Notes: generated from the sequence alone by a model not told the origin. A stretch of 64,000 nt of DNA from an uncultured Actinomycetes bacterium (GCA_963817235.1 CAWFNS010000013.1:12354-76353); one strand, 5' to 3'; shown: positions 1 through 64,000, counted from the first letter of the stretch. Numbers and translations: made by a program.

Positions 1-447
1 CCGCCGCCGCCGGGACAGGTCACGTACGCTCCCGCGCAGAGCATCCGAGGGCCGGCGACCCATCCGGCGTCGATCGCCTCACGCAGCGCCACGTCGGCGA
101 AGGCGCGGAACGAGCCGACGTCGCGGACCGTGGTGAACCCCGCCCTCAGCGTCGCCCGGGCGTTCGGCACGCCGGTCAGCGCCTCCTGCGCGCCGGAGCG
201 CTTGATCAGCGCCGCGTACCCCTGCCCGGAGTCCTGCAGCCCGATCAGGTGGCTGTGCATGTCCATCAGCCCCGGGCAGCAGCGTGTGCCCCGCGAGGTC
301 GATCCGAGCCGGTCCCTCGGGGACGTCCTCGGGTGCAAGGACGGCGGCGATCCGATCCCCCTCGATCACCACGGCGCGGCCGGCGAGGACCGCGCCGCGT
401 TCGGTGTCGAGGACCCGGTCGGGCAACAGGACGGCGCGCTCGTGCAT
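1..447 (-). CDS. Metal-dependent amidohydrolase (Xaa-Pro dipeptidase-like), N-terminal part; runs off the window; frameshift ~270
   Basis: MHERAVLLPDRVLD..IDLAGHTLLPG joins, after a shift, LMDMHSH (HxH metal motif)..TLRAGFTTVRDVG..GPRMLCAG. Confidence 0.85.
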
Positions 448-479
448 ACGGCGGCGAGCATAGCGACCTGTCCCCCGGA

Positions 480-680
480 CGGCCGAGCGGAAACCGACCA
501 TCGGTCCATGCGGGCGCGGTGTCGCGACGGCCGATATCGGGAGCGTGACCGTTCCGGCTCCCTCTCCAGCCGGACCCGTCACCGACCACACGTCGTGCCG
601 TCCGGGAACGCTCCGGTCCCACCGCGAGAGCGGATGACCGGGGATGGGTCCGAGGCCGCCGGAGCGCAACCGGCGGCGCG
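480..680 (+). ncRNA. Candidate structured intergenic RNA (unassigned family)
   Basis: 255-bp non-coding gap with successive hairpins at 545-582, 611-643 (GAGA tetraloop) and 655-677; strand is a guess from the GNRA loop. Confidence 0.25.
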
Positions 681-703
681 GCGGGTCGATCTTCCGTCCG
701 CCC

Positions 704-1472
704 TCAGCCCGCCAGGGCGCGCAGCTGGGCGTCGATCGTCCGGATCAGCTCCTCGCCGTCGAACGAGCGTTCGTGCCCCGCGTGGACGATCCGGGCGTCC
801 ATCTCCCGCAGGCGCTGCAGCGATCCGGCGAATGCCTCGGCGTCGTCCCAGCTGAGCTTCCCGTCGACGTAGACGGCGTCGCCGGAGAACAGCGTCCCGG
901 TCGCCTCCTCGAACAGGCAGGCGGAGCCGGCCGTGTGGCCCGGCGTGTGCACGACGGCGAACACGCGGTCGCCGAGCTCGAGCACGTCCCCGTCGTCGAG
1001 CAGCATCGTCGCCTCGGCGTTCGGCGTGACCCAGCCGGCGACGTCGAACCCGGGCGCCGGCACCGCCGTGACGATGCACTCGGGCACCGGCGCGTCGTAG
1101 TACGCGAACATCTCCTCGGCCTCGGGCGGGAAGTCTTCACGCCGCATGCGCATCGGGTACGGATCGCGCGCCATGTCGTCGTCGGCGCGGTGGATGCGGC
1201 GATCGGCGAACCCCTGCAGGCCGCCCATGTGATCGAAGTGGCCGTGGGTCGCGAACGCGATCACCGGGCTTGCCCTCCGCGAGCGCGTCGATCGCCGGCG
1301 GCAGCGGGGCGATCCCGTTCGCGGCGTCGACGACCAGGTCGGCGTCGCGCCCCGGCACGTGCCACACGTTCGACCGCAGCAGCGGATCGACGTGCGGCTC
1401 GGTCAGGCGCGTGATGCCGGCGCCCGCGTCCTCGGCCGCGAACCACGGATGCGCGACCGGGAGGTCCGCCAT
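704..1472 (-). CDS. MBL-fold metallo-hydrolase (frameshift ~1265)
   Basis: MADLPVAHPWF..LVVDA then THGHFDHMGG, HTPGHT, LFSGD, HAGH; ATG overlaps the upstream TGA. Confidence 0.9.
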
Positions 1473-2711
1473 CAGCGCCGCTCCGCGAACGCGACGGTCG
1501 CCGCCGGCGGACGCAGGCAGTGCTCGGTGTACATCGAGGCGTTGTAGCTGCCGAGCCCGAGCACCGCGACGACGTCGCCCTCGCGCACCTCGGGGAACGG
1601 CAGGTCCTCGGCGAACAGGTCGTTGCCCTCGTTGATGTTCCCGGCGATCGTGGCCGGCGCGGCCGGCGGCCGCGTCCGCCGCACGGCACACCACGATCTG
1701 CAGGTCGCTGCGGTAGATGAAGCGTTCGCACGCGATCGTCCAGCCCGCATCGAGCCCGACGAACCGGACGCCCTCCCGCTCCTCGACCGAGACCACCTCC
1801 GCGAGCAGGACGCCGCACTCCTTCACCAGGAAGTCGCCGGGCTCGGTGCCCACGGCGACGCCGAACGGTCCGAGGTGCTCGGCGAGGATCGCGGCCCATC
1901 GGTCGAGGTCGAGCGGTGGGTCGCCGGCGCGCTGCGGCACGCCCAGGCCGCCGCCCGTGTTCACCTCGGCGATCGGACAGCCCGCGTCCAGCAGCGTCCG
2001 GACCATCGCCGCCACGCGGCGGACGCTCTCCTCGAACACCGGGAGCTGCTCGGTCAGGTAGCCGTCGCCGACGTGCACGTGCACGGCGTCGATCGTGAGG
2101 TCGTGCGCGCGCGCGACCGCGAGCGCGTCATCGAGCTGCTCGGCGAAGACGCCGAACTTCGTCGGGCGCGCGCCCGCGTAGAGCGTCTCCCCGGCCCCGC
2201 CCCACGACGCGCCGATCCTCGGGTTCACCCGCAGGCCGAGCGTCGTTCCCGGCGCCGTCCGCCCCACCCGCTCGAGCTGGCTCAGCAGGTCGACGTTCAG
2301 ATGCACGCCGGCCTCGAGGACCGCCCGGAGGTCTCGGTCGGAGAGGTTCGTGCCGGTGTACGAGATCTCCTCCGGCGCCCAGCCGTGCCGCCGGGCCCAC
2401 TCGATCTCCCCGGGCGAACACACGTCGAGGCCCACCCACGGCGTCCGGTCGCGGAGGAACGCCAGGACCGCCGGATCGCGTTGCGCCTTCAGCGCCAGCC
2501 GAACGCGCCCGTCGAGCCCGGCGTTCGCGAGCGCGTCGCGCAGCGCGACCGCCTGTTCCTCGATCCGCGTCAGGTCGTAGGCGTACGCCGGCGTGCCGCT
2601 CTCCCGAGCGATCTCCTCCGCGTCGCGGCCCGCGATCGACAGACGCCCGCGCCGGACCTCGAGCCCGGGACGGGTCCACCAGGTACGTTCGTCGACGGCG
2701 GGACCGTGCAC
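1472..2711 (-). CDS. lysA: Diaminopimelate decarboxylase-like group IV PLP decarboxylase (frameshift ~1665)
   Basis: GTPAYAYD, ALKAQ (PLP Lys), LRVNP, TKFG, HVHVG, NTGGGLG, EPG; C-terminal GNINEGND replaces the usual GxxCExxD. Confidence 0.75.
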
Positions 2712-2729
2712 GCCGCGAAGTCTACGGAC

Positions 2730-3236
2730 CTAGACGAGCCGGCCTTCGGGTCCCTGGTCGTGGAACGTCTCGGGCTCACCGGTGATGTTGTCGTCGGGCC
2801 GGAGCGTGGCCGCGCCGCCGACCAACGCGAAGATCGCGCCGGCGAGCGAGACGAACAGCCCGAGCGCTCGGCTCGCGCTATAGGCGGCGGCGTTCGGCAC
2901 CTCGCCGTTCACGATGGCCGTCTGCACGGCGAAGTTGGCCCGCAGGAATCCCCAGATGCAGGCGACGAGGAGGACCATCGCGCAGATCGTCACCAGCCCG
3001 CCCATCGCCTTGCGGATCTTCTGATCGCTGAAGATCACGTACGCCGCGCCGAACGCGAACGTAGCCACGGATGCCCACAGCGCGAGATCGCCGGCCGTGA
3101 AGACGGTGCCCTTCAGCGTGGTGTTGCCCGACGGCGTCTTCGCCACGTACCAGCCGGCGTAGATGCCCAGCAGGGCCACGATCCCACCGACCGCGGCGAA
3201 GATGCCCGGGTACCGGAGCTGTGTCTTGTCGTCCAT
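2730..3236 (-). CDS. Hypothetical membrane protein (~4 TM)
   Basis: MDDKTQLRYPG.., four hydrophobic segments, GAGAGGG RBS-like sequence upstream, GC-biased third positions. Confidence 0.75.
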   Translation of the reverse strand: MDDKTQLRYPGIFAAVGGIVALLGIYAGWYVAKTPSGNTTLKGTVFTAGDLALWASVATFAFGAAYVIFSDQKIRKAMGGLVTICAMVLLVACIWGFLRANFAVQTAIVNGEVPNAAAYSASRALGLFVSLAGAIFALVGGAATLRPDDNITGEPETFHDQGPEGRLV

Positions 3237-3350
3237 GGAGGGCCCCTCTCGAGGAATGGGTCGGACCGATGCTCCACCATCCACCGCGTCCGTTCAACGA
3301 CCCTTCGGCTACGGGGTTGCCTCCGCCGCGCGGGCGGGGTACTACGTCGA

Positions 3351-3514
3351 ACGTCCTCGGGGTGGTCGGCGCGATCGTCGGCGGCTACCTGTGGGAGCTC
3401 ATCTTCTCGAACCACGGCATCGCGTGGATCGGCTCGGTGATCGCGGCCGTCGTGATCCTCTGGGCGTACGAACGGTTCGTCTCGAGCCGCAAGGCGAAGC
3501 CGGCGGCGCGCTGA
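3351..3514 (+). pseudogene. C-terminal half of a GlsB/YeaQ/YmgE (transglycosylase-associated) membrane protein; N-terminus missing
   Basis: NVLGVVGAIVGGYLWELIF..WIGSVIAAVVILWAY matches the second half of the family; the upstream frame is not family-like. Confidence 0.55.
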
Positions 3515-3527
3515 GACGGACGCCTCG

Positions 3528-3815
3528 TCAGCGCACGACCGGCACCGATCCACCCGTCGTCGCGGCCGGCACGGTCGTCGTTCCCTTCGAACGGACCACG
3601 GTCACGCCGGACGCACCGCCGGCGGCGCCGGTCTGCACGACCACCCGGCTCCCCGGGGGGACGACGACCACCTGCTGGCTCGGCGCCTGCGCGCCCGCAC
3701 GAGGAGCCGGCACCAGCCTGAACGCGGCCCAGGGGATCGCGAACGTGAGGGCGCCGGCGCCCCAGGCGACCGCCCGAACCGTCCTGCGGCTCAGGCGCCT
3801 CCGCTTCTCGGTCAT
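3528..3815 (-). CDS. Small exported or membrane-anchored hypothetical protein (95 aa)
   Basis: MTEKRRRLSRRTVRAVAWGAGALTFAIPWAAF: basic N-terminus plus hydrophobic helix; low-complexity tail ending ATTGGSVPVVR. Confidence 0.65.
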   Translation of the reverse strand: MTEKRRRLSRRTVRAVAWGAGALTFAIPWAAFRLVPAPRAGAQAPSQQVVVVPPGSRVVVQTGAAGGASGVTVVRSKGTTTVPAATTGGSVPVVR

Positions 3816-3820
3816 GACGA

Positions 3821-3991
3821 TCAGTCCGTTTCCGCGAAGGAAGGTGGTGCTGCTTGTGGTGCCGCCTGCACCACGACCCGCACGGGAGCTGCGGCGGTCG
3901 TGGCGTGGAGCGTCAGGGCTCGTGACGCGGTTCCGGCGACGAGGGCGAAGGCGAGTCCCGCTGCGACGATGAAGGCTGACGAGCGGCTCAT
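3821..3991 (-). CDS. Small signal-peptide-bearing protein (56 aa), not in the ORF track
   Basis: GAAAGGAA RBS 5 nt before ATG; MSRSSAFIVAAGLAFALVAGTASRALTLHATTAAAPVRVVVQAAPQAAPPSFAETD*; stop lies 5 nt before the next ATG. Confidence 0.65.
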   Translation of the reverse strand: MSRSSAFIVAAGLAFALVAGTASRALTLHATTAAAPVRVVVQAAPQAAPPSFAETD

Positions 3992-4250
3992 GTCGGTTCC
4001 TTTCCATCTCGGGGATCCCGAGGGGATCCCTCCGTATCCAGTACAAGCCCCGACGCGCTAACCGCCGGCAAAGGTCAGCACTGGGTTCGGGTAACGGTGT
4101 ATGCGGGTTCTGTGTCCTCGGTCCCTCCGCGTTCTGGAGGACCCACGATCCGTCGACGTCCTCGCCGAACGTCCCCTGAGCGACGGGCCGATCGGACATC
4201 TCGGAGGGATCGACGGGCAACGAGACTGCTGATGGACAGGAAGGGTTGGC

Positions 4251-5697
4251 GTGGCATCTCGACGGATCGTGGGGGTTCTCATGGTCTCGCTCCTCGTTGC
4301 ATGTACGAGGAGCGGGGCGAGGCTCGGGAACGCGACGGTCCACGCCCTCGCCGTCATCGACGGTGCGGAGCCAACCGAGAGCTGGATCGAAACCCAACAT
4401 CGTCCTCATCCTGACGGACGATCAGCGGTACGACGCGCTGTCGAGGATGCCGATCGTCCGGTCGCGTCTCATCGATCAAGGGGTGAACTTCACCGATGCC
4501 TTCGTCGTGAACCCGTTGTGCTGCCCGAGCCGCACGAGCATCCTGACCGGTGCGTACTCGCACTCGACGGGGATCTACACGAACGAGCCGCCCCATGGCG
4601 GGTTCGCGGACTTCCACGACCGCTCGACGATCGCGACGTGGCTCGACGCCGCCGGATACCAGAACGCACTGGTCGGGAAATACCTGAACGGCTACGCGAA
4701 CACCACGTATATCCCGCCGGGCTGGGACTTCTGGATCTCCCAACAGACGGGTGTGTACTACGACTACGTCCTCACGCACAACCACGTGCTCCAGTCGTTC
4801 GGCCACTCGCCGTCGGACTACTCGACCCGCGTGTTGACCCGCCATGCCGTGCAGTTCCTCCGACAGGCGGAACGCCCGTTCTTCCTCTACTTCGCGCCGT
4901 CCGCTCCGCACTCTCCCGCCGTACCAGCACCGGATGACGCGCGGGCCTTCCCCAACCTTCCTCCGTGGCGTCCGGCGAGCTACGACGAGGCGAACGTGAC
5001 CGACAAGCCGGCCTGGGTCAACCGACTGCACCTGTCGGCCGCGAAGCGCAGGTGGATCGATCGATTCCGGCGCGATCAGTACCGCTCGCTCCTGGCGGTG
5101 GACGAGTCGGTCGGGAGGATCCTCGACGCCCTCGTGGCGAAACGCCAACTCCACAACACGCTCATCGTCTTCATGTCGGACAACGGGCTCGAATGGGGGG
5201 AGCACCGCGTCCTGGGGAAGCAGGATCCGTATGAGGAGACGATCCGCGTTCCCCTCGTCATCCGGTACGACGCGTTGCTGGACCCCGCGGCCAACGGTCC
5301 GAGGACGGATCGACATCTCGTCCTGAACATCGACCTCGCCCCGACGTTCGCGGCGGCCGCGGGGACCCGAGCTCCACACGCCGACGGCATGGATCTCTTG
5401 CCGCTGTTGGCGGATGCCGCCGCGCCGTGGCGGCACGACTTCCTGGTCGAGCACGAGCGGTACGTCAGCGACATCCCGACGTACTGTGCCGTGCGCACCT
5501 CCAGGTACATCTACGTGGTCTACGCGACGCATGAGGTGGAGCTCTACGACCTGACGAAGGACCCCCTCGAGCTTCGGAACCGAGCGAACGATCCCGCGTA
5601 CGGGCGGATACGTCACGATCTGCGCGCTCGGCTGGCGCACCTGTGCAGACCGGAACCTCCCGGGTTCGACGTCAACCTCGAGCCTGCCGGTACCTGA
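4251..5697 (+). CDS. Cys-type (formylglycine) sulfatase, N-acetylglucosamine-6-sulfatase-like, probable lipoprotein (frameshift ~4320)
   Basis: KPNIVLILTDDQ, CCPSR, GKYLN, APHSP, MSDNG, YEETIRVPL, ELYDLTKDPLEL; LLVAC lipobox-like N-terminus in the adjacent frame. Confidence 0.9.
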
Positions 5698-5723
5698 TGG
5701 CCCGCTCGGGGACCGAGGATCCC

Positions 5724-5800
5724 TGGTGGAGGTGAGGGGATTTGAACCCCTGACCCCTGCCGTGCGAAGGCAGTGCTCTACCGGGCTGAGCTACACCCCC
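5724..5800 (-). tRNA. tRNA-Ala(CGC)
   Basis: GGGGGTGTAGCTCAGCCCGGTAGAGCACTGCCTTCGCACGGCAGGGGTCAGGGGTTCAAATCCCCTCACCTCCACCA: cloverleaf, CGC anticodon, G3:U70 Ala identity pair, encoded CCA. Confidence 0.97.
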
Positions 5801-5843
5801 GTGGATCGCATCAGCCTAGCAGAGGCCCCCGACGCGACCGCTC

Positions 5844-6479
5844 TCACGCGTCCCCTTCGAGCGCTCGCGCGTGCCGGTCGAGCGCGTCGTGGAGGTCGCG
5901 TTGCACGAACGCGATCGAGAGGTCGCCTCGGGTCTTCTCGATCAGCGACCGAGCGACATCGGTCGAGCGCCGCAGGTTCATCGTGATCGCGTCGGGGTAG
6001 TCGATCGTCACGAGGACCCCGTACAGATCCTCGAGGACGGCGAGCGTCCGCTCGGCGGTCGCGACATCGCCGCCGCGCAGGAGATCGAGGATGTGCCGGC
6101 GGCCCTCGCCGATCGCCTCGGCCATGCCGTTGAGGTACGGAGCGTCGCCGACGCCGAGCTCTTCCGGCGGCGGGAACGGCCGCTCGGCCACCAGCGCGTA
6201 GGTCAGGTTCGCCTCCGCGTACTCCTTCTCGGCGTCCAGGAGGTACCCGGCGAACCGGACGTCGGGATGCGAGCCGACCGCGTCGAGCCCTTCGTCGAGC
6301 GCGGTCCGCGACGCCGCGATCAGCTCGGTCGCGCCCTCGAGCTCGCCGCGATGGATCGCACGGATCGCGTTGGCCGAGGCCCGGATCGAACGCCGCGCGG
6401 CCGGCAGGGCCCGTTCGCGGGCCGCGGTCTTCGCGTCGAAGCGCTCGTGCAGGGCGTCGGAGAGCGGATCGAGGTCCAC
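5844..6479 (-). CDS. Translin/TRAX (C3PO)-family protein, putative RNase
   Basis: Helical 211 aa; R..IR.SA.AI.AIHRG, EKEYAEA, YLNGMAEAIGEGRR, LRRSTDVARSLIEKT, typical of prokaryotic translin homologs. Confidence 0.85.
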   Translation of the reverse strand: MDLDPLSDALHERFDAKTAARERALPAARRSIRASANAIRAIHRGELEGATELIAASRTALDEGLDAVGSHPDVRFAGYLLDAEKEYAEANLTYALVAERPFPPPEELGVGDAPYLNGMAEAIGEGRRHILDLLRGGDVATAERTLAVLEDLYGVLVTIDYPDAITMNLRRSTDVARSLIEKTRGDLSIAFVQRDLHDALDRHARALEGDA

Positions 6480-6487
6480 GCCGGGGT

Positions 6488-7069
6488 TCAGGCGCCGGCG
6501 GAGGCGGCGGCCGACGCGGGCCGGACCACGACGTGCACGGGATCGTGCTGGCCGATCGCGCCGAGCCCGTTGAAGGTCTGCCGCGGGACGGCCGCCGGGC
6601 CGTCGGCGACGAAGCGCGGCGCGAGGCCGGGTTTCGGTCGCTCGGGGACGGCCGCGGCGCGCACGCGCTCGTGCGGGCGCGCCTCGCGGGCCTTGATCGA
6701 CACCAGCAACCACATGTACAGGAGCAGCAGACCGGCGAGCCCGGCGCTCACGTACCAGACGACGCGCAGGGGCGGCACGAGCCCGATCAGGAACGACAGG
6801 ACGATCGCCTCGATCAGGACCACGAACACCTTGCGCCGGCGCTCACGCGCCCGCGACCGTTGCCGCTCCTGGGGACCGAGGAACCGAACGCCCTTGCGGG
6901 GGGTGACGATCCACCGCCCGTTCGTTCCGTGTACCTCCGCTTGCGCCAACAGCTCCATCCTCTGTTCGAAGTCATCCACCGAGCTCTTGCCGGCGTGCCG
7001 CCGGCGCCCGGTCGGGATCAGGAATGCGGCCCACATGATGCATAACCCGCCCAGGAGCAGCCAATCCAC
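6488..7069 (-). CDS. SepX/GlpR-like 3-TM membrane protein (divisome/gephyrin-receptor-like)
   Basis: TM1 W..FLIP..RRR, DDFEQRMELL, RERRRK, then a TM2-TM3 hairpin; CAGGAGG RBS; same position as sepX/glpR, between moeA/moaC and tRNA-Ala. Confidence 0.6.
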   Translation of the reverse strand: MDWLLLGGLCIMWAAFLIPTGRRRHAGKSSVDDFEQRMELLAQAEVHGTNGRWIVTPRKGVRFLGPQERQRSRARERRRKVFVVLIEAIVLSFLIGLVPPLRVVWYVSAGLAGLLLLYMWLLVSIKAREARPHERVRAAAVPERPKPGLAPRFVADGPAAVPRQTFNGLGAIGQHDPVHVVVRPASAAASAGA

Positions 7070-7103
7070 CCGGTACGGCCTCCTGTCCGTCGAACCCCGG
7101 TCG

Positions 7104-7149
7104 ACACAACATCTAGGCTGGGTGGGGACGCTAGCACCACATATAGTGC
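7104..7149. promoter_or_regulatory. Tandem NrdR-box-like operators flanking a minus-strand -10 (TAGCGT)
   Basis: ACACAACATCTAGGCT (7104-7119) and GCACCACATATAGTGC (7134-7149) versus consensus acaCwAtATaTwGtg; starts 30 bp apart; AT-rich patch in GC-rich DNA. Confidence 0.6.
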
Positions 7150-7194
7150 CGGGAAAGTACATCCGTGTGATTCGCTCGGAGGCGCCGTCGAACC

Positions 7195-7659
7195 TCATGC
7201 CCGGTAGTCGCCGGACTTCCCGCCGGACTTCGCCAGCAGGCGCACGCCCTCGATCCGGGCGGCGCGATCGAAGGCCTTCGCGGTGTCGTACAGCGAGAGC
7301 GCGGCGACGGCCGCGGCGGTCAGCGCCTCCATCTCGACGCCGGTGCGATCGAACGCCCGGACCGTCGTCTGCACGCGGATCCGGCCGCTCGCCTCGTCCG
7401 CCTCGATCGAGACCTCGGAGCCGGTCACACGGATCGGGTGGCAGTGCGGCAGGAGCCGGGGGGTCTCCTTCACGCCGATCACGCCGGCGATCTTCGCGGT
7501 CTCGAGCGGCGAGCCCTTCTTCGTGCCGGCCAGGAGCTCGGCGACCGTGGCGGGCGTCGTCACGAGCCAGGCCTCCGCGACCGCCTCGCGTTCGGTGTCG
7601 GGCTTCGCACCCACCTCGACCATGCGCGTGACGCCGTCGGCGCCGGCCTGGTCGGACAC
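7195..7659 (-). CDS. moaC: Cyclic pyranopterin monophosphate synthase MoaC
   Basis: RMVEVGAK, KKG, LLPHCHP, TGVEMEAL, LYDTAK, KSGGKSG. Confidence 0.95.
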   Translation of the reverse strand: MSDQAGADGVTRMVEVGAKPDTEREAVAEAWLVTTPATVAELLAGTKKGSPLETAKIAGVIGVKETPRLLPHCHPIRVTGSEVSIEADEASGRIRVQTTVRAFDRTGVEMEALTAAAVAALSLYDTAKAFDRAARIEGVRLLAKSGGKSGDYRA

Positions 7660-7660
7660 C

Positions 7661-8920
7661 TCAGTCCTCGGACGCGCGGAACAGCAGGACGCGGAGCTGC
7701 TCGCCCGGTCCCGCCTCCTCGACCCCCGCCGGCAGCACGGCGAGGCCGTTCGCGCGGGCGATCGTCGAGAGCAGGTTCGAGCCACGGCCGCCGGTCGGCG
7801 TGGCCGTCCACCCCTCCGGACCGCGCGTGACCTCGACCCGCGCGAAGACGGTCTTCCCCTTCGGGCCTCGGACCGGGCCGGTCAACGTGGCCCGGACCTC
7901 GGGACGGCCCAGCTGGGTGCGTCCCATCATCCGCAGCATCGCCGGCCGGACGAACATCTCGAAGCTCACGAAGACGCTGACGGGGTTGCCCGGCAGCCCG
8001 AAGAACGGCTTGCCCTCGATGAAGCCGAACCCTTGCGGCATGCCGGGCTGCATCGCGACCTTGGAGAACTCGATCTCGCCGCGGCGGAAGAACGCCGCCT
8101 TCACGACGTCGCGCTCCCCCACCGAGATCCCGCCGGAGGACACGAACGCGTCCGCCTGGATCTCGAAGCTGAACACCGTCTCCTTCAGCGAGTCCGGATC
8201 GTCCTTGACGATGCCGGCGAGCACCGGGATCGCGCCGACCTCGCGCAGCGCGCCGAACAACGTGTACGCGTTGGCGTCGCGCACCTGACCGAACGACGGG
8301 TTCTCGGTCGGGGGGACCAGCTCGTCGCCGGTGGACAGGACGATCACCCGCGGCCGCGGGTGCACGAGCGGGTGCGGGATGCCGGCGTTCGCGAGCAGGC
8401 CCAGCTCGGCGCCGGCGAGCCGCCGTCCCCTCGGCACGAGCAGGTCGCCCTCCTGGACGTCCTCGCCGCGCGGGCGCACGTGGTGCCCCTCGCCGGCGGG
8501 CTCGAACAGGCGGACGAGTCCATCGTCCTCCTCCGCGTTCTCGACCGCGACGACGGTGTCGGCGCCGCCCGGCATCGGGGCGCCGGTGGCGATCTTCACG
8601 GCCTCGCCCATCCCGACCGTGGCCTCGGGTCGCTTGCCCATCTCGGAGCGACCGACGATCTTGAGCTCCGCCGGGCGCTCCGGCGTGGCCTCCGCCACGT
8701 CGTAGGCGCGCACCGCGAAGCCGTCCATCGCCGAGGACGCGAACTCCGGCAGCGCGACGCGCGCGATCAGGTCCTCCGCCGCGACGCAGCCGTACGCATC
8801 GGTGAGGGGCATCTGCAGCGGCGGCAGGGGCTCGATCCGCGAGAGCACCGCGCGGCGCGCTTCGTCCACCGGCACGAGTCCGTCCGCCGAGTCGTGGTCG
8901 TGGATCCGGCGCTCGGTCAT
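7661..8920 (-). CDS. moeA: Molybdopterin molybdotransferase MoeA (gephyrin-like Glp)
   Basis: SAMDGFA, IATGAPMP, LSTGDEL, SSGGISVG, GLPGNPVS. Confidence 0.95.
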   Translation of the reverse strand: MTERRIHDHDSADGLVPVDEARRAVLSRIEPLPPLQMPLTDAYGCVAAEDLIARVALPEFASSAMDGFAVRAYDVAEATPERPAELKIVGRSEMGKRPEATVGMGEAVKIATGAPMPGGADTVVAVENAEEDDGLVRLFEPAGEGHHVRPRGEDVQEGDLLVPRGRRLAGAELGLLANAGIPHPLVHPRPRVIVLSTGDELVPPTENPSFGQVRDANAYTLFGALREVGAIPVLAGIVKDDPDSLKETVFSFEIQADAFVSSGGISVGERDVVKAAFFRRGEIEFSKVAMQPGMPQGFGFIEGKPFFGLPGNPVSVFVSFEMFVRPAMLRMMGRTQLGRPEVRATLTGPVRGPKGKTVFARVEVTRGPEGWTATPTGGRGSNLLSTIARANGLAVLPAGVEEAGPGEQLRVLLFRASED

Positions 8921-8983
8921 GGGCGGCAGTCTATCCATCACTCGCGTCGGAGCGGGAGTACCGCTGCCACGTGCGCCGTCCCG

Positions 8984-9880
8984 CTAGACGAGCTTCTCGC
9001 GCACCACGAACTCGGCCAGCCACGCGCGGAACTCGGGTCCAAGGTCGTCCCGTCCGGCGGCCAGCTCGACGCTCGCCCGCAGCGCGTCGCGCGGGTTCCC
9101 CACGTCGTAGCGGCCGGAGTCGAACCGGTACGCGTAGACGGCCTGCTCCTGGGCGAGGGCGTTGATCGCGTCGGTCAGCTGGATCTCGCCCCCCTTGCCC
9201 GGCGCCGTCCGACGCAGCGCGTCGAAGATCTCCGGCGTGAAGACGTAGCGGCCGATCGCGGCGAGGTTCGACGGGGCTTCATCCTCCGAAGGCTTCTCGA
9301 CGATCGACAGGATGCGGACGAGGTGCTCGTCGACCGGTTCGGGGTCGATGCACCCGTACATGGAGATCTCCTGGCGGCTGACCTCCATCGTCGCGACGAC
9401 GCTTCGCCCGAACGTGTCGTGGGCGCGCAGCATCTCGGGCAGCAGCGGCACCGACGGATGGATCAGGTCGTCGCCGAGGAGGACCGCGAACGGCTCGTTG
9501 CCGACGTGCGCCTCGGCGACCGACACCGCGTGGCCGAGCCCGAGCGCCTCCTTCTGCCGGACGGTGTGGATCTCGGCCATGTCCGAGATCTGGCGGATCG
9601 TCTTGAGCTCCTCGAACTTCCCCTTCGACTCGAGGAACAGCTCGAGCTCGATGCTCCGGTCGAAGTGGTCCTCGATCGCCTGCTGCCCGCGGCTGGTGAC
9701 GATCAGGATGTCCTCGATGCCGGCTCGCACGGCCTCCTCGACGACGAGCTGGATCGCGGGCGTGTCGACGATGGGGATCATCGCCTTCGGCTGCGCCTTC
9801 GTGGCGGGCAGGAAGCGCGTGCCGAGGCCGGCCGCCGGGATGACGCCCTTGCGAACCTTCGCGTGCCCTCTGGTTCCCAC
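8984..9880 (-). CDS. galU: UTP--glucose-1-phosphate uridylyltransferase
   Basis: VIPAAGLGTRFLPATKAQPK, QKEALGLGHA, VEKP, GGEIQLTDA. Confidence 0.97.
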   Translation of the reverse strand: MGTRGHAKVRKGVIPAAGLGTRFLPATKAQPKAMIPIVDTPAIQLVVEEAVRAGIEDILIVTSRGQQAIEDHFDRSIELELFLESKGKFEELKTIRQISDMAEIHTVRQKEALGLGHAVSVAEAHVGNEPFAVLLGDDLIHPSVPLLPEMLRAHDTFGRSVVATMEVSRQEISMYGCIDPEPVDEHLVRILSIVEKPSEDEAPSNLAAIGRYVFTPEIFDALRRTAPGKGGEIQLTDAINALAQEQAVYAYRFDSGRYDVGNPRDALRASVELAAGRDDLGPEFRAWLAEFVVREKLV

Positions 9881-10019
9881 GGGACGCGAACGATACGCAT
9901 CGATCCGCGACCGCGCCAGCCCTCGGCCTGCCTAGGACGTGCGAACCACGACCGGCGCCGAACGACCGACACGGGAGCGTCGCAAGATCGGCCGGGGGCC
10001 TCGGTAGACTTGCCCGTCG

Positions 10020-10373
10020 ATGCCTACGTACGAGTACGTCTGTAAGGCGTGCGGCCACGGGTTCGAGGTGGTGCGGTCGATGCACGACGCTCCGCTGACC
10101 GAATGTCCCGACTGCGGCGGGGAGCTCCGCAAGGTCTTCACGCCGCCGACGATCACGTTCAAGGGCTCGGGCTTCTACGCCACGGACCACAAGAAGCGCT
10201 CGGGATCGAGCGGCGCGAAGGACGGCGACAAGGCCACGGCGAAGCGCGAGAAGGGCGACGCGGGCGAGAAGAAGGACAAGAAGGACGGCGGGAGCACCGG
10301 CGGGTCGACCTCGACGTCCGGATCCGACGCGAGCTCGGGTGCGTCGAAGAAGGAGGGGGGGTCGGGAACGTGA
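10020..10373 (+). CDS. FmdB-family zinc-ribbon protein
   Basis: MPTYEYVCKACG..CPDCGG..FKGSGFYATD plus a Ser/Lys/Gly low-complexity tail. Confidence 0.92.
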   Translation: MPTYEYVCKACGHGFEVVRSMHDAPLTECPDCGGELRKVFTPPTITFKGSGFYATDHKKRSGSSGAKDGDKATAKREKGDAGEKKDKKDGGSTGGSTSTSGSDASSGASKKEGGSGT

Positions 10374-11164
10374 CGACGGCGGAGATCGGGGTGTTCGGCG
10401 GATCGGGCTTCTACGCGTTCCTCGAGGACCCGGAGGAGGTCGCGGTCGACACGCCCTACGGCGCGCCGGCCGCTCCGGTCACGGTCGGCACGATCGAAGG
10501 CCGGCGCGTCGCGTTCATCCCGCGGCACGGGCGCGACCACGAGTTCCCGCCCCACGAGGTCCCGTACCGCGCGAACGTGTGGGCGATGAAGGAACTCGGC
10601 GTCACGAGGCTCTTCGGCCCGTCGGCCGCCGGATCGCTCCGCCGCGACATCGCGCCGCGAACGTTCGTCGTGTGCGACCAGGCGATCGACTTCACGAAGA
10701 GCCGCCCCAACACGTTCTTCGACGGACCGACGACCACGCACGTGTCGTTCGCCGACCCGTACTGCCCGGTGCTGCGGCGGACACTCGTCGACGCCGCGCG
10801 GGACCGGTCGATCCAGCATCGCGACGGCGGCACGATGGTCGTGATCGAGGGCCCGCGGTTCTCGACGCGCGCCGAGTCGAGGATGTTCGCGCAGGTCGGG
10901 GGCGACGTGATCGGGATGACGCAGTTCCCCGAGGCGACGCTCGCGAAGGAGGCGGAGATGTGCTTCGCGAACGTCGCGCTCGTGACCGACTACGACGTCG
11001 GCGTGGACGACATCGCGCCGGTCTCGCACGCCGAGGTGCTGAAGGTGTTCGGGGAGAACATCGACGCCCTCCGCGGGCTGCTCTTCGCGGCGATCCCGTC
11101 GGTGCCGGCGGACCGGACCGGGTGTTCGTGCGCGGATGCGCTCGGCGGCTCCGGAGGGGACTGA
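10370..11164 (+). CDS. mtnP: S-methyl-5'-thioadenosine phosphorylase
   Basis: IGVFGGSG, TPYG, PRHG, YRAN, IEGPRFSTRAES, IGMT, LVTDYD; GTGA overlap with fmdB. Confidence 0.95.
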   Translation: MTTAEIGVFGGSGFYAFLEDPEEVAVDTPYGAPAAPVTVGTIEGRRVAFIPRHGRDHEFPPHEVPYRANVWAMKELGVTRLFGPSAAGSLRRDIAPRTFVVCDQAIDFTKSRPNTFFDGPTTTHVSFADPYCPVLRRTLVDAARDRSIQHRDGGTMVVIEGPRFSTRAESRMFAQVGGDVIGMTQFPEATLAKEAEMCFANVALVTDYDVGVDDIAPVSHAEVLKVFGENIDALRGLLFAAIPSVPADRTGCSCADALGGSGGD

Positions 11165-11167
11165 CCG

Positions 11168-11347
11168 ATGCCGCGCAGCCTCGTCCGGATCGAGCTGGCG
11201 TTCACGTCCGAGGAGGACCCCGACCAGACCGCGGAGCGGATCCGCGAGGCCGTGTCGATGATCGTGGGGCGCGAGGCGCTCGAGGACTTCCGGGTCCGGA
11301 CGATGCCGCTCGACAAGAAGCGCGATCACCTTCGACCCGTCGACTGA
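11168..11347 (+). CDS. Small hypothetical protein (59 aa), not in the ORF track
   Basis: MPRSLVRIELAFTSEEDPDQTAERIREAVSMIVGREALEDFRVRTMPLDKKRDHLRPVD*; GGAGGGG RBS; starts 3 nt after the mtnP stop; strong GC3 bias. Confidence 0.75.
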   Translation: MPRSLVRIELAFTSEEDPDQTAERIREAVSMIVGREALEDFRVRTMPLDKKRDHLRPVD

Positions 11348-11398
11348 CGTGACCGTCGTCACGGCCCGGGGGCGGGCCGGGCGCGTAGGTTCGCGCGG

Positions 11399-12104
11399 AT
11401 GCGCACGATCTCGCTCCGTCGGCGGCTCCCGCCGTCCTCGAAGGTGCTCCTCGGACTGGCGGCCGGGTGCGCACTCGCGGCGTTCGCCCTGGTGCACGCG
11501 CAAGGGGCGCGCGCGGCGAGCCAGGGCCGCAGCGACGTCACCGTCCAGGTCGTGGTCGCCGCGCACGACCTCGCCGCCGGGCTCGACCTCACGGAGGACG
11601 ACGTGCAGATGCAGTCCGTACCGGAGGCCGGCGAGCCGCCGGGTGCCCTGACGTCGGTCACCGCCGCGACGGGCCGCGTTCCGACGGGCCGGATCGCGGC
11701 AGGCGAGGTGCTGACGCTCACGCGCGTCGCGACCAGCCTGCTGTCGGGAAGCGTGCCGTTCGGCGACGTCGCGGTGACGGTCACGTTCGCCTCGGTCCCC
11801 GACGGGCTCACCGTCGCCGACCGCGTCGACGCCTACGCCACGTTCGGCGGCGCCCGACCGTTCACGACGCTCGCGGGTGAGGACCTGCGCGTGCTGCGGA
11901 TCGGGACGAGCGACGGAGCAGGACCTCGGCCAGGACCGCGGCACGCGCATCACGCTCGATGTCGACCCGGCCACAGCGCGGCAGCTCGTCGAGGCCGACG
12001 CGACCGGTTCGCTCGCGCTCGTCGTGCGCGGCGCCGGCGTCGTCACAGCATCTCCATCCCCGTCGCCGTCCTCGGAGGTTCAACCGCCGGAACCGTCCGG
12101 ATAG
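11399..12104 (+). CDS. SAF-domain / RcpC-CpaB-like membrane-anchored protein (frameshift ~11915)
   Basis: N-terminal TM, VVVAAHDLAAG.L..DDV (SAF), DRVDAYAT, ITLDVDPATARQL. Confidence 0.8.
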
Positions 12105-12135
12105 ACTCGCCGCGCCTCCGACCGAAGGGAACCGC

Positions 12136-12976
12136 GTGACGATCTTCCAGGCGATCGTGCTCGGCCTGGTTCAAGGCATCACCGAGTTCGCGCCGGTCTC
12201 CAGCAGCGGCCACCTGATCCTGGTCCCGTGGCTCTTCGGGTGGACGATCGTCCAGGATCCGGCGCTCAACAAGACCTTCGACGTCGCGCTGCACATGGGG
12301 ACGCTCCTCGGCGCGCTCATCTACTTCTGGAGCGACGTCGTGCGCTACGTGAAGGCATGGTTCGCGTCGATCCGGCGTCGGTCGATCGGCTCGGTCGACG
12401 AGAAGCTCGCGTGGGCGCTCGTGATCGGCACGATCCCCGGCGCCCTCGCCGGCGCGTTGTTCGAGAGCACGATCGAGGAGAAGCTCGGGCAGCCGTGGCT
12501 GATCGCCGTGATGCTCGCGGTGTTCGGCGTCGTCCTGTACGTCGTGGACCGGATCTGCCGCAGCCGATCGCAGCTTCGAGACGATCGGCCCCCGGACCGG
12601 GCTGTTCCTCGGCGCTGCGCAGGCCCTCGCCCTGCAGCCGGGCGTGTCGCGGTCCGGCGTCACCTTGACCGCCTCCCGGCTGATCGGGCTCGACCGCGAG
12701 TCGGCGGCCCGGTTCTCCTTCCTGCTGGCGATGCCGATCATCGCCGGCGCCGGGATCTCGAAGACGATCGACGCGGCCCACACGGGCCTGCACGGCTACG
12801 GCCCGCAGTTCGTCTGGGGCTTCGCGGCCTCCGCGGTCAGCGGCTTCGCGGTGATCTGGTTCCTGCTGCGCTACCTGCGCCGGCACGACTTCCTGGTGTT
12901 CATGATCTACCGCCTCGCCGTGGCGGCGCTCGTGCTCGGGCTGATCGCGACCGGCGTGCGCTCGGCCTCGATCTGA
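12136..12976 (+). CDS. uppP: Undecaprenyl-diphosphate phosphatase (frameshift ~12565)
   Basis: GLVQGITEFAPVSSSGH, LHMGT, QPGVSRSG, ARFSFLL. Confidence 0.95.
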
Positions 12977-12979
12977 ACC

Positions 12980-14325
12980 TCAGACGCCCGCGAGCGTCAT
13001 CTCCCCGATCAACAGCGACGGCGTGCCGACGCTGGAGAAGAACCGGAGGTCGTTGCCGACGGCGTCGACCGACCGGAGCATCTCGGGCAGCGTCGAGGCG
13101 ATCGTCATCTCGCGGAGCGGCTCGCCGAGCGCCCCGCCCGCGATCCGCCTGCCGGTGGCGCCCACGCTGAACTCGCCGCTGATCGGGTTCGCGCCCGAAT
13201 GGACGCCCGTCACATCCATGATCAGCACGCCGCCCTCGGCCTTCGCGAGGAGCTCCTCGAACGACGGCGTCCCCGCCTCGAAGTAGAAGTTCGAGGTGCC
13301 GACGCCCGGCGTCGAGCGATAGCCGGCCCGCTTCGCGTTGCCGGTGGAGCGCTGCGACCCGCCGGTGCGCCGCGCCGTGTACGTGTCGTGCAGGAACCCC
13401 GTCAACGTGCCGCTGCTGAGCAGCTCGATCCGGCCACTGGGCACGCCCTCGTCGTCGAACGGACACGAGCCGGGCCCGTCGGGACGCCGGCCGTCGTCGA
13501 CGAGCGTGACGACCTCGGAGCCGACCGCCGTTCCCGTCATGCCGGCGAACAACGAGCGGCCCTTCAGCACGTTCTCCGCGTTCAACGTCCCGGCGAGCAC
13601 GCCGAGGAAGCTGGAGGCCGCGAACGGATCCAGCACCACGGGGAGCTTCGCGGTCGACGGTTTCACGGCGCCGAGCATCTGGACGCCCCGGTCGACCGCC
13701 TCGTCGGCGATCGGCTGCCACGACAGCCGGTCCAGCCCGCGCTCGATCGCGTAGGAGAACCCGGTCTGCGTCTCCTCACCCGAGACCGCGAGCGTCACGA
13801 CCACGACCCACGCGTCGGTCCGCGCGTACTCGGCGTCGACGCCCGTCGTCGAGGCGATCGCGACCGTGCCGACGGCGTCGCCGACCTGCGCCAGGTCCAG
13901 CTTCGACACGCGCGGATCGCGCGACACGGCGTAGCGCTCGAGCTCGAGGGCGAGCCGAACCTTCTCCTCGACGGGCGTCGCCGCGCTCGAGGCGTCGAAG
14001 AGCTCGGGCAGCGGCGTCGCTGCCTCGGCCTCGCGGCAGGGCGTTGTGCTCGTCCGGCTCGGCGAGCGCCGCGTTGTCGCGCGCGCGAGCGACCGTCTCG
14101 ACGACCTCCGCGAGCGAGGGATCGGCGGCCCAGGCGTAGCCGAGCCGGCCGTCGCGGATCAGGCGGACGCCGACGCCGCGCGACTCCGCGAACGTCATGC
14201 CCTCGACCTCGCCCCGGAGGGCCTTGACCTCGGTGTGGCGGCTCTCCTCGGCGTAGGCCTCGACCTGCTCGGCGGCCTCGCGCGGCGCCGACGGCGGCCT
14301 GGACGAGCTCGCGGAGCTCAGGCAC
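12980..14325 (-). CDS. pmbA: TldE/PmbA protein (frameshifts ~14280 and ~14030)
   Basis: GVGVRLIRDGRLGYA, PFDDEG, STGNA, NPISGEFSVG; pairs with tldD. Confidence 0.9.
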
Positions 14326-15703
14326 CGGTCCCTCCCACCGTGATCCGGCCGATCCGCAACGTCGGCGAACCGCTGCCGACCGGCGCCCCCTGCCCGTCCT
14401 TGCCGCAGACGCCTTCCCACGTCTCGAAATCGCTGCCGACGGCGTCGACCGAGGACATCACCTCGATCGCGCGACCGATCAGGTTCGCGCCCCGCACGGG
14501 GGTCGTGACCGCGCCGCCCTCGATGAGGTATCCCTCGGACACCCCGAACACGAAGTCGCCGGTCGCCGGGTTCACCTGCCCGCCGCCGAGCCCGCGGACG
14601 TAGATCCCGCGCTCCGTCGAGCGGACGATCTCGTCGGGATCCTCGCGGCCCGGCAGGATGTTCGTGTTCGTCATGCGGACGATCGGCGGGTGCGCGTAGG
14701 ACTCGCGCCGCGCGTTGCCGGTCGGCGCCACGCCCATCTTCGCGGCCAGCATCCGGTCCTGGAGGAACCCCTGGAGCACGCCCTCGGTGAACAACACCGT
14801 CCGCTGCCCCGGTTCGCCCTCGTCGTCGAAGTCGAAGGAACCCCAGCCGTTGGGGATCGTGGCGTCGTCCACGCCGTCGATCAGCTCGCTGGCGCACCGC
14901 GTCCCGACGAGCCCGCGGTAGACCGACGCCTCCTTGTCCACGGCATCGGCCTCGAGCGGATGGCCGACGGCCTCGTGGAACAGGACGCCGCCACACCCGT
15001 TCGCGACGACGACCGGCATCTCGCCGGCCGGGGCCGGGATCGAATCGAGCATCGTCACGGCGCGGCTCGCCGCACGCTCCGCCGTCACCCGCGGCGGGTG
15101 CGCGTCCAGGAACTCCACGCCGGCGCACGCCGCCGGCCCGTCCCAGCCGGTCTGGATCACGTCGCCGCGCTTCGCGACGACCTGGGCCACCAGCCGGATC
15201 CGCGGGCGCAGCTCGTCGATCCACCGACCGTCGGAGGCGGCGATCAGCCGTCGCTGCGCCGAGTCCATGTAGATGCCGGTGACCTGCACGACCTCGGGAC
15301 TGACGCCCCGCGCCACCTCGTCGACCTCGCGCAACCACCGCACCTTGTCGGCGGCCGGCAGTCCATCGGCCGGCCGCTCGGCCCGGTTCGTGCCGGGGCC
15401 GGTGCGCTCGGTCAGGTCGACGATCGCGCCCGGCGCGTCGCCGCGGAGCGCGGCGCTCGCGGCCTCGGCCGCCGCGAGCAGGGCGTCGCGGTCGAGCCGG
15501 TTCGAGTAGGCGTAGCCGTACGTGGTGCCGAGGGTGACGCGGACGCCCGCGCCGCGGTCCAACCCGGTGGTGAGCTCCTCGATCGTGCCGTCGTCGAGGC
15601 GGATCGACGTCGAGGACCGTTCCTCGACGAACACCTCCGCGACGTCGCCGCCCTTGCGGCGGGCGGCGCGCAGGACTTCCTCGACGAGGTCGCGGTCGAG
15701 CAC
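14318..15703 (-). CDS. tldD: TldD metalloprotease
   Basis: HEAVGHPLEAD, FDDEG, TGNARRESY, RMTNT, CGKDGQ. Confidence 0.95.
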   Translation of the reverse strand: MLDRDLVEEVLRAARRKGGDVAEVFVEERSSTSIRLDDGTIEELTTGLDRGAGVRVTLGTTYGYAYSNRLDRDALLAAAEAASAALRGDAPGAIVDLTERTGPGTNRAERPADGLPAADKVRWLREVDEVARGVSPEVVQVTGIYMDSAQRRLIAASDGRWIDELRPRIRLVAQVVAKRGDVIQTGWDGPAACAGVEFLDAHPPRVTAERAASRAVTMLDSIPAPAGEMPVVVANGCGGVLFHEAVGHPLEADAVDKEASVYRGLVGTRCASELIDGVDDATIPNGWGSFDFDDEGEPGQRTVLFTEGVLQGFLQDRMLAAKMGVAPTGNARRESYAHPPIVRMTNTNILPGREDPDEIVRSTERGIYVRGLGGGQVNPATGDFVFGVSEGYLIEGGAVTTPVRGANLIGRAIEVMSSVDAVGSDFETWEGVCGKDGQGAPVGSGSPTLRIGRITVGGTGA

Positions 15704-15764
15704 GGCGGCGATGCTACCAGTGGCCTGGGGCGCGAACGCCCGGTGGTACGGTCGCCCGGCGGAC

Positions 15765-17671
15765 GTGGCGATCACCGACGAAGCGACGAGCGAGACGGCC
15801 CCGAGGCTCCGACCGAGCCAAGCCCGCGCGGCGATCGACCTCGCGTTGCTCGTCGCGCTCGGGGCGGTCGTGCTGCGCGTGGCGCTGTGGCCGACGGAGA
15901 TCCACGGGTACCCCTTCGCGGTCGGTCCCGACATGCCGGTGTACCTGTGGTGGGCGCGCGTCGGCGCGGCCGGCGGGATCTCGCTGGTCGGCGAGCGACC
16001 CGGCACGCCCGCGCTGATCCCGACCCTCGCCGCGGCGCTCGGGACCGGCATCGTCCCCGCGCTCGCCGGGCTCCAGTACGCGCTCGGACCGGCGATCGCG
16101 CTCGCGGTCGCCGCGCTCGTGCGCGGCCGCGGCGCGCTGCCGCGCGGGGGGTGGCTCGCCGCGACGATCCTGAGCGCCGCCTGGGCGACCTTCATGGCCG
16201 GGGGGTACCTCGCGAACCTCGCCTTCGTGGCGGCGTTCCTCGCCGCGGCCGCGTTGCTCGCCCGCCGCACGCGCCGGGGGGCGCTCGCCGCGGCCGTGCT
16301 GCTCGGCGGCGGCGGGCTCGCGCACCCGGAGTTCTTCGCGTTCGGCGTGCTCGTACTGCTGGTGACCGCGGCGTGGGCCTGGTGGCGGGACCGGCGCCTG
16401 TCGCTCGGCACGGACGCGGGCCGCGTGCTGGCGGCGACCGGCGGCGGCATCGCCCTCGTGCTCGGCGGGCTGCTCGCGAGCCTGATCGGACCGGCGCGGC
16501 TCGGCGGCGACACCTCGATGGACGGCCTGCTCCGGCGGACCGGCGAACTCGCCGCGCTGCGCCGCAGCTACGTCGACCGGCTCGTCCTGAACTGGCGCCG
16601 CTACGCGCCGTTCATGACGAGCGCGCTCGCGATCGCCGGGGCGTTCCGAGCCCGCGGGTTCACGCGGCGGTTCCTCGTCGCCTGGGTCGTCCTCACCGCG
16701 ATCATGCTGCCGGTCGGCGCCCTCACGGGCTGGTTCCCGCCGGACCGGATCGTGATGTTCGCGTTCTGCCTCCCGGCGCTCGCGGGGTTCGGGCTGGTGT
16801 GGATCGGCGACCGGCTCGGCCGGTGGTGGCTCGCATGGCCGGCCGGCATCGTGCTCGTGACGCTGATCGTGCTGCCCGCGCTGCGCGACTGGCGGGCGCA
16901 GGAGACGTACGTGTCGCCGGCCGAACTCGAGCAGGTGACGCTCGCCGGGCGCATCGCGGCGACCACCCCGCCCGGCACCGCGCTCGTGTTCACGACCGAC
17001 AGCCCGGACACGCAGGAGGCGCTGTTCCGCCGGTCGCACCTGTTGAACGTGGCCCGCGCCGGCGTGCCGCCGGAGCGCGCCGGCGACGTCTTCACGTTCC
17101 TCGGCCGGCCGCAGGACCTGCTGGCCGGCAGGCCGAGCGAGCGGAACGATCCCGCCTACGACGCCGCCTCGGCGGATTCGCTCGCCCAGATCCCGGCGGG
17201 ACCGCGGGTCGTCTTCGTGATCGGCGAGGTGAACGATCCCGCGGCGCTCGGCGCCTCGGGTCTGACGCGCTGGTCGGCCGGCCTCGCGAGCACGGCGACC
17301 GACCCGCGACCCCTGCCCGCCTCGGCCGGCGAGCTGCGCGCGTCGGACCCCTCGACGATCGAACGGACCACGGTGCGGACCTTCGTCCTGCTGCTGGCCC
17401 TCGGCCTCGGCTGGGGGTGGTGGGCGATGGGCGACGCTCCCCGGTGGGTTCGCCATCGCGCCCGCGTTCGGTGCGGCGACGCTGACGCTCGCGGCGCTCG
17501 GCCTAGAGCGGATCGGAGCCGACCTCGAGCGCGGGACGACCGCCGCCCTCGCGTGCGTGCTCGCGGGCGGCATCGGCTACGCGCTGCTCGTCGCCCGGCT
17601 GCTCGGGCGCCGGCGCCGGCGCGCCGCCCGCGGGCTCGTCCTCGAAGGGCCATCCGAACCGCGATGCGTGA
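15765..17671 (+). CDS. Multi-pass membrane protein, putative GT-C-fold glycosyltransferase (frameshifts ~17440 and ~17645)
   Basis: More than 10 TM segments; first loop GPDMPVYLWW carries an Asp; LAHP motif; extracytoplasmic C-terminal domain. Confidence 0.6.
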
Positions 17672-19139
17672 GCGCAGATCCGAGATCACGGCGATCACGA
17701 ACACGATCAGCACCGGCACGACGAGCCAATCGCCGATCGCCACGTTCAGCGCGAAGCCACCCGGATAGCGGTACGCCTCGGCCGACCAGAGGGTCACGCC
17801 CAGCAGGGCGCCCGTGCCGATCAGCGCGGTCCGCGGCACCTTCGGCAGGACCCACACGAGCGGCATCGCCCACACCACGTACCAGGGCAAGAGCACCGGC
17901 CCGAGGAGCGTCAGGAGCACGAGCGCCCATCCCCACGCCGCGGCCTGTTCGCGCGGGGTCATCTCCCCTCCCGCGGCGCGACGCCACACCGCACGGGCCA
18001 GCACCGCCAGGCACGCGAGCAGCAGCACCGCCGCCGCGACCCGGATCACCCAGCCGAGCGTGTGGAACGTCAGCGCGTCGAACCCCCGCGCGAGCACGCT
18101 CGCCGGGGCGAGCCAGCCTTCGTGCCCGGCCAGCTCGAGCATCCCGAGCGTCGGGTCGTGCAGCTGGAAGTACGGGAGCGACAACGCGATCGTGATCGCG
18201 GCCGGCACCCCGATCACGGCCAGCGCCGTCCGGAGGCGGCGCTCGCGCGGGACGCTCCCGATGCACCACACCACGAGCAGCAGCAGCGGGAGCACGGCCG
18301 TCGCCTTCACGAGCGCGCCGAGCGTGAGGACCGCGATCGCGAGCAGCCGGCGGTCGGCGACCACCAACGCGAACGCGCCCGCGATCGCGAGCGCGACGAG
18401 CAGGTCGTTGTGCCCGCTCGCGACCGAGTGGAACAGGATCACCGGGTTCGCCCCGAAGGCCACGAGCGCGAACACCGTGCGCTCCGGCCAGAGCCGGCGC
18501 ACCGTCCACACGATCACGCCGCAGGTGGCGAGGCTCGCCGCGATCGCGAGGTAGCGGTACGCCTCGACGTGATCGGCCGGCAGCGGGAGGAACCTCGACA
18601 TGACGGCGGACAGCGACGTCCAGGCCGGTCCGTAGACCGCCGGCGTGTCGACCCAGCGCGGCCCGACGTAGTTCCACAGGAGATCGCCCGTGTGATCGAG
18701 CGGCGTCTGCACGTACGGGTTGCCGCCGTAGATCGCGGCGATCCGGCCGTAGTACGCGTAGGAGTAGACGTCGTTGGAGAACAGGAGCGGCTCGAACAGC
18801 AGCAGCGCGTGGGCGCCGATCACGAGCACGGCGGCCGCGGCCAGGCGGATCGTGCCGCGGAACGCCTCGCGCAGCAGGAGGAGGAACCCCACCGTCGCGA
18901 TCAGCGCGACGACCACGCCGATCGCCAGCTGGGGATCGCCGTGCACCACATCGAGATGCAAGCGCGGTCGCGAGGTCGCGCAGCGGACCCCTCGGCCGTC
19001 CGTTCGGCGTCAAGGTCGGCTGGTACGGGGAGCGGGGCGTGGCGCCGACGACCGCCATCACGAACAGCCCGGCCGCCGCGAACGCGAGGCTCCGCACCGC
19101 GGCCGAGGAGGTCCCGCGTGCGCGCGTGCCCGTTCCCAC
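17503..19139 (-). CDS. MptB/MptA-like polyprenol-phosphomannose-dependent alpha-mannosyltransferase (GT-C) (frameshifts ~18960 and ~17645)
   Basis: PLLFSNDVYSYAYYGR, NPY, AVYGP, ANP..GHND, LVK, PWY. Confidence 0.85.
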
Positions 19140-19213
19140 GATGCGTCCGACGGTAGCACCGGACCGCCGGCCGAGGAGGTCCCGCGTGGGAGGATGCCCG
19201 CATGCCACGCGGC

Positions 19214-19952
19214 ATGAAGCTCGGGCTCGGGATCGCGCTCACCCTGATCGGCCTGTTCATGACGATCGGCGGCGTCGCGATCGTGGCGTGGGTCGGGCTG
19301 GACGGGTCGTTCGCGCTGTCGGAGTCACGAGCCGTGAGCGACGGGAACGCCCTCGTGTTCGACGACATCGCCATCGACCGGCACCTGCCCTCGAGCGGCA
19401 ACCTCGCGACGACGCTCGAGCTGCGCGTCCAAGGGAGCCACAAGGACGTCTTCATCGGGGTCGGCCCGGCGGCCCTCGTCGCGCGCTACCTGCGCGGCGT
19501 GCCCGTCGACCGGATCGTGCAGGTGAACTGGGCCGGCGGCGTCCGCACCGAATCGGTCCCCGGTTCGGCGGCGCCCGCCGGGCGCGCCCGCGACGAAGAA
19601 GCTCTGGACCGTGCAGGCGCAGGGGTCCACGGCGTCGATCCGCTGGACCCTCGCGGACGGCGATTGGATCGTCGTGATCATGAACGCGGACGCGTCGGCG
19701 GGGGTGGACGTCACCGGCTCGGCGTCGGTCACGCTGCCGCTCCTTGGACCCATCGGCGCCGTCGTCCTCGCCGTCGGTCTCGCGTTCCTCGTCGGGGGCA
19801 TCCTGCTGACGATCAGCGGGACGAAGATGCGGTCGGCGCCGGCGTCGGCGTCCGGCACGGCGCCTCCGCGCGTCGCCGGCCCGGGGGATGCGCGTCCGGA
19901 TGTGCCCGCGGGCACGGACGAGGCGCCGCCGCCGAGGCCGGACACCGGCTGA
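19214..19952 (+). CDS. Hypothetical membrane protein, 2 TM flanking an extracytoplasmic beta-rich domain (frameshift ~19580)
   Basis: MKLGLGIALTLIG.., VFIGVGP..VARYL, GDWIVVIMNAD, C-terminal TM. Confidence 0.75.
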
Positions 19953-19984
19953 AGGACGCGCGGCGTCGCTGCTACGCTCCGCGG

Positions 19985-20303
19985 ATGGACGAGAACCGCG
20001 GGCCCGCGCTCGCGATCGCCGGCGTGGCGATCGTGTTCCTGGCGTTCCTCCCGTTCCTGATCCCGACGCTGATCTGGCTCGTCCTCACCGGGCTACGCGA
20101 TCACGAAGGCGATCGGCTCGGCGCCCGACTCGGCGAACCCCACCGCCGTGCTCCTGGCCGTCGTCGCGATCGTCACGTTCTTCACGCTCGCGCTCGCCGG
20201 CGCGATCTACGCGATCGGCCGCTCGATGACCCCGAAGAAGCGGCGCGACCCCGACACGGTTCGCGATCGCGAGGCCGACCGGCCGAGCGAGCTGCCCGCC
20301 TAA
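19985..20303 (+). CDS. Small 2-3 TM hypothetical protein (frameshift ~20090)
   Basis: MDENRGPALAIAGVAIVFLAFLPF.. joins ..NPTAVLLAVVAIVTFFTLALAG..; TACGCT -10 6 nt upstream. Confidence 0.6.
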
Positions 20304-21085
20304 CGGGCCCGCGCCGCCCAGCGCCCGTCCCGCCGCTCGACCGCGACGTCCATCTCGAAGCACGCCGAGAGGGGGCCGTTCGACACCACGTCGTCGACCG
20401 GACCCGCCGCGAGGACCCGGCCCCGCCGGAGCAGCGCGCCGTGCGTGACGGTCGCAGGGATCTCCTCGAGGTGGTGGGTCGCGAGCAGCGTCGTCGGCCC
20501 GTCGGGGCGTTCGGCGATCGACGACATCGCCGCCAGCAGCCGTTCGCGGGCGGGCAGATCGAGCCCGGCGGCCGGCTCGTCGAACAGCAGGAGCGGGCGG
20601 GCGCCGAACAGCGCTCGGGCGATCAGGATGCGCTGCCGCTCGCCGAGCGAACACGCCGCCAGCGGGCGCAGCGCGAGGTCGCCGCAGCCCATGTCCGTCA
20701 ACGCGGCCAGCGCCCGCTCCCGATCCGCCGGGCCCAGATCCTGCGACCACGTCTCGAGGACGGACGCCTTGCCGGTGAGCACGACGTCGATCGCCCGGGC
20801 CTGCGGACGCAGACGGTCCGCGACGGCGTGCGACACGTGCCCGATACGCCGCCGGAGCCGGCGAACGTCCGTCCGGCCGAGCTCGCCGCCGAGGACACGC
20901 ACGGCGCCGGCCGACGGCTGGCGCCACGCGCCGGCGAGCGACAGCAGCGTCGTCTTCCCGCTGCCGTTCGGTCCGAGGAACACCCACCGCTGTCCCGCTC
21001 GCACGCACAGATCGATCGGGCCGAGGATCGTGCGACCGTCGACGCGCACGGTCGCACCCTCGAAGGCGACGGCTTCGGCGTTCAC
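20300..21085 (-). CDS. Orphan ABC ATP-binding protein (ModF/YlmA-like)
   Basis: GPNGSGKTT, SLGERQR, LLFDEPAAGLD, THH. Confidence 0.9.
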   Translation of the reverse strand: MNAEAVAFEGATVRVDGRTILGPIDLCVRAGQRWVFLGPNGSGKTTLLSLAGAWRQPSAGAVRVLGGELGRTDVRRLRRRIGHVSHAVADRLRPQARAIDVVLTGKASVLETWSQDLGPADRERALAALTDMGCGDLALRPLAACSLGERQRILIARALFGARPLLLFDEPAAGLDLPARERLLAAMSSIAERPDGPTTLLATHHLEEIPATVTHGALLRRGRVLAAGPVDDVVSNGPLSACFEMDVAVERRDGRWAARAR

Positions 21086-22675
21086 CGGACGGCCACGCCG
21101 TACGGCGACTCGAGCAGCTCGGTGACCGTGCCGTCCTCGTCGAAGAACAGGAACCGGTCGAGCAGCCGCATGAACCACCGGTCGTGCGTGACCGCCACCA
21201 CCGTCCCTTCGTACCTGCCCAGCGCCTCCTCCAGGGCGTCGGCGGACGCGACGTCGAGGTTGTCCGTCGGCTCGTCGAGCAGCAGCATCGTCGGCGAATC
21301 GATCTCCATCAGGAGGATCTGGAACCGGGCCTGCTGTCCGCCGGAGAGCAGGGTGTACGGGTTGCCCGCGACGTGATCGAGCTCGTACCGCCGGAGCGCC
21401 GACATCGTCTTCGTCCGGTCGAGGCCCTTCGAACGGAGCACGTCGCCGATCGGTTTGTCGCCGACGTCGGCGCGCTCGTGCAGCTGCGCGAAATGCCCGG
21501 GCGTCACGCGGGCGCCGAGCGTCCACTCGCCGCCGTGGACGATCTCCTCGCCGGCGAGCAGCCGCAGGAAGTGCGTCTTCCCGGTTCCGTTCGGACCCAC
21601 GACGCCGACGCGCTCGCCGAAACGCATCTCCGTGTCGAACGGCTGCACGATGCCGGCGATCGACAGCCCGCGCGCGCGGAACGCGACCTTGCCGGTCCGT
21701 CCGCCCGCCAGGCGCATGCGCACCTCCTGGTTGGCGGCGCGCTCCGGCGGCGTCTCCCGATCCTCGAACCGCTCGAGCCGGTGCTCGGCGGAGCGGGCCT
21801 TCGAGGCCCAGCCGTCGTTGTACGCCGCCTTCCGCTTCATCTCCTTCACCATGTCGCTCAGTCGCCGGTGCTCCTCCTCGTAGCGGCGATGCCGCTCGTC
21901 CAGCCGCTCGAGGCGAGCATCTCGCGCGTCGGCGTACGTGGAGAAGCCGCCCACGTGTGTCCACGCCGCTCGCCCTTCGAGCGTCACGATCCTCGTCGCG
22001 GCACGATCGAGCACCGTCCGATCGTGCGAGACGAACAGGATCGCCCGAGGGTCGTCGCGGATCGTGGTCTCGAGCCACTCCTTCCCCGCCATGTCCAGCG
22101 CGTTGTCGGGTTCGTCCAGCAGCAACACGTCGAACGCCGAGGAGAACACGATCTCGAGCGCCAGCCGCTTGCGCTCGCCACCGGACAGCGTGGTGATCGA
22201 GCGATCGGCGCTCTCGGGGAAGCCGCCGCCGAACGCGCGATGCGCGCAGCGGTCCCACAGGACCTCGGCGCGGTACCCGCCGGCCTGCTCCCACGCGGAC
22301 AGCGCGGCCGCGTACGCCAGCTGGGCGTGCTCATCGGGGTTCGCGGCCAGCCGATCCTCCGCCGCGCGCAGCCGCTCGGCGGCCTGACGGACCGGCTGCT
22401 CGCTGTAGGCGAGCAGGAACTCCCGCACGGTGATCGGACGGTCGGTCGATCCGATGAACTGCCGCATCAGTCCGACGCGGCCGTCGACGTGGATCGAGCC
22501 GGCGGCGGGGCGCTCCTCGGCGGCGATCAACCGCAACAACGTGGTCTTGCCGATGCCGTTCGCGCCGATCAGGCCGACGTGCTCGCCGTCGGGCACGCGG
22601 AACGACACCTCCTGGAAGAGGGTCCATCCGCCCGGCAGCGCGACGGTCACGTCCGTCAGTTCGACGAAAGCCCAT
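21082..22675 (-). CDS. ABC-F family ATPase (two NBDs, no TM); probable 1-nt insertion near the start
   Basis: GANGIGKT/LSGGE/LLLDEPDN and GPNGTGKT/LSGGQ/LLLDEPTDN, joined by a helical linker. Confidence 0.92.
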
Positions 22676-22841
22676 CGCTGCAGCATACGAAGCCCGTTCC
22701 GGGCGGGTTGCAGCTTCGTTGGCCGACCGATAGCGTCCGGTGCCAGGGAGGGACGCAGGCGTGGAGATACGGTTGCGGCGGTCCCCCGGGTTCGTTCTGG
22801 GAGCTGCTGCGTTAGCCCCGTACGGTACGGTACGAGCGCCC

Positions 22842-24506
22842 ATGCGCTCTTCGCCGGCCCGTTCACGTCCCTTGGCTCCCAGCACGAAGCGTGCGATCGC
22901 GGCGTCCGTCGCGAGCATGGCGTTCGTCGCGCTCGTCTCCGCGACGCCGAACTCGCCGTTCAATCCGATCCTGCCCGCGACGGAGCGCGCGTTCGGTCCG
23001 CTGCGGTGGATCTCGTCGCTGCTCGGCCTCGGCCATCTCGACCCGGCCGGGCTCATGCTCGTCGGGCTGCTCGCGACCACGTCGGCCGCGGTCGGCTTCC
23101 TGCTGATCCTCCGCGAAGCATGGAACCGGCGGATCTCGTTGAAGATGGTGGTGCTGCTGGCGATCGGCTTCCACCTGCTGGTGCTGATGCTCCCGCTGCT
23201 GTTCTCCCGTGACGTCTACAGCTACGCGTACTACGGACGCATCGTCAGCACGTACGGCGGCAACCCCTACGTCCTGACGCCGCGCGACTTCCCGCTGAAC
23301 TCGCTGTGGTCGCTCACGTGGCCGGGCTGGCGCGGCACGCCGTCGGTGTACGGCCCGCTGTTCACCTGGATGTCCGCGGCGCTCACGGGCACCGCGAAGA
23401 GCCTCCGGAGCCTGATCACCGGCTTCCAGCTGCTCGCCGCGGTCGCGAGCCTCGGCACGATCGCGGTCGTGGCCCACACGGTCCGCAAGGTGCGGCCCGA
23501 TCGTGCGACCTTCGCGGTCGCGATCATCGGGCTGAACCCGATCGTGATCTTCCACGTGGTCGGCGGCGGCCACAACGACATGCTCGTCGCGTTCTTCGTG
23601 GCCGTGGCGGTCGCGTTCCTGTTCTCCGAGCACGAGCTCCTGTCCGCGATCGCGCTCGCGCTCGGCATGTCGGTGAAGGCGAGCGCGATCGTGCCGCTCG
23701 CGTTGCTCATGGTCGCGATCATCGCGAGCGCCTCGCCGGAGCGGCGGCGGCGCGTGCTGGTCACGTACGGCGCCGTCGTCGGCGGGGTGTGGCTCGCGCT
23801 GGCGCTCCCCTTCCTCCAGGCGACGAACCCGACCCTCGGCCTGATGGAGGTCTCCGGCCACGACTCGTGGATGGCGCCGGGCCAGCTCGTGGTGCGGGCC
23901 GCCTCCGGCCTCGGCGGCCTGCTGGGCGGCGACGCCTGGCGCGCCCCGGCCGCCACCGGCGCCCGGGTCGCGCTGTTCGGCATCTCGCTCGTCGCCGTGA
24001 TCGCGATCGGCCGCCGCATCTGGCGGAGCCCCGAGGCGCGGACCCCGGTCGCGCTCACCGCCGCGTGGGGGTGGGCGTTCCTCGCGGTGATGCTGCCCTC
24101 GCCGGTCCTGTTCACCTGGTACCTCGTGTGGGCCCTCCCGCTGGCGTGGGCGCTGCCGAAGATCGCGCGCCGCGGGATGGTGATCCTCTCGGCGTTCTTC
24201 GTCGTGACGCAGCTCGTCACGGAGTCCTCGGAGCTGCCGGCGGTCCTGCGCTCGGTCAAGCTCCCGTTCGGGCACCCGATCGCGATCGCCGTGTGCCTGT
24301 GGATCGGCGCCGACCTCGTGCGCCGGTTGCGGCGCGGCACGCCGCTCGAGGCCGAGACCGGCGAGCCGCGGTTCGGCGACGGGTTCGAAGCCGGGCCGAC
24401 CGAGCCCGCGGAGACGGAACCCGAGCTGGAGAGCCCGACCCTCGTGCCGGTGCGGACGGGCGGCGTCGCCGCCGCGAGCCCGGCCTCGATGCTGCACTTC
24501 CGCTGA
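22842..24506 (+). CDS. Second MptB-like alpha-mannosyltransferase (GT-C)
   Basis: PLLFSRDVYSYAYYGR, SVYGP, LNP..GGGHND, VKAS, TWY; intact ORF. Confidence 0.88.
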   Translation: MRSSPARSRPLAPSTKRAIAASVASMAFVALVSATPNSPFNPILPATERAFGPLRWISSLLGLGHLDPAGLMLVGLLATTSAAVGFLLILREAWNRRISLKMVVLLAIGFHLLVLMLPLLFSRDVYSYAYYGRIVSTYGGNPYVLTPRDFPLNSLWSLTWPGWRGTPSVYGPLFTWMSAALTGTAKSLRSLITGFQLLAAVASLGTIAVVAHTVRKVRPDRATFAVAIIGLNPIVIFHVVGGGHNDMLVAFFVAVAVAFLFSEHELLSAIALALGMSVKASAIVPLALLMVAIIASASPERRRRVLVTYGAVVGGVWLALALPFLQATNPTLGLMEVSGHDSWMAPGQLVVRAASGLGGLLGGDAWRAPAATGARVALFGISLVAVIAIGRRIWRSPEARTPVALTAAWGWAFLAVMLPSPVLFTWYLVWALPLAWALPKIARRGMVILSAFFVVTQLVTESSELPAVLRSVKLPFGHPIAIAVCLWIGADLVRRLRRGTPLEAETGEPRFGDGFEAGPTEPAETEPELESPTLVPVRTGGVAAASPASMLHFR

Positions 24507-24533
24507 TCCCCGGGCGGTCCGGGAGGCGGCGGG

Positions 24534-25133
24534 ATGACGAAGACCGGGGCACGCACCGCGCTGATCGCGTGCGGCGCCGTCGCGCAGGACACGGCGACGC
24601 TCGTGCGGATGCACGGGTGGGACGCCGACGTGCACGGGATCTCCTCGGAGCTGCACATGACGCCGCGGGACATCGGGCCCGCCGTCGAAGCGAAGCTGCG
24701 GGCGCTGCTGCCCGACTACGACCGCGTGGTCGTCGTCTACGGCGACTGCGGCACGGGCGGCCGACTCGACGAGGTGCTCGCTCGGTACCCGGCCGTGCGG
24801 CCGGCGGGCGCGCACTGCTTCGCGTGGTACGCGGGCGAGCTGTTCCGCGGCTTCGCGGAAGAGCCGGGGATCTACTTCCTGACGGACTGGCTCGTCCAGA
24901 ACTGGGAGCGCGCCGTGATCAAGGGCCTGGGCATCGACCGCTACCCGTGGATGGCCGAGCGCTACTTCGGGAACCTCGAACGCGTGCTGTTCGTGCGCCA
25001 GCACCCGGACGCGGAGCGAGAGGAGAAGGCCCGCGCGATCGCCGCGTTCATGGGCAAGCCGCTCGAGATCCACGATCTGGGCATCCGCCCGCTCGAGGAG
25101 CTGCTCACGCCCCTGATGGAGGGAGCCGACTAG
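24534..25133 (+). CDS. DUF1638-domain protein
   Basis: IACGA, LHMTP, VVYGDCGTGG, HC, YFLTDWL. Confidence 0.85.
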   Translation: MTKTGARTALIACGAVAQDTATLVRMHGWDADVHGISSELHMTPRDIGPAVEAKLRALLPDYDRVVVVYGDCGTGGRLDEVLARYPAVRPAGAHCFAWYAGELFRGFAEEPGIYFLTDWLVQNWERAVIKGLGIDRYPWMAERYFGNLERVLFVRQHPDAEREEKARAIAAFMGKPLEIHDLGIRPLEELLTPLMEGAD

Positions 25134-26174
25134 GTCGCGGCCGCCGCGAGGGCGAGCTGGCCACAGGCGGCGTCGATGTCGCGGCCACGCGTGTCGCGCA
25201 CCGTCACGTTCACGCCGTTCGCCTCGAGCGCCGCGACGAAGCGGCGGATCCGCGCCGGCGGGGAGCCCACCACGGGATAGCCCGGCGTCGGGTTGAGCGG
25301 GATCAGGTTCACGTGCGCGTGGAGGCGGCGCGCGATCGGCGCAAGGAGCGCGGCCTGCTCCTCGGTGTCGTTCACGCGGTCGATCAAGGCCCACTCGATC
25401 GAGGGACGGCGACGGGTGGCCGTCCGCCACTCCTCGATCGCTCGTTCGAGCTCGGCGAGCGGCCAGCGGTCGTTCGGCGGGACCAGCTCCGAGCGGAGCT
25501 CGTCGGATGCGGCGTGGAAGCTCACCGCGAGGCCGACCTGCGGGTGGGCGCTCGCGAGCCGCCGGATGCCCGGCGCAAGCCCGACCGTCGAAAGGGTGAC
25601 GTGCCGAGCCCCGAGACCGAACGCATCACGCGACGGTGAGCGTCCCGAGCGCCGCGAACACGTGCCGCTCGTTCGCGAGCGGCTCCCCCATCCCCATGAA
25701 CACGACGTTGCTCAGGCGCCGCGGGGTCGTGTCCGGGAGGTTCGCGGCCTCGCGCCGCGCCCACACGGCCTGCGCCGCGATCTCGCCGGCGGTCAGGTTG
25801 TTCTTCAGGCCCATCTGGCCGGTCGCGCAGAACGTGCAGCCCATCGCGCAACCCGCCTGGGACGAAACGCACACCGTCACACGGTCCGGGTAGCCCATCA
25901 GCACGGCCTCGACCACGTGCGCGCCGCCGAGGCGGAGCAGCGCCTTGCGCGTGGAGCCGCGATCGGCCGTGCGCTCGTCGAGGACCTCGACCCCGAGGGG
26001 CAGGTCGGCCGCGAGCCGCTCCCGCAACGCCGGCGACAGGTCGGACATCGCGTCGTACGTCGCCGCCCGCTTCCACAGCTGGTTCCAGACCTGCTTCGCG
26101 CGGTACTGCGGTTCGCCCCACGCGACGAGCCGGTCGGTGAGCTGCTCGAGGGTCAGGTCGTAGACGGTCGGCAC
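25130..26174 (-). CDS. rlmN: 23S rRNA m2A2503 / tRNA radical-SAM methyltransferase RlmN (frameshift ~25630)
   Basis: CVSSQAGCAMGCTFCATG, MGMGEP, NLIPLN, RGRDIDAACGQL. Confidence 0.95.
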
Positions 26175-26181
26175 GGGCTCG

Positions 26182-26191
26182 AGCGTACGCT
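26182..26191. promoter_or_regulatory. Palindromic bidirectional -10 element (AGCGTACGCT) between rlmN and the glycosylase gene
   Basis: TACGCT on both strands, 7 nt before the rlmN GTG and 9 nt before ATG 26201; the intergenic gap is only 26 bp. Confidence 0.6.
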
Positions 26192-26200
26192 GGGCGCGCG

Positions 26201-27081
26201 ATGGCGACCGCGACGATCCGCCTCGAGCACCCGGTGGATCTGCGCCGGACCGTGTTCCCGCTGGTCCGCGGCGACGGCGACCCCACAGCCCGCGTCGACT
26301 GGCTCGGCGGTGTGGCGGGCGGTCCGCACCCCGGACGGCGCCGCGACGCTCCGACTGACGCAGACGGCGACGTCGGTGGTCGAGGCCGAAGCCTGGGGCC
26401 CGGGCGCGGAACACGCCCTCGCGGTCGCGGCTCCCGGGTTGTCCGGCGCGCTCGATCATCCCGACGCCTTCATGCAGCCGGCTGCACCCCGCCGTGGCGG
26501 CGGCCTGGCGCGACCACCGGAACGTCCTGCTCACGCGCGCCGAGCCGTTCCCGGTGCTGATCGCGGCCATCCTCGAGCAGAAGGTGACCGGCATCGAAGC
26601 ACGCAGGGCCTGGCGGCAGATCGTGCGGCGGACGTCCGATCCGGCGCCGGGCGACGCGGGCCTGCTCCTCCCTCCCGACCCCGAGCGGCTCGCGGCGATC
26701 CCCGGCTGGGAGCTGACCCGGCTCGGCGTCACCGGCCGGCGCGCCGCGACCCTCCGCGAGGCCGCCAGGCACCCGAAGAAGATCGCCGCGCTGACCGATG
26801 CCGCGTGGCTCGCGAAGCTCCCGGGCATCGGTCCGTGGACGCTCGGCGAGGTCGGACGGATCGCGTTCGGCGACCCCGACGCGATCTCGGTCGGCGACGC
26901 CCACCTGCCGAACATCGTGTGCTGGGCGCTCGCGCAGGAGCCGCGCGGCACCGACGAACGGATGCTCGAGCTGCTCGAGCCCTACCGCGGTCAGCGCGGC
27001 CGCGTCGAGGTGTTGCTGGAGGCCTCCGGCATCCATCCGCCGGCGTTCGGCCCGAAGGTCGAGCCGCGCTCGTTCGTCTGA
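26201..27081 (+). CDS. AlkA-like DNA-3-methyladenine glycosylase (HhH-GPD) (frameshifts ~26305 and ~26475)
   Basis: RGDGDP, RTPDG, ILEQKVTG, LPGIGPWT, GDPDAISVGD, LLEPYRGQR. Confidence 0.88.
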
Positions 27082-27088
27082 CCGTCGA

Positions 27089-30000
27089 TCAGCCGGCGCG
27101 CTCGAGGACCTCGGCGACCGGCCGAGCTGCGCGGTACCCGGCCGCGCGCTCGGGCGCGAGGGAGCCGGCGACCTCGTGGATGATCGCGACCGCCTCCTCG
27201 AGCGAGCGATCCGACGATGCCGCCGCGTCCGGGACGCCGCGCACAGCGTCTGCGAGCGCGGCGCGCGCCTGCCACCGGTACAGGGGCGAGCCGAGGGCGT
27301 CGGCCAGGCAACCGCTTCGTCCAGCTGCGACGCCGCGTCATCGCGAAAGCCCCTGCGCCGCGAGCGTCCGACCGAGCGTGATCATCGCAACCACCTCGTA
27401 CTTCTTCCGGCCGACGGGCCGGGCCAGGTCGAGCGCGCGCCCCGACCACGTCACGGCGTCGTCGAGCCGGCCCCGCATGCGCTCCAGCTCGGCGCGCACG
27501 ACCGCCAGCCGCCCGGTGATCAGCCAGTGCTCCCAGGCGGGACTCGCGACCGCGTCGTCCCACGCGGCCGGCCATTCCCGCTCGACCGCGGCCACGTCGT
27601 CGCCCAGCAGTTGGGCGCAGATCAGATCGGCCCGCGCGTTCATCCACGGCATGTTGAAGTCGCTCGGTCCGAGCCGCTCGACCATCCGCTCGCTCCGTCG
27701 TCGCGCCTCCTCCAGCGCGTACACGTCACGGAGCGGCCTCGTCGAGTCGTTCGTCACGCGGATGTCCCACGCGCCGAGACGATGGGCGGTCGCGATCGCC
27801 TCGTCCCCGCGAGCGATCGCCTCCTCGTAGCGTCCGAGCCCCGCCAGGTTGAGCCCGATCTGTCCGAAGCTCCCGATCACGTACTCCGCGCTCTGCGGCC
27901 CAAGGCCGTGGATCTCCGATCCCTCGCGCGCGAGCTCGAGCCCCCGCTGGTAGCTCCCCATCCAGTAGTTGACGGCGATGTGCATGTGGTAGTGCGACGA
28001 CAGCTCGTAGGGACGGGAGTCCGCCGGCCATCCGGCGAGGGCTCGGTCGCCGATCTCGGCCGCGCGGGCCAGGTCCCCGGCATCTCCACGCATCGAGTGC
28101 GCCTTGCTCAGCACGGCGAGCGCGCGCCCCTCGAGCTCGGGTGCCTCGGCCGACGCCAGCTCCAGGGCCTGCCGCGCCCACGCGAACATCTCCTCCGTGT
28201 TCTCCGTCCCGGCCATCGCGTGTCCGCACGCGATGAGCGCCTCGACCTTCTGGGCACCGTGGAGCTCGGGCAGCAAGGCGGTGAGTTCCTCCACCCCTCG
28301 ATCCGTCTCCCACAGGTCCACGAGGGCGACGCCGCGCTCGAGACGGATCGCGCGCCGTTGGTCGTCGGAACCGGCGAGCTCGAGCGCCTGGGTGTAGAGG
28401 TCCCACGTCTCGTCGGTCGCCATCGCGTCGCGAGCCCGCTCGGCGGCTACCAGGGAGTACCGAACCGCCCGCTCGGGCTCCCCCGCCTCACGACAGTGGT
28501 GCGCCAGGATCCAGGCGACCTCGTCCGGGTCGTCGGCGCTCCGCTCGATCGCGTCGGCCGTCGCGGCGTGCAGCTCGCGCCGGGTGCTCCGCGGGAGCAT
28601 CTCGTAGGCGGCGTCCCGCACGAGCACGTGCTTGAAGAGGTACTCGACGTCTCCGGCGACCCTGCTGCGGTCCTGACGCCGCACGAGTCCGGTCGCCGTG
28701 AGGACGTCGAGCGCCGCGTCGACGTCGGCGAGTCCGGCGGAGGAGGCGACCACGCCGCGCCAGAACGCCTGGCCCATGACGGAGGCGTGCAGCAGCGCGG
28801 TCCGCGCGTCCGCCGGCAGCGCGTCGATCCTCGCGACGGTCGCCGCACGGATCGTCGGGGGAAGCACGTCGGGATCGGGATCGGTCACGGCCGCGAGCTC
28901 CTCGAGGAACAGCGGGTTGCCTTCGGCGGTCCCGACCACCCGCTCGATCACCGCCCGCCGCTCCGGTGCCACCAGGCCGGCCGCCATCTCCGTGGCTTCC
29001 TCCACGGTCAGCGGCTCCAGCGACAGCGTGATCGGCGACGTCGCGTCGGTCCCCCACGTGCTCCGTCGCTGGAGGAGCTCGGGACGGGCGAGCGCGAGGA
29101 ACAGCACCGGACGGTCGTTCACGTGCCCGGCCAGGTAGTCCACGAGCTCGAGCAACGGCTCGTCGGCCCAGTACACGTCCTCGAACACGAGCACCAGGGG
29201 GGTCCGGGCGGCGAGCTCCTCGATGACGCGGCGCGCGGCGTACTGGAGGTGGACCGGGTCGTCGGTCGGGTCGTCGAGCCCGAGACCCATCAGCAACGAG
29301 AGATGCCTCGTCGTGTCGGTGGCCTCGTCGGCGAGGTGCAGGTCGGCGACCAGGCCCGCGAGCTTCCTCCGCGCCTCGGCCGGAGGATCGTCCTCGAAGA
29401 TCCCGGCCGCCCGCCCCACCATCTCCGAGACGGCGCGGTACGGCGTCTGCTCCGCGTACGGCAGGCTGCGGCCCCACAGGACCCGACGCCCCGCTCCGCT
29501 CGAGCTCGTCGGTCACCACGCGGGCCACACGCGTCTTCCCGATGCCCGGCGGGCCGAGCAGCGTGATCAGGCGCGGCTGGTTCGTCGCGGCGACCTGGTC
29601 CCACAGCTCGCGGATCGCCTGCAGCTCCCCCCGCCGCCCGACCAGCGGCGTCGCCGACGGCGGTCGGAACGCCGGCTCGACGACGGCGCTCCCCACGAGC
29701 CACGCCGCGACCGGGTCCCGCTTCCCTTTCGCGTCGATGGGATCCAGCGGCTCGAACGTGAAGACGTCCTTCGTGAACCCATGGGTCTCCTCCCCCACGA
29801 CGACGCGGCCGGGCGGCGCGGCCGACTGGAGGCGGGCCGCGGTGTTCACGATGTCGCCGGTCGCGAGCGGCTCGACCGGGCCGGCGTCGAGCGTGACGAG
29901 CGCCTCGCCGGTCGCCACCGCCGCCCGGATCTGCAGCCCCAGTCCCGGGTGCGTCCGGTTCAGCTCCTCGATCGCGTCGAGCGAGTCGAGCGCCGCTCGC

Positions 30001-30314
30001 ACGGCCCGCTCGGCATCGTCGTCGCGCGCGAGCGGCGCGCCGAACACCGCCATCACGGCGTCGCCGATGAACTTCTCCACCACGCCGCCGAACCGCTCGA
30101 TCCGGTCGCGGACCTCGTGAAGGTAAAGGCGGTTCAGCTCCCGGACGTCCTCGGGATCGGCGCCATCGGCCCGCGCGGTCGATCCCACCATGTCGATGAA
30201 CAGCACCGAGACGAGCTTGCGCTCTTCGCGGCCGCCGCCGGCGAGCGCGGCCCCGCACGACGGACAGAACCGCGCGTCCGGAGGCGCGTCGGATCCGCAG
30301 CGAGGACACCGCAC
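27089..30314 (-). CDS. Zn-ribbon + class III nucleotide cyclase + STAND/AAA ATPase + TPR protein (frameshifts ~29485 and ~27345)
   Basis: CPRC..FCPSCG; VLFIDMVGST, EKFIGDAVM, GDIVNTAARLQ; GPPGIGKT; FEDVYWAD; GNPLFLEE; FKHVLVRD. Confidence 0.9.
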
Positions 30315-30389
30315 GTCGGGCATCGTAGGCACGGGCCGTCGACGGGCGCCACCGGCGGGCGGACCCGCGGCCTGACTATCATCCGCCGC

Positions 30390-30950
30390 ATGCCGGGCCG
30401 GGTGATGGATCGTGACGAGGCGCACGCGTTCGCCCGCGAGCGCTGCCTGAAGGACACGACGTTCCGGCACCTCGTCTCGGTCGAGGGGGTGATGCGCGCG
30501 CTCGCCCGGCGCTTCGACGAGGACCAGGACCTGTGGGGCCTCACCGGGCTGTTCCACGACCTGGACCAGGACCACACCGGCGACGACGGCGCGCAGCACG
30601 CGCGGCTCGCCGCCGAGTGGCTCGGGGAGGCAGACCTCGACCAGCGCGTGATCAACGGGGTCCTCGCCCACGCGTACGAGGAGTACCGGACCGACCGGAT
30701 GTCGCAGGCGGTGGTGCACGCCGACGCCGTCGCCGGCCTGCTCGTCGCGGCCGCGCTCGTGCGCCCCGAGAAGGCGACCGGCATGAAGGTCTCGAGCGTG
30801 AAGAAGAAGCTCAAGGAGAAGGCGTTCGCCCCCGGCGTCAACCGCGACGAGGTCACCGACGTCGAGGAGCGGATCGGCCTGCCGCTCGACGAGTTCCTCG
30901 CCGTGTCGATCGAGGGGCTGCAGGACGTCGCCCCCGAGATCGACCTCTGA
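30390..30950 (+). CDS. HDIG/HD-domain phosphohydrolase
   Basis: RH..VEGVM, GLFHDLD, H, LAH, AD..GL, SVKKKLKEKAFAPGVNR. Confidence 0.88.
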   Translation: MPGRVMDRDEAHAFARERCLKDTTFRHLVSVEGVMRALARRFDEDQDLWGLTGLFHDLDQDHTGDDGAQHARLAAEWLGEADLDQRVINGVLAHAYEEYRTDRMSQAVVHADAVAGLLVAAALVRPEKATGMKVSSVKKKLKEKAFAPGVNRDEVTDVEERIGLPLDEFLAVSIEGLQDVAPEIDL

Positions 30951-30959
30951 GAGCCGACC

Positions 30960-32347
30960 GTGAACGAGTTCCGGACGATCATCGAGCCCTTCCGGATCCA
31001 CTCGGTGGAGCCGCTGCGGTTCCTCACCGAGGACGAGCGCCGGGCGAAGGATCCGCGACGCCGGCTACAACCTGTTCAACCTGCACGCCGACGACGTGCT
31101 GATCGACCTGCTGACCGACTCCGGGACCGGCGCGATGAGCCGCGACCAGTGGGCCGCGATCCAGCACGGCGACGAGAGCTACGCGGGCTCGCCGTCGTGG
31201 TTCGTGTTCCTGCAGGCCGTGCAGGAGCTGTTCCCGTTCCCGCACGTGATCCCGACGCATCAGGGCCGCGCCGCGGAGAAGATCCTGTTCTCGGCGATCG
31301 CCGGAGCCGGCAAGGTGGTGCCGAACAACACGCACTTCGACACGACGCGCGCGAACGTCGAGTCGACCGGCGCCGAGGCCGTCGACCTGGTGATCCCGGA
31401 AGGACGTGACCCTGCCGCGCTGCACCCGTTCAAGGGCAACATGGACCTCGCCGCGCTCGAGCGCCTGTTGGACGAGCGCGGCGCCGACGTGCCGGTCGTG
31501 TTCGTCACGGTCACGAACAACTCCGGCGGCGGCCAGCCGGTCTCGATCGAGAACCTCCGCGGGGTCCGCGCGCTGTGCGACCGCTTCGGCGGTGCCGCTG
31601 TTCCTCGACGCGTGCCGCTTCGCGGAGAACGCGTGGTTCGTGAAGACGCGCGAGCCGGGCTACGCGGACGCCGCGGTGCCCGACATCGTGCGCGAGATGG
31701 CGTCGCTCGCCGACGGCATGACGATGTCCGCGAAGAAGGACCCGATGGCGAACATCGGCGGCTGGCTCGCGATGCGCGACGCCGACTGGGCCGAGCGCTG
31801 CCGGAACCTGCTGATCCTGACCGAGGGGTTCCCGACGTACGGCGGCCTCGCCGGCCGCGACCTGGAGGCGATCGCGCAGGGCCTGCGCGAGTGCGTCGAC
31901 GAGCACTACCTCCGCTACCGGATCCGCTCCACCGAGTACCTGGCCGACGCGCTCGTGGACGCCGGCGTGCCGATCGTGCGCCCGGCGGGCGGTCACGCGG
32001 TCTACCTGGACGCCCGCGCGCTGCTGCCGCACGTGCCGCCGCTGTCGTACCCCGGCCAGACGCTCGCCGTTGCGCTCTACGAGGCAGGCGGGATCCGCAG
32101 CTGCGAGATCGGGACGGTGATGTTCGGGATGAAGCCGGACGGTCACGAGGAGCCGGCCGCGACGGACCTCGTCCGGCTCGCGATCCCGCGCCGGACCTAC
32201 ACGCAGAGCCACGTCGACTACGTGATCGAGGTGGTGACCTCGGTGGCGGCGCGCGCCGCCGAGCTCCCCGGATACCGGATCGTCGAGCAGGCGCCGCAGC
32301 TGCGCCACTTCACCGCCCGGTTCGAACCGCTGCACCCGACCGCCTAG
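30960..32347 (+). CDS. tnaA: Tryptophanase (frameshifts ~31050 and ~31590)
   Basis: EPFRIHSVE, IDLLTDSGT, HQGRAAE, HFDTT, DACRFAENA, MSAKKD (PLP Lys), RLAIPRRTYT, LRHFTARF. Confidence 0.9.
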
Positions 32348-32376
32348 AGTCGTCCGGACCGATCAGAGGAGGTTCG

Positions 32377-33539
32377 ATGCGCGTTCGCCTGCTGCTCGCA
32401 CTCACGCTCACCGCCGCGTCGATCGGCTTGGCGACGAGCCCGGTCTCGGCCGGACCACCCGGGCACTGGACGAAGATCTCGACCGGGACGGTCAGCCTGA
32501 TCAACGAGCCGGGCCTCTACCGGACGCCCGATGGCGTCCTGCACGTCGTGTACGAGCGTGAGGTCGGCACGATCAGCTCGATCGGCCACACCGCGATCAA
32601 GGCCACCGGCGCCGTGAAGCTGAAGAACGTCGCGATCACGGGCTGGCAGTCGATCGTCCACGACCCGAAGGCCGTCGGCCTGGCCGGGTGGTGGGCATCC
32701 GCCTGGTGTTCGGCGGGCTCCGCACGACCAACACCTTGGACTACTGGACCACGGGCGCGACCTACACGGCGACCGGGAGCAACGGCCGGGACCGGCATGG
32801 AACCTTCCGATGGAGGCGATCGGGCTCAGTACAACGGATACGCGAGCTACGGGACCGGTGCGGCCACGCTCGCGAACGGCACGCCGATCGCGTCGTTCCC
32901 GCTGAACTCGACGCTGACGTGGCACGTCGGGACGAACGACGGCGACCCGGATAGCGTGTACGACGTTCGGCGCAGTGCTGCCTCTACTACTCGACGCTCG
33001 TCCGCGACGGCAGCAAGGTCTATGCGGCGTTCTACGCGAACGGATCGACGAAGGCGACGAATGGGACGTTCGTGAAGCCGATCTACCCGACGGTCGGCGC
33101 GACGAAGAAGGTCCCCGGCTCGAGCAAGGGGAAGAGCTCGGTGTCGCCCGACCAGGCCATCGCGATGACGGCTCGCAAGGGCGGCGGCGTCTTCGTGGCC
33201 TTCTGCGTTGGCTATCCGACGTGTGCGCATATCGGGCTGTGGAAGATCGGCAGCCCCGCCGTGCACGTGGTGCCGGGCTCCCGGAACGCGGACAACATCG
33301 CGATCTCGACCGGACCCGGCGGACGGCTCTGGATCGCGTGGAACTCCTCCGCAACGGGCCGTGTATACGCGGTTCGGACCGGCCCGACGGGACTGACGTT
33401 CGGCACGGTCCATGCCGTGAAGCCGCCGGGCGGAGCGCTCACCAGCGTCTACCACGTGGCCGTCGAGGGCTCCCGCGGGAGGGCCGACCTCGTGATCAAC
33501 ACGGGCACGGGGCTGTTCGCGACGCAGGTCAAGCCGTAG
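32377..33539 (+). CDS. Secreted beta-rich hypothetical protein (several frameshifts)
   Basis: AGAGGAGG RBS; signal peptide MRVRLLLALTLTAASIGLATSPVSA; Gly/Thr/Trp-rich beta-strand pattern continuing across frames to ..LFATQVKP*. Confidence 0.7.
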
Positions 33540-33600
33540 GGACGGGGCGGCCCACCGGCGCCGGTCGAGGCCGGCGGCGCATCCCGCTACCCTGTGGGTC

Positions 33601-36000
33601 ATGCGGATCGCGTTCGTCTCGACCTACCCCCCGCGCCGCTGCGGCATCGCGACGTTCACCTCGGACCTGATCAAGGCCGTGCGCGAGGCCGACCCGCGGA
33701 CCCAGGCCCGCGTCGCCGCGATCGACGAGCGGAACGCCGTGCGGGCCTACGGCTCCGAGGTCCGCTGGCGGATCCGCCAGGGCAGCGCGATGCCCTACCG
33801 GGCGGCGGCGCACGAGATCGACCGGTCGAACGCCGACATCGTCTGCGTCCAGCACGAGTTCGGCCTCTACGGCCTGTGGAAGGGCGGCGGGTTCGTCGGC
33901 GATCACTGGATCGAGGGCACGTACGAGGACCACCTCACGCCGTTCCTCGAGGAGCTGAAGCAGAAGCCGGCGCTCGTGACGCTCCACACCGTGCTGCCCG
34001 ACCCGTCCCCGGCGATCCGCGACGCGGTCCGCTCGATCGCCGACGCGGCGCACGGGCTGGTGGTGATGGCGGAGACGGCCGTCACGATCCTGGACGAGGT
34101 CTACGGCGTCAGCGCGAAGCCGACCGTGATCCCGCACGGCATGCCGCACATCGAGCCCCAGGGCCGTCGCCGGCTGAAGGCGAAGCTCGACCTCGACGGA
34201 CGCCAGATCATCTCGACCTTCGGGTTGGTCGGCCCGGGGAAGGGCCTCGAGTACGTGATCGAGGCGATGCCCGAGGTCGCGGCGCGCCATCCGGAAGCGC
34301 TCTACCTGATCGCCGGACAGACCCACCCGGAACTGCTCCGCCAGCGCGGCGAGGAGTACCGCAACAAGCTGATCGAGTTGGTCGAGGAGCTGGGGCTCAC
34401 GGACAACGTGCTGTTCGTGAACCAGTACCTCGAACAGAAGGACATCATCGAGTACCTCCTGGCGACCGACGTCTACGTGACGCCGTACCTCGACCCGAAC
34501 CAGATCACGAGCGGCACGTTGTCCTACGCGCTCGGCGCCGGGAAGGCCGTGGTCTCGACGCCGTACCTGCACGCGCTCGAGGCGCTGGACAACGACCGGG
34601 GGCTCCTCGTCGAGTTCCGCTCCCCCGAGAGCATCGCGGACGCCGTGATCCGGATCCTCGACGACCCGAAGCTGAAGGCGCGCCTGGAGAAGAACGCGTA
34701 CCGCTACGCGAACCAGGCCACGTGGCCGAAGAGCGGCGCCCGGTTCCTGGCCGCGATGGAAGAGCTGGTGGCCGAGCACGCGCCGGCGCCGAAGGCACGC
34801 CGGCCCGACCGCGGCACGCTCAAGGTCGCGCACCGGGTGCACGCGAACCCGCTCATCACGCCGGCGAGCGTGACGCCGTCGCAGCCGGGGTTCGAGGTGA
34901 TCTCGACGATCAACCCCGGCGTGACGAAGCTCGGGGACGAGGTCGTGATGCTGGTGCGGGTCGCCGAGCGTCCGCGCCGGGACGCGCAGCCCGACCCGGA
35001 CGCCCAGATGATCGATCTCTCCGGCTCGCGGCCGCGACCCGTCCCGCTGCCGGGCGGCCTCCAGGCGGACCAGCTGATCGGGATGGCGTACCTGGACACC
35101 GAGCTGGAGCCGCCGAGCGTCGTGATCGGCTACGTCCCGAAGGACCTGCCGGGGCTCGACCTGTCGGATCCTCGGACGATCCGCTACCGGAACGCGGCCG
35201 GCGGGTTCACGCCCGGCCAGGACGAGTTCACCGACTACCTGTCGCACATCTCGCACCTGCGTCTGGCGCGGAGCACCGACGGGCTCGCCTTCACCGTCGA
35301 CCCGGATCCGACGGTCGTGCCCTCGACCGCGCTCGAGGAGTACGGCGTCGAGGACCCCCGGATCACGCTGATCGACGGCGTGTACCAGATCACCTACGTG
35401 GCCGCGAGCCGCCTCGGCATCTCGACGGCCCGGCTCAGCACGACCGACTTCGTGACCTTCGAACGGCACGGCACGATGCTGCAGCCCGACCAGAAGGACG
35501 TGGTGCTGTTCCCCGAGCGCGTGGGCGGCAGCTACCTGGCGTTCACGCGCCCGATGCCGGGCTCGTTCGGCCGGGTGCTCGGGCTGTGGCTGGCGGAGAG
35601 CGACGACCTGGTCCACTGGGGCAACCCGCGGCCGATCGCGACCCCGCGCCACGGGATGTGGGACGAGATGCGGATCGGCGCCTCGCTGGTGCCGATCCGC
35701 GTGGACGAGGGCTGGCTCGAGCTCTACCACGGCGTGGATCGGGCGAACCGCTACGGGATGGGCGCGATCCTGCTGGACGCCGGCGATCCCACGAAGGTCC
35801 TCGCGCGGTCACCGAAACCGCTGATGCTCCCCGAGGCCGACTACGAGCACGACGGGTTCCTCCAGGACGTCGTGTTCCCCTCCGGTCACATCGACCTCGG
35901 CGGCGGGATGATCCGGGTCTACTACGGCGCCGCCGACGCCACGCTCTGCGCGGCGGATCTCGATCTGGCCGACGTCCTCGGAGCCCTGGCGCGCGAGTAA
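33601..36000 (+). CDS. GT4 glycosyltransferase fused to a GH130 beta-mannoside phosphorylase-like domain (799 aa)
   Basis: N-half STYPPRRCGIATF, QHEFG, KGLE, QITSGTL, STPY; C-half NPLITP, VRVAERP, SHLRLARS, GVEDPRI, KDVVLFPE, LYHG, YYGAAD; uninterrupted ORF. Confidence 0.9.
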   Translation: MRIAFVSTYPPRRCGIATFTSDLIKAVREADPRTQARVAAIDERNAVRAYGSEVRWRIRQGSAMPYRAAAHEIDRSNADIVCVQHEFGLYGLWKGGGFVGDHWIEGTYEDHLTPFLEELKQKPALVTLHTVLPDPSPAIRDAVRSIADAAHGLVVMAETAVTILDEVYGVSAKPTVIPHGMPHIEPQGRRRLKAKLDLDGRQIISTFGLVGPGKGLEYVIEAMPEVAARHPEALYLIAGQTHPELLRQRGEEYRNKLIELVEELGLTDNVLFVNQYLEQKDIIEYLLATDVYVTPYLDPNQITSGTLSYALGAGKAVVSTPYLHALEALDNDRGLLVEFRSPESIADAVIRILDDPKLKARLEKNAYRYANQATWPKSGARFLAAMEELVAEHAPAPKARRPDRGTLKVAHRVHANPLITPASVTPSQPGFEVISTINPGVTKLGDEVVMLVRVAERPRRDAQPDPDAQMIDLSGSRPRPVPLPGGLQADQLIGMAYLDTELEPPSVVIGYVPKDLPGLDLSDPRTIRYRNAAGGFTPGQDEFTDYLSHISHLRLARSTDGLAFTVDPDPTVVPSTALEEYGVEDPRITLIDGVYQITYVAASRLGISTARLSTTDFVTFERHGTMLQPDQKDVVLFPERVGGSYLAFTRPMPGSFGRVLGLWLAESDDLVHWGNPRPIATPRHGMWDEMRIGASLVPIRVDEGWLELYHGVDRANRYGMGAILLDAGDPTKVLARSPKPLMLPEADYEHDGFLQDVVFPSGHIDLGGGMIRVYYGAADATLCAADLDLADVLGALARE

Positions 36001-36047
36001 GCCGCCCCGGCTGACACGCATCCTCGACCCTGGAAGACTCCGCTGCC

Positions 36048-37103
36048 ATGCTCCGACAGCTCGCCCGGTTGACGCGCCCGATCGCGGCGGCCGGCCCCGA
36101 CGCGATGGCGGTCGCCGTCTACGCCGACCGGCGCGGCTCGTCGATCCCGGCGAACGAATCCGGCCGCGAGGGCGTGGCGTGCGTCGACGACGCCGCCCGG
36201 CTGCTGGAGGTCCTGTGCGACGTATGGACGCAGACGCAGCTCCCCTGGGTCGAACGGTGGGCGCGAGGGGTGCTCGCGTTCGTGCTGTGGATGCAGGAGC
36301 CGGACGGGCGATGGATCAACTTCGTGTTCGACTGGGACGGTGCGCGCAACACGCACGGCATCACGTCGGTCACGGGGGAGAACTTCTGGCACGCGCGTGC
36401 GCTCGTCGGCGTCAGCCACGCGTGGCTGACGTTCGGCGACGAACGCGCACACGACGCGCTGCGCCTCGGGCTGGATCGCGCGATCTCCCGCCCGGCGCCG
36501 CCCGACGTGCGCGCGCTGCACGTGCTGACGGCCCGGCGCCTCATCGCCGACGCGGGCATGGTGGAGCTGGAGGCGCCGATGCGCACCTGGGTCCGCGAGC
36601 TCGCGGCGTGCCGTGAGGGGGACGTGCTGAAGAACGCCGAGCTCGAGACCGGCGTGCCGCACCTCTGGGCGCACATCCAGGAGGGTGTGCTGGCGTCCTC
36701 GGCGACCCTGCTGGACGACCCCGAGCTGCTGGAGCTCGCGATCCGCAGCGCCGACGCGCTCCTCGCGCCGGCGGTCGAGCGGGCGTTCGCGGGGCCGACG
36801 TCGAGCCCCTACGACGTCGGGGCGTGCATCTACTCGCTGGACCGGCTGCACGAGGCGACCGGCGACGGGCGTTGGTCGCGCCTGGCGACGGACGCGCGCG
36901 CGTGGTTCGACGGTCGGAACGCCGCGGACGCGCCCGTCTACGATCGCCAGCTCGGCCTCGTCGCGGACGGCGTGGATGAGGATCGGGTCTCGGCGAACTC
37001 CGGCGCCGAGGCGAACATCCAGGCGGCCGAGGCGTTGTTCGCCGACGCGGTCGCGGTGGCGCTCCGGATGGACGACCCGTTCGACGTGGCGTCCGAGGCC
37101 TAG
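36048..37103 (+). CDS. Six-hairpin (alpha/alpha)6 glycosidase-like protein, homologous to the C-terminal domain usually fused to this GT4 subfamily
   Basis: CVDDAAR, MQEPDGRWINF, WHARAL, WFDGRN, DGV, NSGAE. Confidence 0.7.
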   Translation: MLRQLARLTRPIAAAGPDAMAVAVYADRRGSSIPANESGREGVACVDDAARLLEVLCDVWTQTQLPWVERWARGVLAFVLWMQEPDGRWINFVFDWDGARNTHGITSVTGENFWHARALVGVSHAWLTFGDERAHDALRLGLDRAISRPAPPDVRALHVLTARRLIADAGMVELEAPMRTWVRELAACREGDVLKNAELETGVPHLWAHIQEGVLASSATLLDDPELLELAIRSADALLAPAVERAFAGPTSSPYDVGACIYSLDRLHEATGDGRWSRLATDARAWFDGRNAADAPVYDRQLGLVADGVDEDRVSANSGAEANIQAAEALFADAVAVALRMDDPFDVASEA

Positions 37104-38315
37104 AGCCGGCCGTCCCCCAGCTGCTCGGCCAGATCCACCAGCGCCTTGCGCGTCGAGATCGAGAACTTCGCGGTCCACGCCTGCGGCCAGGTGGAGAACT
37201 TCGCGACGACGACCTGGGCGGGGCCGTGGACCAGCACCGTCTGCCCGTTGATGCCGGAGCCCATGTACACCGGGCCGTTCGGGTCCACGACCCAGAACTG
37301 GTTGCGGTAGAAGGCGCCGCGCGGGAGCTCCCTCGCGTCGGCCGTCGGGGCGAACGCCGCGATCACGTCGGGCTCGGGGAACAGGGTGTCGCGGATCCAC
37401 GCCGCGGGCACGACCTTGTGCTTGCCGCGGCGTCCGCCCTGCAGCAGGAGCTGCCCGAACCGTGCGAGATCACGGAGCGTGCAGCAGACCCCACCGTCGG
37501 CCATCGCGTTGCCGTGCGCGTCCACCGTGACCTCGGCGTCGAACTCCGCGCCCATCGGCCGCCACAGCTCGGAGGAGATCAGGTCGGCCAGGCGCGCGCC
37601 GGCCGCGCGCTCCATCACCCACCCGAGCACGTCCGTCAGGACCGAGCGGTAGTCGAACGGGCCGCCGTGCGGTCCCTGGTTCTGCGAGCATCGGGTAGTA
37701 CGACGTGATGTCGGCGGGGAGCGTCGGATCCGTGCGCGGACGCCACAGGTAGATCTGCTCGTACACGCGCACGTCCGCGTCGAGGTTCGCGTAGTCCTCG
37801 TCGAACCTCGTCCCGGCGCGCATGTCCAGCAGGTGCCGAACCGTGCAGCCCTCGAACGACGTGCCGGCCAGCTCCGGCACGTGCGCGGTCACGAGGTCCG
37901 CCGGCCGGAGCAGCCCGCGTTCGACGAGCGAGCCGCAGACGGCGGAGGTCACCGACTTCGACACGGACATCAGCAGGTGCGTCGTATCGGGCGTCATGCC
38001 CGTGAAGTACCGCTCGGTCACGATGCGCCCGCGATGCAGCACGAGGAGACCGTCCGTGTACGTGTTCTCAAGGAACCGCGCGAACGACACCGGCCGGCCA
38101 CCGGCGTGCACCACCGCGCCCATCACGTCGCGCTCGGCGCGCGGCAGGCGCCAGACCGGACCGTCGCCGCGCGGGATCCGCGCCGTCGGGATCAGATCGC
38201 GGATGTGCTGGAACCCCCACCGGTTGAACGGCGGGTCCTGCCAGTTCGCGAGGGTGACGAGCCGCTCCGGCGGGAACGGCGGCGCTCCCTGCATCAGGTG
38301 AAGGTCGTCGCTCAC
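37100..38315 (-). CDS. Serine hydrolase, beta-lactamase/NylB (6-aminohexanoate-dimer hydrolase)-like (frameshift ~37685)
   Basis: NWQDPPFNRWGFQH, LMSVSKS (SxxK), LLDMRAG, FDYRS, RDLARFG, YRNQFW, GINGQ. Confidence 0.9.
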
Positions 38316-39047
38316 GGATCCGCCGGGGTGTCCGGGTCCGGCGCGGGGGCGGGGGTGGGATCGGCGTCGTCCCCGACGGGGGCCTGACCTCCTTGAGCGC
38401 GCCACGGCGCAACTCGATCCCTGCCGAACTGCGAGACCACGAGGGCGACCGCGCTCACCAGGTAGAGCTGGCCGAAGAGCGCCTCGGTCACGGCCAGCAT
38501 CTTGACGCCGTTCTGCGCGGCCGTGAAGTCGCCGTAGCCCACCGTGGTGAGGGTGACGTAGCTGAAGTACGTGATGTCGGTCGAGGAGGCGGTGTTCGTC
38601 TGGACGAACAGCGGCGTGTGGTTGACTTCCGCGATCGCCCGGTACACGAACGAGAAGAACAACCCGATCAGCAGGTACAGGCACAACGCGCCGGCCACCA
38701 CCTGGACGTTGACCACCTTCTCGTGGGAGAGACGACGGATGATCGCGATCGGGGCCGCGAACGCCATCAGGGCCCCGACCGTGGCGGTCGCGAGGTTCGG
38801 ACCGGTGTCGTTCCCGAGCCAGATCGACAACGACCGCGGCGCCGACCGCGACCACGACGGCGATCCGGGCGATCCGCAACACCAGACCCCGCTCGGACAT
38901 CCGCAGGATGAACAGCAACGCGGCGCCCTCAGCGATGAGCGAGAGCACCTTGATCCAGCCGCGCTCGTCGGAGAACGCGAAGCCGAAGATCGAGGCGGTG
39001 ATGAGCAGCAGCGCGATGCCGAACCGCGCCGGCTCGAGCTGTCTCAC
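38312..39047 (-). CDS. Potassium channel family protein (frameshift ~38828)
   Basis: YFSYVTLTTVGYGD selectivity filter, EALFGQLY; several N-terminal TMs. Confidence 0.88.
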
Positions 39048-39128
39048 TCTTGTGAACCTCTTCCCGGACCCGTCCCATGCCGCGCAGGATAGGCCGACCG
39101 ACGCCTAGGGGTGGGTAGCCTCCCCGCC

Positions 39129-39527
39129 ATGGACGGCAACCGACGGCTCACCATGACCGCGAACGACGACGGCACCGTGACGGCGACGAACCGCCACGGC
39201 CAGACGCTCACGATCGACCATGAGGGCGAACACGGGCTCTCGCCCCTCGAGCTCCTCCTCGCCTCGCTCGGCAGCTGTTCCGCGGTCGACCTCGCCCTGC
39301 TGATGCGCAAGCAGCGGGAGCCCATCACGCCGTTCGAGATCGAGGTCGTCGGCGAGAAGGAAGACGCGCGGATGCAGTGGCTCCGCGTGACGTACACCGT
39401 TCCGGCGAGCGCCGATGCGGCCAAGCTCGAGCGCGCCCGCTCGAAGACGGCCGACGATCTCTGCACGGTCTCGAGGACGCTGGCGCGCGGCTGCCCGGTC
39501 GAGCACGTCACGCAGGCCACGGGTTGA
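39129..39527 (+). CDS. OsmC-family protein
   Basis: SPLELLLASLGSCS..LCTVSRTL. Confidence 0.9.
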   Translation: MDGNRRLTMTANDDGTVTATNRHGQTLTIDHEGEHGLSPLELLLASLGSCSAVDLALLMRKQREPITPFEIEVVGEKEDARMQWLRVTYTVPASADAAKLERARSKTADDLCTVSRTLARGCPVEHVTQATG

Positions 39528-39566
39528 GCCAACTACGATGCTCGTGCAGACACGGGAGGGAGACGC

Positions 39567-39872
39567 ATGACGACGGTGCACGCGACGCTGAACCAGACGA
39601 CGACGGAAGCAGCCACGTCCATCCGCCGCCAGGCGGCGGCGCTCGGGTACGCGCTCGCCGAGGGGCAGAGCGGACCCGACGTCTTCGTCTTCACGAGAGG
39701 CGTCTCGCTCTTCTCCTGGGGCTCGAGCCTGACGGTCAAGGTGGAGCACGACCCGAAGACCAGGACCCATCTCACGGTCACGACCCACGAGTCGTTCGCG
39801 ATCTCGGATTGGGGACGCGGCAAGCGCGCAGCCGAACGGCTCCTCGACGCGGTCGGCGCCCAGTACGACTGA
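39567..39872 (+). CDS. Hypothetical protein (101 aa)
   Basis: GGGAGGG RBS; GVSLFSWG and DWGRGK motifs; coding-like GC3. Confidence 0.75.
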   Translation: MTTVHATLNQTTTEAATSIRRQAAALGYALAEGQSGPDVFVFTRGVSLFSWGSSLTVKVEHDPKTRTHLTVTTHESFAISDWGRGKRAAERLLDAVGAQYD

Positions 39873-40006
39873 TCGGCTTCGACCCGCACACGCAATGACG
39901 TCACAGCCTGTCTCCTCGATCGTGATGGAGGTGTCCGCACGATGCGATAGCCCGCGCAGGACGCATGCGTGCGATGACGGCGCACGTGCCAGGAGGCCGG
40001 CTTCCG

Positions 40007-40414
40007 TTACACCCCCTCGGCCAATTGGCGCGCGTACTCCTCGGCGTCGTAGCTCCCGATCGAGGCGGCGATGAGGCCCTCCTCGTCGATCGTCCATGAC
40101 TCGAAGCCATCCACACGCACCGCGTTGCCGGTGCCGCCCGGGCCGGTATTCGTGCCGGTGAAGGTCCAGTGGAACTCGATCCGATCTCCGTCCACGACGA
40201 GATCGCGGAAGAACACCTGCATGTCGGGGAGGTCCCGGTAGTAGGCAGCGGCGACCGCAGCCAGGGCCTCGCGGCCCACCGCGGGCGTTCCGCCGTTGAC
40301 CGCGAGCGATCCCTCCGGCGCGTAATGCGCGGCCACGGCCACCGGGTCCATGCTGCACCACGCCGCTGTGTAGTCCTCTGCGAACCGTCGAAGCTGTTCG
40401 AGATCCGGTTCCAT
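40007..40414 (-). CDS. SnoaL/NTF2-like (ester cyclase family) protein
   Basis: YTAAW..D..VAAHYA, PDM, WTFTGTNTG, G.I. Confidence 0.85.
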   Translation of the reverse strand: MEPDLEQLRRFAEDYTAAWCSMDPVAVAAHYAPEGSLAVNGGTPAVGREALAAVAAAYYRDLPDMQVFFRDLVVDGDRIEFHWTFTGTNTGPGGTGNAVRVDGFESWTIDEEGLIAASIGSYDAEEYARQLAEGV

Positions 40415-40497
40415 GCTGCCTCCCCTGTCAGTGCAGCGAACCATACGCGTCGCGGGACTCCCGAGCGGGTGCGGATCGAGACGCTACGCTGCCCGGC

Positions 40498-41388
40498 GTG
40501 ACGCACAGCCTGCTCCTGGACGTCTCCAGCATGATGTACCGGTCGTACTTCGCGTTGCGGGAGCCCGGGATGTTCGCGAAGGACGGGCGACCGGTGGCCG
40601 CGGTGCACGGCTACCTCGACATGGTCACGAGGCTGCTGACGACCCGGCACCCCGACGAGGTCGTCCACGTCTACGACCACGACTGGCGCCCGATCGCGCG
40701 CACCGACATCTACCCCGCCTACAAGTCGAAGCGCCAGCCCGATCCCGAGGACCTGCCCGCGCAGTTCGTGCTGTTGCGGTCCGTCCTGGACCACACCGGC
40801 ATGCTCCAGGCGCAGACCGAGGGCTGGGAGGCCGAGGACGCGATCGGCGCGTTCGGGGTCGACGCGCGCGACGACGACCGGATCGAGATCGTCTCGGGTG
40901 ATCGCGACCTGATCCAGCTCGTCCGCGACCCCGTCGTGAAGCTGCTGTTCACCGTCCGCGGCGTCTCGGACCTCCTCGAGCTGGACGAGGCCGGCGTCCT
41001 GAAGAAGTACGGGGTGCCGGCCGACCGCTACGGCGAGTTCGCGATCCTCCGCGGCGATCCCTCCGACGACCTGCCGGGCGTCCGCGGGATCGGCGAGAAG
41101 ACCGCGCGGGCGCTCGTGACGGCGTTCCCGTCGATCGACGCGATGCTCGAGGCGGCGGGCCGCGGCGATCCGGCGATCACGCTCGCGAACCGCACGAAGC
41201 TCCTGTCCTCGCGCGAGTACCTCGACGCGATGCGGCGGATCGTGCCGATCAACGCGGACGCGCCGCTGTCGCTGTGGGCAGGCGACCGGGACGACGCGGT
41301 GCTCGGTGAGCTCGCCGACGAACTGGGGCTCGGCGGACCGGTGCAGCGGGTGCTCGCGGCGCTCGACGCGCCCGCGGGCGATCGCTGA
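40498..41388 (+). CDS. Stand-alone 5'-3' exonuclease / flap endonuclease
   Basis: LLLD..YRSYF, YK.KR, EAEDAI, SGDRDL, LRGDPSD.LPGVRGIGEKTA. Confidence 0.93.
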   Translation: MTHSLLLDVSSMMYRSYFALREPGMFAKDGRPVAAVHGYLDMVTRLLTTRHPDEVVHVYDHDWRPIARTDIYPAYKSKRQPDPEDLPAQFVLLRSVLDHTGMLQAQTEGWEAEDAIGAFGVDARDDDRIEIVSGDRDLIQLVRDPVVKLLFTVRGVSDLLELDEAGVLKKYGVPADRYGEFAILRGDPSDDLPGVRGIGEKTARALVTAFPSIDAMLEAAGRGDPAITLANRTKLLSSREYLDAMRRIVPINADAPLSLWAGDRDDAVLGELADELGLGGPVQRVLAALDAPAGDR

Positions 41389-42112
41389 TCAGCCGGTCGC
41401 GTCGTCGTGGACCTGCCAGGTGGTCGCCTCGGCGCCCTTCACGCCTTCGGTCATGTCCAGCACGATCCCCACGCTTCCGGACTCGCGCCAGATGCAGGCG
41501 GCGGCCGTCACGCCGTTGCCGGCCAGCGGCACGCACCGGTAGTCGGCGCCGTCGTGCGCCTCGGCCAGACCGCCGGTCTCGTCGACCGTGGCGCCGCTCT
41601 GCTTGAGCCCGCCGACGAACTCGTTGAACAGCGTCATCGGTGGACTCGATCGACTTGCCGTGCACGAGCATCACGAGGAAGTCCGGCTTCGCGCCGTTGC
41701 CGTAGCCGCCGGCGTCCACCGTGAGGTCGTTCCGCGACCCCAGGTCCTGCATGTCCTTCTCGAACGTCTTGATGTCGGCGGTGTTCATCCGTGGCCGGCC
41801 GGCGACCGAGGCCGGCAGGTGGACGCTCCCGCCGAAGAAGCTGTGGACCGCGAACGCGGCGACGGCGGCGACCACCACGCCGACGACGATCTTCCCGAAG
41901 GACGACCCGCGACCGCGCTGGGCCGGCTCGGGGACGGGCGAGGGCTGGAACGCTGGTTCAGGGCGAGGCATCCTGCCCCACGCGGCCTGCCCGGGACGCC
42001 CCGGCGGCGGCGGGGGAGGCACGAACCGCGCGTAGCACTTCCAGCAGAAGTCCGCGTCCGGGCCGTTCTCGGCGCCGCACGTCGGACACGCGCGCTTCTC
42101 TTCGACCTGCAT
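41389..42112 (-). CDS. Zinc-ribbon membrane protein with an extracytoplasmic domain (frameshift ~41640)
   Basis: CPTCGAEN..FCWKC, Pro-rich linker, one TM, C-terminal domain with two Cys. Confidence 0.75.
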
Positions 42113-42180
42113 CGGAGCCCCTTGGTGCCGTTCGGTCTCCAGGAAACATCGGCACGATGGCCGGGAGCCTGAGCCCCAGC

Positions 42181-43347
42181 TCAGAGGGCCGCGTACGTGG
42201 CGAAATCGGCCTGCACCTTGGGCACGACGCCGACGACGTACATGCCGTTCAGGCAGCCCGGGCACCACGAGGACGCCGCGATCGCCCCGGCGGTGTCGAG
42301 CGGGTCGGCGCAGCCCTTCAACCGGTCCACGATCGCGCCGTACCCGTAGACGTCCCACCCGTGCTGGATCGTCTCCTTCGTGGCCTGGAGCCCCTGCTGG
42401 AGCGACACGTAGTTCTGGACGCCGACGCTGTTGAAGTCGGTGGAGCCCGACATCCCATGCGTCGTGGCCAGGGGGTTCCAGGACGCCTGGGTGAACTCCT
42501 GCACCTGCCACGCGACGACCACGACCTCGTTGTCGTGGCACGTCGGCGCGCCGAGGATCCGCAGCAACAGATCCGCCCACGACCCGTACGAGACGTGGTC
42601 GGCTCCCTGGAAGGCCGACGCGACCGAGGCGACGCTCTCTCCCTTCAGCTCCTGCTGGAGGCTCGCGATCAGGTGGACGAGGTGCGCGCGCGTCGCGTCG
42701 AGGCGCGTCCACGCGGCCTGCTCGGCCGCGAGCGCGTCGGTCTCCTCGCGCCGGGCCGCCGCCAGCTCGTCGAGCATCGCCCGGCGCGCCGCCAGCAGGG
42801 CCTCGACGTCATGCGCGTGGTCGCGCAGCCGCGCCTGCGCCACCAGCAGCTCACCGGCGATCTGCGCCTGCGCGTCGGCCACCGCGTCGCCGAACGCGAG
42901 CCGGTCCTGGACCTCGCCGATCGAGTTCGCGCCGAGGACCATGTCGAGCGTCTGCGCCCCCGGCAGGCCGCCCGGGCTGTCCATGAACGTCTCGACCGCG
43001 GCGTCGTGCAGCCTCGCCTCGGCGTCGCGGTAGGCGGCCTGCACGGCGTCGATCCGATCGCGGAGGCTGATGCGCGCGTGCAGCAGCAGCCCGAGCTCGC
43101 GATCCGCCCGCTCGTACCGCGCCCCAGCCTTGGCCGCTTGCTCCTTCAGGCTCTCGAGGCTGGCGGCCTGCGAACGGATCCGCTCGGTGAGGGCCCGGAG
43201 CTGGCTCTGCGCCTGCTCGAGGCGGGAGGAGGACGACCCGGACGCACCCGGCGCGAGCGCGGCGGTCAGGAGCATCGCGACGGCCGCGGCCGTCATCCGG
43301 CGCCGCACGCGGGCACGCCGGAGCGCGGTGGACCCATCCCCGGTCAT
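42181..43347 (-). CDS. Secreted coiled-coil (PcsB/RipA-like) protein with a C-terminal lysozyme-like domain
   Basis: Signal peptide, long coiled coil, then [26 protein letters not shown]. Confidence 0.65.
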
Positions 43348-43448
43348 GCCTCGGATATCGTCGCCGGGCGGCGGAGGGTTGAATCCCATTGCGGCGCAGA
43401 CATCTTGGTGTTCTCCGCGCGTGGGGTCGGTGCCCTAGACTTGCCCCG

Positions 43449-44343
43449 ATGCACGGGCCCTGCCGGATCGGCGTCCAACTCCCCGAGGTCGAGCGCGTCG
43501 TGCGGTGGCCGGAGTACGCCTCGATCGCGCGCGCCGCGGAAGCGGCGGGGTTCGACTCGATCTGGGTCGGCGACCACCACCTCTATCGCGAGGACGGCAG
43601 GCCCGAACGTGCGCCGTGGGAGGCGTGGACGATGCTCGCCGCGCTCGCCTCGATCACGGAGCGGGTCCGTCTCGGTCCGCTCGTGGCGTGCCTCAACTTC
43701 GCGGAACCGGGCGTGCTGGCCAGGGCGGCGGCCACGGTCGACGAGCAGAGCGGCGGCCGGCTCGTCCTCGGCGTCGGCTCCGGCTGGAACGAACCGGAGT
43801 TCGACGCGTTCGGCATCCCGTTCGATCATCGGGTCGCCCGGTTCGAGGAGTCGTTCGAGATCCTCCGGCGGCTCCTCGACGGCGAGCGGGTCACGCTCGC
43901 GGGCCGCTGGCACCGGGTGGACGACGCGGTGCTGCTCCCCCGGCCGACCCGGCGGCCGCCGCTCATGATCGGCTCGAACGGCGAGCGGATGCTGGCCGCG
44001 ACGCTCCCCCACGTCGACGCGTGGAACACGTGGTTCGACGACTACGGGAACACGCCGGAGGGCTTCGCGGCGCTGCGCACCCGGATCGACGAGGCGTGCG
44101 GCGCGGCCGGGCGCGATCCGGCGACGCTCGAGCGGAGCGCCTGCGTGCTGGTCCGGCTCGCGGGCGGGGGCGCGGAACGACCGGCCGAGCCCGACCTGGC
44201 GCCGGTCGAGGCACGGTCGGCGGCCGAGGTCGTCCGGGCGCTCGCGGACGCCGGCGCGGACGAGGTCATCTTCGTCTGCGATCCGATCACCGAGGGGTCC
44301 GTCGCGCGAGCTCGCGGCCGCGCTCGAGCCGCTCGCGACCTGA
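43449..44343 (+). CDS. LLM-class flavin-dependent oxidoreductase (frameshift ~44305)
   Basis: [40 protein letters not shown]. Confidence 0.92.
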
Positions 44344-44346
44344 CGG

Positions 44347-44936
44347 TCAGTCGCGCGCCAAGCCCGCGCGCGAGCGACGAGACCGCGAGGCCGAGCCCGG
44401 CCCCACCGACGAGGTCCAGCGGGAGGTGCGCCCCGACGTACATCCGGCCGTAGGCCGTGGTGGCGACCCCGGCCACCAGGAGCGGATGCATCCACCGCGG
44501 CGTCGCCGGCCAGGCGGTGCACGCGATCGTGATCGCCACGGCGGTATGCCCCGAGACCCAGCCCAGGTCGCCCGCGATCCCCTCCCGGAGCCGGACGTCC
44601 GAGAGGATCGCGGCCGGCCGCGGCCGGCCGCCGAGGGGCTTCGCCTGCTTCGCGAGCACCCAGGCCGCCGTGCCGCCCAGCCCGATCGCCGCGCCCAGGC
44701 GTCGCCGGCCGGTCAGGAACGCGAGCGCCGCGACCGCCGGCACGGTGCCGAACGTCCCCATCTGCATCACGGCGCGGACCGGCGCCCGGAGCCCGTCGGG
44801 GGCGTCGTTCGCCAGACGGAAGAGCTGTTCCTCGACCGGCGCAAGGATCCTTGCGGCGCACGAGCCGCCGGCTCCCCTCGAACAGCGCGGCGCCCAGCAG
44901 GAACAGGGCGACGTCCGACCTGCGGGCCCGGGCCAT
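44347..44936 (-). CDS. PAP2-family membrane phosphatase (frameshift ~44850; 3' end approximate)
   Basis: K...GRPRP, SGH, RMYVGAH.PLD. Confidence 0.85.
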
Positions 44937-44956
44937 GGCGGCGAGGATACGCGTGC

Positions 44957-46125
44957 CTACAGGACCGGCGTGCCCCGGCGGATCACGGTCCGCACGATCG
45001 GCGCGCCGGGCCGGTAGGCCAGGTGGACGTGCGACGGCGCGTCGAGCACGACGAGATCGGCGAACGGCCCCGGGGGCGACCCGGCCGACGTCCGTGCGCC
45101 GGAGCGCGGCCGCGCCGCCGGCGGTCGCCGACCACGTCGCCTCCTCGGGCGTCATCCGCATCGCCGTGACGGCGAGCGCCACGACGAGCGGCATGCTCGT
45201 CGTGAACGAGGTGCCGGGGTTGCAGTCGGTCGCGAGCGCGACGCGGACGCCGGCGGCGAGCAGCGCCCGCGCGTCGGGCCACGGGTGCCGCGTCGAGAGG
45301 TCCGCGACCGGCAGGAGGGTCGCGACGACGTCGGCGCCCGCGAGGGCGTCGACGTCGCCACCGGTCAGGTACGTGAGGTGGTCGGCGCTCGCGGCGCCGA
45401 CCTCGGCCGCGAGGCGCGCGCCCGGGCCGTGCTCGAGCTGGTTCGCGTGCAGCCGCAGCCCGAGGCCACGGGCGGCCGCGGCCTGGAGGATCCGGCGGGA
45501 CGCGTCCTCGTCGAACGCTCCGCGGTCGCAGAACACGTCGCACCAGCGCGCGAGCGGTGCGCACGTGTCGAGCATCTCGCCGCAGAGGAGGTCCACATAG
45601 GCGCCCGGATCGTGCGGCGAGCTCCGGCGGGACGACGTGCGCCCCGAGGAACGTGACCTCCTCGGTGATCCCGGCGGCGATCCGCAGCAGCCGGGCCTCG
45701 TCGGCGACGGTCAGCCCGTAGCCGGACTTCACCTCGAGCGTGGTGGTGCCGCCGCGGAGCGCCTCGGCCGCCAGGCGTCGCGCGTTCGTCCGCAGCGCCT
45801 CGTCGCCGGCGGCGCGCGTGGCCGTCACCGTCGTGCGGATCCCCCCGGCCGCGTACGGCTCACCGCGCATCCGGGCGTCGAACTCCGCGGTCCGGTCCCC
45901 CGCGAACACGAGGTGGGTGTGCGCGTCGACGAAGCCGGGGAGCACCGCGGCGCCGGCGGCGTCGAGCCGGGGGCCGGCGACCCCCTCGGGCACCGCGCCC
46001 GCCGGACCCGCCCAGACGACGCGGTCGCCGTCGACCGCGACCGCGGCGTCGCGCAGCAGCCCGAGCCGTCCTTCGCCGAGCTCCGGATCGTTCGTGACGA
46101 GCTCGCCGATCCCCTCGACGAGCAC
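44957..46125 (-). CDS. hutI: Imidazolonepropionase (frameshifts ~45615 and ~45070)
   Basis: [43 protein letters not shown]. Confidence 0.95.
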
Positions 46126-46128
46126 GCC

Positions 46129-47797
46129 TCAGTCCTCGGCCATCGGCACGCGGAGGCCACGCGTCCGCGCGACCTCCTCGGCCTCCTCGTAGCCGGCGTC
46201 GACGTGACGGAGCACGCCCATCGCGGGGTCGTTCGTCAGCACGCGCTCGGCCTTCGCGCCGGCGAGCTCGGTCCCATCGACCACGACGACCTGCCCGGCG
46301 TGGATCGAGCGGCCGATCCCGACGCCGCCGCCGTGGTGGATGCTGACCCACGACGCGCCGCTCGCCGTGTTCACGAGCGCGTTCAGCAGCGGCCAGTCGG
46401 CGATCGCGTCGGAGCCGTCGGCCATCGCCTCGGTCTCGCGGTACGGGCTCGCGACGCTCCCGCTGTCGAGGTGGTCGCGGCCGATCACGATCGGCGCCGA
46501 CAGCTCGCCCGAGGCCACCATCTCGTTGAACCGCACGCCGGCCTTCGCTCGCTCGCCGTAGCCGAGCCAGCAGATCCGGGCCGGCAGCCCCTGGAACGCG
46601 ACCCGTTCGGCGGCCATCGCGAGCCACCGCTGCAGGCGCTCGTCGTCGGGGAACAGGCGCGCGACGGCGCGGTCGGTCTTCGCGATGTCCTCGGGATCGC
46701 CCGAGAGCGCGGCCCAGCGGAACGGTCCCTTGCCCTCGCAGAACATCGGCCGCACGAACGCCGGCACGAAGCCCGGGTACGCGTATGCGCGATCGTGCGC
46801 GAGCCCGCCGCGCTCGGCGCCGCCGCGGAGGTTGTTCCCGTAGTCGAACGCCACCGCCCCGCCCTCCTGGAACGCGACGATCGCCTCGACGTGCGCCGCC
46901 ATCGAGGCGAGCGACCGGCGTTCGTACCCGTCGGGATCGGCCGCACGCAGCGCGTCGGCGTCCTCGACCGACAGCCCCGCCGGCACGTAGCCGCCGAGCG
47001 GATCGTGCGCGCTCGTCTGGTCGGTGACGATGTCGGGTGCCCAGCTCACGCTGCACGAGCAAGGGCAGGACCTCGGCGCAGTTGCCGAGCAGGCCGATCG
47101 ACAGCGGCTCGCGGTTCGCGCGGGCCTCGTCGGCCCAGCGGAGCGCCTCCTCGAGGTCGGCGGTCTCGCGATCGAGGTAGCGCGTCTTGATGCGGCGCTC
47201 GATCCGAGACGGGTCGACCTCGACGCAGATCGCGACGCCGTCGTTCATCGTGACGGCGAGCGGCTGCGCGCCGCCCATCCCGCCGAGCCCACCCGTCAGC
47301 GTGACGGTGCCGGCGAGCGTCCCGCCGAAGTGCTGCGCCGCGCACTCCGCGAAGGTCTCGAACGTCCCCTGGAGGATCCCCTGCGTCCCGATGTAGATCC
47401 ACGAGCCGGCCGTCATCTGGCCGTACATCGTGAGGCCGAGCGCCTCGAGCCGGCGGAACTCGTCCCACGTCGCCCACTCGGGCACGAGGTTCGCGTTCGC
47501 GATCAACACGCGCGGCGCCCACTCGTGCGTCCGCAGCACGCCGACCGGCTTGCCCGACTGCACGAGGAGGGTCTCGTCGTCGCGGAGACGGCGGAGCTCG
47601 CGGACGATCGCGTCGAAGGCGGCCCAGGACCGCGCGGCGCGCCCGGTGCCGCCGTACACCACGAGGTCGTCCGGCCGCTCGGCGACGTCGGGATCGAGGT
47701 TGTTCATCAACATCCGCATCGCGGCTTCCTGCTGCCAGCCGAGACACGTGATGGCCGTGCCGCGCGGCGCCCGGACCTCGCGCGCTCCCGCGCTCAT
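46129..47797 (-). CDS. hutU: Urocanate hydratase (frameshift ~47045)
   Basis: [47 protein letters not shown]. Confidence 0.97.
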
Positions 47798-47879
47798 CGT
47801 TCGCTCGCCGGGTCGAGGACGCCCATCGCCGTACTATCCCTCGTCGGCCTCGTGGCCGCACGGACGAGGAGGCGGAGCC

Positions 47880-48422
47880 ATGCCGGCATCACGGGTGGAC
47901 GTCCGGGCGATCCAGCGCCCGATCAGGGAGGGCTACAACGCAGATCCCGCCACCGCCGTGCAGCGACTGCGGGTCACCGGCGGTACCGCCGACCTCACCG
48001 ACCCGCTCCACGTCGAGTCGGAGCCGGCGTCGGTGCCGGGATGGACGTTCCGTGCCGGCGCGCATCCGGCCGTCGGCGGCGTGGGCGACGTGCCGTGTTC
48101 CGGGGACGTGGTGCTCGCGGCGCTCGTCGCGTGCCAGGAGATCACGCTGCGGATGGTGGCGGCCAACATGGGGATCGCGATCGAGCACCTGGAGATCGTG
48201 GCGGAGGCGGACTGGGATCCGCGGGGAACGCTCGCGATGGGCCGCGAGTTCCCGATCGGCATCCGGGCGATCACCTGCCGCACGACGGTGACGATCTCGG
48301 GCGACGAGCGCGGCGAACGCGCGGAACGCCTCCTGCGGAGCGCCGAGCGCTACTGCGTGGTCCTGGACACGCTGCGGACCGGCGTCGAGGTCGACGCCTC
48401 GGTCGAGGTCCGCGCCGGATAG
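47880..48422 (+). CDS. OsmC-family protein
   Basis: HPAVGG..CSGD..LAALVAC, ERYCVV.DTL; GAGGAGG RBS. Confidence 0.88.
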   Translation: MPASRVDVRAIQRPIREGYNADPATAVQRLRVTGGTADLTDPLHVESEPASVPGWTFRAGAHPAVGGVGDVPCSGDVVLAALVACQEITLRMVAANMGIAIEHLEIVAEADWDPRGTLAMGREFPIGIRAITCRTTVTISGDERGERAERLLRSAERYCVVLDTLRTGVEVDASVEVRAG

Positions 48423-48432
48423 GCTCGCCGGC

Positions 48433-48897
48433 GTGGACGACGACACGCCGGGGACCCGGGCCGCCCGCGCGGCGGGGCTGTCGTTCGACGTCGTCCGCAC
48501 CGAACGGCCCTCGAGCGCACAGGAGAGCGCCGACCTGCAGGGCATCGAGCTCGGGCAGCTGCTGCGCACGATCGTGATCCGGCGCGGCGCCGACGACTAC
48601 GTCTTCGTCCTGGTCCCCGGGGGCCGGCAGATCGACTGGCCGAAGCTCCGCATGCACCTCGGGACGCGACGGCTCTCCCTGCCCGACGAGGCCGAGGCGA
48701 AGGAGGCGACCGGCTACGAACGCGGCGCGATCACGCCGTTCGGCGCGACCCACGCCTGGCCGGTGATCGCCGACGCCGCGGTCGAACGCTCCGAGCGCGT
48801 GGCGATCGGCGCCGGCGAGCGCGGCGCGAACCTCCACGTCGCATCGAGCGATCTCGTGCGTGCCCTGCACGCCGACGTGGTCGACGTCACCGCCTAG
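48433..48897 (+). CDS. YbaK/EbsC-family aminoacyl-tRNA deacylase
   Basis: LLRTIV, LVPGGR, TGYERGAITPFG, IGAG. Confidence 0.9.
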   Translation: MDDDTPGTRAARAAGLSFDVVRTERPSSAQESADLQGIELGQLLRTIVIRRGADDYVFVLVPGGRQIDWPKLRMHLGTRRLSLPDEAEAKEATGYERGAITPFGATHAWPVIADAAVERSERVAIGAGERGANLHVASSDLVRALHADVVDVTA

Positions 48898-49902
48898 TAC
48901 TGCTGCGACCGGTTCGACACCAGGACGAGCACGGCGGCGGCCACCGCGAGCAGGACGGCGAGCAGGACGTACAGCTGGGCCGAGCTGCTGATCTTGAGCT
49001 CGGTGGAGAGCTTCGTCCCGAGCTTCCGGTAGACCCCGCTCAGCTGGCCCGCGGTGCTCGCCGTGGCGACCGTCCCGCCCGTGGTCGCGGCGAGCTGCGT
49101 CAGCAGTGCCGCGTCCGCTCCGCCCTTCCCCCCGCCGCCGATCACCACCGTGTAGACCGGGACGCCCAGCTGCGGCCGCGCGGGCGGCCGCGTCGGCCGG
49201 CGAGACCGAGCTCCCCGTGTCGTGACCGTCGGAGAGCAGGATGACGGCGGCGTCGGTCTGGCCATCGACCGACCACTGTCCCTCGATCTGGTCCAGCGCC
49301 TTCGAGAGCCCGTCGCCGATCACCGTGCCCTTGCCGCGAGGCAGATCCCCGAGCGCGGACCCGACCTTCGTGCGATCGGTGGACGGCGGGGCCAGCACGG
49401 TCGGCGCGGCGTCGAAGACGACGAGCCCGACCCGGAAGCTCGCCGGCACGTCGCCGACGAAGTTCCGGGCCGCCGCTTCCGCGGCCGCGAGCCGGCTCGG
49501 TGCGACGTCGGTGTTGCTCATCGACTGCGAGGTGTCGATCGCGAGGATCACGATCGGCCCGTGCTGGGTCTTGCCCAGCCGGAACTTCGTCAGGGCGACG
49601 CCGAGGGACGCCACCGCCCCGACCAGCAGGAGGATCGGCAACACACGGAGCCACAGCGGCGCCTTCGCGAAGGCCGACCGACGGGCGATCTTCTTCTTCG
49701 GGGCCGGCGTCGAACGCATGGCGCTCGACCCGGATGACGACGGAGACGACGACCCGCCGAGCCGCATGTCCCGGTTCGCGGGCGGCGGGGCCGATCGCGA
49801 CGGCGCCGATCGGGACGACGGCATGTTGCGACGGGAGCCGAGCACGAGGACGACGGCCGCGATGCCCACCAGCAGCGCGACCGTCACGAGGATCGCGGTC
49901 AC
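48894..49902 (-). CDS. Membrane-anchored VWA-domain protein (frameshift ~49170)
   Basis: MIDAS DTSQSM, RL.AA, T.IGD, LLSDG; N- and C-terminal TMs. Confidence 0.88.
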
Positions 49903-49950
49903 GCCGGTAACGCTACCCGGGGATCGGGGCCCTGGACACGACCGGAAGCC

Positions 49951-50283
49951 TTACGCCCGAGGCCGGAGCTCGATCGTGCCGTCGGTCACGCGGGTCTCGA
50001 ACGCCGGCACGGGGCGCGGCGCCGGCGCGCGGACGACCGCGCCGTCCGTCAGCCGGAACACGCTGCCGTGCGCCGGACAGGTGACGGTCGCCTGCGCGTC
50101 GAGCACCCGGACCGCGCCGCGATCCAGCGGCGCCCCCTGGTGGGTGCACCGGTTCCCGATCGCGAAGATCCGCTCGTCCGCCCGATAGAGCAGGACCTGC
50201 GTCCCGTCGACCTCCGCACGGGTCGCCCGACGGTCCGCCAGCTCCTCGAGCGCGAGCACCGGCGTCCACCCGTCCTCCGACAT
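49951..50283 (-). CDS. Rieske (2Fe-2S) ferredoxin
   Basis: CTHQG..CPAHG. Confidence 0.92.
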   Translation of the reverse strand: MSEDGWTPVLALEELADRRATRAEVDGTQVLLYRADERIFAIGNRCTHQGAPLDRGAVRVLDAQATVTCPAHGSVFRLTDGAVVRAPAPRPVPAFETRVTDGTIELRPRA

Positions 50284-50324
50284 GGGGTGCATCGTAGGGG
50301 CTGTGCCGGGTCGGGACCAGCCGC

Positions 50325-51095
50325 TCAGGCCGCGGCGCCGACGAAGCCGAGCATCCTTCGCCAGGCGTCGGCGCTGGCGTCCGCGTGCTCCTCGGCCCTC
50401 CGGTCGAAGAACGAGTGCGGCGCCCCGGGATACACGACGATCTCGTTCGCGACGCCCGCGGCCGCGAGCGCGGCGCGGAACCCGTCCACGGCCTCCCCGG
50501 GGATCGCCTGATCCGCGCCGCCGAAGAGCCCGAGCACACGGCATCGGTAGTCGGCCGCACGGACCGTGGGCGCGGACCGATCGTCCGGATCCGTCTGCTG
50601 CGGCCACCCGTAGAAGCCGATCACGCCGTCCAGGCCGTGCTCCGCCGCCGCCTGGTTGAAGGAGTTCCGGCCGCCGAAGCAGAACCCGACGGTGTACGTC
50701 CGCGTCGCGCCGCCGCCCGCCGCCGACCGGAGGTGCGCGAGCGTGGCCGCCACGTCGAGGGCGATCGTCTCGGGCTGCGTCTGCTGCACATGGGGGGTGT
50801 ACTCGAACGTGTCGTCGCGCTCACCGAGCCCCGCGGTCCGGCCGAAGTAGTCCATCGCGGTCGCATGCACCCCGGCCTCGGCGAACCGGATCGCCAGATC
50901 CCGGTAGAACGGATGGAGCCCGCGGACGTCCGGCATGATCACCAGACCCGGCGCGTCGGCGACCGAGGCGCGTGCGCCGAACGCGGACAGGCGGTTCCCG
51001 TCGGCGGCCTCCAGCACCAGCTCGTCGGTGCCGGCGAGCCCGGCGCCTCCCCGGATCGGCGGGAGCGGCGGTCGCGCGGTCGGCTCGTAGCACAT
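50325..51095 (-). CDS. Dienelactone hydrolase family protein
   Basis: PDVRGL, GFCFGG, D, YPGAPHSF. Confidence 0.92.
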   Translation of the reverse strand: MCYEPTARPPLPPIRGGAGLAGTDELVLEAADGNRLSAFGARASVADAPGLVIMPDVRGLHPFYRDLAIRFAEAGVHATAMDYFGRTAGLGERDDTFEYTPHVQQTQPETIALDVAATLAHLRSAAGGGATRTYTVGFCFGGRNSFNQAAAEHGLDGVIGFYGWPQQTDPDDRSAPTVRAADYRCRVLGLFGGADQAIPGEAVDGFRAALAAAGVANEIVVYPGAPHSFFDRRAEEHADASADAWRRMLGFVGAAA

Positions 51096-51157
51096 GCGGG
51101 ACGTCCTCTCTGACGGCTCGTCGCATCGTACGCCGGGGTCGCGATAGGGTGCCGTCC

Positions 51158-52243
51158 GTGGCGGCCCTGCACGTGATCGCGGCGATCGTCGGCGTCCTGC
51201 TGATCGCGGTGGTCCTGTGGGAGACCTTCGAGACGCTCGTGCTCCCGCGCCGGGTCGATCGCCGGCTGCGGCTGACGAGGATCTACTTCCGGAGCTTCTG
51301 GCGCGTGTGGTCGGGCATAGGCCGGGGCTCCTCGGGGCCGGGCCGCGAGAAGTACCTCAGCGTGTTCGCGCCCCTGTCGCTCCTGTTCCTGTTCGGCCTG
51401 TGGGCGATCGGCGTGATCCTTGGGTTCGCATTGCTGCAATGGGGGCTCCAGCTCGCGATCACCGGTCACCGGGCCGGCGCCTTCGGGACCGACGTGTACT
51501 TCAGCGCGACCACGTTCTGGACGCTCGGGCTCGGCGACGTGACCCCGCTCACCTCCCCGGGCCGAGCGATCACGGCCGTCGAGGCGGGGATGGGGTTCGC
51601 GTTCCTCGCCCTCGCGATCTCGTACCTCCCGGTCATGTACCAGGCGTTCTCACGGCGCGAGGTGCGGATCTCGATGCTCGACCAGTGGGCGGGGTCGCCA
51701 CCGAGCGCGATGGAGATCTTCCGGCGCGCGACCCAGTTCGGCGACCTCGCCTCGGTGAACGGCCTGCTGGCCGATTGGGAGCTCTGGGCCGCCGAGCTGC
51801 TCGAGAGCCACCTGTCGTATCCGATCCTGGCGTGGTTCCGGTCCCAGCACGACAACCAGTCCTGGCTCGCGGCGCTCACGACGATCCTCGATGCCTCGGC
51901 CCTCGCGCTGACCGGCGTCGACGGCATCTCCCCGTGGCAGGCGCGCCGAACCTTCGCGATGGCCCGGCATGCCGTCGTCGACCTCGCGCAGGTCCTCGCC
52001 GATCGCTACGAGCCGACGGAGCACATGCGCCCGGACGACCGGTCTTCGCTGCGGGACGGGCTCGAGGCCGCCGGCGTGGGACTCCACCCCCGGATGGAGG
52101 AGCGGCTCGCGCCGTACCGCCGGATGTACGAGCCGTACGCGCACGCGCTCTCGCACCGGTTGCAGATGCCGTTGCCGCCGTTCGCCGCCGGGATCGGCGG
52201 CCCGGACGACTGGGAGACGTCGGGCTGGACGATCCCGGGCTGA
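51158..52243 (+). CDS. Potassium-channel-pore family membrane protein with a C-terminal cytoplasmic domain
   Basis: YFSATTFWTLGLGD, EA..G, SYLP..Y..FSRRE, ESHLSYP.L..FRS. Confidence 0.85.
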   Translation: MAALHVIAAIVGVLLIAVVLWETFETLVLPRRVDRRLRLTRIYFRSFWRVWSGIGRGSSGPGREKYLSVFAPLSLLFLFGLWAIGVILGFALLQWGLQLAITGHRAGAFGTDVYFSATTFWTLGLGDVTPLTSPGRAITAVEAGMGFAFLALAISYLPVMYQAFSRREVRISMLDQWAGSPPSAMEIFRRATQFGDLASVNGLLADWELWAAELLESHLSYPILAWFRSQHDNQSWLAALTTILDASALALTGVDGISPWQARRTFAMARHAVVDLAQVLADRYEPTEHMRPDDRSSLRDGLEAAGVGLHPRMEERLAPYRRMYEPYAHALSHRLQMPLPPFAAGIGGPDDWETSGWTIPG

Positions 52244-52256
52244 GCGGGCGGGTCCC

Positions 52257-53727
52257 TCAGTCGTCCGTGCGCAGCCCGACCGCGCGGTCGAGCAGGTTCA
52301 GCTGATCGGCGAGCCACGTCGCCGGCGTGTGGGCCAGGACCGTCCGCGACAGGCCGCGGGCGCGCCGGGTGCGCTCGTCCTGAGCCCATCTCGAGCGCCT
52401 GCGCGATCGCGTCGGCGGTCTCGCGCACGTCGAACGGGTTCACGCCGATCGCGTGCCGCCCGAGCCGGCCGAACGCGCCGGCGTTCCGCGACAGCACGAG
52501 CGCCCCGACCTTCCGGTTCACGAGCGGCCCCTCCATCGCGACGAGGTTCATGCCGTCGAACACCGGGTTCACGATCAACGCGTCGTACACGCCGTAGGCC
52601 GCGACCGCGTACGGCAGGTCGTGCTGCAGGCGCACGACGATCGGCGCCCAGCCGTCGCGGCCGAGCTCGGTGTTGATGCGGTGCGCTTCGGCGAGGCACT
52701 CATCGCCGTACTCGCGGTACGCGTCGAGCTCCTCACGCGACGGCGTCAGCAGCGCGAGGAAGCGCACCTTGCCGTGCCACTGCGGATGCCGCCGCAGGAA
52801 CAGCTCGTAGGCGCGGAAGCCGCGCAGGATGTTCTTCGACGGTTCGAGGCGGTCCACGCGGAGCAGCAGCTTCTGGTCCCCGAGCGAGGCCTTGATCTCG
52901 GCCCGGATCGTCGCGCACGTCGGGGTCGGCCGGACATCGCGCGCAGCGGCTCGGCGCTGACCGAGACGGGGAACGCGCGCACCAGCGACGTGCGTCCATC
53001 GAGGGACAGCCGCCAGCGACGCAGGTCCGCCTTCGCGCCCGGCAACGCCCGCGCCGACAGCAGGAAGTTCTCCGCCCAGGTCCGGGTCTGGAAGCCGATC
53101 ACGTCGGCGCCGGCCACCCCGCGAACGAGCGACTCGCGCACGCCGACCGGCAGCAGGCGCATGTACGTCTGGCCCGGGTGGGGCACGTGGGAGAAGTGGA
53201 CGATCCGCGCGTTCGGCCGGAGGTCGCGCAGGTACCGCGGGACCAGGGAGAGGTGGTAGTCCTGGATCAGGAACACGGCGTCGGCCGGCGCGTCGTCGAG
53301 CACCTCGGCGAAGGCCCGGTTCGCCTTCTCGTACGCGCTCCAGGCCTCGTCCGTCTTCGCGTCGAACACCGGCGCGCGTGCGATGTCCCACAGGAAGTGG
53401 CTCGTGAACCAGAGCACGCCGTTCGCGATCTCGTTGTAGTAGCCCTCGTAGACGTCGGGATCGAGGGACACGAACCGCAGCTGCAGGCCGATGGACTCGT
53501 CGACCGCGGCCTCGTCCGGCACGATGCGGTCGGCGTCGGACAACGCCGCGGAGACCCAGGTCGCCTCGTCGCGGTAGAAGACGCCGGACAGCGTCGTGAC
53601 GAGGCCGCCGGCGCCGCGCTTGCGCCTCGAACCCCCCGGCCCCGTCCGGCTCGAACGTGACGGGCCCGCGGTTCGAGGCGATGACCAGCGGCGACTCGAT
53701 CGCGGGCGGAACGCTCGGTTTCGCCAT
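52257..53727 (-). CDS. otsA: Trehalose-6-phosphate synthase (GT20) (about 3 frameshifts)
   Basis: SNRGP, GGL, YY..IAN..LW, QDYH, HFSH.P, VDRLEPSKN, DGMNLVA.E, LSRNAGA, VNPFD. Confidence 0.93.
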
Positions 53728-53883
53728 CACCCCGAAGTCTAGGGATTTGGCGCGGGAGCAACCTGGTCCGGATGGGCCTTGTCCGTTCTCGCGGTCGGTG
53801 CTGCAATCCCTCTCGAGAGTTCCGCGCGGCGCCAGATAGGCTGCGCGGAAACTGGCTCCGGACAGGGAAAGGGGAAGCCGTCG

Positions 53884-54747
53884 ATGCTGCCCTCGGCGTT
53901 CGAGTACCACCGGCCGTCCACGCTCGATGAGGCGCTCGCGCTCCTCGCCGAGCATGGGGAGGACGCGAAGGTGCTGGCGGGAGGCCAGAGCCTGATCCCG
54001 CTCATGAAGCTCCGCTTCGCGGCGCCCGAGCACCTGATCGACGTGAACCGGATCGCGGGGCTCGACGGCATCGAGGAGCGCGACGGCGCGTTGCGGATCG
54101 GCGCGCTCGTGCGGCACAACCAACTCGCGGCGTCCGAGGTGATCGCCCGCTACCCCACGATCGCCACGGCGGCGCCGCAGATCGCCGATCCGATCGTGCG
54201 CAACCTCGGCACGATCGGCGGCTCGCTCTCCCACGCGGATCCGGCCGGTGACCTCGGCTCGGTGATGCTCGCGCTCGGCGCCAGCGTGGTGCTGCGCAGC
54301 TCGAGCGGCGAGCGCGAGGTGCCGATCGGCGAGTTCCTCGTCGACACCTTCCAGACCTCGATCGCGCCCGGCGAGATGCTGACCGAGGTCCGCGTCCCGA
54401 CGCCCGGGGCGCGCTCCGGCGGGACCTACCTGAAGATGGAGCGCAAGGTCGGCGACTTCGCGACCGTCGGCGCGGCCGTGTTCGTCCAGATGCACAACGG
54501 CACGATCGGATCGGCCGGGATCGGCCTGACGTCGGTCGGCCTGAAGAACCTGAAGGCGACCGCCGCCGAGGCGGCGCTCGCCGGCGCCGAGCCCGGCGAG
54601 GACGCGTTCGCGGAGGCGGGTCGCCTGGCCGCGGAGGCCTCGCAACCGGCGACCGACGTCCGCGGCAGCGAGGCGTACAAGCGGCACATCGTCGACGTCT
54701 ACGTCCGGCGCGGGCTCGCCCGCGCGGTCGAGCTGGCACGCGCGTGA
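53884..54747 (+). CDS. coxM: Aerobic CO dehydrogenase medium (FAD) subunit
   Basis: [40 protein letters not shown]. Confidence 0.92.
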
Positions 54748-54775
54748 GCCCCGAGCGAGCAGGAGGAACGGTCTG

Positions 54776-55258
54776 ATGGAAGCCACGTTCACCGTCAACG
54801 GCGCCGAGCACACGGTCGACGTCGAGCCGCGGATGCTGTTGGTCCACGTGATCCGCGACGAGCTCGGGATGACCGGCACGCACGTCGGGTGCGACACCAC
54901 CAGCTGCGGCGCCTGCACCGTCCTCGTGGACGGGACCCCGGTCAAGTCGTGCACGGTCTTCGGCGTCCAGGCCGACGGCCGCGAGATCACGACGGTCGAG
55001 GGCCTCGGCGCCGGCGGGCTGAGCCCGATGCAGGAGGCGTTCAAGGAGGAGCACGGGCTCCAGTGCGGGTTCTGCACGCCGGGGATGATGCTCGTCGGCA
55101 CGGCCCTGCTGGAGCAGAACCCCGATCCGAGCGAGGAAGACATCCGGTGGGCGATCTCCGGCAACATCTGCCGCTGCACCGGCTACATCAACATCGTCGC
55201 CGCGATCCGCGCGGCCGCCGCCGCGAAGGCCGAGCAGCCCGCCGCGGCGTCCGCGTAA
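54776..55258 (+). CDS. coxS: Aerobic CO dehydrogenase small (2Fe-2S) subunit
   Basis: [25 protein letters not shown]. Confidence 0.93.
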
Positions 55259-55290
55259 CCGCATCGCATCCGGAAGGAGAACGAAGAACG

Positions 55291-57655
<2,365 letters not shown>

Positions 57656-57682
57656 CGGCGCGGAGGTGAGAGGCTTCCCCAC

Positions 57683-58655
57683 GTGAAACCCGAGGTCCTG
57701 AGCCTCGCGGCCGACCTGTCGGCACGCGGCGAGCCGTTCGTGCTCGCGACCGTCGTCTGGCGGCGCGCGCCGTCCTCCGGCAAGGAGGGCGCGACGGCGC
57801 TGATCACGGCCGACCGGACCGTCCGCGGCTGGCTCGGGGGGGCGTGCGCCGAGCCGACCGTGGTGCGGGAGGCCCTGCGAGCGCTGGAGGAGGGCACGCC
57901 GAGGCTGCTGTTCCTCGGCACGCCCGAGGAGCTCGAGGTGCACGCGCGCGACGGCGTCATCACGGTGCCGATCGCGTGCCAGAGCGAAGGCGCGTTGGAG
58001 GTGTACGTGGAACCCGTGTTGCCGCAGCCGCAGCTGATCGCGATCGGCCGCTCACCGGTCGCGGCGTCGCTCGCCGCGCTCGCCGCCGGGCTCGGCTGGC
58101 GATCGGTGCGGATCGACGAGGACGCCGAGCGCGAGCGCGGACGACACGGGCGGGCCACGGCTGGTCACGACGCTCGACCTCGACGCTGCGGGCGTCGACG
58201 ACCGCTCCTACGTCGTCGTCGCGACGCAGGGCCACTACGACGAGGAGGCGCTGACGCGCGCGCTCGAGACGCCGGCCGCGTACGTCGGGCTCGTGGCGTC
58301 GCGCAAGCGCGCCGCCTCGGTGCTCGGCTACCTGCGCGACCGCGGGGTCGCCGACGAGGCGCTCGCGCGCGTCCACGCGCCGGCCGGGCTCGATCTGGGC
58401 CACGTCTCCACCGAGGAGATCGCGGTCGCGGTCCTCGCCGAGATCGTGCAGCTCCGCGCCGCCGGGCGGCTCGCGCCGGCCACCCCCGCGCCGGCGGCGC
58501 GCCACGAGGAGATCGATCCCGTGTGCGGCATGACGGTCGACGTCGCGGACGCTCGCTACCGCACGGTCTTCGAGGACCGGACGTACTACTTCTGCTCCGC
58601 CGGCTGCCTCGAGTCGTTCACGGCCGACCCGGCGCGCTTCCTGCCGGTCGGCTAG
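57683..58655 (+). CDS. XdhC/CoxI-family Moco chaperone fused to a C-terminal YHS/TRASH domain (frameshift ~58130)
   Basis: ATVV..PSS, GWLGGACAE, ACQSEG, YVGLVASRKR, PAGLDLG, EEIA; then DPVCGM..YYFCS.GC..F..DP. Confidence 0.9.
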
Positions 58656-59284
58656 GGCGCCGAGGTCTGGTCCGGTCGCAGCCGCCCGACGAGCCTCCAG
58701 CCGCCCGGCAGCAGCGCGGCGGCGATCAACAGCTTGATGAGGTCCCCGATCACGAAGGGATAGAGCCCGAGCTCCAAGGCCGTCTGCATCGTCTTCGGCT
58801 CTCCGGCGACGGTGGCCGGGAGCGCGTGGTACAGCCAGGTCACCCCGAGCGCGTAGATCACGATCGAGCCGAGCAGCATCGCCGAGATGGACGAGCGCAT
58901 CGACCGATCCCACCCGTGGCGCGAGAGCCACCCGACGAGCATCGCCGCGAGGACGAACCCCCACAGGTAGCCGCCGGTGGCCGAGGTGAGGCGGAGCGTC
59001 TCGGCGCCGCTGGCGCCGGCGGCGAAGAACGGCAGGCCGACGGCGCCCTCCAGCAGGTAGAGGCCGACCGACGTCGCGCCCAGGGCCGGGCCGAGCGCGG
59101 CGCCGACCAGCAGCACCCCGAGCGTCTGCCCGGTGATCGGCACCGGCGTGAACGGGAGGTGGAAGGAGAGCTGGGCGAGCCCCGCGATCAGCAGCGATCC
59201 GCCGATCACGCACGCCACCTCGAACCAGGCCCGCGCGGACCCACGCGAGCGGGGTGGCGCGAGCTGCAGCGCGATCGTCGTCAT
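58652..59284 (-). CDS. bioY: Biotin transporter BioY
   Basis: PVPITGQT, G.LG, YL..G..GLPFFA, TGGYLWGF, PFVIGD.IK. Confidence 0.93.
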   Translation of the reverse strand: MTTIALQLAPPRSRGSARAWFEVACVIGGSLLIAGLAQLSFHLPFTPVPITGQTLGVLLVGAALGPALGATSVGLYLLEGAVGLPFFAAGASGAETLRLTSATGGYLWGFVLAAMLVGWLSRHGWDRSMRSSISAMLLGSIVIYALGVTWLYHALPATVAGEPKTMQTALELGLYPFVIGDLIKLLIAAALLPGGWRLVGRLRPDQTSAP

Positions 59285-59470
59285 CCGTCCCGGCCTCCGG
59301 TCTCGTCCTCGGGCGTGCAGGGTAGCGCGTTCATCGCTCGTGCCAGATGCGCGTGCCGATCTCCTTCATCCGCCTCGCAGCATAGGCGGCAACGCATCCG
59401 GGCGGGTTCCGGGTTGCGTCGCGACGCCGGGCGGGAGAGAGTGGGTCTTCGAACGGCGAGGGGGGTCCCG

Positions 59471-60092
59471 ATGACGGCGATGCGGAACACGGACTTCGAC
59501 TACACGGGGTTGCACGCGTTCGTGTTCATCGACCACGTGCCCGAGAACACGACGCCGCGGAAGGTGGTGAACGGTCTCCGGAAGCTGGGGTCGCCTCCCG
59601 ACGGCCCGGTGATCTCGGCGCTGGAGACGTTCGGCGCGTACGTCGCGTTCGCTCACCTGTGGCGCGAGGACCCGAACGACCTCGGCGGCCTCCTGGATCT
59701 GATCAGCGGCGACCTGCGCGACGAGGGCGTGCGGTGCAGCTACAGCGCCGAAGCCAAGACCTCGGTCGTCGCGACGTTGCCGAAGGGCCCGAAGCGCGCC
59801 AGCCCCGAGATCATCGGGCTCGTCTCGATCAAGTGCAGGGCCGGAACGGTGGACACCGTCTTGGAGGCCCTCCAGAACGTTCCCGGGTTCCGCGGCGCCG
59901 CGTCGATCTCCGGGAAGTTCGACATCCTGCTGCAGCTCGGCCCCGATCGCGACGTGAGCGACGACGACGACGACTTCTGCGGGAAGAACGGCGAGTTCCG
60001 CCAGGTGATGGCGTTCGCGGGCGTCGAGCCAGCTGCAGGGGATCGACGGCGTCCTGACCACGTCCACCGCCTTCGCCGACGGCACGCGCTGA
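59471..60092 (+). CDS. Tandem Lrp/AsnC ligand-binding (RAM)-like domain protein without an HTH (frameshift ~60030)
   Basis: Two beta-alpha-beta repeats (AFVFI..FGAYVAFA; GLVSI..ISGKFDILLQL..LQGIDGV.TTST); GAGGGGGG RBS. Confidence 0.6.
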
Positions 60093-60100
60093 GCGCGACC

Positions 60101-63100
60101 TCACCCTCGCAGCAGGGCGACCTCCGCCGTCGCGCCCTTGCGCTCGAACAGGGCGATCGCGTCCGCCCGCGCGCGCTCGGCCTCCGCGTGGCCGAGCGCG
60201 GCGCACACGTGGGCGAGGGCGGCGGCCGCGGCCGCGCGCGCCAGCAGGAAGTCCGTGCCCGCGGATAGGGCCACGGCCTCGCGCGCCAGGCGGAGGGCCC
60301 GCTCGCCCTCTCCACGACGCGCCGCGATCTCGGCCCGGACGCCCCGCCACCCGACCTGCAGCTCGAGATCGTCGGCCGGGGCCGTTCGCTCCACCTCGGC
60401 GGCGAGCGCGTCGGCCTCCTCGAGGTTCCCGACCGCGAGCACGTCGGCCGCAAGATCCAGCGCGGTCAGGTGCGCGTTCACCTCGTCGCCCTGCTGCAGG
60501 AACGCCGCGTAGACCGAACGACGGAGCTCGGCCGCCCGCACGTGGTCCCGGCGCAGGCGCGCGAGCTCCGCGGCGGTGTCGGAGGCGCGCGCGAGCCATC
60601 GCCGATGGCCGAGCTCCTCCATCGTCGCGCGGGCGAGCTCGGTCTCCGCGTCGGCGCGGTCGAGCTCCCCCTCCTGCGCGAGCACCGAGGCGAGGTCGAG
60701 CCGAAGGGCGGCCTGCGCGAGCCGGAAGTCGCGGAGCTCCTCGATCAACGCCGCGAGGCGAGGCTCCACCTCGGCGAACGGGACCGGTCCGCGGATCAGC
60801 GCGGCGGAGAGCGTCGAGGCCGCGTCGATCATCGCCGTGCGGTTCCCGGAGGACCGGGCCAGCTCCAGCCCGCGCTCCGCATCGGCCTGCATCCCGGCGG
60901 CGTTGCCCTCCACCCAGCTCGCCATCGCGCGCGTGCCGTACGCGGCGGCGAGATCGCGCACGTCCCCGTCGCGCTCGAACACGGCGATCGCGTCGTCCAG
61001 GGTCGCCCGCAGCGCCTCGCGCGGGATGGCGTTCGGCTCCACGAGCGAGCGCACCAGCACCTGCTGCATCCGCGCCCGTGCGGCGAGCGGCCCCGAGGCG
61101 TCCGGGCCCAGCTCGGCCAGGAGCGTCCCCACCACGACCCCGGCCCGGTCCGGGTCGCCCGAGGCCAGCACGGCGTCGTGCAGGTCCGCGAGGATCCCGA
61201 GCCGGTCGGCGTCGCCGGGAGGCAGGAGCGCGGCGGCGCGCTCCAGCGACGCCGCGGCGCTCCGGACGTCGTCGCGGGCCGCGGCCTCGCGGCCCGCGAC
61301 CGCGAGCAGTCCGGCCGCCTCGGCGCCGAGCGCCGCGACCGAGGCGGCCGCGCCCGGCCCGAGGTCCATCAGCGAGTTCCGCGCCTGCTCGAGATGCCTG
61401 CCGGCCACCTCCGCCGACCCCGACTCGCCCTCGGCAAGCACGGCGCGGGCGGCACGCTCGTGCAGCTCCGCGCGCCGCTGCTTCGGGATCGAGCGGTACG
61501 CCGCCTCCCTCGTCAGGTCGTGGCGGAACCGGAGGTTGCCGGGTCGGTCCGCCGCCACGAGGAACTCCTTGCTCGCAGGGCCCGCAGGACGGGCTCCGTC
61601 CCCTCGGGGGAGGAGCCGGGCTCCAGCGCGGCGAGCGAGGAAGCCGCGAACGGTCCGCCGATCACCGCGGCGCGCTCCAGCACCTCGAGCTCCTCCGGCG
61701 GCAGCCGGTCGATCCGCGCGGCGAGCAGGGCCGAGATCGTGGGCGGGACCTGCACGGACGGACGATCGGCGGCCGGGTGCTCGCGGAGCTCGGTCGCGAT
61801 CTCCCGCAGGAAGAACGGGTTCCCGCCCGCCACCTCGATCATCTGCTCCTCCAGGTGGGGCGGCGCGCCGCCCAGGCTCCGCACGAGCGAGCGCCCCTCC
61901 TCCCGGGTCAGCGGATCGAGCCGGATCGTCACCTCCCCCGGCGTGCGCCCCCACCAAGGCGTCACCTCGGCCAGGTCCGGGCGCGCCAGACAGATCACGA
62001 CGACCGGGGCGTCGCGCGACCACTCGGCGAGGTGCCGCACGCAGTCCAACAACGCCGGGCCCGCCCACTGGACGTCGTCGAGGGCGAGCAGGAGCGGACG
62101 TCGCCGCGCCAGCGCCCCGAGCACCGCGCGGACGGCGGAGAACGCCTCGTCCTCGGGGACCGCATGGGGGGCGAACCCGACCGCGCCGAGGAACGCGTCC
62201 GCGACCGCGTCGGCATCGGCTCGATCGGCCAGCAACGAGCGGAGCCGGACGGGAAGGTCCTCCCGCCCCGGCTCGTCCGCGTCGTTCGCGACCGCCTCGC
62301 CGATCGGACGCAGGGCCGATCCTCCGCCGTAGGCGCGGCACCGGCCGATCAGCGCGGCAGCGCCGCCGGGCTCGCGCGCGACGAACTCCCGGAGCAGCCG
62401 GGACTTGCCGATCCCGGCGTCGCCCAACACCGTCACGATCCGGCACCGCCCCGACCGCTGCGTGTCCTCCCGGAGCTGGCGGAGCAAGGCCAACTCGGTC
62501 TCGCGACCGACGAACGCGGGATCGCCGTCGCCGGCGACGCCGGACGGACGGACCTCGAGCAGCCGGAAGAACTCCACGGGCTCGGCGAACCCCTTCAACG
62601 TGCGCGCCTCGACCGGTTCGGCGTCCACGCGGTCGCGGACGAGCCGTCGCGTCTCGGCGTCCAGCAAGACCTCGCCCGGCACGGCCTCGGCCTCGAGCCG
62701 CGCGGCAAGGTTCAGCGCCGAGCCCACCACCGCCGGGCCGCCCGGCGCCGAGCTCACCACCACCTCACCGGTGGCCACCCCCGCGCGCACGCGGATGCTG
62801 ACGCCCCACCTGGCGGTCAGCTCGTCGTTCAGGCCCTCGACGGCCCGCCGCATCTCGTCGGCGGCGGCGACCGCTCGGAGCGCATCGTCCTCGTGCAGGC
62901 GAGGCACGCCGAACACGGCCATGATCGCGTCGCCGATGAACTTCTCCACGCGGCCCTCGTGCCGCTCCGCCACGGCGCGCATCGCCTGCCAGTAGCGGGA
63001 CGTGACCGCGTGCAGCGCCTCCGCGTCGATCCGCTCCGACAGCGCGGTGGACCCGACGAGGTCGCAGAACAGCACCGAGACGCGGCGACGCGACGTGGAT

Positions 63101-63186
63101 CCGCCGACCTCGAGCGAGGCGCCGCACGCGTTGCAGAACCGAGCGTCCTCGGGGTTCTCCGCTCCGCAGGTCGCACAGGTCGGCAC
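60101..63186 (-). CDS. Second Zn-ribbon + class III cyclase + STAND/AAA ATPase + TPR protein (frameshift ~61580)
   Basis: CATCG..FCNACG; LFCDLVGST, EKFIGDAIM, NLAARLE; GDAGIGKSR; LDDVQWA; GNPFFL; FRHDL. Confidence 0.9.
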
Positions 63187-63229
63187 GCGTGCGAGCCTAG
63201 CCCGTTCCCGGGAGCGGACGGAGCGCGGG

Positions 63230-64000
63230 CTACCCGACCGGGGCGAGCTCCGAGGTGACCGCCCCGGGCAGGAAGACCCGGAACGACGCGCCGCCGCCGG
63301 CGCGCTCCTCGACCCAGGCGCGGCCGCCGTGCAGCTGCGCGAAGTTCGACACGATCGACAGGCCGACGCCGACGCCCGGCGCGTGGCTCTGCACGTCGCG
63401 TCCGTGGCGGAACGCTTCGAAGATGCCCGTCCGGAGCTCCTCCGGCACGCCGGCGCCGTCGTCCTCGACGACCAGCAGGACGCCCCCGGGCTCCGGCGTC
63501 ACGCGCACCCAGAGGTCCGTGCCGTCCGAATGCCGCAGCGCGTTCACCAACAGGTTCTCGACGATCCGCTCGACCTTCGCGGCGTCGATCTCGATCACGA
63601 GCGGATCGGCCTCGACATGGACCGTGCGCCGCTCCGCGGCGCCCGAACCCTCGATCACGTGGCGGACCAGCTCGGCGATGTCCGTCGGGGCCCGGCGCGG
63701 CTCGATGATGCCCTGCGCGAGCCGGTCGAGATCGAGGAGGTCCGAGAGCAGACGGCTGAGCTTGCGGGCGTTCGCCTCGAGCCGGCCGGTCAGGTCCTGG
63801 ACGTCCTCGTGCGACAGCCCCATCTCGTCGGCCTGCTTGAGGGACACCGCGATGCCCAGGACGTTCGACAGCGGCGTCCGCAGCTCGTGGGAGACGGCGG
63901 TCAGGAAGGAGTTCTTCAGCTCGTCGGCCTGGCGCAGCCGCTCGGCCGCCTCGCGCTCGATCTGCGCCTGCTTGCGCAACTGCCGCGAGGCGCCCAGGAC
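63230..64000 (-). CDS. Sensor histidine kinase, C-terminal part (HisKA + HATPase); start lies outside the window
   Basis: SHELRTPL, NLLVNALRH, DDGAG, IFEAF, GVGVGLSIV, LHGG. Confidence 0.93.
   Translation of the reverse strand, partial: VLGASRQLRKQAQIEREAAERLRQADELKNSFLTAVSHELRTPLSNVLGIAVSLKQADEMGLSHEDVQDLTGRLEANARKLSRLLSDLLDLDRLAQGIIEPRRAPTDIAELVRHVIEGSGAAERRTVHVEADPLVIEIDAAKVERIVENLLVNALRHSDGTDLWVRVTPEPGGVLLVVEDDGAGVPEELRTGIFEAFRHGRDVQSHAPGVGVGLSIVSNFAQLHGGRAWVEERAGGGASFRVFLPGAVTSELAPVG

Follow-up and report, generated by a model that had tools for sequence, protein, structure and literature searches.

A GT4-GH130 fusion gene and its six-hairpin neighbour as a candidate unit for a small mannose-containing glycoside in a soil actinobacterium

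In an uncultured soil actinobacterium, two adjacent genes encode three linked sugar enzyme modules: a GT4-type glycosyltransferase domain fused to a GH130 domain, and a separate (alpha/alpha)6 barrel protein, hereafter SIX. Is the fusion genuine, and on what compound might the three modules act together? On balance, our analysis of the window (the whole 64,000-nt stretch of DNA) favours a self-contained, probably cytoplasmic two-gene unit in which three predicted enzyme modules act on one small mannose-containing glycoside; the two genes probably make and recycle a small intracellular mannose compound. Literature searches found no description of a GT4-GH130 fusion.

Layout and integrity of the fusion gene

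The fusion gene (P0001; 33601..36000, + strand), delimited by its ORF, Pfam domains, relatives and contigs, encodes 799 aa without interruption, as the preliminary description had reported, and ends in a TAA stop at 35998-36000 (+). A GT4-type GT-B domain (aa 1-390; 33601..34770, +), bounded by Pfam, PDB alignments, conservation and structural neighbours, is followed by a short, variable linker (about aa 391-408; 34771..34824, +) and by a GH130_4-like domain, a predicted beta-1,2-mannoside phosphorylase (aa 409-799; 34825..35997, +), whose start PDB alignments place at ~aa 408. Pfam assigned PF00534 (Glycos_transf_1) to aa 192-368 with 80 bits (cut-off 26.4) and PF04041 (Glyco_hydro_130) to aa 545-794 with 174.3 bits (cut-off 26). 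In the predicted full-length model (pTM 0.55), linker residues 396-403 have pLDDT < 50, and the GT4 and GH130 domains have no confident fixed placement relative to each other. Downstream, a 47-nt intergenic spacer (36001..36047, +) precedes the SIX gene (36048..37103, +; 351 aa, an (alpha/alpha)6 barrel); in many relatives the fusion and SIX genes overlap by a few bases. All motifs quoted earlier were located, with PPRRCGIATF at aa 10, RVAERP at 453, SHLRLARS at 551 and KDV at 632 of the fusion, and CVDDAAR at aa 45 and NSGAE at aa 317 of the downstream ORF. The genes on either side of the pair carry frameshifts: a beta-eliminating lyase gene is spread over three frames (30969-32332), and a beta-lactamase-fold gene over two (37103-38327).

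Could the fusion be an artefact of assembly or gene calling, or a decaying gene? The frameshifts in both flanking genes of this assembly would favour that reading, and the stop-free linker is by itself weak evidence against it, because the DNA is 72% G+C: all three + frames are open from 34674 to 34870, the +1 frame meets its nearest stops at 34673 and at 34871, and the third frame stays open over the entire gene. Comparative evidence is stronger. The best 120 of 5811 database relatives (E <= 0.001) are 703-814 aa long, contain both Pfam domains and share 71-98% identity, and an independent database protein is 98% identical over the full length. Moreover, of the 80 loci nearest by SIX, 63 have the fusion in a single frame. 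Independent DNA contigs from two other soil-metagenome studies also bridge the linker: one spans 34354-34982 gap-free, and the other (34497-36555) has its sole gap at 36005, within the intergenic spacer. The frequency of the fusion and these contigs therefore argue that it is no assembly artefact, in line with the earlier view that an indel was improbable, and together with the intact frame and the invariant catalytic residues described below they led us to reject the artefact or decay reading, to which we assign a negligible chance. Contigs from soil RNA libraries likewise cover both domains and the linker (34744-34951), a weak hint that the fusion is expressed.

Predicted activities of the three modules

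The GH130 domain most closely resembled beta-1,2-mannoside phosphorylases. Lin0857 was its best PDB sequence match (E 1e-74), with Uhgb_MS at 8.6e-71, Teth514_1789 at 2.9e-45 and Teth514_1788 at 9e-45, which upholds the suggested kinship with Lin0857 and Teth514_1788/1789. Among NCBIfam models, the top-scoring equivalog model, NF050092 (BtaManbiosPhlase), reached 368 bits, under its equivalog cut-off of 550 and thus marking a relative rather than an equivalog, NF052550 (beta-1,2-mannobiose phosphorylase) scored 197 bits, and the beta-1,2-mannosidase model only 57. Family membership is evident from the PF04041 score and from Foldseek TM-scores of 0.87-0.93 to GH130 structures, which are five-bladed beta-propellers; with the full-length model, 5b0q aligned at TM 0.90 (36% identity) and 9erg at TM 0.93 (35% identity).

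Key residues were taken from PMC12814180 (Uhgb_MS numbering) and mapped by hand on the PDB sequence alignment. The correspondences, Uhgb_MS to fusion, are R47 to R453, R88 to R525, E136 to E584, D137 to D585, K184 to K632, R202 to R650, R242 to R691 and H261 to H710, the last a phosphate-binding His. Across 28 fusions sharing 54-91% identity, R453, R525, D585, K632, R650, R691 and H710 are invariant, and E584 is kept in at least 90%. An Arg among the phosphate-binding residues distinguishes GH130 phosphorylases from hydrolases (PMC12814180), and the domain retains the catalytic Asp D585 together with K632, R650, R691 and H710, so that the condition earlier named as refuting, a grouping with hydrolases devoid of phosphate-binding residues, does not overturn the phosphorylase reading. 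Because catalytic, beta-1,2-specificity and phosphate-binding residues are all kept, the domain should be a phosphorylase, judging from its sequence.

The specificity pair R453/E584 and a lid carrying R525 (equivalent to R88) point to a GH130_4-like domain closest to Lin0857 and Uhgb_MS, an assignment made by residue mapping rather than by a CAZy subfamily HMM. Those two enzymes, from Listeria innocua and a human gut metagenome, respectively, are GH130_4 phosphorylases of beta-1,2-mannobiose or short beta-1,2-mannosides and share with the fusion the catalytic Asp, the beta-1,2 R/E pair, the phosphate-binding K/R/R/H set and the lid Arg; unlike it, with its GH130 domain behind a GT4, they are single-domain proteins of ~350 aa, and they differ in loop L2 (P206 to G654, N211 to V659). 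The lid insertion (aa 459-549; 34975..35247, +), also hand-mapped on the PDB sequence alignment, is enlarged to ~91 aa (Uhgb_MS has 48, Lin0857 54). Five beta-strands are predicted within it, and its residues D520, L521, D523, P524, R525 and R528 are invariant. Since the GH130_4 lid and its Arg restrict Lin0857 and Uhgb_MS to DP 3 (PMC12814180), the enlarged closed lid suggests, by analogy, that the substrate is short, two or three sugars long, and because of its size and the score under the equivalog cut-off, substrate size and acceptor may differ from those of Lin0857. GH130 phosphorylases are described as cytoplasmic (PMC7660257).

The GT4 domain belongs to its family by PF00534 score and GT-B fold, with MshA, GlgM, PimB', PimA and BshA as structural neighbours (Foldseek TM 0.69-0.81). 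Its subfamily signature comprises PRRCGIATF (11-19), QHEFG (84-88), FGLVGPGKG (207-215) and TPYLDPNQITSGTLSYA (294-310). Alignments to PimA and MshA revealed other residues in place of the two EX7E glutamates, namely N300 (conserved in at least 90% of the fusions) and Y309 (invariant in 28/28), leaving the domain without the canonical GT4 motif. The first Glu corresponds to PimA E274; the second binds ribose and equals PimA E282, MshA E324 and ManT E321 (roles of the Glu residues from PMC9883506). As for the diphosphate-binding pair (PimA R196/K202, MshA R231/K236), the Lys is kept as invariant K214, and the Arg is absent at the aligned position (G208/L209), as it also is in the active GT4 ManT (PMC9883506). 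Replacement of both glutamates makes nucleotide-sugar use uncertain, casting doubt on the earlier proposal that the GT4 primes with a nucleotide sugar, and the domain may, by its sequence, deviate from normal Leloir transferase behaviour. The remainder of the motif region is nearly invariant, which indicates selection on the site. Within the subfamily, one group (L103, L106, L108, L130, L131) retains Glu at both positions, and the loss is therefore not family-wide.

The predicted fold and structural matches agree with the description of the next gene as a six-hairpin barrel. The AF2 model of SIX (pLDDT 94.7, pTM 0.93) has twelve helices and matches the barrels of 7TEM, AGE, GH76, GH15, GH9 and MmpH, and the sequence has no match to any Pfam or NCBIfam model. 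Its only solved close relative is 7TEM (YPO2471, Yersinia pestis), with 19-20% identity, a phmmer E of 4.7e-10 over aa 257-330, a Foldseek TM of 0.82 and a VIA Z of 40.6 (rmsd 2.2 over 329 residues); unlike SIX, YPO2471 is annotated as exported and is larger (about 405-427 aa), and it is a structural-genomics entry for whose name a full-text search found no paper. VIA Z values were 26-28 for AGE epimerases, 23-26 for GH76 and 22.2 for MmpH (7QSJ). Across 34 SIX sequences, Y25, E41, C45, D47, D48, R51, N91, F92, T106, S107, W114, R117, W286, D307 and E321 are invariant, with D47, D48, D307 and E321 forming an acidic pocket. An adjacent Asp-Asp pair is catalytic in the six-hairpin barrel of GH76 alpha-mannanases. 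The title of PDB entry 6SHM names that pair, of which the invariant D47-D48 of SIX may or may not be the counterpart. In one database protein (P0123), SIX is fused to an NTP_transferase domain whose score on a mannose-1-phosphate (Man-1-P) guanylyltransferase model is 105 bits.

SIX might instead supply the GH130 phosphorylase as a sugar 2-epimerase or isomerase of the AGE type. N-acylglucosamine 2-epimerase, cellobiose 2-epimerase and mannose isomerase are its nearest folds after 7TEM (TM 0.65-0.71), and in mannan catabolism cellobiose 2-epimerase reportedly feeds mannosylglucose phosphorylase; such an epimerase-GH130 pairing figures among the references of PMC7660257 as Senoura 2011. The 7TEM match, however, lies far above the best AGE row (Z 28.2). 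AGE superfamily epimerases and isomerases use conserved catalytic histidines, whereas no His is invariant or near-invariant among the 34 SIX sequences; nor did the Pfam AGE model match, leaving a likeness of fold and making an epimerase very improbable.

Linkage of the modules across Actinomycetota

SIX adjoins GT4 and/or GH130 in all 80 of its closest loci. Besides the 63 fusions, ten loci have separate genes in the same order, three are frameshifted, two have GT4 and SIX without GH130 between, and two are cut by contig ends. Among separate-gene forms with called genes, GT4 and GH130 overlap by 1-4 nt in five and are 2 nt apart in a sixth; apart from these modules, even the commonest neighbour recurs at no more than 21 of the 80 loci. 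Other Actinomycetota have a GT4-SIX fusion beside a GH130 gene, or separate genes in the order GT4, SIX, GH130. In 301 Actinomycetota genomes, SIX and GH130 occur together in 48, SIX alone in 13 (of 61 SIX-positive genomes), GH130 alone in 7 and neither in 233. This bears out the expected co-occurrence of the three modules, which are also found in several orders and fused arrangements.

GT4-SIX fusions with the same GT4 subfamily were present at 12 of 50 loci examined in other Actinomycetota, so the claim that this subfamily is fused to SIX holds as an occurrence; that it is usually so is not shown, with none among the 80 closest loci. In six of the 12, the adjoining gene is GH94 instead of GH130, similar to cellobiose phosphorylase (3qde, 4.9e-118). 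These cases and the two loci without an intervening GH130 make one obligate pathway, as first put forward, too strong a reading. Because GT4-SIX fusions adjoin either a GH130 or a GH94 gene, GT4 and SIX look like the core, with an interchangeable phosphorylase.

A proposed cycle and its alternatives

We propose a cycle in which the unit would likely build up and recycle a sugar kept as a reserve or for protection. The GH130 domain, from its sequence and fold, is predicted to be inverting, interconverting alpha-mannose-1-phosphate plus acceptor with beta-1,2-mannoside plus phosphate. The GT4, a divergent retaining-type GT-B transferase of uncertain donor, would make an alpha-linked acceptor, or alternatively would use a Man-1-P or GDP-mannose pool buffered by the phosphorylase. 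SIX, earlier suggested to release the product, may trim or hydrolyse it or generate primers, much as MmpH reportedly supplies primers for ManT. Across lineages, GT4 and SIX would stay constant while the phosphorylase is swapped, GH130 here and GH94 elsewhere; the cycle may run towards synthesis or towards salvage, between which sequence does not decide. A ManC-like gene and PGM/PMM-type mutases in the own genome agree with such a cycle, as does the lack of a transporter gene among the operon neighbours in the window and the recurrent neighbours scanned at the 80 loci. In the mycobacterial pair (PMC9883506), a cytoplasmic GT4 and a small six-hairpin hydrolase similarly serve one intracellular mannose glycan, methylmannose polysaccharide. 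That pair is an analogue rather than a family member: MmpH shares 15% identity with SIX and ranks 24th among its structural neighbours, far under 7TEM, ManT (7QSG) is not among the eight PDB sequence matches of the GT4 domain and, unlike that domain, retains its ribose-binding Glu, and the mycobacterial system has no phosphorylase, just as the unit here has no methyltransferase.

The closest published system is the Teth514_1785-1796 cluster of Thermoanaerobacter sp. X-514, where GH130 phosphorylases stand beside a GT4 and hypothetical proteins, a likeness of gene type (PMC4264767). For that cluster, with its GH130 pair, guanylyltransferase and GT4, Chiku et al. 2014 proposed a connection from Man-1-P to GDP-mannose use (PMC4264767). 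Salvage of this kind would have GH130 phosphorolyse imported beta-1,2-mannooligosaccharides to Man-1-P, a separate guanylyltransferase make GDP-mannose, the GT4 consume it in making an unrelated alpha-mannoside, for example an envelope glycan, and SIX act as an accessory hydrolase; the P0123 fusion and the ManC-like gene elsewhere in the own genome are in keeping with it. The Thermoanaerobacter genes, however, are separate and their GH130 enzymes are lidless and GH130_6-type, and the cluster includes a guanylyltransferase along with an ABC transporter and a GH5 enzyme. Neither an ABC transporter nor a secreted glycosidase nor a guanylyltransferase, all three of which the cluster has, was found among operon neighbours in the window or recurrent neighbours scanned at the 80 loci. 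Furthermore, GT4, GH130 and SIX are tightly fused or coupled, which argues for a shared substrate, and the GT4 lacks the ribose-binding Glu expected in a GDP-mannose enzyme (role of the Glu from PMC9883506). We consider salvage unlikely and retain the two-gene cycle on one glycoside.

A phosphate shuttle would dispense with nucleotide sugars: the GT4 would use hexose-1-phosphate, like GT4 trehalose phosphorylases, and Man-1-P would pass between a retaining GT4 and an inverting phosphorylase, interconverting beta- and alpha-mannoside with phosphate as catalyst. Fusion would favour hand-over of a sugar phosphate, GT4 contains at least one known phosphorylase (PMC10913872 and PMC7660257), N300 and Y309 stand where the EX7E glutamates would be in an otherwise near-invariant motif, and the GT4-SIX core pairs with two unrelated inverting phosphorylases, GH130 and GH94, both yielding alpha-hexose-1-phosphate. 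We infer the shuttle from these features, against which stand the subgroup that retains both glutamates and P0123, which suggests that at least one organism works with nucleotide sugars; the shuttle appears rather improbable. Equally long odds attach to a broader form, in which GT4 and SIX would be the core of widespread, undescribed cytoplasmic glycan machines with interchangeable inverting phosphorylases (GH130 where the sugar is mannose, GH94 where it is glucose), the fused GT4 without its ribose-binding Glu taking hexose-1-phosphate from the phosphorylase domain. If true, phosphate would act as a catalytic shuttle in the interconversion or co-assembly of beta- and alpha-glycosides, and nucleotide sugars would play no part.

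Finally, the unit had been likened to Leishmania mannogen, as building and phosphorolysing an intracellular beta-1,2-mannan reserve. The GT108 MTPs of that pathway share the five-bladed propeller and mechanism of GH130 and carry out intracellular beta-1,2-mannoside synthesis and phosphorolysis with GDP-Man or Man-1-P, and beta-1,2-specific GH130 phosphorylases have weak GDP-Man transferase activity (PMC12814180); the unit here is, moreover, apparently cytoplasmic and without a transporter. GT108 is, however, another CAZy family, without a GT4 or barrel partner, and makes polymers of DP 4-40, whereas our domain groups with lid-bearing GH130_4 enzymes, whose products are limited to DP 3, keeps the lid Arg R525, and matches the lidless long-chain enzyme Teth514_1788 far less well. 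A polymer is accordingly less likely than a short product and, in our estimate, decidedly improbable, although the enlarged lid leaves some doubt about the DP 3 limit; compared with the GT108 MTPs, the lid of the GH130 domain suggests short products.

A fused gene between frameshifted neighbors

The GT4-GH130 fusion protein (P0001, 799 aa) is encoded on the + strand at 33601-36000, with Pfam matches to Glycos_transf_1 (aa 192-368) and Glyco_hydro_130 (aa 545-794), and is followed at 36048-37103 (+) by the open reading frame for the 351-aa barrel protein SIX (P0002), for which a Pfam search returned zero matches. GC3 values of 0.97 and 0.95, respectively, and codon-position G+C patterns are as in real genes. 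The preliminary description had recognized this pair as a candidate mannoside module, and all of the motifs that it quoted were recovered where it had placed them. Its argument from a stop-free linker also reproduced, with no stop in any + strand frame across 34674-34870, but this is weak evidence in DNA as G+C-rich as the window (~72%).

The fusion needed checking because both flanking genes are frameshifted in the assembly. The beta-eliminating lyase gene (30969-32332, +) matches a 459-aa homologue (locus L017) at ~91% identity in three reading frames, its two frameshifts stemming from either a pseudogene or assembly indel errors. The beta-lactamase-fold gene (37103-38327, −), convergent on SIX and overlapping the SIX stop by 4 nt at its 3′ end, is split over two frames relative to a 410-aa homologue (locus L011), the shift lying near 37680. 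The best 120 of 5811 relatives (E ≤ 0.001, 8000 scored) all carry both domains in proteins of 703-814 aa at 71-98% identity; among the 80 genome loci nearest to SIX, GT4 and GH130 share a single frame in 63; and DNA contigs of two separate soil studies span the linker without gaps. Relatives, loci and independent contigs thus agree that the GT4-GH130 fusion is real. RNA libraries yielded contigs over both domains and, in one case, over the linker, which is only a hint of expression because such libraries can hold DNA; stretches lacking contig cover in these runs (e.g. 36021-36544 in run X3) carry no meaning. The sequencing runs listed were all soil metagenomes, with shares of 0.23-0.35, and four of them were compared. 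The AF2 model of the full-length fusion reached a pTM of 0.55, at which inter-domain geometry is not readable.

The host genome (2.99 Mb, 13 contigs, 76% complete) belongs to an uncultured Actinomycetota lineage. The genes around the operon encode an HD-domain protein, the beta-eliminating lyase, the beta-lactamase-fold protein, an ion channel, OsmC and a 5′-3′ exonuclease, and their functions have no carbohydrate connection. The exonuclease gene (40498-41388, +), a few kb downstream, is the commonest other neighbor, present in 21 of 80 SIX loci, a recurrence that probably reflects synteny among close relatives; every other recurrent neighbor occurs in at most 21. A GalU-type UTP-glucose-1-phosphate uridylyltransferase gene (8984-9880, −; 348.7 bits, above cut-off) lies 24 kb upstream without linkage to the operon. 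In the window's own genome, TIGR01479 matched a cupin part only. A promoter and terminator scan gave nothing useful.

Linkage of the three modules and exchange of the phosphorylase

Across the same 80 loci, SIX accompanies the fused gene in those 63, whereas ten carry separate GT4, GH130 and SIX genes (Chloroflexota/Limnocylindria-labelled MAGs and one labelled Saccharimonadales), three have GT4/GH130 frameshifted, two have GT4 and SIX with GH130 not between them, and two are cut by contig ends. Among split forms with called genes, GT4 and GH130 overlap by 1-4 nt in five and are separated by 2 nt in a sixth. Sampling 301 Actinomycetota genomes, in which related genomes are not independent, yielded a SIX-like match in 61 and GH130 in 55, with both in 48, SIX only in 13, GH130 only in seven (two of them, G120 and G174, unpublished) and neither in 233. 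From these sequence comparisons, we predict that the three modules are genetically coupled.

A second set of 50 loci drawn from this Actinomycetota sample was more varied. Fused GT4-GH130 genes were found in eight, all of the window's own family; GT4 and SIX shared one frame in 12 (L100, L104, L109, L112-L115, L117-L120, L123), typically of ~720-840 aa (1173 in L123); nine had separate GT4 and SIX genes (L103, L106, L108, L111, L127-L131), eight of them with a GH130 match in the locus; and in two (L105, L116) GT4 and SIX overlapped in different frames, as separate genes or a frameshifted fusion. All that the remaining 19 contained was a distant SIX-like domain, placed in an open frame that was longer or unrelated, with no GT4 match in the fetched flanks.

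Among the 12 GT4-SIX fusions, four have a GH130 match in the locus (L100, L104, L115, L117), six directly adjoin a gene of ~790-900 aa that matches both Pfam domains of GH94 (L113:2492-4870, L114:2383-4755, L118:5206-7911, L119:2432-4801, L120:5467-7839, L123:5483-7996), and in two the flanks are short (L109, L112). Both GH94 and GH130, which are not related to each other, are inverting phosphorylases yielding alpha-hexose-1-phosphate, and one of the adjoining GH94 proteins resembles cellobiose phosphorylases along its entire length (3qde, 4.9e-118). Five of the 13 SIX-only genomes are GH94 cases. Because either GH130 or GH94 accompanies GT4-SIX, GT4 plus SIX appears to be the constant core and a disaccharide-type phosphorylase its swappable partner. 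The six GH94 cases span five genera within one family plus a single genome from a second family, a narrow spread that implies few independent events. No GH94 was found in the window's own genome, where 76% completeness means that absence is not shown. Genes for a SAM methyltransferase (in L112, L113, L119 and L120) and a thiolase (in L112, L113 and L123) were also seen close to GT4-SIX fusions.

In a quick IQ-TREE of GH130 domains, in which eight rows (L082-L089) are mislabelled 'separate' because their loci cut off the GT4 part, all fused and the ten split Limnocylindria-type GH130s form one clade (SH-aLRT 97) with no resolved branching order inside, and GH130s of other arrangements fall outside. 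MAGs labelled Planctomycetaceae, Acidiferrales and Saccharimonadales also carry the fusion or split genes (L011, L051, L052, L054, L055); their GH130s nest in Actinomycetota, Dormibacterota or Chloroflexota clades, which points to mis-binning or gene transfer.

Predicted active sites

The best PDB matches of the GH130 domain (aa 409-799) are the GH130_4 beta-1,2-mannoside phosphorylases Lin0857 (1e-74) and Uhgb_MS (8.6e-71), followed by the Thermoanaerobacter beta-1,2-mannobiose and oligomannan phosphorylases (~1e-45), with beta-1,4 enzymes more distant; Foldseek with the full-length model gave TM scores of 0.90-0.93 at 35-36% identity to the first two. The top NCBIfam model, NF050092, scored 368 bits, below its cut-off of 550, ahead of NF052550 (beta-1,2-mannobiose phosphorylase, 197 bits), and the beta-1,2-mannosidase model reached only 57 bits. 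Residue roles were taken from PMC12814180 and positions counted by hand along the PDB alignment. By this alignment, R453 and E584 are equivalent to the beta-1,2 specificity residues, D585 to the proton donor and R525 to the lid Arg. Phosphate-binding residues correspond to K632, R650 and R691, together with H710. Across 28 fusions (54-91% identity) E584 is conserved in at least 90%, and all the other residues named are invariant. The lid is present, extends over ~91 residues (aa 459-549) and is predicted to contain strands; according to PMC12814180, this GH130_4-specific element restricts Lin0857 and Uhgb_MS to DP 3. Loop L2, linked to GDP-mannose use in Uhgb_MS (PMC12814180), differs in the fusion, where G654 and V659 replace P206 and N211. 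Given the matches, the retained residues and the lid, we predict that the domain is a beta-1,2-mannoside phosphorylase acting on short substrates.

The N-terminal domain (aa 1-390) is GT4-like by fold and Pfam match, but its site is atypical. In MshA and PimA alignments, N300 takes the place of the first Glu of EX7E and Y309 aligns to the ribose-binding Glu (MshA E324, PimA E282); the diphosphate-binding position has no Arg, and K214 is retained. In the mycobacterial GT4 enzyme ManT, as described in PMC9883506, mutation of the equivalent Glu (E321A) abolishes activity, and the diphosphate-binding Arg is likewise missing. Y309 is invariant in 28/28 fusions and its surrounding motif almost so, indicating a site under selection rather than decaying. 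The subfamily signature (PR.CGIATF, QHE[FY]G, FGLL..KG, TPY...Q..SG.L) recurs in GT4 domains that neighbor SIX, or are fused to it, in other lineages; within these, one subgroup has Glu at both EX7E positions. The donor of the domain in the fusion is thus uncertain.

The AF2 model of SIX (pLDDT 94.7) is a twelve-helix barrel, and by far its closest structure is the structural-genomics protein YPO2471 of Yersinia pestis (7TEM; TM 0.82, Z 40.6), a name absent from the literature searched in full text. AGE epimerases (Z 26-28) and GH76 alpha-mannanases (~25) come next, and the methylmannose-polysaccharide hydrolase MmpH ranks 24th (Z 22.2). Among 34 SIX sequences, E41, C45, D47, D48, R51, N91, W114, R117, W286, D307 and E321 are invariant and no His is. 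SIX is thus predicted to be a six-hairpin barrel whose acidic pocket is conserved, and the histidine-free invariant set speaks for a glycosidase-like active site rather than an AGE-type one. An epimerase role, for which the AGE similarity could be invoked, is accordingly highly improbable.

A possible mannoside cycle and the wider SIX family

In the most probable scheme, all three modules would be cytoplasmic and would act on one small mannose glycoside: GT4 might supply or consume an alpha-linked partner, GH130 could add or remove beta-1,2-mannose via Man-1-P, and SIX may trim the product or supply a primer. The mycobacterial ManT/MmpH pair offers a working precedent for a cycle of GT4 and barrel hydrolase (PMC9883506), and the nearest printed gene context is a Thermoanaerobacter cluster described by Chiku et al. 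(PMC4264767).

Other schemes can be weighed against this small-glycoside cycle. Salvage to GDP-mannose is unlikely. A phosphate shuttle free of nucleotides, to be considered alongside the substituted yet conserved GT4 site, is decidedly unlikely, and a mannogen-like polymer, the analogy drawn in the preliminary description, very unlikely beside a lidded GH130 domain.

According to PMC7660257, more than 99% of GH130 phosphorylases are single-module, and CAZy in 2018 held only GH130-GT81 and GH130-GH130 combinations. The GT4-GH130 fusion, abundant among uncultured Actinomycetota, Dormibacterota and Chloroflexota of soils, is missing from those combinations, making it an undescribed architecture; a full-text literature search, comprising mostly abstracts and with supplements outside its reach, found no description of the fusion or the SIX family. 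The novelty lies not in the enzyme families, which are known, but in their fusion, the unusual site in GT4 and SIX as a family, together with whatever product the pathway makes. The unit offers a handle on the substrates of the many beta-1,2-mannoside phosphorylases in the bacterial cytoplasm, as their hosts are not known to make beta-1,2-mannosides. Were its product a reserve or protective sugar, the unit would be relevant to how soil bacteria that grow slowly endure starvation and drying. Beta-mannosides are hard to synthesize, and the fused enzyme is attractive for their production. Both the GT4 site and the GH130/GH94 interchange are within reach of standard enzymology.

The SIX family comprises 568 representatives at E ≤ 1e-3, mostly stand-alone proteins of 340-390 aa, with remoter relatives that are larger and in some cases bear CBM9. 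An Atlas search with SIX returned unnamed clusters only, plus weak leads to C5-epimerase and GH9. Two apparent GH130-SIX fusions (P0124, P0233) were set aside because they look like frameshift read-through, with patches of similarity split by arginine-rich stretches. In two other database proteins, a SIX-like domain is joined to a different kind of module: a sugar-1-phosphate nucleotidyltransferase domain in P0123 (639 aa) and a sugar ABC solute-binding domain in P0125 (842 aa). L090-L099 and L121-L126 contain distant SIX-like domains within open frames of ~640-860 aa that have no GT4 domain; considered with the CBM9-bearing relatives, such frames suggest that the YPO2471 family has a larger branch, possibly of secreted proteins.
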